Assembly: GCF_018350175.1 (NCBI RefSeq)
Contig: NC_058369.1
Coordinates: forward strand, 152,396,001-152,460,000
Direction: 5' to 3'
Length of the DNA stretch: 64,000 nucleotides
Origin: Felis catus
Lineage: Eukaryota
Shown: positions 1 to 64,000 of the stretch, in pieces
Position numbering within the stretch: the first letter of the stretch is position 1
How the letters are laid out: each line of letters begins with the position of its first letter
Notes under the pieces: generated by a model
What the model saw: only the letters and a program-made list of their open reading frames with translations
Databases searched by the model: none
What the model was told of the DNA's origin: nothing
Program-made: the position numbers and the translations under genes

Positions 1-999
1 GTTTGCCTCTGGTACACAAATCCCTACCTCTGCCTATGCTATGAAATAAAACACTTCCTACTTCTTCCAGTGAGAAAATTAGGGTCACAGTTACTGTTTA
101 CCTCTTCCGTGCGGCCAAGGTACCAACTTCCTTTTTTCCCTTACCGTGGGACTCGCCCTTTAAGAAGGTGTATCCTTTCCACCCCCCTTTTGCTTTTACC
201 CCAGGACTGGTGACTATGGGGATCCCTCTTGCTCTTCAGTCTTCCGGGCTTTGCCGCTCGTCAAACCACATCAACACCAGTCTCCAACCTTAATGGTTAG
301 CGACGTCCAGAGGAATAGGGCTCAACGCCCCGCGTAGACAAGGGACTTCATCGCACACAACGGGCTGCGGGGCAGGGAGAATCCACCCCCCAGCCTTTCC
401 CAGACTCTGTCCACCTGTGCCCCACTGCCGGACGTCCAAGTTTGATAGTGAACGCTTTCCAATGGGAAACTGTCGCGGGATTTTTTTTTTCCCATCCTCT
501 GGTCCCTATTGTATGTTCAGCTGCACTGGAGCTAGCTGCTAATCCAAGCCAGAGGCTCTCGTACACAAACAAACCCGGCATTGTGGCCTCCCCCGGGGCC
601 GGAACGCGGCAGTCAAACAAACAATTTAGTCAGGTGACAGCACGCCGCAGGGACAGACGGAGCATCCCCCAGACACCCTCCTGCCCGCGATCACCCTGTC
701 CCCTTCCGCAGCGCGGGCCAGGGAAGCCACCAAACCAGGCAAAGTGATGCTGGAGAAAACAATGGAGAATGAACCAAAACGCTTTCGTACGCAAAGAGGT
801 CTAGCCTAATGACAGAATTCTTTGTCCAAGAGAGGGTATGCTCCCGGTTGTAGTGAGGTTGAAATAAATTACACAGGACAGGGGCCCATTTCTGGGCTCC
901 GGCTAGGGGAAAGAGGGAGTATCGCACCAAAACCTCTTCAGATACTCACTGGCCCCTGGTCACAGAACAGACGGAAAGAGGTAGAACGTCATGGTGTTG

Positions 1000-1238
1000 A
1001 AGAGCTTTGTAGTTAGAAACGTCTGGACTCCGGTATCAGTCCTCCCTTTTGCCAGCTTGTGACCTTTAGCAAGTTACTTAACGACTGTGAGACTCCGGTT
1101 CCTCGTTTTGAAACTAAGAAGGAAAATGGTCTTTCTCCCGCAGGGTTGTTGGGAGCCTTGTATCTGGAACTGAATGTAGAGTTCTAGCACCGTGTCCATC
1201 ACGTAGAAAGCACCCAACAAACGTTAGATATCATTATT
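1000..1238 (+). mobile_element. MIR (ancient mammalian SINE) relic
   Basis: MIR core-like TTGTGACCTTTAGCAAGTTACTTAAC..., followed by CAGGGTTGTTGGGAG and a 3' end like TAGCACCGTGTCC...CACGTAGAAAGCACCCAACAAACGTTAG. Confidence 0.75.
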
Positions 1239-2134
1239 CCAGTCGGTGGATCGTGCTCAGAAAGGAAGCCCGGGAGGAAATAAGGCACAAAGAGTAAACA
1301 AGGTCTGCAGCTTCTAGAAGTAGCTGGTGACAAGGGACAAAGTCTGGCCCTGGAAGTTCCTAGAAATAGCACCTCAGAGGTGCTGGCAGGTCCTGAACTT
1401 GACTGATTGCCATGCGCCCCCAGAGCACATCAAGGGAAGCTAGGCATGCCAATGGCCAGCATGAAGCCCGGATACAAGATGTCTTCATATAATAGCAGAA
1501 GGCAGGCCGCTGGGTGCCTGAACATTGATAACGGAAATAACCCTGAATATGAAGGATAGAGCAGAAAAGAAAAGCTGGAGATGCTGAACCAAACAATCGC
1601 TCATGTCACAATTTTTGGGCAGGGCAGCCAAGTAATATTAAATCTTGCCAGGGTTGGTGGAGGGAGGGTAGCAGGGATGGGGAGAGCAGAAACTAGGTAA
1701 ACTGTTATCTTAATTCTAGGCAACAAGTGTGAATTGAGTCCCTGCTCTGTGCCAGTTGCTATTTTGGCACTGAAAAAGAGAAAGAACTAGATACTGCTAG
1801 GTAGCAGTAGAGTCCAGAACAAGGAGATTCAGTGACCTAACACATGACCACAGACGCTCAGACTATAACAAGTTCCTTTCAACACAAGGGACCAATGATC
1901 CAAAATGATTGAACAACTGAAGCATCTTCACACGCGGACCTACAAAGAGAAATGGCATCAGCTGGATGCTCTCTTGCGGAACAAATCGGAAGATCTGCAG
2001 ACGTGCCTCAGCAAACCCCAGTCAACATCTGTAGGTCTTATTCTTTCTAGTATGTTCCTCAGATATCCCTCAATTCACATGGCGCTCCTCACTGGGCATT
2101 TGGTCATCCTTATGTTAGAAAGAGTCAAACTTAC

Positions 2135-2282
2135 CAGATAAGCCAGTGTCTCACAGTTTCTCCATTTCCACTTGCTGGTAGAGTGTTGTTAGAGGTTGCT
2201 TAAAGCCTTCCTGGTTAGTCTGCAACTCACTGCCACATTGGTCACCTCTCCCCGTTCAGGGCTTCCTGGCCTCTCTGCAAGC
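2135..2282 (-). other. Candidate 148-bp non-coding internal exon on the minus strand
   Basis: Minus strand reads GTGTCCTTTAG|GCTTGCAG...TTATCTG|GTAAGT. Donor is consensus, polypyrimidine tract is modest. The frames I checked contain stops. Could be chance. Confidence 0.25.
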
Positions 2283-2694
2283 CTAAAGGACACCCCAAGC
2301 TCACTGCAGCACTAGGAGTCATAATAGACAGAAATATTGAACACTCTCAAGGAACAGTGTGACTTTGCTTACACCACACCGAGAACAGAGGCAGGCGATT
2401 CCCTAGCACGCTAGATGATGAGCAATGAAATTCATTCCCTTTTGAGAAAAACAGCCTCTAATACTTAGGCTGATCTTCCTCGCCAAAGATACACTGAAAT
2501 TGCCCTAAGAAGAGCAGTCCCACCTTTGCCCTACTCTGTACTTGTTTTCAAATGCTGCTCACATCCTAATGGACAACAGTAAATCTAGCTACACCTTGAT
2601 ATGGCCTTGGTAATCAGGTAAGGACGATGTCATTGTAGATGGGAAGAAGCCAGGGGGATGATAATCTGTCCTTCAAAATAAAATTGGACTTTTT

Positions 2695-2902
2695 TTTTTC
2701 AACGTTTATTTATTTTTGGGACAGAGAGAGACAGAGCATGAACGGGCGAGGGGCAGAGAGAGAGGGAGACACAGAATCGGAAACAGGCTCCAGGCTCTGA
2801 GCCATCAGCCCAGAGCCCGACGCGGGGCTCGAACTCACGGACCGCGAGATCGTGACCTGGCTGAAGTCGGACGCCTAACCGACTGCGCCACCCAGGTGCC
2901 CC
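2695..2902 (-). mobile_element. Young felid Can-SINE (SINEC_Fc-like), full length
   Basis: Reverse complement of GGGGCACCTGGGTGGCGCAGTCGGTTAGGCGTCCG...(CT)n...AATAAACGTTG(A)n; 15-bp TSD AAAATTGGACTTTTT at 2680-2694 and 2903-2917; TT|AAAAA L1-endonuclease-type site. Confidence 0.97.
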
Positions 2903-4755
2903 AAAATTGGACTTTTTAATACGAAGGGCCAAGCCTGAATTTTTTTCTGATTCAAACAAGATACTTAACATCACACATTCTAGCTGGTGAGTGGAAGGCA
3001 AGGGAGAAAACTAACCCAGGCAGCTCACTGGCGTGTGTACAGCTAAGCCCTGGGCCTGGATCCTGCTGTGCTCCAGCCCAGCTTCTCTGTCTCCTCCTTG
3101 ATCCCCTTTCATGATCCCCCCTGAGCGGGGAGGAGAAATGGATGGAAACGGTGGGTTAGAGATGTGCAACTTCAGGCAGGCGTTTGGTTCCAGCGACCAA
3201 ATGGTCTACCTCGCGGTCCTGCACCCAGGATTGTTCAGGTTCTATCTGCGGTAAGAACTCTTCACTGGAAGAGCTGCTACTGTTTTTTTCTTCGAAAGCT
3301 TCTCGGAGGAGAACGAGGAGAGGGCAGGGTTGCTCCACAGTCAGAGCTGGACTGACTTCATGGCATTATTATACCAAGAGGCACCTAGAACCCAGGGGAC
3401 TGGAAAAGCAAACAAATCCAGCCCAGAGAAACCCAACAAACTCCACCAGAGTCAGATGGGACCCTGCCATCTGTGGTTCCTCCACAGTGGAGGAAACTTC
3501 AAACGTGTCTACGAGAATTTTCTGGGAAGCCTGAAGTTCCTCTTCGCAAGTGCAGGACTTCCGACCATCAGGTTTTGGACATTTTCCCTAAAGTTTCTGA
3601 TCCAGTCCACTACCATTTCTTTTGTCTGTTGGTTCTGCTGCCTTTGAAGTTAACCGCTCTCATGTTAACCTCTTGCAAGAGAACATCCCCGGGGTGAGAC
3701 GTTAGAAACCCAGAGTTAGACTGCTTTTAGGAAATGTGGATCTATTTTGAGAGAAATTGGTCAGAAATCCACCTCTCCCCACTTACTCGTGCCGAATTGC
3801 TTTTGATCTCTTTCTCCAAACCAAATTCATTTACGATAGCCTTGAAGTACATCTTCAAATCCCCAGATATCATATATCAGAGGGCAAGCTCTGTGATCCG
3901 GAGCTGTCAGAACTAAAGCCGCTATTTAAAAAAGGCTAAAAAATCATTTCAGACTCAAGTTGCTGGGGAGCCCAATACCAGCAAAGACAATCAAAGCACT
4001 TAACTACCGCGCGTCCTCTACAATCAGGAATGCGGTTGTCACACCCAAATTTGATCGGACTCACTTGAAACTAGAGTCAATTTGTACATCAGTTGTTCCC
4101 AATGACAACAGGGCAAATAAACAACTCTCCATTGGGTGCCAGTGCATCAAAGAGCCATAGGCATCAAAAGGTTTACGCCTGCCATGTTGCCCACCTGTGG
4201 TGCCTTAGGCCCAGCCTCAGCCCCAGAACAGCCCAGAAGGTCCCCCAGCTTCCTGGGAGCTGCTCAAGGGGTTAGAGTGGACCCGGGTGGGATCAGGCAG
4301 CTGTGGTGTCCCTGCGGAGACTTTTGCCCTGCCCCCTTCCCCAGGATATGGATCTGGAAGGGTCCTCAAGGGTAAGACTGGAAGATACTGTTTACTCAGC
4401 TTGACCTTTCATTGGCACGCAGTAAGTTCCACAGGATTACTTGTTCCAGGCTAAACGGCACATCCTTTGCTGGAACAAAGATTTTTTGTTTGCTTCAAGG
4501 GATTATGTTTGTTTGTTTTCAATTTTCTACTTCCAACTTTTTTATGAGAGTCTGTAATAGTAATTTACTCAGCTTTTATTATTTTGTTTACATTTCTTTA
4601 AATTTAAATTCTAGTTGGTACTAAGCTTTTTTTTTTTTTCAGGATTCAAATTTATCCAGGTCAAGACAAATAAATTGAATTTCCATCTTAATGGGCCCAT
4701 TTAGTAAAAACAAATGCACAGTAATGCGCGTAAAGCTATCAAAGATGTAGCTCAA

Positions 4756-4962
4756 GGGGCACCTGGGTGGCTCAGTTGGTTGAGCAGCTCTGACTTCCGC
4801 TCAGGGCATGATCTCATAGTTCGTGGGTTTGAGCCCCACTGAGGGCTCTGTGCTGACAGCTCGGGAGCCTGAAGCCTGCCTCAGATTCTGTGTTTCCCTC
4901 TCTCTTCTCTGCCCCTCCATGCTTGTGTTCTCGCTCTCTCTCAAAAATAAATATTAAAAACA
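4756..4962 (+). mobile_element. Can-SINE, older copy
   Basis: GGGGCACCTGGGTGGCTCAGTTGGTTGAGC head, degenerate B-box GGGTTTGAGCCCC, CT-rich tract, AATAAA/A tail. Confidence 0.93.
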
Positions 4963-6539
4963 ATTTTAACAAAAAATATGTAACGTGCATTATGTTGATT
5001 TAAAAGCAGGATATACAATTATTCATACAACTAATTTTAAAGTTACTTCAGTAAAATTGTACATGTATATCAGACTGTTAATAGCATCTATTTTGAGCAA
5101 GGCTATGAGTTTTTTAATTTTTAAAAATGTGATTGTCTTAGACCATGAACACATTTTTCTAGAATGAGAAAAAATGATGTTTTTTCAGGTAAATATTTGT
5201 TTTTCTAATAACAAATATAATATTGAAAAACGCTTTTCACTTTTTTTCCACAGAATTAGAATTAATCAACCTTTTCACACATTTGACATGTATTGAGCTG
5301 TATTTGAGATTCTGAATATTGCCAAAGGCACTGAATTTAATAGTTGAAGGTACATTGTAAATAAGAGGATGGGAAGAAGGCCTTTTGTTTTCAAGTTAAA
5401 GGACCTAACCCTGTTAACATTGTCTAATAAACTGCCTGCTTTCCCTCCTAGAGCAGCTTCGGGCTTCCTCGGTTACACCCCTTGGACCATACCTAAAGAA
5501 ATGTATCGTACACCCAAGGCAACTTTTCTTTTTTTTTGTAGAACGTATTTTTTGAAGGACAGAATGGGTCCTCGCATACTATCCTCCAAAGCGGCTGGGT
5601 ATTTCTTTTAAGCCAAAGATCCTACTCTGGCTTACCAGGGACACCCCCTAGGACCAGCTGGAAGATGCCCACTGGAGCCCCTCCGATGTTCTGACAATCA
5701 GAAACAAAGACCCCTATGTATCAAAACCTGGGGGATGATTTTCTGCTACTGGGAGCGATCGTCTCAGGGCGAGGTTTACAAAATGTTGTATTATCAGCAA
5801 ATAAGGGAGGCCAGTACAAAAACACCTTTTCAAAATTTTGTATGGCCTCCCTCCGTATGTTTTTAGCTTGAGTGAAGAGTTTCTGTTGCCTAAGAATGTT
5901 AACCGACATGTGAACATCCTCAGTGATTAAACCTGGGCTCTGAGGCAAAAGTCTCTGGCTCCTTCTCTGGGCAGCCCAGGTTCTTCTTGGAAGTCACACA
6001 CATGGCTGGCACCTGCTCAACTTCCATTCCAGCAGGGAAGGGATGGTCAAAGACAATGATACATGTTCGAAACCTAAGGCAGAGAATTTTCTAGCACAAA
6101 GAAAACAAATTACATTATATCCTTTTCATATTAAGAATGAAGTTTCCTAAACACTTCTCACTAGCTTTTTCAGGCAAATTAAGAAGGCAGCAGTTGGATC
6201 AATTCTCCCTTCTCCAGGGAAAGCACTGGGAATGAGGCCCTAGTATGCACCTGGCAGGGGGCCTCTGAATCCAACAGGCCTTTCCCTCGAGTAATTCAGA
6301 TGGCGATTGCAAGTTTCTTTCATAAACAACCACACAGTACGTATTTGGACATGAAGCATGGGCACGAGCGAAAGGTGTGCACGTAGCAAGAAGGGTTATG
6401 GCCAATGACCCTCAACGTTTGTATTAAGCTCTGGATGTCACGACTGGGGAGTTCTGATCCCTCCCAAGTTTGTTGAACTTGACTCTGATGGCTGGCCACT
6501 CCAAGTGAGGTCCCCAGCTCAGCGGCACCTCTATGGCTG

Positions 6540-6660
6540 GGGAGCTCCTGAGAAGGGCGGGCTCTAAGAGTCTCCGAGAAGCCTACCACATCCGAATCTG
6601 CATTTTTGCAAGATCTCCAGGTGACTGAAATGCACATTCAAGCATGAGAAGCACCTGGTA
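6540..6660. mobile_element. MER5-like hAT-Charlie DNA transposon fragment
   Basis: GAATCTGCATTTTTGCAAGATCTCCAGGTGA...TGCACATTCAAGCATGAGAAGCAC resembles the MER5A terminus. Confidence 0.55.
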
Positions 6661-7919
6661 CCATGTAAACACGGTGTTGCTAGTCAACTGTAAAGACGGA
6701 AGTTTAGGGAAAATAACTGAAAAAGCCAGTGTGTCTCCTTTACAACGTTTAGGAACAACTAGAACATTTAGCATAAGAATGCAAAACCATTTTAGGTTAG
6801 ACTTTCTTAGGATTGTCTTCTTGTCTTTTTTTTTTTTCTTTTAATAGGACTCCGATTCTCTTTTTTTCACACCCTTCGCACATCTCTCCTCCCACTCACT
6901 TCAGCGGGTCACACTTACCTTCGGGCACTTTAAGCAGTGTCTAGGTGTCCTCAGCAAACGACAATGACAAGCAGCAGAATTGGCAAAAGAGAAGTACAGA
7001 ACTGGCTCCACTGATCTTATCACTAATAGCTCACATTTAGCGTCACAGTTTACAGTGTATAAACGTTGGAACGTCACAATTTACCTGTGTCCCCAACCTG
7101 TGAGGTCGGCAAAGCAGGTAATGTCGTCACCGTCATCACTGCGATCTGACAGCTAAAAGAAATCCTGAGGTTCTAGGAGATTCGGTGACATATGCACCAC
7201 CCTATACCCAACAACAAGCAAAACTGCAGTGAAACGATGTGGGCTTCTGCATCTTAACCTTGACTCCTTCCTCTGAGCTGATGTCTCCTTGGTGGCAGGA
7301 GGATTCAAAAAGGACGCGCTGATGGGCATCACCACCAGTGTCAGCAATGGGGTGGCCACGCCTGGACTGGGGGCTGTATGCACAGTGTTCTCCTAGACAC
7401 TACAAGAAAGGTCAAGGTCAACAGTCCGATCTGAAGACTCCAGGCCTTAAGCATGGCCACATGGTCTGCGTGTTGCTTCTCAGAGGAAAGAGGTTTGGTA
7501 GCTGCATTTATATAGAACGATCAGGGAGCGTGGACAGGAGAAACATTTCAAGAAGGAGAGGGTCTCACCCAGGTCCCTGTCTGTATGTTTGAGAACCCTG
7601 CTGGGCACGAGAAATAAAAGCAGTGGGGGAGGGCAGGGTCATTGGTACTCCACCACCATAATGAACCCCTTCACCATCCTCATCAAACTCTCCCTAGCCG
7701 TCAGACTCTGGGTTCGGTCCGTCACACTCATTTTCTAGTTTAATACTCATATCAGTCTTACAAGGTAAGCATTAGTGCTCACATTAAAAGGAGAGATAAG
7801 GCAATTGAAGAAAATCCGTCGTATTTGCTGATGATCACATAGCTAGTAATAAGTGTCACTGTGGTTTCTACCTTCATTTTCTAGACCCTAGAGCTCAAAT
7901 ACCGTAGTGTTAGGGCTCA

Positions 7920-8084
7920 CGTTTCTAATGCATCACCTGCATCCAGACAACCTGTCACATGCTCAGGTTCCTGGATTCTACCTCTCAGGTCAGAATCCAT
8001 GGGGACGGGCCACAGGCATCTGGGTGCTAAGACATGACTCTAGTTATTCTGATCAACATTAAAGACAGGGAACCACTACCCTAG
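7920..8084. mobile_element. MER5A-like DNA transposon relic
   Basis: ATGCTCAGGTTCCTGGATTCTACCTC...CAGAATC...GGGCCACAGGCATCTG...TTATTCTGAT...GGGAACCACT. Confidence 0.5.
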
Positions 8085-9541
8085 GTTACTGGGCCCCTTA
8101 CTGTACCTACATGGGAGTTTGGGTTTGATATCAGAGGGACCTGGGACATAAAACTGATCAGCCAAAGGAAGAAATGGCATTATATTCTAGAGAAGAAAAA
8201 AAAATGCCCAAACTGGGAATTTTAAGACTCTGGTTTTTAATACTTGTATGGCATTTAATGGGGGTCACCTGGACCTCTCAAAGCTTAACTATATCAATTA
8301 AAAAAAAAAACTGCTCAGCCTAAGTAGAATTGTTACAAACATATGCAAAAATAAAAGTATAAAGTTCTGAATAGCAAATGTTTTAAGGCCACGTCAAAGT
8401 TCTGATGAAAATAATACTTCAAGTGATCAGTCTTGTAGCTTTGAATTCTATGGTTAAAGAAGAGGTAAGCCGGACATCTCTGTTACGGAGGTAGCTCTGA
8501 GTCAGATACCATGCGAGGTTTGGGCATAAAGTGGACGAGGAGAAGTAGGATTAGGAAGACACTCCAGAGAACTAGAAGGCTTATTTGACTTTTAGAATGA
8601 AGGAGGTAAAGAAATGAGAGATGGAGAGGCTTCTTGTAGCAGTTTGGGGCTGAGAATGCAGGCGCTCGGCTTTAAATAGGAAATTGTTACCAGGTGATGT
8701 TTAGAGGGATCGCACATAGAGGACGGATCGTCGAGGTGACCGGAGCAGGAGAGGCACAGAGAATGGTATTCAGAGTCATTTGTTCATTGCCTCACCCCTT
8801 TGCCAGACGGTATTGGTCATTTTCAATGGTCCTGTGCTAGATACTGTAGGGTTCTGGAGATGAATGAGAGTCCCAGCCTTCAAGGGTGCATGGTGTGGGT
8901 GGGGTGGCGCTGGTGGTAACGGTGAGTAATTATGATAGAGAAAGGAAGAGCTCTTTCAGGGCCAACCCTGCTGCGAAAGGCAAGTCACTGGAAGGGGTGA
9001 TGAAGAGGTGGAAGATAGAGCAGGGGAAAAGCAGAGCTCCACCTAGAGGGCAGATTTGCCTTCGAAACCTTCCCTGGGCGCCTTTGACGTCCAAACTCAA
9101 AATTCCACAGCCAGAGTTAGAGGATTTGCTCTCTTTTCCTCCATGTGTATATTTCCACTGAAGGACCGTCATCTCATGTCTGGTATAAGTTTTCCTAAGG
9201 AGAATATCTAGGGTGATGCGTCAAATCTTTAATAGTATTTTTATTCTAAATAACTCAGACTGAATTCTAAGATGTCACTTTCAGTCACTTCCTTTCTTCT
9301 CTACTTATCATGTGGCAAATGTGAAATGAAAACACAAAGGAATCGGGAGTTCAATTTCTCTTCCAGGATAAATGACATTAAAGTAACCAAAAGACGGCGA
9401 TGCTTTCGAAATAAATATTATCACCTTCTCCATTTAGTCTTTTGTGAGTTACACTTCCCTCTTAAGAAAATGGGTTTTGTTTTTGTTTTTTAAATCACTT
9501 TGTTGCTGGAACTGTCCAGGACAAAAATTTTGTATGTCCAT

Positions 9542-9603
9542 TATCTTACTCTAACTTGCGTTGTAGTAATTTGTGGTACATATCTTACTCTAACTTGTGT
9601 TGT
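9542..9603. repeat. 23-bp direct repeat (one mismatch) with a 16-bp spacer
   Basis: TATCTTACTCTAACTTGCGTTGT at 9542-9564 and TATCTTACTCTAACTTGTGTTGT at 9581-9603. Confidence 0.9.
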
Positions 9604-9827
9604 GTACTAATTCTAAGGATATTAATACATACACTGAGTAGCCCATAAGCTGTTCGAAACCTACATAACTATATAACCCTGACATATAATAGGACCATCA
9701 ATATCTATGGAAGTCTGTTAGTGTTAAGAATAAAATAACAGTAAGTCCTTTACTTCAATCTCTTTCCCCAAGTAGGGTTGTGTTCAAAGCATCCCCTACA
9801 GTGTTCATTTAAAAAAAAATTTTTTTA

Positions 9828-10042
9828 GGGGCGCCTGGGTGGCGCAGTCGGTTAAGCGTCCGACTTCAGCCAGGTCACGATCTCGCGGTCCGTGAGTTCG
9901 AGCCCCGCGTCAGGCTCTGGGCTGATGGCTCAGAGCCTGGAGCCTGTTTCCGATTCTGTGTCTCCCTCTCTCTCTGCCCCTCCCCCGTTCATGCTCTGTC
10001 TCTCTCTGTCGCAAAAATAAATAAACGTTGAAAAAAAAAATT
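9828..10042 (+). mobile_element. Young felid Can-SINE (SINEC_Fc-like), full length
   Basis: Intact A-box TGGCGCAGTCGG and B-box GAGTTCGAGCC, CpGs retained; flanked by an (A)n(T)nA target duplication. Confidence 0.97.
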
Positions 10043-10621
10043 AAAAAAAATTTTTTTTAAACGTGACACCAAAACTCAATAGAGAATGGAGAGATTTGAG
10101 ACTTTTCTCATGAAAACTGGAAGAGAAACTCAAAGGGTCATGATCAATACTGAAGCATTTGGAGGAAGGGGGGGGTGGTTGGGAGGTACCTGAATATTTC
10201 CAAAAGAATGTCCACATTTGGAAGCTGAGGGGCAAAGAAGTAAACAACACAAAACCAAACCTGAGAGGAGTGGCCAAGGAAGTTGGGGAAAAAATTAAGG
10301 TAATATGCCAAGGAGGTTCTGTAAAAGAGAATCATAAGGAGGCAGTGCGGGTAAGCAATGTTGCTGCAACGCTAAGGAAAAGCAAGAAATGTAAAAAGCC
10401 ATTTGTTGGATGAAATGACCTGTGACTTGTAAAGTGTTTTTCTCAGAGATGTGGAGTTGGGGGGTGGCGGGCGGGGGGGGGGGGGGACATAATGGATTTT
10501 CACTGTTTGACATCTCTTTTAAGCGAATTTGTAATAAAGGATTTCATCAATTACCATGATTTCCATGCACAAAGCGTTTGGAATTGTAAAACTGTAAGCC
10601 CTAAAGAAAAGCAACTCTGGA

Positions 10622-10840
10622 GGGACGCCTGGGTGACTCAGCCAGTAGAGCCTCTGGCTTCAGCTCAGGTCACGATCTCAGGTTCGGTTTGTGCGTTCCT
10701 GCCCCACATCGGGGTTACCGAGGTCAGTCTGCTAATGCAAAACCTGCTTCAGATCCTCTGTCTCCCTCTCTTTCTGCCCCTCCCTGCTCATGCTCTCCCT
10801 CTCAAAAAATAAACATAAAAAAATAAAGAAAAAAAAAAGA
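10622..10840 (+). mobile_element. Can-SINE, diverged
   Basis: GGGACGCCTGGGTGACTCAG...CAGCTCAGGTCACGATCTCA...CT-rich tract, AATAAA, poly-A. Confidence 0.9.
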
Positions 10841-10915
10841 ACCTCTGCGTGGTGTTTATTTTACGTTGTCTAGCACGGTATTAGGCATCCAGCCTGTATA
10901 TAAAAACGTTGTTTA

Positions 10916-11141
10916 GGGGCGCCTGGGTGGCGCAGTCGGTTAAGCGTCCGACTTCAGCCAGGTCACGATCTCGCGGTCCGTGAGTTCGAGCCCCGCGTCA
11001 GGCTCTGGGCTGATGGCTCAGAGCCTGGAGCCTGTTTCCGATTCTGTGTCTCCCTCTCTCTCTCTGCCCCTCCCCCGTTCATGCTCTGTCTCTCTCTGTC
11101 CCAAAAATAAATAAACGTTGAAAAAAATAATAAAAATAAAA
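10916..11141 (+). mobile_element. Young felid Can-SINE (SINEC_Fc-like), full length
   Basis: Near-identical to the 9828 copy; perfect 16-bp TSD ATAAAAACGTTGTTTA at 10900-10915 and 11142-11157. Confidence 0.98.
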
Positions 11142-11576
11142 ATAAAAACGTTGTTTATTACAGTTAAACTGACTCGCCAGAGGAGCGAGTCAACCCTGCA
11201 TGACTGAGGCAGGACCCGGGCGGAGGGAGGCGAGGAATCGAGGAATCCTCGCTCCGCAGAAGTGGAGAAGCCGAGAGGAGAATGAAGCCAACACCTCTGC
11301 TAGTGAGCAGTGACAAAAGCACACGCGGATCCCAGCCAGGGTCTTAGTCAAAACGGAAAGCGCCCAGAAAGCACACTGGCCCCGAGAACAATGTGGAGGG
11401 AACCAGATCAGAAAACCGTAAACATTTCCTCCAGCTTTTCCATGCATCCCTAGATACGGGCCACCCTTCCGGATCCACAGGTACATGAATGGGTATATGC
11501 CACCGCAGACACGGCCGAGGAACTGAGCAAGACATCGTGGGGCTTGTTGCATGGGAAGGAGGACAACAGGATCAAT

Positions 11577-11638
11577 GAAAAGGAGAAAAAAAAGGAGAAA
11601 AGGAGAAAAAAAGGAGAAAAGGAGAAAAGAAGGAGAAG
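11577..11638. repeat. 62-bp pure purine tract of (A)nGGAG units
   Basis: GAAAAGGAGAAAAAAAAGGAGAAAAGGAG...; no pyrimidine on the + strand over the span. Confidence 0.9.
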
Positions 11639-12054
11639 TGAGAGCCAGAGGGGGGCGGGAAGGGGAAGGGCTAAAGTTGGAAGCCGTGGAAGCAACAGGT
11701 TAGGAATACAGCATTCTGTCTGTCTCCTAAGTAACATTTCGGTTTGTGGTAAACACAGTTCTTAGAATTGAGAGCACAGTGTCAGTTACTAGGACTCACT
11801 TTTTTTAAGATTAATATACAATTTTTTTTTTTTTTTTTTTTTTACTAAGTATGAAGTTTAGGAATCTAAGAATTCTGCTTTCAGGAAACACATTAGGAGG
11901 CTTTTTTTTTTTTTAAGATGTCACTTTACCCAAACCCACCATGAAGAAATGGTTAATAAATCCCAGTAGAAGAAATTACATTTTATTTCTCAAAATATCT
12001 CAGGCATGAACTCTTCCCTGTATTTCTTGCCTACCCTTAAGAATGGGACTCGTG

Positions 12055-12235
12055 GGGGTGCCTGCGTGGCTCAGTAGGTTAAGCGTCTGACCACTTCAGC
12101 TCAGGTCTCATGTTGGTGAGTTCAAGCCCCACATTGGACTCTGCTGTTAGCGTGGAGCCCACTTCGGATCCTCTGTCTCCCTCTCTCTGCCCTCCCTCAC
12201 TCATGCTGTCTCTCTCATAAAAAAAAAAAAAAAAA
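12055..12235 (+). mobile_element. Can-SINE, diverged, with internal deletion
   Basis: GGGGTGCCTGCGTGGCTCAGTAGGTTAAGCGTCTGAC head, CT tract, A tail, degenerate TSD GAATGGGA. Confidence 0.9.
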
Positions 12236-13354
12236 TGAATGGGATCTGTGGTAAATGTGAGCTACATAATCAAATCCACATGTTACCATAAATATATATA
12301 ATACCCTCTGATAATGTTACATTATAGCTACTCTTTTAAACCACAGGAATTTTAACTTTTTTTTTAACCAAATACTAAAACTGAAACAAAAGGCTTGTTA
12401 TGTTTGACATTCTAGAAAGATCGTATGACACTGCAAAAACTATGCCACATACAAGAATGGCATGAGGTGCCTGGAAAAATGGCTCGAAGGATGGAAACTT
12501 GAATTGGCCATAAACATCAAGAATGAAAAACAACTTTCCAAAGTAAGGCTGTGGTCCAAATTCTGCTCAGGCTAGTTGACTCTGGAGAGAAAAAAGCCGG
12601 CAAAGCTCCCAAAGAGACGATCCATATCTGCATATTATTTTACCTCAGGGCAATGGCATGGCCTTGTGCCAAGAGAAGACAAAAATTCTTCTGATGATTC
12701 ATTAGAAGTGTAGTCAAAGGAGAAAATATTCCTTAACTTTTTCGAGAAGCCTCGTTCAGCCTTCCAGCAACGGAACAGCATCATTGGAGAGCCTGGACTC
12801 TGCCGAGGCTCCAGAAAAAGCTATGAGCTGTGCTCAGGTGTAGACCAAGCTTGCTCTCTGGGCCCCTTGGGTGCTCTCAATTTGGACATTACCTTCAGGA
12901 GAGAAGTCAAGGACATCTCCCCTTACCCCTAGGCCACCGTATTAAATACATGAGCGTTTGGAGAACCTGAATTCTGACTTCTGGACCTCAATCAGCCGTT
13001 AGCTTACCACACATGCCATGTTGAGCAGGTCAACTAAACTCAGTCTCCTGAGAAAATTTTCAAGAGTAACAGAAAAAAAAAAAAAAAAAACAAACCACAC
13101 GTCAAACAGAACTGGGATCAGAATCCATGTGAGAAGTCACTTAAATGAGAAAGCAAGAGTATCTTCAAAGGAAAAGAAAAACATTTAAACCATTTCATTT
13201 CTAAGACTGATCTTCGTGATGAGAGCGATTACACTATTTGGGGACCTTATTTCTCTCAGGTTATTTCCAATGATCAAGTTTCATGAAAATTCAAACAAGG
13301 CCATTGGCTTTACTAGAGTGAGAAAAAAATGCATTAAAAAAAAAGAAAAGTATG

Positions 13355-13550
13355 GGGGCACCTGTGGGGGGTGGTTCATTTGGTTGCCCTAGTGCCTCAG
13401 ACTTCAGCTCAGGTCATGATCTCACGGTTCCTGAGTTCAAGCCCCACAGGGGGCTCACTGCTGTCAGCCTGTCTGCACAGAGCCCGCTTCCGATCCTCTG
13501 TGACCTCTCTGCCTTTCCCCCACTTGCGTGCTCCAAAAAAAAAAAAAAAA
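13355..13550 (+). mobile_element. Can-SINE, diverged
   Basis: GGGGCACCTG...GACTTCAGCTCAGGTCATGATCTCACGGTTCCTGAGTTCAAGCCCC, long A tail, flanking AAAAGTAT repeat. Confidence 0.9.
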
Positions 13551-14687
13551 AAAAGTATCCTGCTGTATGTAAAGACCAAATAAGGTATGTGGAAGTTGTC
13601 AATAAATTTGTAAATTTATTACTCCAAATATCATGGAAAGAGGTCTAGAGACCCACAGAACCATGTATTATTATGTGATATAGATGTTATACTCTACATA
13701 CCGTTAAATCATGCTCATTCGCTATAATACCTCATTTAAATGTCAGGTAATACGAGTTATACGGTAACGGGATGTTGACTGGTCATTAACACAGCTCTGG
13801 CTTCCTAAATGCAAGGCGCTTGTCTCCACAAGTGACCAGCTGAAACAGAGCACCTTATGGCCCCCTACGGCTTCGGGGGAGGGTGTTCCTCATAGATTTC
13901 ACTGATGACACGAAAACTGTCCTAGAGGCGGTGCGGAAACAGTAGGGGAGGAAAGCTGGCCTTCCGAAGATGTAAGGTACAGTTAGAGAACTCACAGCGC
14001 GGAAGTTGCTTATAGCACAGAATCACGGTGGCTATTAAAATATTTAGTAAGACGTTAAAATAAAAGGGTGGTTTTTAAGATAAAATAAGAAAAAAAAATC
14101 TCATCCTCTAGTTTCAACCAGAGAGTACGAGCATGGCCGTTCTAAGGTAGCTTATATCACAAAAAGGGGGGGAAAGCGACATCCCCTCTTATTTCCTTTG
14201 AACTTCACGGGACTGCAAGTGTTTTTTAAGGCTTTGGGCTTTAAAGTGTATAATTTACTTACAAACATATGCAAGGGCGATGGAAAAGACGTGCTTTATT
14301 TTCTGTGTTGGGAGACCCTTCTTTTGTTTCCCTACCCATACCTCGTAATATCTCCACCTATCAATTAGGCTAAGCGGGCTCTGCTGTTGAATCAACTTCA
14401 CGCTGGCCTGGGATCAAGACGGGGCTTCATGATGTTATTACTTGGAAACCTTTCTCCACAGTGGCCGAATCTCCTCCCAGGCCAGTCACGCCAGCACACG
14501 CACACCACCTTTCTCAAGCTGCTAAAGCAAAATGCCTACCAGGATGAAGGATGCTAAAAGGGGAACTTTGACAACCAGCCCACCGTCCATTCGCCTGTCT
14601 CCCGCCACCTCTCCCCATCCCCTGCCACCGCTATGCTTCTGGCCTATCCCCAAACTTACAAAGCAGCTGTTAGCAGAGAAAGGAGTT

Positions 14688-14820
14688 NNNNNNNNNNNNN
14701 NNNNNNNNNNNNNNNNNNNNNNNNNNNNNNNNNNNNNNNNNNNNNNNNNNNNNNNNNNNNNNNNNNNNNNNNNNNNNNNNNNNNNNNNNNNNNNNNNNNN
14801 NNNNNNNNNNNNNNNNNNNN
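14688..14820. other. Assembly gap (133 N); further gaps at 31121-31256, 33432-33661, 38853-39094, 39137-39289, 40497-40628 and 54358-54521
   Basis: Runs of N; three of them fall inside SINE or L1 copies. Confidence 0.99.
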
Positions 14821-15039
14821 TTGTATGGTAAGTGGGAGTGGAATCCATTTCTTGCTTTCAAAACGTTAATTAGAAAACATCAACTCGAAAAGTAAGGATC
14901 CGGGAAATTTCGTAAAATAAAATACACCCTCGCTTTACAGGAGTGAACCACCAAGTTCAAGTGCCTGTGAACAAGGCAGTTATTATTAAAGTCAGCATTC
15001 AACTGAGAGCCGGGTCTAAGGTGTGCCTTCTAAACTTTG

Positions 15040-16180
15040 GACTTGACCATTTCTAGGGCCGGTCCTGGGCGGGCGGGCGGGCAGGACAAGGAGCGTCGCT
15101 GCTCGGGGAGAGATTCTAAAGGTCCCCCGGGCTGGGAGCAGCAGCCCCGCCCATACCCACAAGAGCCAGCGGAGAACCCGCAGCTGGCCAGCCCAGGTGC
15201 CAGCGGAGAAAGGCCGGGAAAACGAGCCCGGCTTGCTCGGGCGCCTCCCTTCCTCTCACTTCTCTCGCAGCCACGGACACACCTCCCAAGGCAGGTTTCA
15301 GGAACGCGAAGCCCCGGCACGGTCCCCAGCTGGAAGCGGGCACACTGTCCGGACGCACGCACCCCACGGCCAAAGCCGCTCTCCTCCCACTCACCCACGG
15401 CCCCCGGACTCCCAGACCCGGCTCCCCCCGGATGCGCCCCAGCTGGCGTCCTCCGGAGCAAATCCGTTTTGGAGGCAGCCCCCCCTCCCCCAGCCAAGAC
15501 GCCGGGCAGCCTCTCCCCGCTCCCCGCGCCGGCGGCGGCCGGCGCCCGCGCAAGCGGGCGACGGTCAAGGCGCGCGGCCCGGGGCTGCCGCGGAGAACCG
15601 CGCGGCTCCCCACTTACTTGGAGTTGCGAACGCCGCACGCGCCCGGGCTGCCTTTGTTGAACGGGGCGAGGCTGTGCGCTCGGTCCGGTGCCGGTGGCCG
15701 CTGCCCGCGCGCGGCTGCTGCGTGCGCCCTCCCTCCCGGACGGTGACGCCCCCGGGGGTCCCGCTTCCCTGTCCCCGCTTCGGCGGGTCCTCCGCTCTGC
15801 GGCTCCCTCGGCGGGGTTTGGGACCGGCGGGCGGGGAAGCCGGTCCTGCCTCTGCCTGCGCTGCGCCCTGCCGGGGAGGGAACGGAAGGCAAATGGAGAA
15901 GGGGAGGGATGAGCGGAGCGGGCAGGGCGAGGACGCAGGCTGGGCGAGGGAGGGAGCGCGCCTTTCCCTCGCGAGCTGATTGGGAAGCTCATTAAAGGCA
16001 GGAGTCTCCGGGGCCGCGCTCTCCCCGGCACGGGTTGGAGCCGGGAGATGAAACGGTGTTTTGTTTTTAGCAGGTGTTTTGTTTTTGTTTTAGCACCACC
16101 TCTCTTTTCCAAACTTTATGCCTGACCTGTGTTTTCGGTGGGCGCACACCCCGTAGCAAGGGTCGCTTCGATGGACAGCT
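15040..16180 (-). promoter_or_regulatory. CpG island / promoter of a minus-strand gene
   Basis: About 1.1 kb of very GC-rich, CpG-dense sequence in an otherwise CpG-depleted window; multiple GGGCGG boxes; CCAATCAG on the minus strand near 15976-15983; CTCGCGAG palindrome at 15968-15975. Confidence 0.92.
15618..15930 (-). other. Probable non-coding first exon (5' boundary approximate)
   Basis: Consensus donor GCAACTCCAA|GTAAGTG at 15618/15617 inside the CpG island, about 360 bp downstream of the CCAAT box; no ATG seen on the minus strand in this span. Confidence 0.7.
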
Positions 16181-16206
16181 GATAGCATATGAGGATACCA
16201 TTTTGG
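16105..16206 (+). repeat. Source copy of a 102-bp local duplication
   Basis: 95/102 identical to 17929-18030 by manual alignment, no indels; retains 5 CpGs. Confidence 0.97.
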
Positions 16207-17648
16207 CCCCAGGCTTTTTGTTTGTTTTGCTTTTTAATGATATTCGGGATGAAAAAGCCCAATCTTCAAAAGGACACTCTCATTCCTCCCCACGCTCAAA
16301 ACCCCTCCCCTGCACCCAGCTCCGGTTTCTTCAGCTGTCAGTCCTGTCCCACCTGCGCGTCACAAATGTGAGCAGTCCTTTCTTGCGCTTGTCACAAAGA
16401 GTGACAGATGTCTGAAGGTTCCCAATTAAATTTCACTTTCCTTTAGGGGGCTTTTCCTTTTTGGGCTTCCTTGGTGCCTTTAGTGACCTATTTAGTGACA
16501 TGTCTTTGACACCCAAGAGTTTTGGGGGCTTAAGGTAGCTCAAACTCTGGGCTTTGTAAAACTCAGAGGCTGCGCTGGGTGGCTTTCTAGATTTCCGTAA
16601 AGTTTCATTGAGAAACGGTGCTAAGGTAATACAGCTGGGGTTGTTTGAATAACACATAGATGGATATTTTTGATACAGATGTGACAAAAGTATTGCATTA
16701 CTAATTCCGGAGTGTAAAACAAATTTCCCCCAACATTTCAAGAAGGAACTTTTGAGATTTTCTGGTACTCATCGGTTCTTGCCTCCCGTTACTTCCTTGA
16801 AGCTCATCGTTTGATGGCATCCTCCCCGAATGGTGGCAAAATATACTTCCATCTTCCCCAGTTCCCAGGTTGCATCCCTTCAATCTGATAAATATCTACT
16901 AAGCGACTCGTATAACTCTTAATGTGGACATTTGCTTAGAACCATACCAAACCCCTAAATTAGAAGCATTGTTTTGTGGCAAGTAGTTCTTAGAAACTTT
17001 GGGCTCTTACGTTGACTGCTACCTGGACAGACGTCCCATGAAGGCGCCGGCTAGGGACAAAGAGGTATCTCTGCAAGTAGACCTTTTAATCAGTTATTTA
17101 TTATTTTTTTCAAAAGGGGAGGCATCAGAGATTCACATGTAAGCCTCCTGTTTATCCCCGTAACCAAACTCTTCATACACAGGCCACGCACCATCCTAAA
17201 GCAAAATAAATTAATAAGGAGCTGTCTTCCCTCCACATTGCAGATTTCATGTTGCCCCTCTGCCTTTTAGGATTCCCTTTTCCCAATGATGTAGCAGTGT
17301 TGGTTTTAGTGTGGTTTCACCTGCGTGAACCGTGAAGGAATGCCCATTGTTATTTATTAGGTTTATTTTTTGCCAAGGCTCTTTCCTGAAAGAGACTTCT
17401 CCACATTCGCTGTCACTCCGGCAGGTAGAGTTTCTGGGCCTTTAAACAAGGGGTCATCCCTCTTCCATTTCTTCCTAAACTTCATCTAAACATTTGCAAA
17501 TGTAACATGTTGCTGCCAGTTAGGACAGTGCTTCTCTGCAGGGTTGATACAGTGAACATGACATGCCCATGATTTGGATACAATTACATGAATTGAATCC
17601 AAAATGCAACACTTTATTCAGCTAGGAATATATGAAGATTATTTACAT

Positions 17649-17853
17649 CAGTGGTTCTCAACCAGGAACAGTGTTGCCCTCCAGGTGACATCTGACAATG
17701 TCTGGAGACATTTTTGGTTGTCACAGCTTGGGAGAGGGGGTTGCAACAGGTGTCTAGGAGGCAGAGGCCATTACCTTGTGGTGCACAGAACAGCCCCCAC
17801 GGCAGAGAATTATTTGTCCCACGATGTTAATAACGCCGAGATTAAGAAACCCT
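17649..17853 (+). mobile_element. MER20 (hAT-Charlie) non-autonomous DNA transposon
   Basis: CAGTGGTTCTCAACC...GACAATGTCTGGAGACATTTTTGGTTGTCACA...AGAATTAT...GCCGAGATTAAGAAACCCT matches the MER20 consensus as I recall it. Confidence 0.9.
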
Positions 17854-17910
17854 AACTAAATTACTAACCATCATATTTTGTTTCATATAATGGAATATTA
17901 TATGAAGTTC

Positions 17911-18059
17911 AAGTTCAAGGAGAAGATATTTTCCAAACTTTATGCCTGACCTGTGTTTTAGGTGGGTGCACACCCCATAGCAAGGACCACTTCAATGGAC
18001 AGCTGATAGCATATGAGGATACCATTTTGGTATCCAAAGTTCAAGGAGAAGATATTTTC
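17911..18059 (+). repeat. Inserted copy of the 102-bp segment, flanked by 23-bp direct repeats
   Basis: AAGTTCAAGGAGAAGATATTTTC at 17911-17933 and 18037-18059; copy at 17929-18030; 6-bp filler TATCCA. Confidence 0.95.
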
Positions 18060-18134
18060 AAGTGCTCTCTCAAGTGGTCACTCCACATCCAACCTACAGC
18101 ATCAGTTGGGTCTGCTGATTCAAGATTTCAAGTC

Positions 18135-18990
18135 ATTCTATTCATTTCGTCAACATTCTTTGAAGACTCAAGGGTTGTTTTGGGGGTTTTTTCAGTTTTT
18201 TTTAAATGTTTATTTATTTTTGAGAGAGAAACAGAGTACGAGCAGGGGAGGGGCAGAGAGAGAGAGGGAGACACAGAATCCGAAGCAGGCTCCAGGCTCT
18301 GAGCTGTCAGCATAGAGCCCGATGCCGGGCTCACACTCACAAACTGTGAGACCATGACCTGAGCTGAAGTTGGATGCTCAACCGACTGAGCCACCCGGGT
18401 GCCCCTTGAAGACTCAAGTTTTTGAGTGAACAGAGCTATGAACAAGAACAGATAAACATTCCTACTATGCTTTAGTTTACATTTTTGTTTACATAAATAA
18501 ACAATTAATTACATTTTAAAAAGATGTGAGAAGTGCCGTGGGAAAAAAAAAAATAAGACAATGAAGGAAGATAAAATTGCCAATTTGGGAGAGGAAAGGC
18601 TCCCTGGGGTGAAAACTGAGCAAAGACTTAAAAGAACTCAGGGAGTTGGCCAAATAAATATTTGGGATGAGAATTACCAGGCAAAGGGACCGGTCAGTGC
18701 AAAGGCCCTGGGGTCTTTGCCCTTGCCCCGTGTGTTAGAGGACCAGGAAGGAGGCCACTGTGGAAGGAACCTGGTGGGTGAAGATAGGCATCCAGGCCAG
18801 GCAAGTAATGGGTCAGATCATGCACGACTTGGTCTAACGTAAGAAATTCTACTTTTGCTCTCAGCGAGGTGGGAAGCCATTGAGAGTGATAAAATCTGAT
18901 TGATTTATGATGGTCTGTGGTGAAAAGACCACAGGTGGGTAAGGAAGAAAGCAGAAACCCCAGAGAGGAGGCTACTGCGGTAATCCACTG
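18135..18990 (-). mobile_element. LINE-2 3' fragment, interrupted by a Can-SINE
   Basis: (ATTC)n-like tail ATTCTATTCATTTCGTCAACA; L2-typical CCAGGCAAAGGGACCGGTCAGTGCAAAGGCCCTG, GGGAAGCCATTG and GAGGCTACTGCGGTAATCCA. Confidence 0.75.
18173..18405 (-). mobile_element. Can-SINE
   Basis: Reverse-complement SINE body; TSD TTGAAGACTCAAG at 18160-18172 and 18406-18418. Confidence 0.95.
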
Positions 18991-21084
18991 TCCGAACTTC
19001 TCCATGTCTCTTGTGGGGAATGGCTAATCACTGACACCCTTTCACACTTCCTCTGCCCCCAGAAGCTCCCCAGTGCGTCTTGGTAAGGCCCGCCCCTCCC
19101 TGCTCCCTGCCGGTGCCCAGCCCTTCCAGGTGTAGTTACTGAGCCCCCGCACGAATGCTACATGATTAGCCAATGCAAGACCATCGAAAGCCATAGAAAT
19201 TATAACATATCCTAAGGGTGTTTTGGAAAACGAGGCCACTGATTTTGCGGTGACGAATACAAGAAGTGTGATCAGCACGGAGTGAAAAAATGTGAAGGGA
19301 CCTGATGAAAACTTTGTCAGAGTGTCTCTTGGATTTTGCCTGCCTGGCAGGACGTTTAGGCTCTTGATCACCATTCCGGGTGCTGCAAGATCCCTACAAG
19401 GCAAAAGCAGAATCCAGCAGGCTCACGCAGCGCGACAGAAGGCCCATTAACACACTTCTCTTCCTGTCTCTGAACTATTCCAAAGGTAATTTGTAAAACA
19501 ACTTTGTTTTTTCTTAATCACCGTGACTAGATTCCAACTTCTCTATTTGATCATTTTTGTAAGGATTATGCTATTTTGTTTTTCAGAAAACTCAGCTAAA
19601 AATGGCTTAAATATTTTGGGACTTTGCCTCAAACGAGACAGGTTGGTAAAATCAGGGTTTCAAAGCCTTCAAGGACCAGGTGTTTCCATGTTTTGACTCC
19701 GCAGTGGGTTCAATTCGGTTCAATTCGTGAACCAAGGCTTTTCAATAGGGTTTCAAGGAGCTTCAGGCGTATCTGGCTTCAAGTAAAGAAGGCCCAGACC
19801 CCAGGGGACCCCAGTCACGTGGCCACACAGCTCACGCCAGCAAAAGGAAGGGGTAGAACGGATTTGGGAAGCAACCCACCATGCCTGTAAATTTTATGAA
19901 TTCACCCTTGATCAATCAGGCTGTTCTGAATCTAAGTGTTGTGAATGTAAGCCCCTCAACCTCGCCCTTCTCATCAAGAGCTGCTAAAATATCAAGGTTC
20001 TAAAGTGACAAAGCTCAGGAGCTGGCCTTGGGCCTCATTCACACTCCCCCAGAAAATCAAGCCTGAAACACCCAAAAGAGTTTGAGCACCCATTACAAGA
20101 AAATAAAATCTACCCACCTATCTCCCTCAGGGGCATAAATGCAGAAGCCCTTAACCCATATCATCAAATCAATGCCTGTAATGTGTAAAAAAAAAAAAAA
20201 AAAAAATAGAAGACTGTAGGTCAGATTGGATGTTTGTACCTGGAACACAAGTTTGGTTTTTCACGTGAAAATCAAACAACATAATTCACTATATTAACAG
20301 AATAATTAGAGGAGCAAAAGGAACACATTTACCTAGACAGGGAAAAGCACTAGAAAGAACTCAACACCCATTCGTGATAAAAATTCTCAGCAACTTAAGA
20401 ATATAACTGAACATCTTTGTTCTGGTAAGGCACGTCTGCAGAAAACCCCTAGCTAATGTGACACTTTCTCGCGAAAGTGAATGCTTTCCATCAAAGACTC
20501 AGAACAAGGCAAAAATTACCATTCCTACCACTTTTATGTGATGTTGTGCTGGAGATATTAGCCAGTAAAATGAGGCCAGAAAAAAAGAAGTAAAAATAAT
20601 GGAAGGAGGTGTATATATATATATCATATATGTATGATATATGTAGAGAGAGACAATTGTCAGTAATTCATAGAAAAGCATCTAGAACTATTAAGTGCCC
20701 TTACCTAGATACAAGTTCAAATTATAAAGGTCAATTTTATTTCTATATTCTAGCAATTAATCAGTGGAAAAAATAAATATTAACACATGTATCTCAAAAG
20801 CATAAACTACTAGTGAGATAAATTTCACAAAACATGTCCAAGGCTTAGACACTGAAAAACACCAAACATTTCTGATGGAAATTATAGGACACAGAAATAA
20901 ATGGGAGAGATTCATTGTGTTCATCAATCTGAAACTTAAAAACTGTTAGGATGTAAATTCTCTCTATCTTTATCTACAGATTCAGTGTAAGCCAAACCGA
21001 ATCCCAACAGATTTTCCAATTGATGTTGACAGACTGGTAACATCTCGATGGCCGTGCAAAGGATCTCAAGTAGGCAAACCATTT

Positions 21085-21305
21085 AAAAAAATTTTTTTTT
21101 CTTAAGTTTATTTATTTTTGAGACAGAGAGAGACAGAGCATGAATGGGGGAGGGGCAGAGAGAGAGGGAGACACAGAATCTGAAACAGGCTCCAGGCTCT
21201 GAGCTGTCAGCACAGAGCCCGACGCGGGGCTCGAACTCACAGACTGTGAGATCGTGACCTGAGCTGAAGTCGGACGCTTAACCGACTGAGCCACCCAGGC
21301 GCCCC
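21085..21305 (-). mobile_element. Can-SINE nested in L1
   Basis: Well-preserved body; TSD GGCAAACCATTT at 21073-21084 and 21306-21317. Confidence 0.97.
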
Positions 21306-21899
21306 GGCAAACCATTTTTTAAATAAAGAACAAAGATGGAGGACTCACACTGCTTGATATCGAGTCCCAGAAAAAGGCTAAAATAATCAAGATTATTGTG
21401 CAATCCTGGCGTAAAGACAGACTTCTAGATCAATGGAGAACAAAACCGTCAACTTACAAATAGACTCGAACATATTTCACGGGGAAAGGATCGTCATTCC
21501 AACAAACGGTCCCAAAAGAACTGAATATTCATGTGGAAAAAATAAATGTCTACACTCCAGAGAAAAAAAAAAAAAACTCAAGATGGATTGTGGATCCAAA
21601 GGAAAAGCAAATGCTGTACAATTTTTGGAGAAAATAATAGGAGAACATCTTTGTTAACTTGGGTAGGAAAAGGTTTCTTAGAAAAAATATAAAAAGCACA
21701 AAGTGTTATTAAAATGCCGATGACTTTCATAAAAATTAAAAGTCTATTCTTTGAAAGTTACCACTGCAAATAATACTAAGGCAATCCTGAGAATGCAGAT
21801 ATTCTCAAACACATATCTGACAAAGATTGTGATCCAGGATATTAAAGACTTCATGTAACTAAATAATCAGAAGTCAGTGCAATATTTAAAAATGGTCAA

Positions 21900-22124
21900 G
21901 GGGCACCTGGGTGACTCAGCCAGTTAAGCCTTTGACTTCAGCTCAGATTATGATCTCATGGCTCATGAGTTCAAGCCCTGCATGGGGCTCTGTGCTGACA
22001 GCTCAGAGCCTGGAGCCTGCTTCAGATTCTGTGTCTCCCTCTCTCTCTGCTCCTCCCCTGCTCGCACTCTGTCTCTCTCTCCCTCAAAGATAAACATTTA
22101 AAAAATAAAAATAAATAAATAAAT
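21900..22124 (+). mobile_element. Can-SINE nested in L1
   Basis: GGGGCACCTGGGTGACTCAG head; flanking AATGGTCAA repeat at 21891-21899 and 22125-22133. Confidence 0.95.
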
Positions 22125-22302
22125 AATGGTCAAATGATCTCCACAGACACTTCACAAAAAAACAAAAAAATTCATAAGTCCCAATCAGCATCTGAAAAAA
22201 TTCTTCACATCATTTTCCTTGTCAAGGAAATGCAAACTAAAACCCAGTGAGATACCACCGCATACCTACTGAAAGAGCTAAAATTAAAAAGACTGACAAT
22301 CC

Positions 22303-22510
22303 TGGCAAGCCTGGGTGGCTCAGTTGGTTAAGTGTCTGACTCTTGATTTCGGCTCAGGTCATGATCTCACCATTCACGAGTTTGAGCCCTGTGTCAGACT
22401 CCACACTGGGCATGGAACCTGCTTGAGACCCCCCCCCCCCCTCTCTCTCTCTGCCCTTCCCTCACTCATGCTCTTTCTCTCTCTCTCTCCTTAATAATAA
22501 TAATAATAAT
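22303..22510 (+). mobile_element. Can-SINE of an older subfamily, with (TAA)n tail, nested in L1
   Basis: GACTCTTGATTTCGGCTCAGG variant; TSD AGACTGACAATCC at 22290-22302 and 22511-22523. Confidence 0.93.
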
Positions 22511-23124
22511 AGACTGACAATCCCAAGTATCAGTGGGAGTATAATATAAAACGGTACAACCACTTTGGAAAATAGTTTAGCAGCTGCTCATAACTCAACC
22601 TACATCTACCATCTATCCAGGCTTCTCCCTGTTGGGGTACGTACTCAAGTTGAATGCAGATACGTGTCCCACACACTTTTGTGCACCTAAATGTCCACAT
22701 AGTGTCCTTATCTAGAATAGCCCCAAACTGGAAATCCGTCAACTGATGAATGTGTTGAGAAACTCTGAGAGATCCCATTCACTGAGACATTATTCAGAAA
22801 TAAAAGAATAAATGTCGAAACCTGCAACAACATAGACTAACTGCAAAGACATTACACTGAGCCAAACAAACAGACACTTGTGAGCACATGCTGGGTGATT
22901 CCATTATATGACATTACAGAAAAAGAATCTACATTGACAAAAAAGTTGAGGTTGGAGAGCTGGGTAGAACCACGAGATATTCTACTGACATGGTGATTAC
23001 ACAGAAATATACATTTGTCAAGAATCATCGAACTGTACGCCTTACATGGGTATTTTTTATTGTATATGACTAAAATCATTGGATGTACCTCAATAGAGTT
23101 TATTTATAAAAGAAAATAAAGAGA

Positions 23125-23372
23125 TAGCGTGGCATAGTGTTTAACCGCATTGGCTCCAGTCCGATTGCCTGTTTTCAAAGCTTAGCTCTTTCACTTACTG
23201 GCTGTGTGACCTTTGGTGAGTTACTTGACCGCTCTGGGCCTTGGTTTACCATTTGTGAAGTGAGGATAATAACAGTGCCCGCCTTACAAGTTTGCTAAGA
23301 AACTTTAAGATTTTAACATGTTCAGAACATTACTCGCTAATTAATAAACACCATACAATCATTTGTTACATT
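23125..23372 (+). mobile_element. MIR relic, near full length
   Basis: AGCGTGGCATAGTGTTTAA...CACTTACTGGCTGTGTGACCTTTGGTGAGTTACTTGACCGCTCTGGGCCTTGGTTTACCATTTGTGAAGTGAGGATAATAACAGT. Confidence 0.85.
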
Positions 23373-23492
23373 AACAAAGCCTCTTTAAAATCACCACACT
23401 AAATTCTGGGCCAGACAGTGCATTAAATTAGGAGTCGACGCATATAAAAACAAGCTGTATCTTAAGACTTTCAAAAGTAAACTCCTTTATTT

Positions 23493-23712
23493 TTTTTTAA
23501 ATTTTTTATTATTTTTAAAAGTTTTTATTTGCTTAATTTTGAGAGAAAGAGAGAGGGAGGGAGGGAGGGGCAGACAGAGAAGGAGAGAATCCCAAGCAGG
23601 CTCCACATAGTGCAGAGCCTGATGTGGGGCTTGATCCCAGGAACCGTGAGATCATGACCAGAGCCAAAATCAAGAGTCGGACGCTTAACCACCTGAGCCA
23701 CGCAGACGCCCC
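23493..23712 (-). mobile_element. Can-SINE, older subfamily
   Basis: Reverse-complement body containing AAATCAAGAGTCGGACGCTTAACC; flanking TAA(A/G)CTCCTTTATTT repeat. Confidence 0.93.
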
Positions 23713-25059
23713 ATAAGCTCCTTTATTTTAAGAAAACCATCTTTCTTTGCCTATTTCCTAAGGTAGATGGCTAACTGCTGTTGTTAATAGACATTCAGTG
23801 GATAGTTAACCGGAAGGATGTCTGCAGTGTGTGGATGGCCAACCAGCCCACCCCCGGAGATCCCGCTTCAGGGAGGCATTGGCGGCATTGGTGGTGTGGG
23901 ATATAAAAAGGCAGTGCCGCACTGAAGGCGTGCCTCCTGTCACCAAAGAGATGAAGCGTACAGCATGACTGATAAAAACATCAGAGTTTACAGTAAAAGT
24001 TGGTTTTCTCAGCTCAGAGGGAAAAGGATCCACATCAAAGGTTACGAAAGAACACTTAATAGAAATGGAAGGATTTATACTGGGTTTTGAAGAATGGTTT
24101 TGAAAGAGAGTGATGGGTAGCATCAGAGATGGCAGTGATTCCAGCGGGTGGAGCCCACAAAGTCCAGCAAGAACACGCGGGATAGTTCATGGACACCTTT
24201 GGCTGAAGCGAAGGTAGGGGAGCCACCCGAAGCTGGAGTGAGGCTCACGTGTGGCAGATCTGGACTGAGCGTTTGTTGTAGACACAACAGAGACACAGGG
24301 GCTTCTAAAACAGACGGACACGGTGACACAGTAATCCTTAGGAAGGCTGATGTATAAAGCATGGAGGCCGCCTAAATGAAGGAAAAATCTATTAAGAACA
24401 CGTCATCTCGTCAATCTCTCATCCAAGAACCGAGACTTACGGAATCGTGTAAAATTTATTTGAAGGGCATCATCTAAAATTTGGCCTTTGATAATGCACT
24501 TCCTTTCTTCTGGTCTCCAATGAATTCTTTCTAGTGTAGCCAGGGAGCTGTCCTCAGTGACCCCTGCGTACAACGTTCCACTTCGTGCCTCATTGGTTCT
24601 TGCTATTTTCTGCACCGATAAGGTCTTGCCGGCTCTGCATTTACCTATACCCTACCCTTCTGTCAAGTTCCTCCTACGCCATGAAGCCTTTCCAGAATTA
24701 CACAGCCACACTGAGCTGCCCCATCACCACCTCTCTCAGGGGTCATAGTCCCTTTATCAAAACAACAATAACAACAACAACAGCAAAACCAGCTAGTTGT
24801 CATTTGTAAGGAATGTGGACGCAAGAGTATGGGGTTGAAAAGTACAGAGTGAGACTCCCTTCATCTGCTGCTGGTTAGTTTCCGACTTTGGATAAATCAC
24901 TAATGGCTTTTGACCTTGATTTTCTTTAAAATACAATAGGACCAGGAATCTTTAAGATTCCTGCTACTGTGAGTATGGGGTTAGACATTTTATTGTAATT
25001 TTAGGAATTTGAAAGCCCTAACTCACTGGAACAAGATCCATCTTTCTTTCATTTAAAAA

Positions 25060-25226
25060 AAAAGTTTATTTATTTTTGAGAGAGAGAGAAAGGGGAAGGG
25101 GGGAGAGGCAGAGAGAGAGAGGGAGGCAGAGACTCTGAAGCAGGTTTCAGGCTCTGAGCTGTCTGCACAGACCTGGGGCTCGAACTCACGAACCCGTGAG
25201 ATGCTTAACTGACTGAGCCATGCATC
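25060..25226 (-). mobile_element. Can-SINE with internal deletion
   Basis: TTTATTTATTTTTGAGAGAG...GGGGCTCGAACTCACGAACCCGTGAG joined directly to ATGCTTAACTGACTGAGCCA. Confidence 0.88.
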
Positions 25227-26818
25227 CTTTCTCCCCTCCAACTTTCTTTTCATTTCAGCCCTTAAGTATTGCCATCTTCAAGTGCCATGCAACCCTACCC
25301 TGCTTCGAATAATGAAAGTTTTATGAAACCTTCCACATATATTTTCTCATTTGATACACATCAGGAACCCTGTAAGAATGAATGTCATTATTACTACTTT
25401 ATAGCTGGGAGGGGGACAGAAGTTTAATAGGCTAATAAGGAGAGAGGAGGGTGACAGCTTTTCACAGAGGCATTTATATGCCCTCTCTCCCCACCCTTCA
25501 CTCACTCCCTCTGTCACTCAGCCGGTTCCAGAAAATATACATATTTTATATCTGAGATTAATTTCTCACTAATGACAGTTCTGTAATATAATGAAAAGGA
25601 GCTTAGCCTATGCACATGTACTCAGTTTAGATCTTCCTGAAGACTTTGATACTTCCTTTCTTGTATCAAAGGTTTTTTTAGGGGGATCAGGCAAAGAGAT
25701 GTGAGCCTGAGTCATTTTGTTATGATATGTTGGGACTCTGTGGGTTTATTTTAAGATCAGTTGCTGTTTAGCAATTCATAGCCCTAGTTTTATTTTGGAA
25801 ATGACTTTCAGTTTCCATTGCATATGAATATTTAAGACAAGATTATTATTATTTGAGACCAAAGTTTATTCTTTGGAATTCAGCAGAACATTTTCTGAGA
25901 GATTCAAGTATAACGTGGCTCCAGGACCTATTAGTACGGATGGATTCTGCAAAGCATACACTACTGCCTGCACACAAATACATGATCACGCACGTGCACA
26001 TGCAAAGAAGGAATCGAAGGAAATCTACACACGCATGTGGGCGTGAACGCAAATATCTAGAAATTGAACGAAATGTGCCCGCAAATTATGTTTACCAAAA
26101 TTGCTCCTTGAGATGAAATTTCAGAAGTCATTGATTCATTGGAGAGGGAGAAAGCCCAAGAAGCCTTAAGATACTCAATACCTTGTTTGTCCAAGGTTAA
26201 CCCGCAGTGTCTTATATCTATAAAGCAATTTTCCTTTCAAGGACATACCAGACCATCCATTTCCTGCTAAATGTGCATAACGAAACAGATGCAGATGTTG
26301 CATTGCCGGGTTGGAAATGGAAATTTTCTTCTTACTCCTAGGGGTACCAGAGCTCAGAGTCCACAGCGATTTCTGCTTCTGCCCTCTCCCCCCGCACCCC
26401 CGCACGGGCTTGGGTTGTGCATGAAAAGGGAGATTCTGTGACTAATATCAATGAGACAAAGAAATGAAAGCTCTCTAATCCCTGGGCTGGGCGCCAGCCG
26501 TCCCACTGTACGGGGCCATTGGCCAGAAATCCCACTGTATGCTGGGCCCCAAGCCAACCAGGATTGGATACAATGAATTTCACAGCCACCTTTTCAGAGC
26601 TGACAGCAAATGCCGGGGCACCAACAGCCTTTGATAAGAGCTCCAACTTTCTCTCTAACATTTCTACCCAATAATAATAAAGCTTTTTATTTAGAAAGCG
26701 GTGCTCTCTTGAAGATTGCTTAGTGCTTTTGGAGACACCAATGCATTCATCTCAATGCTTATAGTGAGAAGGCGTGGTGTTGGTGGCCAAGACTGGGAAA
26801 TCAACATTCTCTTCCTGT

Positions 26819-26821
<3 letters not shown>

Positions 26822-26859
<38 letters not shown>

Positions 26860-26860
26860 G

Positions 26861-26891
<31 letters not shown>

Positions 26892-26897
26892 GGGAGA
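26822..26897. repeat. (GA)n microsatellite, interrupted, purine-only
   Basis: Direct reading. Confidence 0.97.
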
Positions 26898-28355
26898 TAT
26901 TACTGTATGCAACAGTTCATTCTACTATTGAAATTTCTAGACAAAGCCTCACATGAATATTCTTCCCTAAATTAAACATGTTGCTGTGTGATTCTTAATG
27001 AGTTGTTTACTTAGAATACCTCGTCTCCTCTTAAGACGGGGGGCTTTTGAAAGGCCGAACACATACACAAACCAGTTAATACTGGCACCCCTCATTGAAC
27101 TTTCTCGCTGTTTCAGATTTAAATATTGATTTCTTTCTCTTTCTCTCCCTGTCTCTTCACCATGGCAGCAGCTGTCAGGAAGTTGGGAACTTCAGGCCAA
27201 GAAGGCACCCAGGAGAATATGAACGCCATTAAAATATTTTTTACCTCTTACTTTATTGTTGTTTCGAAAGCTCTTGAGGAGCTAGCTGGATACCGGGTAA
27301 CCGAGAAGGCTGTGTCTCCACTGGGGAAACACTGGATTTGATTTCCATTAGGGATTCTGAATTATTTAGTGGGACTCGAGTGCCCCAATCAGCTCCTTTC
27401 TGAGTAGTTGGCTCTCCGCATCCATTCACATCCAGCGTGTTCTGAGGCCTTCTCTTGAAACCACAGTGTTCATGGTGTGTAACTTCTTAAGTTTCAGTTT
27501 CAGAGGTTTGGCAACAACTTACTTTCTAAGAATTAGGCTCAGTATACGTGAAGAGAGGCCTAGAACGTTGCAAATGAAAATAATTGGGAACGACCTCATT
27601 TAATCCCAACTTGTTCTCATTTCCGAATCGCGCCATAACGTACTCCAGCATGAAGTCTGCACTCTTTCACACTGTAGATGAATAGTAATTGCTGTAAGAA
27701 GTTAATTTCCTAGCACTCCTGTGACCTTGCTGACTAATCGGGTTGTATTTGGATCGGGTCAGTTGGGACTGACACTGGTAGAAATTTCGGTGGAAATCCA
27801 GACGAGAAAATAAAAGGTAAAGGGAGAAGCCAATGCATAGATACATACAGACGTGGATCTCCCTTCCAGTTTCTGTACATAGGTTGAAGAGTAATCAAAA
27901 CTGAGCCAATACATCTGACCACTTGTTATAAATTTGCCATTTTGCCCGTCACGTCGCATGCTTCGAAAGAGGGTGTAGCAAACACGTCTGAGAAGATGAG
28001 TGTGGGTCAGGTCCATGGATAACCTTGCCACCATCCCTATGGAAGTTAGGCTTCATTTTACTGTCACGGGCATTCCTGGATAGGTGGTCAGCCAGGAGGC
28101 ACCGCATATTGGATTTCCGTTTTGAAGGCCTCGCGCTGGCTGTGTTGAGCAGATGGAAGAGAAGGAGTCAACGTAACAGCAGGAATGCCGGTGGGGACAA
28201 TCCAGCCGGGAAATCATGGCGGTTGCAAAAGAAAAAAGGAAAGATCAAAAATAACCCCTACGTTCTGAGCTTTGCGGGTGGTGATGCCAAACCTTGAGGC
28301 AGGGAACGGGACTGGACAACTAGAAATGAGTCCAGCCTTAGAAATGCTGAGTCTG

Positions 28356-28590
28356 GGGGCGCCTGGGTGGCGCAGTCGGTTAAGCGTCCGACTTCAGCCA
28401 GGTGACGATCTCGCGGTCCGTGAGTTCGAGCCCCGCGTCGGGCTCTGGGCTGATGGCTCAGAACCTGGAGCCTGTTTCCGATTCTGTGTCTCCCTCTCTC
28501 TCTGCCCCTCCCCCATTCATGCTCTGTCTCTCTCTGTCCCAAAAATAAATAAAAACGTTGAAAGAAAAAAAAATTAAAAAAAAAAAAAAA
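28356..28590 (+). mobile_element. Young felid Can-SINE (SINEC_Fc-like), full length
   Basis: Intact A and B boxes, long A tail, TSD AGAAATGCTGAGTCTG at 28340-28355 and 28591-28606. Confidence 0.98.
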
Positions 28591-29554
28591 AGAAATGCTG
28601 AGTCTGGAGGCTTATGTGAGGTTTAAGCACAGAATGTGTTATTTAAGCAAGATTTAAAAGAAGTATATACCACGGCACAAGTTGGCAATTTTCAATTCAC
28701 TTCGTGTGTATTTTCAAAGCATGATCTAAGACTCTGGGCCACTCGCTTTCATTAGTCCCTCTAGAATGCCTAAGTCAATTTGTGCAAGAAGCTCTCAACC
28801 TTGTAATAAAAATCTTCCCAAACTAGAGTCTGCCCTTTAAACGGGGTGTTCAGCTGATCTTCTCGGGGCTTCCATGTCCAAAGTGAAAAGAAGAAATTTT
28901 GCTAATGACTAATTCTTTCATTTCTCCCCCAGTTGGAAGTAACCATATTTTGGAGCTTCCCTATATCAGAGTGATTGGGAAAAGAGAAGTTGTGTCCTTG
29001 TTTAGATAAAAATCTGGTTATCCGCTACTCAAGGGACAGAGTTGGTAGCTCAGCTAAGCCTTGTTTTCCACCTCAGTCCCCCTCCCCCTTCTCTTATCCA
29101 TTTAAACAATTATCCTAATGAATATTTAGTACATTTGTCAGCAGGTTTTGGCTATTGCCTAAGGCCTATAATTTCAATGTCTTACATCCTACTTGCTTTT
29201 TATTTTGTTTTGTGTAAGTTTGTGAGTCTTCTTTCTTGTTGTATCATTGTTTTGTTCGGCTCTCTGTGTGTATGAGTGAGAGAATCAGAGCCACCCTAAC
29301 TTCTGTTCCATTCCCTTACCCCAGGTAGTTCACATGGCTTTGGCATTGCTTTCACGTGTGTGGGGCTGGGTCTTTGTCTCCAATAACTTTTACATCGCCA
29401 TCGTGCACCCTGCTCTCCAAACTTCCCTTACATGACACTAATTTTGGTCCCATCCTAGTCAAGGAGAGGGTGGTAAGAACAATGCAATGGTTGATTTGTG
29501 CATAATATCTAAAGGATTGGAATAAGTGACTATTCAGAAAAAACTGGGTGGGGG

Positions 29555-29785
29555 GGGGCACCTGGGTGGTTCAGTCGAGCATCTGACTCTTGATTTCGGC
29601 TCAGGTCATGATCTCATGGTTAGAACCCTACAATGGGCTCTGCACTGGCAGTGTGGAGCCCGCTTTGGATTCTCTCTCTCTTTCTCTCTCTCTTTGTCCC
29701 TCCCTTGATCTCTCTCTCTCTCTTTCTCTCTCTCAAAATAAAAAAACACATTTTTTAAAAAGATAAAGATAAAAAAAGAAAAACT
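29555..29785 (+). mobile_element. Can-SINE, older subfamily
   Basis: GGGGCACCTGGGTGGTTCAGTCGAGCATCTGACTCTTGATTTCGGCTCAGG, long CT tract, A-rich tail. Confidence 0.9.
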
Positions 29786-29959
29786 TGGCACCAATAGGAA
29801 TTTTCTCGAAAAGAAAAAATGAGTATATTTGAGAAGTAAATACAGAACAAAGGTTTCCTAAAAAACTGGAAAAGTGCAAAGTGATATCAAGAAGATGACT
29901 ATACAGTTGAACATTTATTTGGCAAATTAAGGAGTACGTGATGACAGGCCATAATTATC

Positions 29960-30130
29960 TTCATCTTCCAGGCACTGGGGTAAGCAATTCATAAAGATCA
30001 CATGTAATCCTCACAAGAACCCCATGAGGTAAATGACTCATTACCCCTATTTTTCAGATGAAATCACACGGCTTGAGGTGGTCAAGTCGAGGTTTGAGCC
30101 AGATCGGACCTAGAATGTACTCTGACCTTT
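29960..30130 (-). mobile_element. MIR relic
   Basis: CCAGGCACTGGGGTAAGC...TAATCCTCACAAGAACCCCATGAGGTAAAT...CCCTATTTTTCAGATGAAA. Confidence 0.75.
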
Positions 30131-30316
30131 TTTGGTCATCATCTTCCCAGACTTTTCATTATATTTTTGCCACATTATATAACATTTTGATATGTGGGAA
30201 GTGAATCATTTCGATTATTTACCTTTTGAAACTAAATCGTTAGAGGGAAAACTATGATGGAATTCAGACGAGAAGAAACAGTTCTATCCTAAATTGTGTC
30301 CTCCATTTTTAGGAAT

Positions 30317-30755
30317 AGTTAGGAATGCTTTTAGCTTCAAACAACAGAAAACCTGGTTAGCAATATCTCACATAACAAGACTTCCAGAAGTCTGTGGTCG
30401 CTGCTGGCATTGGTTCAGCGTCTCCAAGATTTCAGAGCCCATTTGGTGTCTCTGTCACGCTGCTGTCCTGCACCTTGCGTCTCACAAGATGGCGACGTCT
30501 CAGGAGTGGTGCTCAGTGGAGGGTTTCTCCTTGAGTATCTCCTTCCCATGGGGAAAGTATAAATCCTTCCAAAGGCCCCCGAAGACTCGTCCTTACTATT
30601 ATGCTATTAGCCATGATAGGGTCAGATGTGACCTTTCCTGGAAGAAAGATTGAGTAAGTTGGAGTTAAGACTTTTTTCAGCTTCCATAATGGGGGCCAGG
30701 CAGAGGAGATAGGGGTCGTAGAAGGGCATGGGGTAGCAAACAGACATCTGCTGCA
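30317..30755 (-). mobile_element. MaLR (MLT1-type) solo LTR relic
   Basis: AGTTAGGAATGCTTTTAGCTTCAAACAACAGAAAACC...TCTCACATAACAAGA...TCACAAGATGGC resembles MLT1K/L-type LTRs. Confidence 0.6.
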
Positions 30756-31008
30756 ACTATCACAATGCACAGGCAGACGGTCCTCCCTCGGTATGAAGAA
30801 TAAACTGTAGTCATGTGATCTCTCCTCCAAAGACCAAACATGGTTAGTCACCTGCACCTACCTGGGTTTTCGGTGGTTTTGTTTTGTTTTGTTTTTTAAA
30901 GCTGGATTTCAGCTCCTTTATGTGTACCAGGTTTTAGCAACACTTTAATTTCCTGTTTCAATTACCACAGGCTTAATAAAAGCTGTTGCATGGAAAAATA
31001 GTTATTTT

Positions 31009-31276
31009 GGAGCACCTGGGTGGCTCAGTTGGTTAAATGTCCGACTTTGGCTCAGGTCATGATCTCCCAGTTCTTGAGGTGGAGCCCCGCATTGGGCTCT
31101 GTGCTGACAGCTCAGAGCCTNNNNNNNNNNNNNNNNNNNNNNNNNNNNNNNNNNNNNNNNNNNNNNNNNNNNNNNNNNNNNNNNNNNNNNNNNNNNNNNN
31201 NNNNNNNNNNNNNNNNNNNNNNNNNNNNNNNNNNNNNNNNNNNNNNNNNNNNNNNNATTAAAAAAATTAAAACAAA
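31009..31276 (+). mobile_element. Can-SINE with 3' half hidden by an N-gap
   Basis: SINE head to 31120; perfect 16-bp TSD GAAAAATAGTTATTTT at 30993-31008 and 31277-31292. Confidence 0.93.
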
Positions 31277-32632
31277 GAAAAATAGTTATTTTAGTCTTCA
31301 TTTCCATCAAGTCACTTACTTCTGCCTGTGGTAACAGTCTGTAAGCAGTTCTGTTCTTTTCCTTAAACGTTTCATTTTCTATTTCAGTCTCTTTGGAATT
31401 TTTTGTTGATCTCACCATATAAACTCAGAACTCCTTAGCAAGATCTGCTGATAACTAGTTCATGTTTCAAGCACTTTTTCTGTCACAGTGTTTAGAATAA
31501 GAAACCACTTACAGCATAAGATAGACTTTCAGTAAGTGATACCAGTGCCTCATTCAGCCAAATATTTTATCTCTAACAGTGGCACAAAAGGGTGTGTGGG
31601 GGAAAATGTTATTAAAGGAAGAATTTATCCTAAAGAAGATTCTTTTTCCTGACCAGCCAATCATATATATCGATGCATTTTCTAGACCCCAATTGTTCCA
31701 ACTCATAGCTCTTTTCCGCTTTGGGGAGGGAGAAGACTTAAGGGAACAACATGTGACACTGTGGGCTGTGTCCTTCTAGAAGCCTTAATAGGAAGCCCAT
31801 TTGTCCTTCCATATGAACCACGCTTTCGATATCAGATTTATCATTCATAAAAGCATATTTGGGGCTCCAATTTGCTTTGTCCTATTTTATTTGTATTTGT
31901 TTTTAATGTCTCCGTTGGCTTGGAGCTTGAAGAGTAAAGTGGTATATTATTTACCGACTCCTTGAATGCCGTTGATAAAAAACTTGTGATCGTGATTCCT
32001 TTTCTTCCACAAAATACGTATCTGACTTTATACAAGCTACTTAAATACTAAGGCTTGGTTTTTCTCATCTATAAAATGGGATTACTGGGAGGTATTTGCT
32101 CCAGAAGGCTGTAACAAGGATTAATAATGAGAAAAAAATGTAATGTGTGCCCAGAGCAGATCATGGAATGTAAAAGACATTCAATAGTCATCTCTTTCTG
32201 TCCTTAGCATCAGAAGCTGAATCATGCATATAATACAGTCAATAAATGCAGGGGTGGGGATTCATTATTTCAGGATAATCAGAACCTAGAAAATATATTT
32301 TCAGATAGGGGGTCAACGTTTCATTATAAATGGGGATTTTTTTATGTTGAAGAATAGAATGAAACTATTTATATTATTGAACAAATTTAGATTGTAAGTA
32401 TTAACCCAATGAATAAGTCAAACGTACAGTTTGTTTCGGTTTTTCTAAAAAATTGTATGGCAATATGTCTTCTTTCAGATTTTAAATCCGAAGCATGATT
32501 ATATTTACAAGGTAATATGTAAAGCTCTCATCAATTCTCCAAGATTCCTCTTGATTCTTTGCTTTTCAGTTATTCTCATTGCCACAAAAAACACTGTCAT
32601 TGTTCTCTGTCTTTTGAAAGATGATTTATCTC

Positions 32633-32849
32633 GGGGCGCCTGGGTGGCGCAGTCGGTTAAGCGTCCGACTTCAACTAGGTCACGATCTCGTGGTCCGGGA
32701 GTTCGAGCCCCGCGTCAGGCTCTAGGCTGATGGCTCAGAGCCTGGAGCCTGTTTCCGATTCTGTGTCTCCCTCTCTCTCTGCCCCTCCCCCGTTCATGCT
32801 CTCTCTCTCTGTCCCAAAAATAAATAAACATTGAAAAAAAAATTAAAAA
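32633..32849 (+). mobile_element. Young felid Can-SINE (SINEC_Fc-like)
   Basis: GGGGCGCCTGGGTGGCGCAGTCGG head; TSD AAAG(A/G)TGATTTATCTC at 32617-32632 and 32850-32865. Confidence 0.97.
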
Positions 32850-33736
32850 AAAGGTGATTTATCTCTATAATTTATTTTCTCATAGTATGTTGTATTGTAA
32901 GCTATTAGAGTATTCAAAAAATCTGTGAGAGACTGCCCAATAAGATCTTCGTTGAACAGTTGAGGATAGATGCTAGCATCTAGAATGCAAGACTCTTTAA
33001 TTAGAGACTAATTTTGCTAATGGTGTGTCCAAAATCTAATGATTTGACACCACTGCAACTTTTGATCTACCAGACATTTGCAACCATCGAAACCTGAAAG
33101 ATGAAGACTTGAGTAACTAGGATATTACTGGTCAACTACCTTAAGTTAATTGTAAACTTGATAAAAATACGTCATAGCTTTTTTTAAACTTCAGAGATCT
33201 ATATTAAGACCCTACAATATGGAATAACTTTCAGCACCTTATCTAACCTCAAATTTTGTGATTCCTTGACCCCATAGCTAGAGGCTCATCAGACTGGCAA
33301 ACCTCATACTTGGGATTTGGAAACTCACAAATGATTGGTGTGCCTCATCTTCCCCAAGAACCTAACGTATGTCTTCATTGGGAGCCCAAAACTCCTCCAA
33401 GTCATTGAGTGAGTGGGGTTGTTTTTTATAANNNNNNNNNNNNNNNNNNNNNNNNNNNNNNNNNNNNNNNNNNNNNNNNNNNNNNNNNNNNNNNNNNNNN
33501 NNNNNNNNNNNNNNNNNNNNNNNNNNNNNNNNNNNNNNNNNNNNNNNNNNNNNNNNNNNNNNNNNNNNNNNNNNNNNNNNNNNNNNNNNNNNNNNNNNNN
33601 NNNNNNNNNNNNNNNNNNNNNNNNNNNNNNNNNNNNNNNNNNNNNNNNNNNNNNNNNNNNNGAAAGTAAACAAATGAGTTCAAGTTCCCTGAAAGCATGG
33701 GACTGCAGCTCCTTAAATGTTCAGCAAGACTTAAAG

Positions 33737-34039
33737 CAGATTTCTCAAATCAGTGGTCACTGATAGAGACCTGGAAGCTATTTTCAAATTGTTAAGTTTC
33801 TCATTCCTTCACCTCACCTTTCCTCTCAAAGACCTAATTATCAGCGTATGCTATGTTCTCTGATATGGATACAGCCATGGATCTCACAGCTTTAGATCAA
33901 TATTAGAAAAATTACAATAAAGCAAACAAATTAATTCACATTAATTTAGCATTTACTAAATGTAATTTAGTAAATGTAATTTAGCAATTACTAAATTCCA
34001 GTCAGTGGTCCGTGTCCCTGAGAGTGTTGGAAACCACTG
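33737..34039. mobile_element. Possible hAT-Charlie-type MITE relic
   Basis: Ends CAGATTTCTCAAA... and ...TGTTGGAAACCACTG resemble Charlie-family TIRs. Confidence 0.3.
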
Positions 34040-34389
34040 GAGTCAACAAAATACAGATACTGGGAGAATCATGAGGCTTAAATTCTATTCCTAGCTTCCC
34101 TTTCGTGGACTCCAATATATATGTTTTGAATTTTCAAAGTAGAGATTTTGAAAATACAAGTAGATACTTTGGGAGAGCTCTCCAACTCCATGTTTCTGAT
34201 TCTATAGCGTTGTATGGGCCGCTTCAATGCACAAATTCAGTTACCGGTTGGACTAAAAAAAAAAAAAAATCACGTAACTGTCCCCTCTCCTGGCTTCACT
34301 AACAGAAGGGAATGGACCACAAATGGTCAAGGCAATCCAGCTATGTCTTTTCAGATACTGAGACGCTGATTCACTGATTCACAAACTCA

Positions 34390-34852
34390 TTGATTTCTTA
34401 CAAACCACCCAAAACTTAGTGGCTTTAAAAATAAGCCATCATTAACTTGCTCGTGTTTCTGCAGCTTGGACTGGACTTGTCAGGGCAGCTCTGCTCTGCC
34501 CCACACTGGGACTAGAACATCCTAGATACCCTCTTCCATCACACACTGGATGGGTACCTGCATGGGGGTGGCTGAAACAGATAGGGGCTAGCTCGACAGC
34601 TTTCGCTCTCTGCCTGCCTCCCTGTGTGGCTAACTTGGGATTTGTCACAACGGTGCTGGGTCCCCAGAAGGAGCACCAGGGGGACCAGCCCAGTGTGCAA
34701 GTGCCCATCAAACCGCCACTTGCTTTACACCAGCGAAAAGGGACACTAGCAAAAGGGACAAACGCAAAGTCAGTGTGGAAGCGGACTATACCGGACACTG
34801 ACATCAGGAGGCAGGGTTCATTGGAGTCACAAAATAACAATCAACCAGACAT
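34390..34852 (-). mobile_element. MaLR (MLT1-type) solo LTR relic
   Basis: ACAAACCACCCAAAACTTAGTGGCTTTAAAA...TTGCTCGTGTTTCTGCAG...GGGCAGCTCTGCTCTGCCCCAC...CCCAGTGTGCAAGTGC. Confidence 0.75.
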
Positions 34853-36339
34853 ACCAGTATGGGATCTCTGGTTTAATTTATCCTCGTGAGGACACTAGAA
34901 AAGCTTCTGATCCAGGCACCCACAGCCTATGTTTTGTTCCTTGAAAATAAAAATGACAAGAGAACCAAGAAATTTCTGAAAGATCCAGTTTTCTTGAGTG
35001 GAGCTATTCAATCAAATGACGAGCACATTATTCCAGCACAAACCCCATGCACGATATTTGGTATTTGTTGCTCATCCAACCTTTACTCCCTACTTCTTTT
35101 CAGACAAGATAAAGAGAATGAAAAATATGAGTTGGGTTTGGGTCAGAGCAAGAAAATTCCATTCCATCGGTATCGCCCTTCTCTTGACAACCTCAATGGC
35201 CATTTCACATTTGGTAATTAAGCCTGTACTTTTCACCAGAGGCTACTGCTAACGGAGTTGAGGATGTCACTCCTGATGGCCTCTGGCAGAGGAACGAGGG
35301 TGTCGTTGGCAGGCAGACCAGCTGTCATCTCTTCCTGCAAAGAGCCAGCCGCTCACTGAGCCAGTGAAAACTGCGGCCATTGATTTTTCTATACAGATGA
35401 TTAAAAACAGCTTGGATGCCTGTATTTCATACCCATCATCAGTGACAATGAAAGGCCCTAATTCATGGGACTATATCATGGTCTTCAGGGCAAACCGTAG
35501 GTTTGGGCTGAAGACGCATTTTCCTTTCTGTAGAGTACAAAACAAAAACAAAAACAAAAACAAATCCCCAGAACCCTGAAATCAGAGGAGCCAGACCCAA
35601 TGTAATCCCAAAGCTGAGAGTAAAAGTTACGGATAGAGGACGTTTAAAGAGAGGCTTCAGGCAGTGGGAGACACAGAAACCACAACTGAATGGTGCGGAT
35701 CATCGGGAGAACATACAGAATATCTCTACAGCGTATACATTGACAGAGGTTTTCACGTTATGAAAGAATCTTCACAAGTTTGGCCCTATGCCATCTGAGT
35801 TTGGAAATGTGGTGATTTTCAGAAGAACGAAGACAGTTTAAAAACAGGCCAATTAAAACAAGAAAACTATCCCTGGACTTAAATAAACCGATAATGCGGG
35901 TTATGTGCACAGGCCCTATGCTAGAAGAGACAGCCCAGCGGTGCCTTCTTAAACCGGCAATGCCCCCAGACTGGCATCATGTGAAGCTAGACTTCGGACA
36001 AGCTGAAGAATTTTTTTTTTCCATTCTCAGTTCAAGCTTTTGGGTCTATTTATTCCATATATTCTCTCCATTCAAGTTTTCACAAATGGGCCCTACTTAA
36101 CACTGTCAAAGCGTGTTTTTTAAGGCATTTTTACAAGCCAGAGGGAGAAAAAGGATTGAGGCAGACTCTAGGTCGGGAACTTTAATGCCACCGCAAAGCC
36201 AGTTAAGTAAACTAAATCATCTGAGGTGAGGACGTACAGGCCCCTTTCTCTGTGCCTGCCCCCTACCCCACAGTGCAGGGAACGTGTGGGAAATGGGATG
36301 AGCATGCCGTCAGTGAAATCCTCCCCAGCACGGTTTCAT

Positions 36340-36510
36340 AGATACAACTTTTTGAGCACCGACTATGTGCTAGGCGTTGTTCTAAGTGTTTTTCCAGCCA
36401 ATCTCTCGTTTCCTGTCCACAAAAACTCCATTCGGTTGGTGGTATTGTTTTCTCCATTTCTGATGAGGACGCTGAGGCTGAGAGTGTTCCGTGACCAAGT
36501 TCACCCCACC
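36340..36510 (-). mobile_element. MIR relic
   Basis: TTTTGAGCACCGACTATGTGCTAGGCGTTGTTCTAAGTG...CCATTTCTGATGAGGACGCTGAGGCTGAGAG. Confidence 0.8.
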
Positions 36511-37050
36511 TGTAATCAGCAACATAGGTGCCAAACCCTGGGCGGTCCACACGGAGTCAGACAATGCCAAGCAGAAAAAGAAACCCCATGACCTAATGAG
36601 ATTGGTCCGTAAAAGAGAAACACCTTTCCTCGTTATCATTACCATAGCTGCCGTGTAGTTGTAATAATACCTGAGAGTTATTAAGCATCCGTGCTCCATG
36701 TAAGTTCTGGTCCTTTCCATCTGTGTCAAACTGAGCTAATTATCTTTACACCTCTGAAGGGATAGCCTGTAGAGTCGGGCAGCTAGCAACCTGTGACTCA
36801 CTGTACCGATTTCTGAAAATAAGCACACACACAAATTCTCAAGGGCTGGAGCCATAGACATCTTATTACAAAAGGCATTTGTTTTAGATTTTAAAAATGC
36901 CAACCAATCATGAATGCTATGGCAAATAGAGTTCAAACAGTATGTTTTGGGGGTAGCTTTAATGAAGTTTTCCAAAGGGAGGACCTTGAATAGAGATCAT
37001 TTTGAAGCTTTTAAATCTTTAAAATGACCTGCTATTAAAAGAACCCTTCA

Positions 37051-37282
37051 GGGACACTTGGATGGCTCAGTTGGTTAAGTGTCTGACTCTCGGTTTTGGT
37101 TCAGGTCATGATCTCATGGTCACGAGATCGAGCCCCACATCAGGCTCTGCACTGACGGCATGGAGCCTGCTTTGGGATTCTCTCTCACTCCCTCTCTCTC
37201 TGACTCTCCTCTGCTCATGATCTCTTTCAAAATAAATAGATTTTAAAAATTAAAAAAATTAAAAAAAAATATATATATATAT
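37051..37282 (+). mobile_element. Can-SINE, older subfamily
   Basis: GGGACACTTGGATGGCTCAGTTGGTTAAGTGTCTGACTCT head; flanking CCCTTCAG repeat; A/(AT)n tail. Confidence 0.92.
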
Positions 37283-38487
37283 CCCCTTCAGAGAATCCTA
37301 CCATTTGAGAGAAGAAAGGGGCCCTCCAGAGATCATCAGTTGTACAGTCTTGTTTTGAAGATGAGGAAAGCTGGGCCTAAGGACAGTAAGAAGCATAGCC
37401 TTTCAGGAGCAGATCTGGGGCTGGACTCCAGTGTATTCTCTCCTGCTACAAACATCTCTTTTCACCCCAGTAGCTCCTTCACGTGGCATCTACAGCATTT
37501 GAACATGTTACTGCGATAAAAGTTGCACAAAAGGAGCCCCAGAGCTTTGGTGAGGTCTCCCCGTCCCAGTAAGCTGTGTGATCCTGAGGAACATTTTCAA
37601 TCTCTTTGACCCTTGGCTTTCTTCTGTGCAAAATAAAGTTATTCAACATGGTTTCTGGTATCATTTTGCTCCCATAACATGTGACTCGATGATCTTAATG
37701 TAGTGGCGAATTCGTTTCTATTTCTCACAAAGCACATGGGCCTTCTTTTTCCTCAGATTCTCCAGATTTCTAATGACAAGTGACGTTGGAATCAGAATCC
37801 CAAAGACAAACTCTAAGTAAAGGACAAAACAGCCATTTTCAGACACACAAGAATTCCAAGAATTTATTTCCCTAGTGCTTAGTTTTCAGAAGTAATTTGT
37901 GACCATGCTCCAGAAAATCAAGAAACTAAGAAATATGTGAGTCAAAAGTGATAAGACAAATGCAGCCGTCCAAAGAAGAAAAGCCTAAGGTGACAATGGT
38001 ACAGAATGACTGGGAAAAATATTCATCAAAATTGGAACAGGAAGCCAGTGGACTCTGGGAATGCCTTTAGGAGGAAGAATGAAATGGATTCCAGAATGAC
38101 AAGGGAGCTCGATGATACTAGAGACATACTGAAAAAAATGTGTGTTGTATCTTTCAACAAAAACAAAGACGACCAACACCAAGAGAAAGAAAAACAGCAT
38201 GAAAAGGTCCAAATACGAAAGAGACCAATCTAAAAAAAAAAATGGTAAGAAAAGTATTTTGATCTGAATAATAGAAACATTGTCTTTCATTGTCATTGGA
38301 GTCCTTGCCTTGAAAACTTTCAGAAGAAACTTGTAATTGCAGCTTACTATTTGCCTCTGAGGTATGCATTAACATGCCATGCTAATGCATCTCCATGTGC
38401 TTAACTTTCAAATCTTAGAATTAAAAAATCAGCAACACAAAGAACTTGTAACATTGGTACAAAATAGAATGTAAAATGTACATCCGT

Positions 38488-39657
38488 ATACTACTACATC
38501 AAAATAAAAACTCTGGCACAGTGAAGGAAACAATCAATGAGAATAAAAGACAACCTACTGAACGGTACAAGACACTTGCAAGTAAGATATCCAATTAAGG
38601 GTTAGTATCCAAAATATATACTAATACAACTCAACACTCAAAAAACCAAATAACCCAATTAAAAATGGGCAGAAGATCTGTGCTGACAGCTCAGAGCCTG
38701 GAGCCTGCTTCAGATTCTGTGTCTCCTTCTCTCTCTGCCCCTCCCCTGCTTTCTCTCTCTCTCAAAAATAAACATTAAAAAAAAATGGGCAGAAGACATG
38801 AACAGGCATTTCTCCAAAAGAAGATGTATTGATGACCGACAGACACATGAAANNNNNNNNNNNNNNNNNNNNNNNNNNNNNNNNNNNNNNNNNNNNNNNN
38901 NNNNNNNNNNNNNNNNNNNNNNNNNNNNNNNNNNNNNNNNNNNNNNNNNNNNNNNNNNNNNNNNNNNNNNNNNNNNNNNNNNNNNNNNNNNNNNNNNNNN
39001 NNNNNNNNNNNNNNNNNNNNNNNNNNNNNNNNNNNNNNNNNNNNNNNNNNNNNNNNNNNNNNNNNNNNNNNNNNNNNNNNNNNNNNNNNNNNNNTTGCAC
39101 TTCTGGATATTTATCCAAAGAATACAAAAACACTAANNNNNNNNNNNNNNNNNNNNNNNNNNNNNNNNNNNNNNNNNNNNNNNNNNNNNNNNNNNNNNNN
39201 NNNNNNNNNNNNNNNNNNNNNNNNNNNNNNNNNNNNNNNNNNNNNNNNNNNNNNNNNNNNNNNNNNNNNNNNNNNNNNNNNNNNNNNNNATGAATGAAAT
39301 CTTGCCATTTGCAATAAGACGGAATGAGCTAGAGAGTACAACGCTAAGTGAAATAAGTCAAAGACAACTACCATATGATTGCACTTATATGTGGAATTTA
39401 AGAAACAAAACAAAGGACAAAAAGAGAGAGATAAAACAAGAAACAGACTCTTAAGTATAGAGAACAAACTGGTGGTTACCAGAGGGGAGGGGGGACGAAA
39501 TGAATGACACAGGGCATGGGGATTACGAGTACACTTACCATGATGAGCACCAAGTAATGTGCAGAAGTGTTGAATCACTATATTGTATACCTGAAACTAA
39601 TATAACACTGTATGTTAACTCGACTGGCATTAAAATGCAAAACTTTAAAAAATCAAA
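38488..39657 (+). mobile_element. 5'-truncated carnivore-type LINE-1 (ORF2 3' end plus 3' UTR)
   Basis: ACTACATCAAAATAAAA...CAACCTACTGAA...AATCTTGCCATTTGCAA...TGATGAGCAC...GTTGAATCACTATATTGTATACCTGAAACTAAT; TSD TAAAATGTACATC(C/T)GT at 38472-38487 and 39658-39673. Confidence 0.92.
38677..38780 (+). mobile_element. 5'-truncated Can-SINE nested in L1
   Basis: Starts at TCTGTGCTGACAGCTCAGAG with no A or B box; perfect 16-bp TSD AAAAATGGGCAGAAGA at 38661-38676 and 38781-38796. Confidence 0.95.
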
Positions 39658-39884
39658 TAAAATGTACATCTGTGACATGGAATATAGTTAACAGATGTTG
39701 AGAAGTGGAAGAGGGGAGAAGGAATGGGGATGTGTTAAGATTCACACAAAACCATCACGGTGATTGCCACTGTGCCCGGAGGGGGGAGGAAAAGGGACCA
39801 GCGTGGGAAAACAGATCTGTGATGTTTTGTTAAGAAACAAAAGCTGTGGCAGAGTAGACGGTAAGGGCGCGGTGTGGCCAGTGG

Positions 39885-40335
39885 CAAAGGATGTTATTCC
39901 CAGCCGCGTGTGAGCGCTGGTCGTTGTTCCTTCTAAGCACTTTGCACGGCTCTCCAAAGTCTGCGTAGCTTCCTCATGTGGATCCACTGTAAGTGTTTTA
40001 CTGAATACCGAGGTACAGGTCTCTGCAGATCTGTGGGGTTCTCTCTCTGTGCAGTTTCCCGACACTCTTCTCTGTAAGTTCTAGTTGCCTTGGTCTGCCC
40101 AAGTCAGGAAATCTGCCAGGCTCTGCCTGAATTACCCTTCCCTGAGCCACTGCCTGGAAACTCCGAAGGCCGTAAACTGGGGTAATCATGCAACTAACTT
40201 CCGTCTCTTAGGGATCACGGTCTTTTTTTGCCTGACACCTGGTGTGTTAACAATCACTGTTTTTTATAGGGATGTTCTTTATTCAGGTGGGAGGGTAAAT
40301 CTGGCCTCTATTAGTCTATCTTGAAAGCAGAGGTT
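39885..40335 (-). mobile_element. Old L1 (L1MC/L1MD-like) 5'-end fragment
   Basis: CTCTGCAGATCTGTGGGGTTCTCTCTCTGTGCAG...GCCTGGAAACTC...TTAGGGATCAC...CAGGTGGGAGGGTAAATCTGG. Confidence 0.7.
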
Positions 40336-42666
40336 TTTTTTTTAAATTTCTGCCTTATCAGGGATCCCTTTTAGTTCCTGCCTAATAGTCAATCTTTGTT
40401 TACCTCCTGATACCAAAAATTTAACTTAACCACCATTAAGGACAGTACTCACACCAATTACATCCAACAGCCAGTAACAGAAGAAAAGAAACGAGTNNNN
40501 NNNNNNNNNNNNNNNNNNNNNNNNNNNNNNNNNNNNNNNNNNNNNNNNNNNNNNNNNNNNNNNNNNNNNNNNNNNNNNNNNNNNNNNNNNNNNNNNNNNN
40601 NNNNNNNNNNNNNNNNNNNNNNNNNNNNATCTCTGTAGAGCAACACAGTGATCAAGATACTTTATATAAATAGGAAATGCAAGAAAATTAGGGAAAAATA
40701 CTTTATGACTTTGTTACAAAAAACTCCATTCTTCCCTTCCCCAGCCCACCCTTCCCACCCACCCTCCCTCCCTCCATTTCATATGATCTGGATCCCACTT
40801 CACCTGGAAATAAAACTTCATCAACCTACTGCCACAGCTGCTACTTTTTTGGGGGGGATTCCACCTGCCAGCTGGCAGCTTTGCAAAAGCATGGCTCTGG
40901 GATGTGATAGGGCAGAATCAGAAATCATGAAAGAGCCCTTTATAATGTGACTGCAACGCTTCATACAGATGTAGCCTTTGAGAGTGAATTACCCACAGCC
41001 AAGGGTACTCTGGATGCCCAAGAATCTTTTCCCACTCAGAAATCAAATGAAATGAAATATATTCATTCTTAGGGAATGGACATTGTCCTCTATTCCTGAA
41101 CTCCCTACAGGAATGGTTTTCCCCACTTTCAATCAGCTATGATCCATATAATATTCAGATTCGCGGTTGCCTCTTAACCATTTGTAATAAATAAATAAAT
41201 AAGAACCCAGCCTAGCTAACCTTTACTGAAACTAACTGGACTAATAAATTTCAAAGATGTGCTTTGCAAAATATTCTATTGTGCTAGAATATTTTGTCTG
41301 TCAAAGTTCTGAAACTCATTTCCCAGGATGGCAAGAAACCCACACTTCCCAGCCCACAATCTGAATGTGAGCAAACATCAATCTGAATTCTAATTGTGAT
41401 GAAAATTATGCATGTGGTCAGAACCTCAGTCCAACCAAGAAGGGATGGAGGTCAGTGAATGAAAAATTTTAGTGCTAATAAGACCCAAAAGGTTAGGAAC
41501 CATTTGGTTTCATTATACAAGGTACAGTAAATATCAAAGCCAGATAGTATCTTAAAAATGACCAATCTCACCAACATATCTCAGAGTTACCCATAAATTT
41601 AAAACAAAATATAGAGTAAACCAATTTACAGCTGTCATTGGTTTACTTTAATAAGTAAAGACAATTTGTAAACATCTCCTATCTCTATAATTTTAAGGTT
41701 ACATGTAAACCCCAAGATAAAAAAAAGTTTGTCTTTAAATTTTTAAGGGTTGAATATATTTAGATTTATGAAAAAACCCTAAATTGTCCTTATTTCTCAC
41801 AAATTTTACCATAGACAATCACACACCTATGGACAGGTCTAACCTCCTATGAGCACTTAGAGAAACTCCTTCCAAAAACAACCTAATCCTTAGGAAAGCT
41901 CTATTAGAAAGTTCTTTCTAGAACTGTCTCTTCCCCTAAATTCCACACATAATTCTTCTAAGCTGCATAGATTGAAAATTTCATGATATTCCTCGAAGCC
42001 ACTTTGAACAAGTTCAATTTTTTTCTACATCTTCTGGATTTGCTTTTCATGAGGATCAAAGTTTACTGAGAGTATATATTATTTATTTGTGGGTTGCCAT
42101 GGCAATTTGTGTGAAGACTAGAGCCTTATTATTGTCCTGCTCTTGAGAATCTTTTTCCTTTCCCATTAACTCTCTGCTCTTCCTTTCCCTTCCCAAGCCA
42201 GGAGCAAAGACAAGGTGGGGAAGAAGGGGAAGCCGGGGCGGGGTGGGGGGGGCATTTTCTCAGCAAAACCCCAGATAATGGTCTATTTTTAAAGATTATC
42301 TCAAGAGTGACTCCCATCCAGCCAACCTGAAATCCAAGAATTCAGGTCTTCTTATTATGGAAGGGGGGATGGGCTATTAAACCTATAGTCCACAAACATT
42401 GTAGCAACATTAGTCTAGCAATACAAGGTTAAGTCCTACTTAATGACAATAAGTCATTTAAAAAATGCCTCTATGGCTCTTCACCAGAAAACAGAGATCT
42501 GTCATTTGTCCAGACCCCAGCCACAGTCATACACCCCAAATGACAAATGGGTAGAAAGAAAATGAACACTAGATCCTTTTTTCCTCTTTAATTCCTGAAC
42601 CTGAGCCTGCTCTGCCTTAGTAGAAACACCTACTCGGGAGATTTGGGAGTTGGCTAGCAATGGACA

Positions 42667-42699
<33 letters not shown>

Positions 42700-42721
42700 C
42701 GCGCATGCATGTGTGTACATA
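42667..42721. repeat. (GT)13 microsatellite extended into a 55-bp alternating purine-pyrimidine tract
   Basis: (GT)13 GCGCGCACGCGCATGCATGTGTGTACATA. Confidence 0.95.
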
Positions 42722-45700
42722 AGCAAAGCAAATTGTTTTAGGGTCATGAAATACCTGCTTCTCAATGACCTGGGATATATTTGCAATGACTGACACTGTT
42801 AAAAAAAGCTGTAACTGCCACCTACATGGCAGGAACCGAGAGGCGGTGGGGACTCTAACAGTGCTGCTTGAGTCCAAAATCAAAGAAATCTAAAACTAGA
42901 AAATATCACATAAGTCTTTTAGTCTAAGCTCCCTCACAATAAAGGAATTGCTTTTTCATGATCACGGATTTGGCTGTTCAATTTTCGCTTAAATAGTGGA
43001 AGAAACCCTAGCTGCAGTAAAGTCACTTTGTTTTTTTAGAAAGCCCAGTCCATTTTTCTGGATAGATGGGTAGGAAAAAAGACATCCAAAACCAATAAAG
43101 CTACCTCCTTTTCATGTCTGTCCTGAACTCTTCTGTCCTTGCTTTAATTCACAAATTACTTGCCCTACAGAACTTGAATTACATAGTCCTACTTCACCTG
43201 TCTCCTCCAAACATTCCTGTTCCTAATCTTAGTTTGTTCTCTTTCCAGATCAAATAGCCGCCTTCTACGTATACACTGATCTGCCTATAGAGGTGCTCTG
43301 TAAAAGAAGAGATCCAGAATTGGAGAATCTCTCAGGCCTGCTTATTCGTTCTGCTTCAAGTGCAGAACTTCCCACAGGTGTATCAGACCTCTGTGTATGT
43401 GACTGTGTGGCAGATATGGCTTCCATACCCATGAGAGCAATGGAGTCTTGAATGGCAAGCCCACTTTCAACACTTTTTGGTACAGCATTCTAAAATATCA
43501 TCCCAATAGCGACTTCCAAGGAGAGAAAACAGTACTAACATTTTTTAAATGTTGAGAATCATAGACAAGCCAGAAGTCACCCTCAGTATGAGTTTTTTTC
43601 ATGAAGTCCACCATGGCACCAAACATTTGACCCTTTTTTCCCCTTGGACATTTACCCAACCTGAGAAGCCTCTGAGAGCAAAAACTCTGACTTTTTAACT
43701 TCCTATTCCTCAGTTCTACCCAACTCTTGCTGTGGGATGCCAAGTCAATATCTTTTCAAGGAGGCACCTTCTAAATTGTGGAAATCGGAACGACGTAAAA
43801 CAGCACTGGAGGCAATGGCGGGACACTGTTTACTTAGCAAACATCTACCGTGAGGGTGTTAGTCTGTCATGTCTAGAGATCTTTGTTTAAAAATTACTGA
43901 AATTATAATGAACAGTATAACTGACAGTAAATGGTATAGATTTGAGTTGTATAAACTATTTTCTATTGAAAGACACATGTGTTTCACCAAAGGACTGAGA
44001 AACGAGACAGTTTCAGTTGTTCCCACCATTAAGGGACTCCTTTCAGATGCCATTTGGCTCTAAACAGTAAACCTTGGGAAAACGTTCAGAATCATCACTT
44101 GTTTCCATGGGTGGACCCTCCCTTGCAGCTCTCACACCTGCAGCGAAAACAAGTGGGAGTTTCCATGATTGCCTTGTGTGGATCCCCAATATCTTCTAGG
44201 CAAAATTTTCTTTTGCGGTTATAGTAGATTACGTTTAACTGTAAGAATACCAAATCACGCCACTTTTTTTGTTTTTTTTGTTTTTTACACTGGACAGACA
44301 GTAAAACAGATTTCTAAGATGACTTAAGGATGCCTAAGAACATGTATCAAAATCCATGACGCTTCCAGAAGTATTCTGGAGTCAGATGTCGTAATATGTT
44401 TTCTTTTCACTAGCTCTTAAATTCATGCTTAGTTGGTTTAAAAATTTTTAATGATAACTAAAAGTCATTCTCTCCAAGATTTTCCCTCTCAAAATGGTGT
44501 TTTAAAGATTAAAATCAAGACTTTCATAAATTTTAAGACTGAAATCCTGCCATCCACATTAAAAATAAAACTTTAAAAACTCACAGAATCTGATTCCAGC
44601 CCCTTCGATAAACGTTCCTAATCACAGCATCATCCCTCCAGGTGGTCAAGTAGTGTTCAAACAGTCCCAGGGTCCAGAAGTGTGTAATTCCACCAGGGTG
44701 TCCACTCCACTGTTTGACGGTTTTTACTTCATTTTTGTATTTAGGTCGAAACCCACTGCCAATTTTGCCTATTGCTTCTAGTTTCATTCTTGAGAAATAG
44801 CATGAGTTTTAGCTGTCATTTCGGTAGGGTTTCTGTCTCATCTGAAAGTCTTGGTCGCAAATACATTTTTAAGAACACTACCAAGACTCGAAGGAAAAGG
44901 AAATGCAAAATATCATCCCCTTCACATTCTCATTTCATATTTCATAAAACTAAAATCTTGCGGGCTGAAGAGTGACAGGCACAATAAAGGCCTGACGGAC
45001 ACCCCATTGCGTGCTTTCCTGGCACCCTGTGCTTCTCCCATGCCCAACTGATCACATGGGAATCCGTCTTTTCTCCTAGGCCGCCAGCTCCATGGACCCA
45101 AGAGGTTGGGCTCTCTCATTGATTCTTAGATCCTTAGCAAGCTGCTTGCATCAGAGTAAGGGATAAATATATTTTTGAAATAAATGATTAAATACCCAAA
45201 GGTATGATTGGCTCATGAACTTATGGTTGCCCGCAGGATGCCTGAAGACATATAAAGACCCTGGAATCTGTCTACCATGAGGATATTATTCAATATTCAA
45301 ATCTCTGCTTTAAAAGACAATGCCTCAACAGCCTAAGAATCATTTTTTTCTGCTTTCTTTTTGAGACCAGGTCACTGCTATGTGTCCTGGGAGAGTGGGT
45401 TGTCCAAGGGCACTACTCCTTGCTTAGTTCCTGTATTTAGGTTTCTCACTAAACTGTGGGGAGACGGCCTAAAAATCCACAGGTGGCCAGTAGGGGTTAA
45501 CACGTATATAATCCAGTCATCTAGGTAACTTCGGGGAGCACATGGTTTACATCACCAGATGTGGAAGAAGCTGCCATGACTGAGGACGCCAAGACAGACG
45601 TGTGCTAAACCTCTGTGGCAGATGACTTTTCAGAATAAGGCTTGTTGTAACTCTATAAGATAATCAAGGTCAGTGGACATCTATTTGTCCTTTAGGCAAA

Positions 45701-46739
45701 ATGGATACTTGTCCCAGAGGGTCATTTCATTTTGATCCATTTTTAGCCTAATGCCTGGGGAAAATCTGGGCAGCTGTATGACAAAATTACAAAGGTAGTG
45801 GCGGAAAGTCCAGAAGGACTACTGCCATGGTCAGAAAAATTGGAGGGACCAGAGATGGATGATGACCTGGTCACAGAAAGGGTTGGGGCCAAAGTCAATC
45901 TGAGAGGCTCAGCAGAGAAAAAACTACACCAGTCAGCTGAATATGGAATTCAGAGAATGAGAAAGTAGAGAGATTAAGAGAAGGTTCTAGGGAGACCTGG
46001 ACAGAGACTATTTTACACAAATAAGTGCTAAAGGTTAGTTAGAAAAGTCTTCTCATTTAATAGATGTTCTACTTTTTTTCTTAGCTAAAATGAAGATAAT
46101 CCATTTAAGTAGAGCAGTTAGTTTTATTTGATGGCTATGAGGAGTCATTTCAACAAAGATCTATTTTATTTTTAAACAGCATAATTGAGTAAAAGATCAC
46201 ACTGTTTTCAGTGATTTCATTAGCTACTCCTACTGGAAGGAAGCCAAGCTCTTCAGACCCCAGCCCATATCCAAGTTACTACACCTTCCTGTCAGTAGCT
46301 GGCCCTAATTAAATATCATCAGGCAGTGTATGGAGTGTTATTAGCCCTGCAAACTCAGCCTTGGTAAGGGGAGTGAGCAGGACAGAGAAAGAAACTCTCC
46401 ATGTGAGATCCAAAAATAGCGCAGACAAGGCTCTGGGCTCACGTAGGTTTCATGCTTCACATAAGGTAACATAAACCATTATAAGACCTCTTGGTCATGG
46501 ATTTTATGACACACAGCAAATGCCATGTGTAGCTGGAGTGCTGCAGTAAAAGAACTAAGCTTAGCAACGGTAAAAACAACAAAGAATAAATGAGAACTTT
46601 CTGTTAGCCTGTCTTTGCCTGTTGGTGTTAACTATACACAGAGATGATTAACATGCTTCTAAGATGTTCTATTATAAGCCTATGCAATAGCGTGTGTATA
46701 GTACAGATATACACACACGTATACAAATAAATATATTTC

Positions 46740-46965
46740 TATACGTGGGGGGGAGGCTTGCGTACACAGTATTTCTGACAACATACAAGCGACACTGTTT
46801 ATTGGTGTTAACGCCGCTTATCTCTGGGGAGGGGGCTGAGGACACTACACCAGCACAGAGGAACACCTTGACCTTGCCCGTGATTCTCATCTGTGCTATT
46901 CGAACTTCTGATAAAAAGCACGTTTGACTTCTATAAATTAAACGATCTAAATAAAATAAAACAAT
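46740..46965 (+). mobile_element. Probable very old L1 (L1ME-like) 3' end
   Basis: TGTTAACGCCGCTTATCTCTGGGGAGGGGG followed by an AATAAA-rich tail. Confidence 0.4.
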
Positions 46966-49900
46966 TTAAATAAAAGAGACCCATAAACACTTAAAACTGC
47001 TGCCCCACATATTGTAAAACATGGACATTATGAGAAGTCTGGTAAATACATTTCAGAAACACTTTAGGCAAAGAAATGGTTATGAGGTCCAAACAAAAGC
47101 TACCTGCTGAGTATCTCTCAATGCAAAAAGATCTGCCTAAGCGCTAGGGCCAGCTCCCATGATGGCCTAGGGAGCCACGGGGTGGGCGAGGTTTCCCATC
47201 AGCTGTCGCTAACTTCATGGCTGTGCACTTGCCAGCTAAGATCTCTTTTTCAGAAACTGCATTGGTTTTAAGTTAAAGCCTCCACAAGAGGTAACCAGAA
47301 CTCTCCAAGTGAAATTCGCAGCCATGGTGTTTATTTCCTTCTTGGCTTCTGTTTTTTATCAAGTCCTTGAATGTGATAAAGCACAGCTTAGCTGGGTTCT
47401 ATTTCATTAAATGTGTGCGACTGGAATCTACGGCCTCAAAAATGACTACCTTCAGGGTTCTATGATGTTGTCTTGTAATAACTCGCCATTTCTCATACCC
47501 CTCCCTGTCAGCCTAACCTAAAAATGGAATCCCAGAGCAGAAAGCACCACCACGTGAGGGGCTCTTCTGAGCCAAACACAGAGGAATGAATGCCAGCTAA
47601 GGCAGCCTCTCTCCAGTACTGTCTCAGGAGGTTTTGTAGAAATTGCTATTTCTATAAGTATATAGTTTTATGTATTTTAAATTAAATGCATGTGGGTTTA
47701 AAGACCAGGGCCAGACCATTTGCTTCTATACTTTCTGATGGCCCATTAAAGGTGCGAAGATATACTTAGGCTGAGCTGGAAACTGCTGGAACATATGGCC
47801 TTTCTAAAGCCCAGGACTGTCACACGCAGAGATCAATTTTTAAAAATGCTACAGGAGGTAGGTTTAATATCGAATCCACTGAATATATAACTGTTCTGCT
47901 CATTTTTGATGTTCTTTTCTTAGAAAACCCAAGTCCTGAGGGCATTTGCTTTTTCAAAGAGTTATTTGCCTTGGTTGTATGCTTCCCATCAACAACATAG
48001 AGCTTTTTTTTTGGCTTGGAATTATTTTCAAATGTACCAGAACTCCTACAGTAATCATTAGCTAATCTACTTTCATACCAGGAATTTACTTGTGACTTCA
48101 GTTGGACCTATTTGAATTGGCCCATAGCCATCTATACCCTCAATTTTCTCTGGGCTGCTTTGAAGCATCACAAAGAAATGTGAGATGGTAGTTGGTGAAA
48201 ATAGTCCTTCATCCCAGAAATGGCAGCTGGGTAACCGATGGCGTGGTCGACTGTTTGGCTAAACCTAGGGAATGGAAGGCACCATTCAAGGCCAGACTCC
48301 AGTCGGTTTTAGAGATTATATTTCTGTCATCACAACATCTCTTTGATGGTGCCACCAACTGAAAAACTCCCAGATGAAGCCCAGTGATGAAAATCTCCTG
48401 GAGCATATTTTTTCCAGCTTCTGGAAACAACCTACTGCAGTCCTCCTTCCCTTCGCCATAAAACCCAACAGATAATTCCATTACTAAGACTGTTAGATGA
48501 CAACAGATTACTCATGACCAACCTCTTCTCCCACAGCTGGAAACAACACCAACGATTTGACTTTGGAACGACGTTCCCATCCACTGAGAAGCTACTCCTA
48601 CTTAATCCAGTATTCATAGCTGTCCTTTCAAAATGTTATGTGACCAGACGAAATTCAGATAAGCAATGCGTCACCACTGGACCTTTTCAGTAAATGTAGA
48701 AAAACCATCATTTATACGTTCACATGCAGAAACACCAGAGAAGCACTTTGTTTGTGTCTAAGAGCAAAATGGAAGAAAGCTCAGAAGACATCGGTTTTAG
48801 TCTGAAACAACCCTTAATCACCGCTTTCATTTCTCACTTACACCCAAGTCGAATAGATATCTTCACTGAAAGTTAGACTTTTTCTCTTGCTATCGTAGTT
48901 ATCACAGAATCCCCAGTAGAGGGACCTGTGTGGACCAACGGATCTGTGGCAGGATTAGAAGTTGCAATTCCAATTCTAGAGACACATTTCTGGCTAGGCT
49001 CCCACAGCGGTTTGTACTAAGAATTTTCCAGCAGAGGAAAACAGAGAAGAGAATATATTAGACTACCCCGTACAGGAGAAATGGGGCTGTAGTGCTATCA
49101 AGCATAACCTGGGACTGGACAAGTAAAAGGTGAGGCATCCATCAGAAAGATCCAGCCATCCTGGAAATCTGGCAGTGGAACTCATAAAACAAGGCTTTAT
49201 CCTTGGGACAAGGCTTACTTGGGGGTAATGAAAACCAAAACCTTAGAAGGAAAAGCTAAAATGGCCCCCCCTTCCACCACTGCACCTAAGAGTCTATACT
49301 TATTAGCCTCTGTGCAATATTCCAGTGACCGTTTTCTTGCTCAAGTGAGTTGTTTTGACTCAATATGTTGCTACTTTTGCATTGGCTGTTTCATTTCAAG
49401 TCAATTAGCCTGCTTTCTATTATCACTCAAGAAAGTCTACAGGTAAACGCTGTCAGAGTGCTCCGTTTCCTGTTATCGCAGCTCTTGCACATGGTTTTCT
49501 GCTCGGGCAACTTCAACTGCACTTAAAAATCCAGTGGTTCTGCAAACCAGCCATGGGCCTTCGTTTAATCCTTCGCTCGTCTCTATTGCGGCAAAAGGCA
49601 AAGATGGCTACACGTAGGCAGTACGGAGCTGTGCAAACAGCCCAAGCTGAACCAGTCCTCGGGGCTATCAGCAACAGCCCCACAACCCCGGGCCGGCCCC
49701 TGGGTTCCCTCCCATGCCACCTCACCATACCTCAGAGATAAGAGCACACAAGTTGACATTATCCATGTGGCACGTCCCAGCTCCTAGTTAATGATAAGGG
49801 GTTGGGTGGGTGGTTGGGTGGGAGGGAGGGAACATGCAAAAAGTCACTAATAGTCTTGGTATATTTCATCTGGGAAATGGAAGCAGCTTTACAGTTGTGT

Positions 49901-50629
49901 TTCTGCAGGACATCCAGAGGGTTTTCAAAGACCTTCAGATGGTCTTGTGGTCTTCAAAGACTGAATGTAAAGAGAACAGATCATATTTTTCGAACGGTGA
50001 GTAGTTACAGTAGAATTGTGTGGTACAGGGGAGTCATGAATGCACAGGGGGAGGCGGGAGCAGTGCCATGTATACGAACATCCTTTGAATCTTGAAAATA
50101 AATTATACAGGTGAACACAGAAGTTCATGCTACTTGCTGGAAGCAATAAGGATCAAATTTCGTGGAACTTGTATTCCACAAATCTCCAGGTATCCTGCCT
50201 CTTCCTCGGTGGGCTATCATGTTCTGTTGGACGCCTTGGTAGCCCTTAACAACTGGTGACATGGTATCAGATTGATTCTTGCAGGAGAGAGACAGTGGAT
50301 TCCATCAGCTTCTTCCAGGGGAGCTGCCCGATCGCCGGGAGGGCACAGGTGATATGCTCGCTCAAGTTCTCTTTGTGATCTACCTGGGTCAAACAGCAGT
50401 TTCCAGGTCCTCGTGGCCAACGATCTTATAGTTCTGGCGGCTTTCTAGGTAAGCGGCCAAATCTGGGTCTCCAGCTTGCTGTGCTCTCTCTTGAGGTGTC
50501 TTACCCTACAGGTAACAGTGGGAAGGAAGGAGACACAAATACTTGGGATGAGATTTTTTTTTTTAAATGCAGAAACACAGGTATTCAAAGATAACTCACT
50601 AAAGGATTTTTCCATGCTTCTGGTTTTAG

Positions 50630-50885
50630 AGTTCACAAGACACTTTCAAATCTATTATCCCATTAAACATGTGAGATAGGTAAGTTTAAGAGAAAGAGAC
50701 TGTCACTCAACAGCTGGGGCTTACATCTGAGGAAACAGAGGTTCACGGTAACTGGGTCCACAGCAGGAAACAGTGTGGCACAGTGAGCTTTGGAACCCAG
50801 ATGCTTCAGCAATAGAAATCACTGAACAGAAAAGTGGGAGAGCAGGCATTCAGACTTCTGATTTGGGATTCTTTCTATTATACTA
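50630..50885 (-). mobile_element. MIR relic
   Basis: TTAGAGTTCACAAGACACTTTCAAATCTATTATCCCATT...TTACATCTGAGGAAACAGAGGTTCA. Confidence 0.6.
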
Positions 50886-51039
50886 AACTCTGGGAAGCAG
50901 CAAGTAGAAAATGATAGCATGGGATGGGCATAAATGATCTAGGGATGCTTCTTTGCTGGTTTTAAAGCCTTCAGTTAAGTTCCCCCTAATTCAAAACTAT
51001 CTCATCTCTCCAAAAAGTGAGTTAATTTCTGACTATAAA

Positions 51040-51350
51040 AGTGACGGGTGTGGATTAAAAATAAACTTGGAAAAGTACAAAAGCATAAGGAAGAAAATAA
51101 AACTCACCAATAATTTCTATACTACACTAAGATAACCACTGTTAACCTTCTGCAGAGTGACTGTTGTGTCTTTTCCTGGAGCTCTACACATAATTATTTG
51201 TATAAAAAGAAAACCACACTCTGTTTATATATTATTCTATCACATGCTTTTTCCCCTAATATATCAAATCTTTTCCATCATTCAGTGATCTTCTACACCA
51301 TCTTAACGAATGTATCATTTCTTGCAGCCTACTATAATGCCGTGTGTATA
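51040..51350 (-). mobile_element. Very old L1 (L1ME-like) 3' fragment
   Basis: GAAAAGTACAAAAGCATAAGGAAGAAAATAAAACTCACC...GATAACCACTGTTAAC. Confidence 0.55.
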
Positions 51351-51989
51351 TTTATACACACACATGATATTTTGGGGATCAGGTCGATGAATAGAATTCA
51401 GCAGAAGGCAGGAAGGTCTCCATTCTTTTGAATGTTTATAGATATTAGTTAACACTCCTTGAAACTTCTAATTTTTGTTCAATGATGTGGTTTTATCTAT
51501 TTAAAAAGTGATACTAAGTTCTAGGGAAAAGACAGAGGCATGATCATTGTACTAAAGAAACACCACATGTATAAATGCACACGAGTATTACAAAAATTAC
51601 TGAAGGCTTCTCAGCCTCCATCTGAACCACTGCAATGGAGAGTGTCAAATTTAATTAAACTTGCTTCCGGCAGCCTACAAGGGTATGTGGGCAGAGGATA
51701 AAAGGAAAGTAGCAGTGGCTCTGGATTCTTTCTAAAATTTCACTTAGTTAGCTGGGATTTAATATTTAACCACCAGCTTGAAGTTCCTGTAATAATTTTT
51801 CCCAACTTGCTTACAGTATTAGTAGACTATCTGGTCTTTACCTCAACATTAATGAGGTATATAGAATTACTAGTTTCTAAATATTCAGAGAGGAGGACTG
51901 GGGTGACCCTTGAGTTGATTTTAAAGGAAATGTCCTGTATCAAGAGAAATTCTCAAGATATGCTTCTCTCCAAATTAAAAAAAAAAATT

Positions 51990-52365
51990 CTAGAATATCC
52001 AGTCATAATTATCATGCTCTGCTTTCACTTAGCATAAAATTACAAAATGGAAAAATGAACAGATCCCCAAAAGGATGACTCAGACTCATACTGCTTCATA
52101 TGGTAAGGCCTCTAGAACATAATGTTGGGTGAAAATTTGCATTCTACAATAACATGAATAGTATGACTTCACCTACTTAAACAAACGAGAGGGAAAAACA
52201 GGCATACCTGCATGTGAAGTGGGATCATTAAAATTTTAATAGTATATAGGTCTACAGTGTGGGATTTCTAGTGATTTTTATCTTTTTATATATTTTTTGC
52301 ATTGCTAGAGTTTTCCATATAAGAATGTACTCTACTCATCACCATAAAAATAATGAAGCTGTGTT
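51990..52365 (+). mobile_element. Very old L1 (L1ME-like) 3' fragment
   Basis: CTTAGCATAAAATTACAAAATGGAAA...GGATTTCTAGTGATTTTTATCTTTTTATATATTTTTTGC. Confidence 0.5.
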
Positions 52366-53607
52366 TTGAAAAAAAGGGGCCAGGTCTCCTGCCCAGTCTT
52401 TTGTCTACTTCATGTTGTCCTCCATCTCTTTTTCTATTCGGAGTTGAGTGTAAGCCAGTCTGTTGTGTGGTAAACAGGCAATTTCCATGCTGTAGAGTGA
52501 GTGGTCCCAACAAGGCCAACCCTACCTGAAATCACGGCCTCCATTGATCCTGCCTACCTGGTGTGTGTTTTTCAATCAGATTATGTAACAAAGACACTTT
52601 CAGTGCAAATATCAGCTGGGAAGAATATCACACTGAGCAAACCATTTGAAATCCCACACCCACTCAGCTAACCAGTCAGGTAACAGACCCGCTAGAAACC
52701 AAGATGCAGCTTAACATGTGTAACAGCCTAAGGGAGGAATGGAGGTGGCCGGGGACCTCAGGCAGAGAGCAAGGATCTGGTGGGCTGCTGGGGGAGTGGA
52801 CCGTCACGCCACACCACTGGCTCAGAACTGGCTCGGGGCAGAAAAAGAGGTCCACACAGGAGAAAAAGTTATTTCATAGTGTTCACTGCAGTTTGGGGAA
52901 ACTGCATATAATCAGGAGGCAAACTGCATATAATCAGTGGCTAGTCACTTAAATAAGTCTAACAGGGCTCAAGTCATGTAAGTCATATGTCTGTGTTCCT
53001 TGGCTATACTCACCGGCCCCAAATGTAGGCTATTTATTCAATGCCTGCATAATGAAATCCTCATCTGTATGTTAAAATTCTTCTCTGCAACCCTCTACAG
53101 TTAAATGGTTTGTCCTTTCTGAGGGTTTCTCTGTGGTGTTTTCTCAGACCTCATCAGGCTCCTCTGTGACACTGATCTTCTGCATTCGGTATCTCCCCGT
53201 CTCCTGGGCTGCAGTCCCAGGTCAATGCTACTGAGCTACGCCTCTTCCCTCACTCTAGCTTTCAGCCCTTTTTTTTGGTGCTTTCTGTAAATGACCAACT
53301 CACGGTGCAGCCTGAAGTCAGTTCTCCCCAACTGAGTGTCTCCTCCTTACCTCTACCTGTTGATGTTTTTCTGATCAAGGTTGGCAGATATGTCCCGCTA
53401 TCAATTTCTAGCCTCGTTGCCCTCTCATTAAGACATTAACACACTTTGAATCCAGATTTATAGGACTTTTGCTGCAGGGAAACTAACCACATTTCAAGCC
53501 ACCACGCCATAGCTATCACCGTAAGGCAACAAAACATACAAACCATAGGGAAAAAAACCAATTTTGTTACTAGGTTGCCACTCTTCATCTTGTTGGATCC
53601 AGTTTGC

Positions 53608-53646
53608 GGGGGGGGGGGGGGGGGGGGGAGTGGGGGTGGCGGTGGT
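53608..53646 (+). repeat. G21 homopolymer plus G-runs (G-quadruplex-capable)
   Basis: Direct reading; similar tracts at 10458-10486 and 54649-54669. Confidence 0.85.
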
Positions 53647-56079
53647 ATTCTGTCACCAAGTGAGAATGACTGATCTGCTGAAACCACACTGGGCTGGGCG
53701 TCAAAAGAGCTGAAACTGGATTTGGGCTCAGCTACTGGTCTAAAGGCATAGAACTCTCTTTTGGTTTCAGTTTTCGCATCAATGAGAGTAATTAGTAATT
53801 CCCACCCTAACTTCAGGGGTTAACTTTTAGGGGAAAATATAAGAAAACAAATAGGAAGAAACTTTTAAAAATAAAAAGCCAACATACACGTATCAGGTTT
53901 AAGATTATGACCCTTTCAAGGTCAGGGCTGACCACTGTGGCCGCTAATCGCTTGGGCACCCATGTATGGGGCCACATAAATCACAGATTTTAAGCTACAC
54001 TAGATAAAGTAGCTGAAGGGGAAGGGGCTCTCAGTAGCAGGCCAATGTCTTTTACCCCTTCTCATAGGGTTTGAACCTCACCTCTCCGCAACTTGGCTGC
54101 TGGCATTCAGCAGGACAACCCCCAAAGTCCCAAGGCCAGCCCATTCAGGGGTTTATAAAGTCCCATAGGCAAGCACACACCCTTCCCTTTGTGCTTATAC
54201 GTTTAAACTACAGTTACTCTAAATGAAGCACTTTATTTTTTCCTCCTTTTTCCAAAGCCCCAGGCACTTCCATAAGCACAGAAAGGATGCCTTTGCTATG
54301 AGCACAAGTGAAGGCAATGGTGCCGGTGGTCTTGCCCAGTGGGAGGATGTTTGCACTNNNNNNNNNNNNNNNNNNNNNNNNNNNNNNNNNNNNNNNNNNN
54401 NNNNNNNNNNNNNNNNNNNNNNNNNNNNNNNNNNNNNNNNNNNNNNNNNNNNNNNNNNNNNNNNNNNNNNNNNNNNNNNNNNNNNNNNNNNNNNNNNNNN
54501 NNNNNNNNNNNNNNNNNNNNNGGGTGGGAGTGGGGGTGGAGGCGGCAGGGAGGGGGTGAGGGTGGCCTCCTATCCCTGCTGCTGAAGTTCTGTGCTCCTC
54601 GGCCTCCTTCACTATCTGCAGCTGAGCTCGCGGCTGCTGGGCACATTCGGGGGGGCGGGGGGGGGGGGGATGGACGTCGGGGTATCTAAAAACGTCTTCA
54701 GTTAGTCATCAACTAACCGTAATCTCTGACTCCAATCTCTTTTCTAAAGAGTGTTAACTAGGCTGAGTGATTTTGTTTTCAACCGCTAATGCTTGATTTA
54801 GGAAATACTCAACAGCACTATTAAACAGACTGATAAGTACAGATGTGTCTGAGCACTGTGGGACAGTTTTCTCTGTGGACACATCTGGGCAGAACACAGG
54901 GGCACTGGATATGGTACACACGGAACAGTGATGGAAAACCACAGGCCCTTCAGGTAGATCACACAGTGCTTGGCAGACCGCCCTGGGGCCCTCAGTGGAG
55001 TATCTCTTGGGGACTCAACTTTGAAGGACCAGGTCGACACAAGCTGCCCTACCTACTGATTTCATGTGACTGGCAGGTGGGAGGGTGCGGGCAGCCACAG
55101 AGTATATCCGGGAGAGGTGGGGACACGAGCTTTCCCCTGCTGGCAGCAGTCCTGAGGCCAGCCACTCGGTCTAGGAAGAGGGTAAGGCCAAGTAACTATT
55201 TCTACCCCCTCTCATGGGCAGTACAGGGAAGAAGATATTTCAATTGAGTCCAAAATGGAAACGATGTTCCATGCCAAAGCTTATCACGAAAAGTCAAATG
55301 CAGGGCTTAGACAAGACAAATGGGTGACGATCTTGTCAATAGGACGTGGTATGTGGACAAACTCTTTGCAACAACGGACAGTTTCTTCCATGTTTAGTAA
55401 CTCATAACTATGTAACTATCCCCTTCCTACTCATTTGCTCTATTCATTCCTACTGTTCCTCCTCCAGACCTGCTTCGCTACTCCCCATCTATCTTTCACT
55501 CTTTTCAAATTTCTGTCAAGTTCTACAGTGCTTCCATATGGCTTTCAGAGTTAGACATTTACCCTTTCTTTGTTCCTATTTGGGGAGCAGTAGCTATTTT
55601 TGTTGCCTGAAGAACAACCACAAAAAAAAGCTGAGTACAAACATTATCAGTTTGGGGACCACCCCAAAGTGGATGATTTTCTCAACCAGGGTTGCCCATC
55701 TGAACCACAGAACATTACAATGATTGGAATTCCCATATTCTTAATTCTCCAATGGTTGTATGTAACTTCTTCCATTCTAGACTCAGTGTAGAGGTTTCAT
55801 TACAAACAAAGGATGCCATAGGGTATTAGGACTTCATTTTCTCACAAATCCCAGTTGAGAAAGAGTAAATAAAAAAAAGGTAAGTGTATTTATTTAGATT
55901 TCTCAGGAGTCCAAGATGTACCAGTGCAGAACTTCCTTGCCTGTAGGAAGCTCTAAATGACGAATAGCAATGACTGTGCACGTAATCATTAGGATTCTTG
56001 TCATCAATTTTTATTGTGTAATTATTGGTTTAGGAGATTAGCCCTGCACAGTTATATGTACTATTGAAAGTGAACTCTT

Positions 56080-56295
56080 AGGGCGCCTGGGTGGCTCAGT
56101 CGGTTAAGCATCTGACCTTGGTTCAGGTCATGATCTCACAGTTCGCGAGTTCGAGCCCTGGGTTGGGCTCTGTGCTGAGAGCTTGGAGCCTGGAGCCTGC
56201 CTCGGAGTTTGTGTCTCCCTCTCTCTCTGCCCCTCCCCTACTCATGGTCTCCCCCTCTCTCTCTCTCTCAAAAATAAGTAAACATTAAAAAAAAA
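56080..56295 (+). mobile_element. Can-SINE
   Basis: GGGCGCCTGGGTGGCTCAGTCGGTTAAGC head, B-box GAGTTCGAGCC; TSD GAAA(G/C)TGAACTCTT. Confidence 0.96.
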
Positions 56296-57439
56296 GAAAC
56301 TGAACTCTTTATCACTGACATTTCAATGATCTATTGTATGCCCTATAGACTACATTCTTCTCCTAGATAGGTTCTAAAGAACATATCTAAAGAAAATAAT
56401 CTAGACTATGTAATGGAAGGCAATACTCACGTTTCGCTGTCTGCCATATCCAATAACTCAGAAGGTCCTAAATAAGAGGAAAGTAAGACGTCCATCAAAA
56501 AAAGTTGAAAAAATAACCATTAACAACACAAAAAAAATCTGTAATCACAGAGTTATAATGCCTTGGCAAGCTGAATAAGGAAGAGCCATTTGGTGATAGG
56601 GATAATAAGACTGCCTCCCTTGCCCCCACCCCCAGAAAAGAAAGGACTTCTCTATTCCCCCTCACCAACCTCCCAACCCCCACCAGCCAACATGTGTGAA
56701 ATGGGAGCTGCATAGGAATGATACAGTCTCTGCCTGTAAAGCAGCTCTCAGTCAACTTGAAGGAATAAAATTAATTGGAATAGAATAAGTGAGAAATAAC
56801 TAAGTGGCTACCGTGGGAGAAAGGGGACAGTTCAGTGGGCTTGAAGGGTTGTTTATCATTCTCCAGTGGCAGGTTGTTTGAGATGGGGTTTTATACAGAC
56901 TTTTAAAACTATAAAATACCATAGATATCATCCAGTCTAACATCTATATTTTAGAAACAGAGTAACATTATAGTTTTCAAAAAATTTCCCTTCCAAGACC
57001 TGGAAGAAATGTTATACATAAACACCCAATGATTATAGATACTTCGTTAGCAATTGAGATGTTTGGTGAGTTTCTGCACTGCTGATGTTTTATTTGTTCA
57101 CCAACTAATTCATTCAATCTGCAAACAATTCTTGGAATGACCACCTTTCCACTCTCTGCACCACTGCTTTCCTCCCCAGCCCTCCCTAACTCTAATTGGC
57201 CTGCAGGTATCAGTTGAGACACATTTTGCATCAAACCCTGCATGAGCCCACTCCAAATACTGCATTAAGTGGCCTGCCTATGTATGTGCACTCCCACTTT
57301 GGACACCAAGCCTATGTTCTGTAATTGGGAGGGTAAGATAATTCGTCATCTAAATTGAGACTATACCACACAGGTGGGGCTATACAATTACCTTATTGAT
57401 CAAGACATTTAAACCATATCAAAACCACCTGCTGATGTG

Positions 57440-57580
57440 TCCCTCCACTAGTCTCTGGTAAATCCCCTGACGTCGTGGCCTAGGCCTCATCCACCACTAT
57501 ATCCTTCCTTGGTGCCTGGCATTGAACCTAGTACCAAGGAGATGCTTAAATGTTGGGGTGAATTAATGAATAAGTGTGCT
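57440..57580 (+). mobile_element. LINE-2 3' end relic
   Basis: GGTGCCTGGCATTGAACCTAGTACCAAGGAGATGCTTAAATGTTGGGGTGAATTAATGAAT. Confidence 0.55.
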
Positions 57581-60022
57581 TAGACACGCCAAGCACAGTT
57601 CTAGGTATTGAGCATTTTAGTCTTTAGAAATACTATCCTGTTCATTTGCTGTCTTTACTGTCAGATATCATTATTATTGAAAATGTGCTTAGGTGATTAC
57701 CTATTACATAAAAAAGAAGAAAGGGAAGATGTTAGGACTCCCCATCCATGAAAGTCACTGGCCAAGAAGATGGCTGAGGTGTTATGGGACCTTCACAATC
57801 CTCCTGGTCATCCGAGAGCTACCTCATCACCTTTACCTCCTCTTTCACAGAAACTGGCCATCAAGGCCAGGTGAATCTTCTCTTGCACCATCTGCCCTAT
57901 TTCTGTCTCCTCTTTGTCCTATTTGACAAACAGGCTTCCTAATAGGTCTCTGTCTGGAGCATAAGAAAAGTGAAAACATTAAGAAAAGTGAAAAGCCTCA
58001 TATCATTCAGATTTCCAGGTTTCCAATTCAGCATATTGACTGCTTACTCCCAAGTATTTAAACATGAAAGTTCACCGTCTTTCATTTGGAACTGCCCTTA
58101 TTCAATTTGTTCCCAGGTTCCGTTTTTCACATTAGCTAATCTGGTAACTGGACCATTACCCACCCATTTCTCAGGCCCGCCCGGTTCCCAGAGCTTGTTC
58201 CCTCCACTCTCCCGATCTGAAACAGCCTTCCCTTTTCTAGACACATACCTAAGTCTTACCCATTCTGTAAAGCCCAATCTGTGACAAGGTCTTCTGAAAA
58301 GACCAGTCTTCACAGAAGGGATCTATCCCTTTCTCTGAAAGCCTGTAGCACTTACTTGGTTCTACCCTTTTGCCATTTGATTTTCAGTCATATGCCTTGT
58401 CTCCCTAAACAAATTCTTCTAAATCTCTGCAGTGTAAGAATATTTATTATTTCCCTCTAGCATTATCATATCCCTCTAGCAACTATCCTACATTAAGGAT
58501 TTAACAAAGACTTGACTCATTTATTTTTGTCCCTCAACAAACTAGGAACATTTTTCTAAGGAAAAGTGAACAATAATTCTCACGACAAACAAATAATTCC
58601 CACAACAAACACCCGAAGAAGTGCAGAGCAGTATAGCGCCGTGATGGGTCCTAGAGCTGAACCTCCTTGCTCCAAAATTCTGGCTCTACCTACCACTTAC
58701 TGGACCTCACGCAAGTTCATTTAATCTCTCAGTCATGGCACACTACATGCCTGAAGGTTAGATATTAAGTGTCCTATTCTCTGGCATAATCCAGGAGGTT
58801 ACACTAAATCAAAATGTGGACCATCAGTAAAGGAAGGAAGTGTACCGGACTCTGCATTTCCTTCCATTTATTTCTGAAGCCACTTGTTGATTCAACTTTG
58901 ATGTCCTGAGAACCAATACTCCAGACCTCCTCAGTTGCGGGCAGGGCATTCTCTGCAAGGCTAGGAACAAGAAGGCTTACAGGGCCCAATGCCCTCTTCG
59001 GCAAACCCTTGGAGCAATTCATGTGGAAAGGAATTCCATGAATACCAGCAACCCAGCCTCACTGGCAGCTCTGTTCCCACCATTACTGCTGAGTGCATGC
59101 GGATTTAGGCACCAGAGGCCCCGCCTCCTTTCCCCCTCCATTCTGTGCTCAGGGCTGCACCCATGGGGGGTCCACGGACTCCAGGATCCCTGCCGCCATG
59201 TGAGAGTTTGTGGAACCAACTCAATCTGCGCTAAAATGGCAATTGTTTGACACTCTGAAAGGGGGGACAAGGAAGAGAAAGGACCTTGTTCCTCAAGTTT
59301 CTGACAAGAATCACCACAAATGCAGCCAATGCAGAACAATCCCAGAGCTGATTATCCAATTTATGAGTCAGGCAAGCCTGTAGCTGCTTATCACTCCCCC
59401 CTTCTCTCCTTCTGACCTGCTGCAGCAGACAGGGGTGAGAGGAAGAGGTGCTGATCTTAAAACAGGATACTTTTGCTTAATTAAAATCTGATGAAACTCC
59501 AATTACAGGTTTCTGGAACGAAATGGGCTCTGGAATGATGGACTTAATTAACCCAAACCTTCCTCCTCTTTCCACCAGTACAGATAATCACAAAAAGAGC
59601 AGAACATTTTGCATGCTGGCAGGTGAATCCCCAATGCAGAGGGAAGGGTGGCAGTGAACTGATGACAGACAGGCATAGGGAGCTATTTTTAGCAGTACAG
59701 GTACCTTTTCTAGCAATATCTTAACCCGCTTTAAAATAACCGTGTTGGCATAATGCTAGCAAGAAGGGGGTGGTGGAGGAGGAGCTGAGAAGAGGACTGA
59801 GTGCCAGGTACAGCCCAAGAAGAGGCTGGATTTTCCCTCCCTATGCTGCTTCTAGTGGCCTGCTGGGAGCTGTAGTATTTCAGGCTGTTTACTAGTGCCC
59901 TGTGCAGGTTAGCAGCATCAGTATGAGGTCTGCAGAGAGGGGGCATGGCCAGAGAAACAAAAATCATCTGCACAGACTGCAAAAATGCTCTTTAAAGGAA
60001 ACACTATTTTAAAAATAGCACC

Positions 60023-60243
60023 GGGATGCCTGGGTGGCTCAGTTGGTTGTGTGTCCAACTTCGGCTCGGGTCATGAACTCATGGTTCATGAGTTCGAGCC
60101 CCGCGTTGGGCTCTCTGCTGTCAGCGCCGAGCCCACCCGGGATCCCTCTTGTCCCCCTCTCTCTCTGCTCTCCCCCAGTTAGTGCTCTCTCCCGCTCTCT
60201 CAGAAATAAAACTAAATATAAAATAATAAATAAATAAATAATA
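60023..60243 (+). mobile_element. Can-SINE
   Basis: GGGATGCCTGGGTGGCTCAGTTGGTT head, B-box GAGTTCGAGCC, (AAAT)n tail, flanking AAAAATAGCA repeat. Confidence 0.94.
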
Positions 60244-61269
60244 AAAAATAGCATCTATGATTTTTTGGGGAAAGTTCATTTGAGTGTCACTAATAAGGGA
60301 GAGAACAAGAGAAAGAAAAGAGGATGGAATTCTTTCAGTTTAGATCAATGGTGAATATTTGGACCTAGAACTTATTTTATATTTTAGATCTACACTGTGA
60401 ACATCACGCCATGTCCCTTCGGGAATCTGAAGGAGTACCGTTACGTTGTTAGCAGTGAACTCAGTTATTCCCTGAATATAAAACCAAGTCTTGGTTCACT
60501 GCTGCCTCCTAGGGTGTGCTACAATGTCCACACTCAACCCCATATTTGACTTGTACCAGAAAACAACTGTTAAAATCTGACTCAAGGGGCATGTGTGCCA
60601 ATTTCTCCATGAAGTTTTCAGAGGCAGACAATCGCTGTCCCTTCAGAGCCCTGCATTAGCTGTCATTGGAACTCTGCAGGTAATGCTTCCATCAAACTAC
60701 CCTGCGAGGTGGTGGTGTTTCATTTCCCTCACCGGGGTTTAGAAATATGGAGGGCAGAGACCAGATGTTACACGTGAGTCTTGGCAGGTAACCTGACCTC
60801 ACTCTCCTTCGGTTTTCACCACCCGTCAGGTGGAGAGAAGAGAACTCCCTACATAGGGTTGTTTTAAGAATTAAGTATGTGAATACATATGAAGCATTTA
60901 GAGCAATCAAAGTTAGCAGTGACTATTACTCTAACATTTTTTCTCAAAAGTTCATGGGACAGAATTCATTTTTTTATTGAATGAATGAATGAAAGCCATT
61001 TAAAAATCAATGTGGATCCCAGCCAGTATCGTATTTTTTTTCTCAGAGAAAGACCCATAAACGTAACATGGATTCAAAAGACTGTGCTATACGGGAAATG
61101 GTCTGAAAAATCAGGGGGGAACAGACGTATTGAGAAGATCTACGCATCAGTATTCCAGCGAAGCCGGGGAATGCGAAAGGAAGCAAAATTTCACAAATCT
61201 CCCAACGTGAGAAAGTGAACAGTGAGGTTAAGTAGTCAAGCCTTCTAAATGGCAAGTCTGCTGCCCGGG

Positions 61270-61312
61270 CTCATTCCATTGGCTCTTCCGTTGGATACCC
61301 GCCCCCCCCCCC
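61270..61312 (-). promoter_or_regulatory. Compact motif cluster: GC box, ETS, NF-Y CCAAT and MCAT/TEAD
   Basis: Minus strand reads GGGGCGGG-TATCCAA-CGGAAG-AGCCAATGG-AATG within about 35 bp. Confidence 0.4.
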
Positions 61313-64000
61313 TGCTCTTGCTGCTACAACCCTATCATCAATATTGTGCTTGTATTATATATGATGTGTCCTTTGTCGCACGCATCCTTTAATTTGCTTC
61401 CCACACCAAGGCATCCAAACCCCCCTTGCTATCCCTTCCACCTCTCCGTGGCCTCTCTGTCCGGGACCTCATTTCCCATTAGTCTCCCCCACGCTGCCAG
61501 CAGACCATTCCAAATCCTCCTCTGCCCCAGGACAAAAGCTGCACAGATGTGGGGAGAGCTGGCACTGGGAACTCGAACCGCACCGTCATCCTGTCCCAGC
61601 GGGACGGTGGTCCTTTCTCTCGGGGACCAGAGGCAGAAAAAGGGGGGGGGGGTAAAAATAAAAGAAAAGAAAAGAAAGACTGAAGACAGAAAAGGAGAGA
61701 AGACAAAATAAGCCATTGAAATCAAAAAGGAAATGCATGAGTGAGATTTCTATCAGGACGCGCAGTAGGGGGGCAGAGGGGTGGGAGTGGGGGGGATAAA
61801 AACAAAGGGGCGAGATGTGCGGGGTGGTAAAAGCCTAAAACAACACAAAAGTCCCTCCGAGGGGTTTAAGGAGGGAGGAAGGAGTGGGGAGAAAATATGG
61901 TTGAAAGGAGCTGAAAAGCGGGAGCCACTGGGGGCCCGGGAATGGAGCCCCTCGCGTCCTTCCCTCTCCACCCTGGCCCTGTGGGATTGCTCTCTGTCTT
62001 CCTCTTCCATTCTCTCTGCAACCTTCCAAATGCCCAAATTCCAGTTTTTCAGAAAGGAAAACAGCAGGTTGTGTATTTGAGAGAAAAGGTCCCAAAGAAG
62101 AAGGAGGACAGAAAACAATTCCAGCCTCCTGTGGCTTTTCAGAACTCACCACACATCTCCTGCCCCTAGCCCCACAGCCCGGTTTCCAGAGAACTCTTAG
62201 GACAGAAATGTGTTGTTTACTGTGGTGTCTGGGGGAACAGCTAATCTCTCACGACTCCTGCTCAGGGGGCGCCCTCCCGACTGTGGACCCCACTGCTCAC
62301 CACAAATAACCAGCGAAGAGGTGGGCAAAGCAGAGGCGAGAGGGGCTCCCACCTGAGCAAGGATGCAGGACAGAAAACCAGCTAGTATGCTCTCAGGCAA
62401 CTTGCAAAGTGCCTACCGATTTCTCCAGAGCCCTGTCATTAGCACATCTTTACAGTCAGGTCTTCGAACAGGTTTCAGGATTTATGGCATATGAAGTCAC
62501 AGGAAAGACTTAAACCAAATTAAAAAAAAAAAATTAGAACTTCAAAAGATCTGCAGCATTTGAGAGATGAGGAGGAATGTCCCTCTCCAACTCTGGTGCA
62601 GTGTAAAATTTCCACTTTTTTCCCCATTTACATGAATTCATACTGATCAGACCTGTCTACCACAAAACTGACGCTAGCTTATAAACATAATGCCACAGTC
62701 TGATACACATCCTGAACCCTAGCCTCACTAAATTCTCTTAGAAAAGGCTATTTTCCTTGTCAGACCAAGGGGATTCTAGAGCCATCATCATGTTAAATTA
62801 GGAGAGACTATTTCACTGAACAGAGATCACATTAAGGTAATAGGTACAGAGAAGAGAAAGGGTCATGTTTCCCGTGTGCTTGTCCTTGACTTCAAGAACA
62901 CTGTAATTTACAGAGGTTTCTATAACTTAAAAGAGATGTGTTTTTCAAAATGCACAGGCTAATGAAATTATATCAGCACCTAAAGATACGAAAACAAACA
63001 GCAACAATAAAGACAGTTGAGCTGAAGCGCTTAGCTCTTAAGAACCTGCTGGATTAGACTGGCTATGCCAAAAGATTTCGCATGTGTATTCCTGAATAAA
63101 GAGAAATAATGAGATCAGTGTTAGGGAGATGGAATTGATGAGGCCTATCAGGTTGGCTAGTACTAATTTCAATAAAAATCAACTGCAATTTAGTTCCTAT
63201 TATTTGGCTATGGTACTAAAAGGTTAAAAATCACCATCCTTCAAAATTGCAGTGATTCTGGGACTAGAGAGCATAATGAGATTTTATTTCCCAACAGAAA
63301 GATGGATTGTGCTTCGTATCTCCAGTCTCACTCTCAGGTATGTACCGGCCAATGAGAGATCCTGGTGGGGCGGGGAGGGTATCAGATGCCTCCCGTGACC
63401 TTGGGAATGGCTTGCCCATGAGGCAAGTAGAGATGTTTGGAATCTCAAGGGTTTTTTTCCCTCATTATCATAGTTATTAAACATATTATTAAAATCGAAC
63501 CAAAAAAAATCCTGGAAAAATAAACACCCCCTCCCCCCAAATTATGTTAATTTTGCTTTGTGTCCTTCCATTTTGACAGAGAGAGCTGTATTATGTGACT
63601 CACGCTTTGCAAGAGGTGCTGGGGGTGGAAGAGACACAAGCTGAGTACTGGGGTGTCAGGCTTTGGTTACAGCACGAAGAGACTAACGAAAGTACCAGCT
63701 TGATTTCACACCAGGCAAAGTAGGCGTGCACCAGTCCACAGATGGGGTTAGAAACAGAAAGCTTTTAGAGGCCCTCTTATTTAAGGCAGTGGAAAAAGTA
63801 GTGTGGGAGTGAAAAATCCATGGGTCTAGACCAATATCATCTCATGCCCCTGGGGACATGCAATGGAGGAGAGGGGTTTTGTTTTTGTTTTTGGTACAAG
63901 TATGTCCCAAATATTACATGGGTCATGCTTATGCTAAAAAGAGGGGAAACTGTTGTTAAAGAACTTGCAAATTCAAAGAATTATTGTTGCTAGTCAACCT

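What the first reader, a model, noticed from the sequence alone, without database searches (positions are those of the whole stretch)
16105..18059. 102-bp promoter-flank segment copied 1.8 kb away between 23-bp target duplications (non-transposon templated insertion)
Seen: 16105-16206 recurs in the same orientation at 17929-18030 (95/102 identical, no indels). The copy is bracketed by a perfect 23-bp direct repeat AAGTTCAAGGAGAAGATATTTTC (17911-17933, 18037-18059). The last 5 bases of the left repeat (TTTTC) are also the first 5 of the source, which is junction microhomology, and a 6-bp filler TATCCA sits at the right junction. There is no poly-A tail, TIR or recognisable repeat family. Established: microhomology-primed copying from a nearby template with filler bases is characteristic of polymerase-theta end joining or synthesis-dependent strand annealing. 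Inference: a staggered germline break was patched using the open promoter region as template, possibly duplicating cis-regulatory sequence.
Basis: partly seen in the sequence, partly recalled or inferred. Interest (0 to 1): 0.7.

Follow-up and report, generated by a model that had tools for sequence, protein, structure and literature searches.

The report
Repair scar upstream of pleiotrophin
In a cat-family genome, about 100 bases from just upstream of the pleiotrophin gene sit copied 1.8 kb further upstream between two identical 23-base repeats, most likely the scar of an old chromosome break patched from nearby DNA, a known kind of accident with no sign of function.

Summary
In detail: 16105-16206 recurs at 17929-18030 (95/102) between perfect 23-bp repeats, and the genome search found only these two copies. 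The neighbouring gene is pleiotrophin (PTN, minus strand); the source lies 120-220 bp upstream of its CCAAT box. Two features were missed. The 'filler' is templated: TATCC is the reverse complement of GGATA in the copy's own end, a fold-back hairpin (z -4.7). The primer end sits on an L1-endonuclease-type site (TT|GAAA), so 'non-transposon' is not established, although 23 bp exceeds every local SINE target duplication (0 of 175 above 21). All five source CpGs are lost in the copy, which supports source-to-copy direction and an old event. It fits the repair-mediated duplications of Pace et al. 2009 (class microhomology+TSD+filler). I found 8 such local two-copy pairs in 1.86 Mb, and this scan noted similar events elsewhere in this genome. 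Best model: staggered break, 5-nt priming on local DNA, 97 nt copied, snap-back, rejoining (0.55). Rivals: L1 ORF2p wrote it (0.25); fork template switching (0.17). No empty-site or RNA data could be obtained. No evidence of a regulatory effect. New member of a known kind; interest 0.2.

The parts
16105..16206 (+). Source (donor) segment at the upstream edge of the PTN CpG island; keeps 5 CpGs
17911..17933 (+). Left copy of the 23-bp duplicated target; its last 5 bases (17929-17933, TTTTC) are the inferred primer and match 16105-16109
17934..18030 (+). 97 nt copied from 16110-16206; 7 substitutions, 5 of them at the five source CpGs and 2 adjacent to one
18017..18035 (+). Junction hairpin: arms 18017-18024 and 18028-18035, 3-nt loop. 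18031-18035 (TATCC) is the reverse complement of 18017-18021, inferred snap-back synthesis from a 3-bp stem
   Evidence: z -4.68, 0 of 200 shuffles; chance 1e-4 to 1.6e-3
18036..18036 (+). Single extra A: untemplated, or the first base of a second 2-bp snap-back that would also give AA microhomology with the target (inferred, weak)
18037..18059 (+). Right copy of the 23-bp duplicated target
18056..18061 (-). L1-endonuclease-type site TT|GAAA (minus-strand reading) exactly at the primer-side end of the duplication
17905..17916 (+). Tandem hexamer repeat (2 copies) at the left boundary; the second copy starts the 23-mer; origin unresolved without an empty allele
15001..16000 (-). CpG island holding the inferred non-coding first exon of pleiotrophin (splice donor GTAAGT at 15617, CCAAT at 15983); coding exons lie 76-101 kb downstream on the minus strand

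Best explanation
This is a 97-base copy of PTN upstream DNA between two identical 23-base repeats, and it is likely a germline repair scar: a staggered break likely left a free 3' end that paired by 5 bases with DNA 1.8 kb away, a host polymerase likely copied 97 bases, and the released strand likely folded back on itself before the ends were rejoined. Steps: (1) two nicks 23 nt apart leave a + strand 3' end reading TTTTC (inferred; the first nick is about as likely as not to be an L1-endonuclease cut); (2) this end pairs with the complement of 16105-16109 (microhomology shown, pairing inferred); (3) SDSA/MMBIR-type synthesis copies 16110-16206 (copy shown, pathway inferred); (4) the end forms a CCA/TGG stem with a 3-nt loop and adds TATCC, a Pol-theta-like step (hairpin shown, enzyme inferred); (5) one A is added, the ends are joined and gap filling doubles the 23 nt (inferred); (6) the copy, outside the CpG island, became methylated and lost its CpGs (loss shown, cause inferred). 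It is most likely neutral.
For: Two copies only in the genome. Donor 1.8 kb away, no tail, microhomology + filler + TSD: Pace et al. list 824 human duplications with donors within 5 kb (mean 162 bp, histogram peak about 1.2 kb) and 2 of 39 inspected proximal cases in exactly the class MH+TSD+filler (PMC2671141). Fold-back filler: z -4.68; an 8-bp stem of this kind occurs at 42 of 462,438 positions (3-nt loop) or 750 of 462,438 (loop up to 20). Pol theta extends ssDNA stem-loops from two terminal pairs and makes inverted-repeat insertions (PMC11292364 abstract; PMC7165422 passages). The duplication is longer than normal L1 staggering: 0 of 175 local SINE TSDs exceed 21 bp, median 16; ORF2p TSDs are usually under 20 nt (PMC7617806 passages). 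Such pairs are not rare: 8 distinct two-copy local pairs in 1.864 Mb.
Against: The primer end matches the L1 cut consensus set (TT|GAAA): 51 of 175 SINE sites match that set at the exact position against 0.46% of background positions (2.7% if six offsets are allowed), and TT|GAAA itself is 3 of 175 against 0.066%, which favours an L1 nick by roughly 10- to 60-fold. Pace's TSDs were 4-21 nt, so 23 is outside their range too. Only 1 of the 8 local pairs has a clean long TSD, so this is the minority form. A looser TSD finder called one 24-bp SINE TSD among 56. No empty allele was seen, so the insertion itself is inferred.
Confidence: 0.55

Rival explanations
1. L1 ORF2p made the insertion itself. 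It nicked TTTTC/AA, primed internally on a GAAAA in a local template (an upstream-initiated PTN-sense RNA, or local DNA) instead of a poly-A tail, copied 97 nt, self-primed on the hairpin, added an A and was joined: a tailless retrocopy made in cis with no L1 sequence.
For: L1 cut motif at exactly the primer end and on the right strand, none at the other end. The template strand required is the PTN-sense strand. ORF2p extends 5-nt primers on RNA or DNA, extends hairpins, adds untemplated bases and jumps templates (PMC10830420 passages). Tailless retropseudogenes have 8-35-nt TSDs and internal priming (PMC5322556 passages). Co-insertion of pre-mRNA made near the target was seen once (PMC10191854 section 11). 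The fold-back lies at the 5' junction, where L1 insertions are irregular.
Against: 23 bp is beyond 175 of 175 local SINE TSDs. Published local templates at L1 insertions are typically within 15 bp and accompany L1 sequence (bioRxiv 2024.08.27.596794 passages). The source lies upstream of the CCAAT box, so an RNA template needs an unshown upstream start. No cap-derived extra base at the junction. All 39 proximal cases inspected by Pace lacked tails.
Confidence: 0.25
2. Replication template switching without a staggered break (FoSTeS or serial slippage): the nascent + strand left at 17933, re-primed 1.8 kb back on TTTTC, copied 97 nt, folded back, then resumed 23 nt behind the departure point, which doubles 23 bp.
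For: Same orientation and short distance suit a looped single template; both boundaries of the 23-mer share the context TTC|AAGT and a tandem hexamer sits at the left boundary, hinting at a slip-prone site. [quoted passage not shown]
Against: Gives no reason for the L1-type motif at the departure point; the return junction has at most 1-2 nt of microhomology.
Confidence: 0.17
3. Artefact or repeat: a misassembly, or two members of a dispersed repeat family.
For: No reads were laid on the locus; the genome search skips very common words.
Against: Seven substitutions with a one-way CpG-decay pattern, an ordered junction hairpin and a perfect flanking duplication are not assembly errors; 2 matches in the genome, 1 other match in 1.864 Mb.
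Confidence: 0.03

Closest known systems
Repair-mediated duplications (RDs), Pace, Sen, Batzer and Feschotte 2009, PMC2671141 (read: main text parts 1-3 of 8 and passages)
   Same: Insert over 50 bp, one donor, donor within 5 kb, no poly-A, microhomology + filler + TSD (2 of 39 proximal cases); found also in dog (192).
   Different: TSD 23 vs their 4-21 nt; acceptor not shown to lie in an annotated element; filler resolved as a snap-back copy; L1-type motif at the primer end. In the parts and passages I read they mention transposon endonucleases only as a general source of breaks.
Inverted-repeat templated insertions (TINS) of Pol-theta-mediated end joining (PMC7165422 passages; PMC11292364 abstract and outline)
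   Same: [quoted passage not shown]
   Different: The main 97-nt tract from 1.8 kb away is far longer and more distant than typical TINS (3-30 bp, from within about 30 bp).
Tailless retropseudogenes, Noll et al. 2015, PMC5322556 (passages)
   Same: TSD in the 8-35 range, no tail, L1-like target, priming by complementarity to an internal A-rich site.
   Different: Their sources are mostly small RNAs and mRNAs inserted in trans; here the source is promoter-flank DNA 1.8 kb away and no RNA is shown.
Templated sequence insertion polymorphisms, Onozawa and Aplan 2016, PMC5110952 (abstract and part 1 of 4)
   Same: Class 1 has TSD and an L1-type site; class 2 has microhomology and no tail.
   Different: TSIP donors are distant; class 1 is polyadenylated. 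This case mixes both classes and is local.
Localized non-tandem duplication, same strand, Frith and Khan 2018, PMC5829575 (passages)
   Same: Short segment inserted nearby in its original orientation.
   Different: Descriptive class without junction-level mechanism; TSD not a defining feature in the passages seen.

Membership tests
Repair-mediated duplication (Pace 2009) | Inserted sequence of at least 50 bp found at only one other place | tested here: met
   97-102 bp; 2 places in G000 (lower-bound caveat); 1 other hit in 1.864 Mb
Repair-mediated duplication (Pace 2009) | Donor within 5 kb and more than 50 bp from the acceptor | tested here: met
   1824 bp start to start
Repair-mediated duplication (Pace 2009) | No poly-A/T tail; microhomology, filler, deletion or TSD at breakpoints | tested here: met
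   5-nt microhomology, 6-nt filler, 23-nt TSD, no tail
Repair-mediated duplication (Pace 2009) | Empty orthologous site in an outgroup | not testable with these tools
   No related genomes are held; the one run search listed none
Pol-theta templated insertion (TINS) | At least 5 bp repeated, direct or inverted, from DNA within about 30 bp of the junction | tested here: met
   Holds for the TATCC filler only
Pol-theta templated insertion (TINS) | Whole insertion 3-30 bp from break-proximal DNA | tested here: not met
   97 nt from 1.8 kb away vs PMC7165422
L1 TPRT product / tailless retropseudogene | Endonuclease consensus (TT|AAAA or one transition) at the primer-side end of the TSD | tested here: met
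   TT|GAAA at the exact boundary; background 0.45% exact, 2.7% over six offsets
L1 TPRT product / tailless retropseudogene | TSD length typical of ORF2p (7-20 nt; Noll's screen allowed 8-35) | tested here: inconclusive
   23 nt: outside 175 of 175 local SINE TSDs (max 21), one 24-bp call among 56 with a looser finder, inside Noll's window
L1 TPRT product / tailless retropseudogene | Source is a transcribed RNA of the matching strand | not testable with these tools
   Required strand is PTN-sense; no RNA data could be laid
TSIP class 1 | Poly-A tail downstream of a cryptic signal, distant donor | tested here: not met
   No tail, local donor
Structured RNA gene or dispersed repeat | Rfam match, stable fold or multiple genomic copies | tested here: not met
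   No Rfam hit on the feature; source fold z +0.89 as DNA; 2 copies

The most novel reading that the evidence does not exclude
An L1 protein cut the PTN upstream region and wrote in a copy of promoter-flank sequence from 1.8 kb away (nascent upstream RNA or open DNA) with no L1 sequence and no tail, so a share of the local duplications credited to host repair are L1 footprints, recognisable by a cut motif at the microhomology end plus a TSD. This can be tested on existing catalogues. I did not find it in print with one search ('L1 endonuclease', 'proximal duplication', 'locally templated', 'target site duplication', 'germline', 0 papers with 4 of 5 terms), but its parts are published.
Probability: 0.25. 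Interest if true: 0.45.

Novelty: new member of a known kind. Interest (0 to 1): 0.2.

Why it matters
On its own it matters little: one old scar of a class with hundreds of known members per mammalian genome. Its value is as an unusually legible junction, where 5 of 6 filler bases are explained and both a Pol-theta-like snap-back and an L1-type cut site are visible. That suggests a cheap genome-wide test of whether L1 nicks start the TSD-bearing subset of repair-mediated duplications. It could also serve as a presence/absence marker among carnivores. An effect on pleiotrophin regulation is possible but unsupported.

Tried and rejected
Public runs for an empty allele or RNA: one search (window 16000-18185, library word PACBIO) listed no run and no RNA holder; this is no evidence either way, and no reads were laid. 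Rfam scan: nothing on the feature. Source as a structured RNA or mini-element: its ends are 5-bp inverted repeats, but it folds no better than shuffles (z +0.89) and has two copies only; rejected. First gene guess CNOT4: its RING exon is 1.5 Mb away; rejected in favour of PTN (the other strong Pfam hit, on another contig, reads as midkine, name recalled). PTN promoter literature: one search returned no PTN promoter paper among the 15 listed, so no mapped element can be placed in the source. Search for 'polymerase theta, snap-back, templated insertion, tandem duplication' returned 0. Testing the L1-motif idea on other local pairs failed for lack of cases: only 1 of 8 has a clean long TSD (that script over-extends our TSD to 25 with a mismatch, so its motif column is out of register and one search is the valid check). 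APOBEC-type deamination at insertion was considered: changes fall on both strands and in mixed contexts; rejected. CpG gain in the source by GC-biased conversion was considered: 6 of 7 differences are strong in the source, but 5 of them sit in CpGs, which decay in the copy explains more simply. Supplementary files were not opened; Pace Table S1 and the supplementary figures on local templates in PMC11702581 and the 2024 bioRxiv may bear on the L1 question.

Full report
Observation. 16105-16206 recurs in the same orientation at 17929-18030 with 95 of 102 identities and no gaps, the 23-mer is identical at 17911-17933 and 18037-18059, TTTTC is shared by the end of the left repeat and the start of the source, and TATCCA lies at 18031-18036. 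The own-genome search scored two candidates and returned source and copy only (counts are lower bounds). No Rfam family matches the feature, and the source folds no better than shuffles.

Context. The window is rich in SINE copies that I recognise as carnivore SINEs (name recalled; self-BLAST). A Pfam PTN_MK_N exon lies on the minus strand 78 kb below the CpG island and translates as pleiotrophin (name recalled from the sequence and the family). Four coding exons, including the ATG exon, lie at window coordinates -60.9, -61.9, -64.6 and -85.1 kb, and 15001-16000 is the only CpG island between -130 kb and +64 kb. The island holds a minus-strand GTAAGT donor at 15617 and a CCAAT at 15983. I infer that it is the PTN promoter and non-coding first exon; no RNA confirms this. 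The source is thus about 120-220 bp upstream of the CCAAT box and the copy about 2 kb upstream.

Direction and age. The source has 5 CpGs and the copy 0. Four are lost by deamination-type changes, one by C to A, and the other two substitutions adjoin a CpG. This fits a copy that left the island's edge and became methylated, and agrees with the TSD sitting around the 17.9-kb copy. Calibrating on 108 local SINEs (per-lineage non-CpG divergence 0.008, 0.053 and 0.089 for three classes; CpG loss 9%, 66%, 75%), the joint estimate is 0.026 per lineage (0.011-0.05). At 2.2e-9 per year (the rate used by Pace) that is about 12 Myr (5-23); a rate half as fast doubles it. The event may predate many living cat lineages; this is untested. 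Loss of 5 of 5 CpGs with only 2 other changes and a perfect TSD is more lopsided than the calibration predicts (likelihood-ratio p from below 0.001 to 0.014, depending on assumptions). The test is post hoc and on tiny counts, so I list it as unexplained.

Right junction. The filler is templated. The copy ends in CCA, a 3-nt loop and TGG; the next five bases, TATCC, are the reverse complement of GGATA at 18017-18021. The 8-bp hairpin folds at z -4.68, 0 of 200 shuffles. Such a stem occurs at 42 of 462,438 positions with a 3-nt loop and 750 with loops up to 20. Pol theta extends stem-loops from two terminal pairs (PMC11292364 abstract) and leaves inverted-repeat insertions (PMC7165422 passages). 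L1 ORF2p also extends hairpins and 5-nt primers on RNA or DNA (PMC10830420 passages), so the hairpin does not name the enzyme. The remaining A is untemplated or begins a second 2-bp snap-back that would also supply AA microhomology with the target (weak).

Left junction and the L1 question. The microhomology end is the primer end. Read on the minus strand, the target boundary there is TT|GAAA, one transition from the L1 consensus TT|AAAA; the other end does not match. Among 175 credible SINE TSDs (from 323 5'-complete copies, 238 with a TSD call, in 1.864 Mb), 51 match the consensus set exactly and 78 within two offsets, against 0.46% of background positions; TT|GAAA itself is 3 of 175 against 0.066%. 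Allowing six possible nick positions raises background to 2.7%. This favours an L1 nick by roughly 10- to 60-fold. TSD length points the other way: median 16, maximum 21, none at 22 or more, although a looser finder called one of 24 among 56; ORF2p TSDs are usually below 20 nt (PMC7617806 passages). I weigh these as about even for an L1 first nick and about 1 in 4 for ORF2p as the copying enzyme. The template strand required by TPRT is PTN-sense, but an RNA template would need a start upstream of 16206, which is unshown.

How common. In 1.864 Mb around the window a filtered self-comparison gave 9 rows, 8 distinct two-copy pairs of at least 45 bp and 82% identity within 10 kb (one row is part of another). 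Seven are direct, one inverted. Only this one has a clean long TSD; one other has a 10-bp match inside a purine microsatellite. Some of the eight may be old low-copy repeats. Earlier notes of this scan describe similar events elsewhere in this genome, including 161 bp copied 1.7 kb with an 18-bp TSD (unchecked AI notes, not used as support).

Comparison with what is known. Pace et al. 2009 found 824 human duplications with donors within 5 kb, 192 in dog, and 2 of 39 inspected proximal cases with microhomology, TSD and filler together. This case meets every sequence criterion I could test; the empty orthologous site could not be tested, because no related genome is held and the run search listed none. 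It fails the size and distance limits of a pure Pol-theta insertion and the tail criterion of class 1 TSIPs. It overlaps tailless retropseudogenes in form without a shown RNA. Local templates at L1 insertions are reported, but typically within 15 bp and together with L1 sequence, once from nearby pre-mRNA, and three times from nearby genomic DNA in an experimental system (PMC11702581 passages).

Function. Both copies keep one E-box, one GATA, one nuclear-receptor half-site and one CACACCC motif; window rates are 0.04, 0.18, 0.08 and 0.01 per 100 bp. I chose these motifs after seeing the sequence, so they are not evidence. The copy has lost all CpGs and has a SINE 140 bp to its right. No paper on this promoter region turned up. 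Neutral is the default.

Verdict. Real, well preserved, and a new member of a known kind. Best model: a staggered break patched from local DNA with a snap-back finish (0.55); rivals are ORF2p-written insertion (0.25), fork template switching (0.17) and artefact (0.03). Interest 0.2.

Noticed in passing
window 17929-18030 vs 16105-16206: All 5 CpGs lost in the copy while only 2 other sites differ and the 23-bp TSD is perfect; more lopsided than local SINE calibration predicts (p from below 0.001 to 0.014, post hoc). Could be chance, faster decay of duplicated DNA, or conversion between the copies.
   Followed up: partly
window 17905-17916 and 18057-18063: Both boundaries of the 23-mer share the context TTC|AAGT, and a tandem hexamer lies at the left one. 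Without its first 6 bases the TSD would be 17 bp, the modal L1 length.
   Followed up: partly
window 16109-16113 and 16202-16206: The source begins and ends with 5-bp inverted repeats (CCAAA / TTTGG); no stable overall fold; probably chance.
   Followed up: partly
window 17644-17736: Old repeat fragment just left of the acceptor (3 other hits in 1.864 Mb); looks like MER20 (recalled, not tested).
   Followed up: no
window 18196-18405: Middle-aged SINE (80% to the young query) on the minus strand with a 13-bp TSD, 140 bp right of the insertion.
   Followed up: no
G000:C2, window-relative -726245/-724077, -624015/-621437, -241240/-240493, -107351/-106606, 719965/721147, 989249/989666: Other local two-copy duplications of 46-135 bp, 0.3-2.6 kb apart, without TSD: candidate repair-mediated duplications.
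   Followed up: partly
G000:C2, window-relative -50083 to -50012 and -44144 to -44071 (PTN intron 1): 74-bp inverted pair, 86% identical, 5.9 kb apart; not retained by the filter.
   Followed up: no
G000:C27:57139329-57139481: Third, weaker PTN_MK_N match (E 1e-9) besides PTN and midkine; possibly a retrocopy.
   Followed up: no
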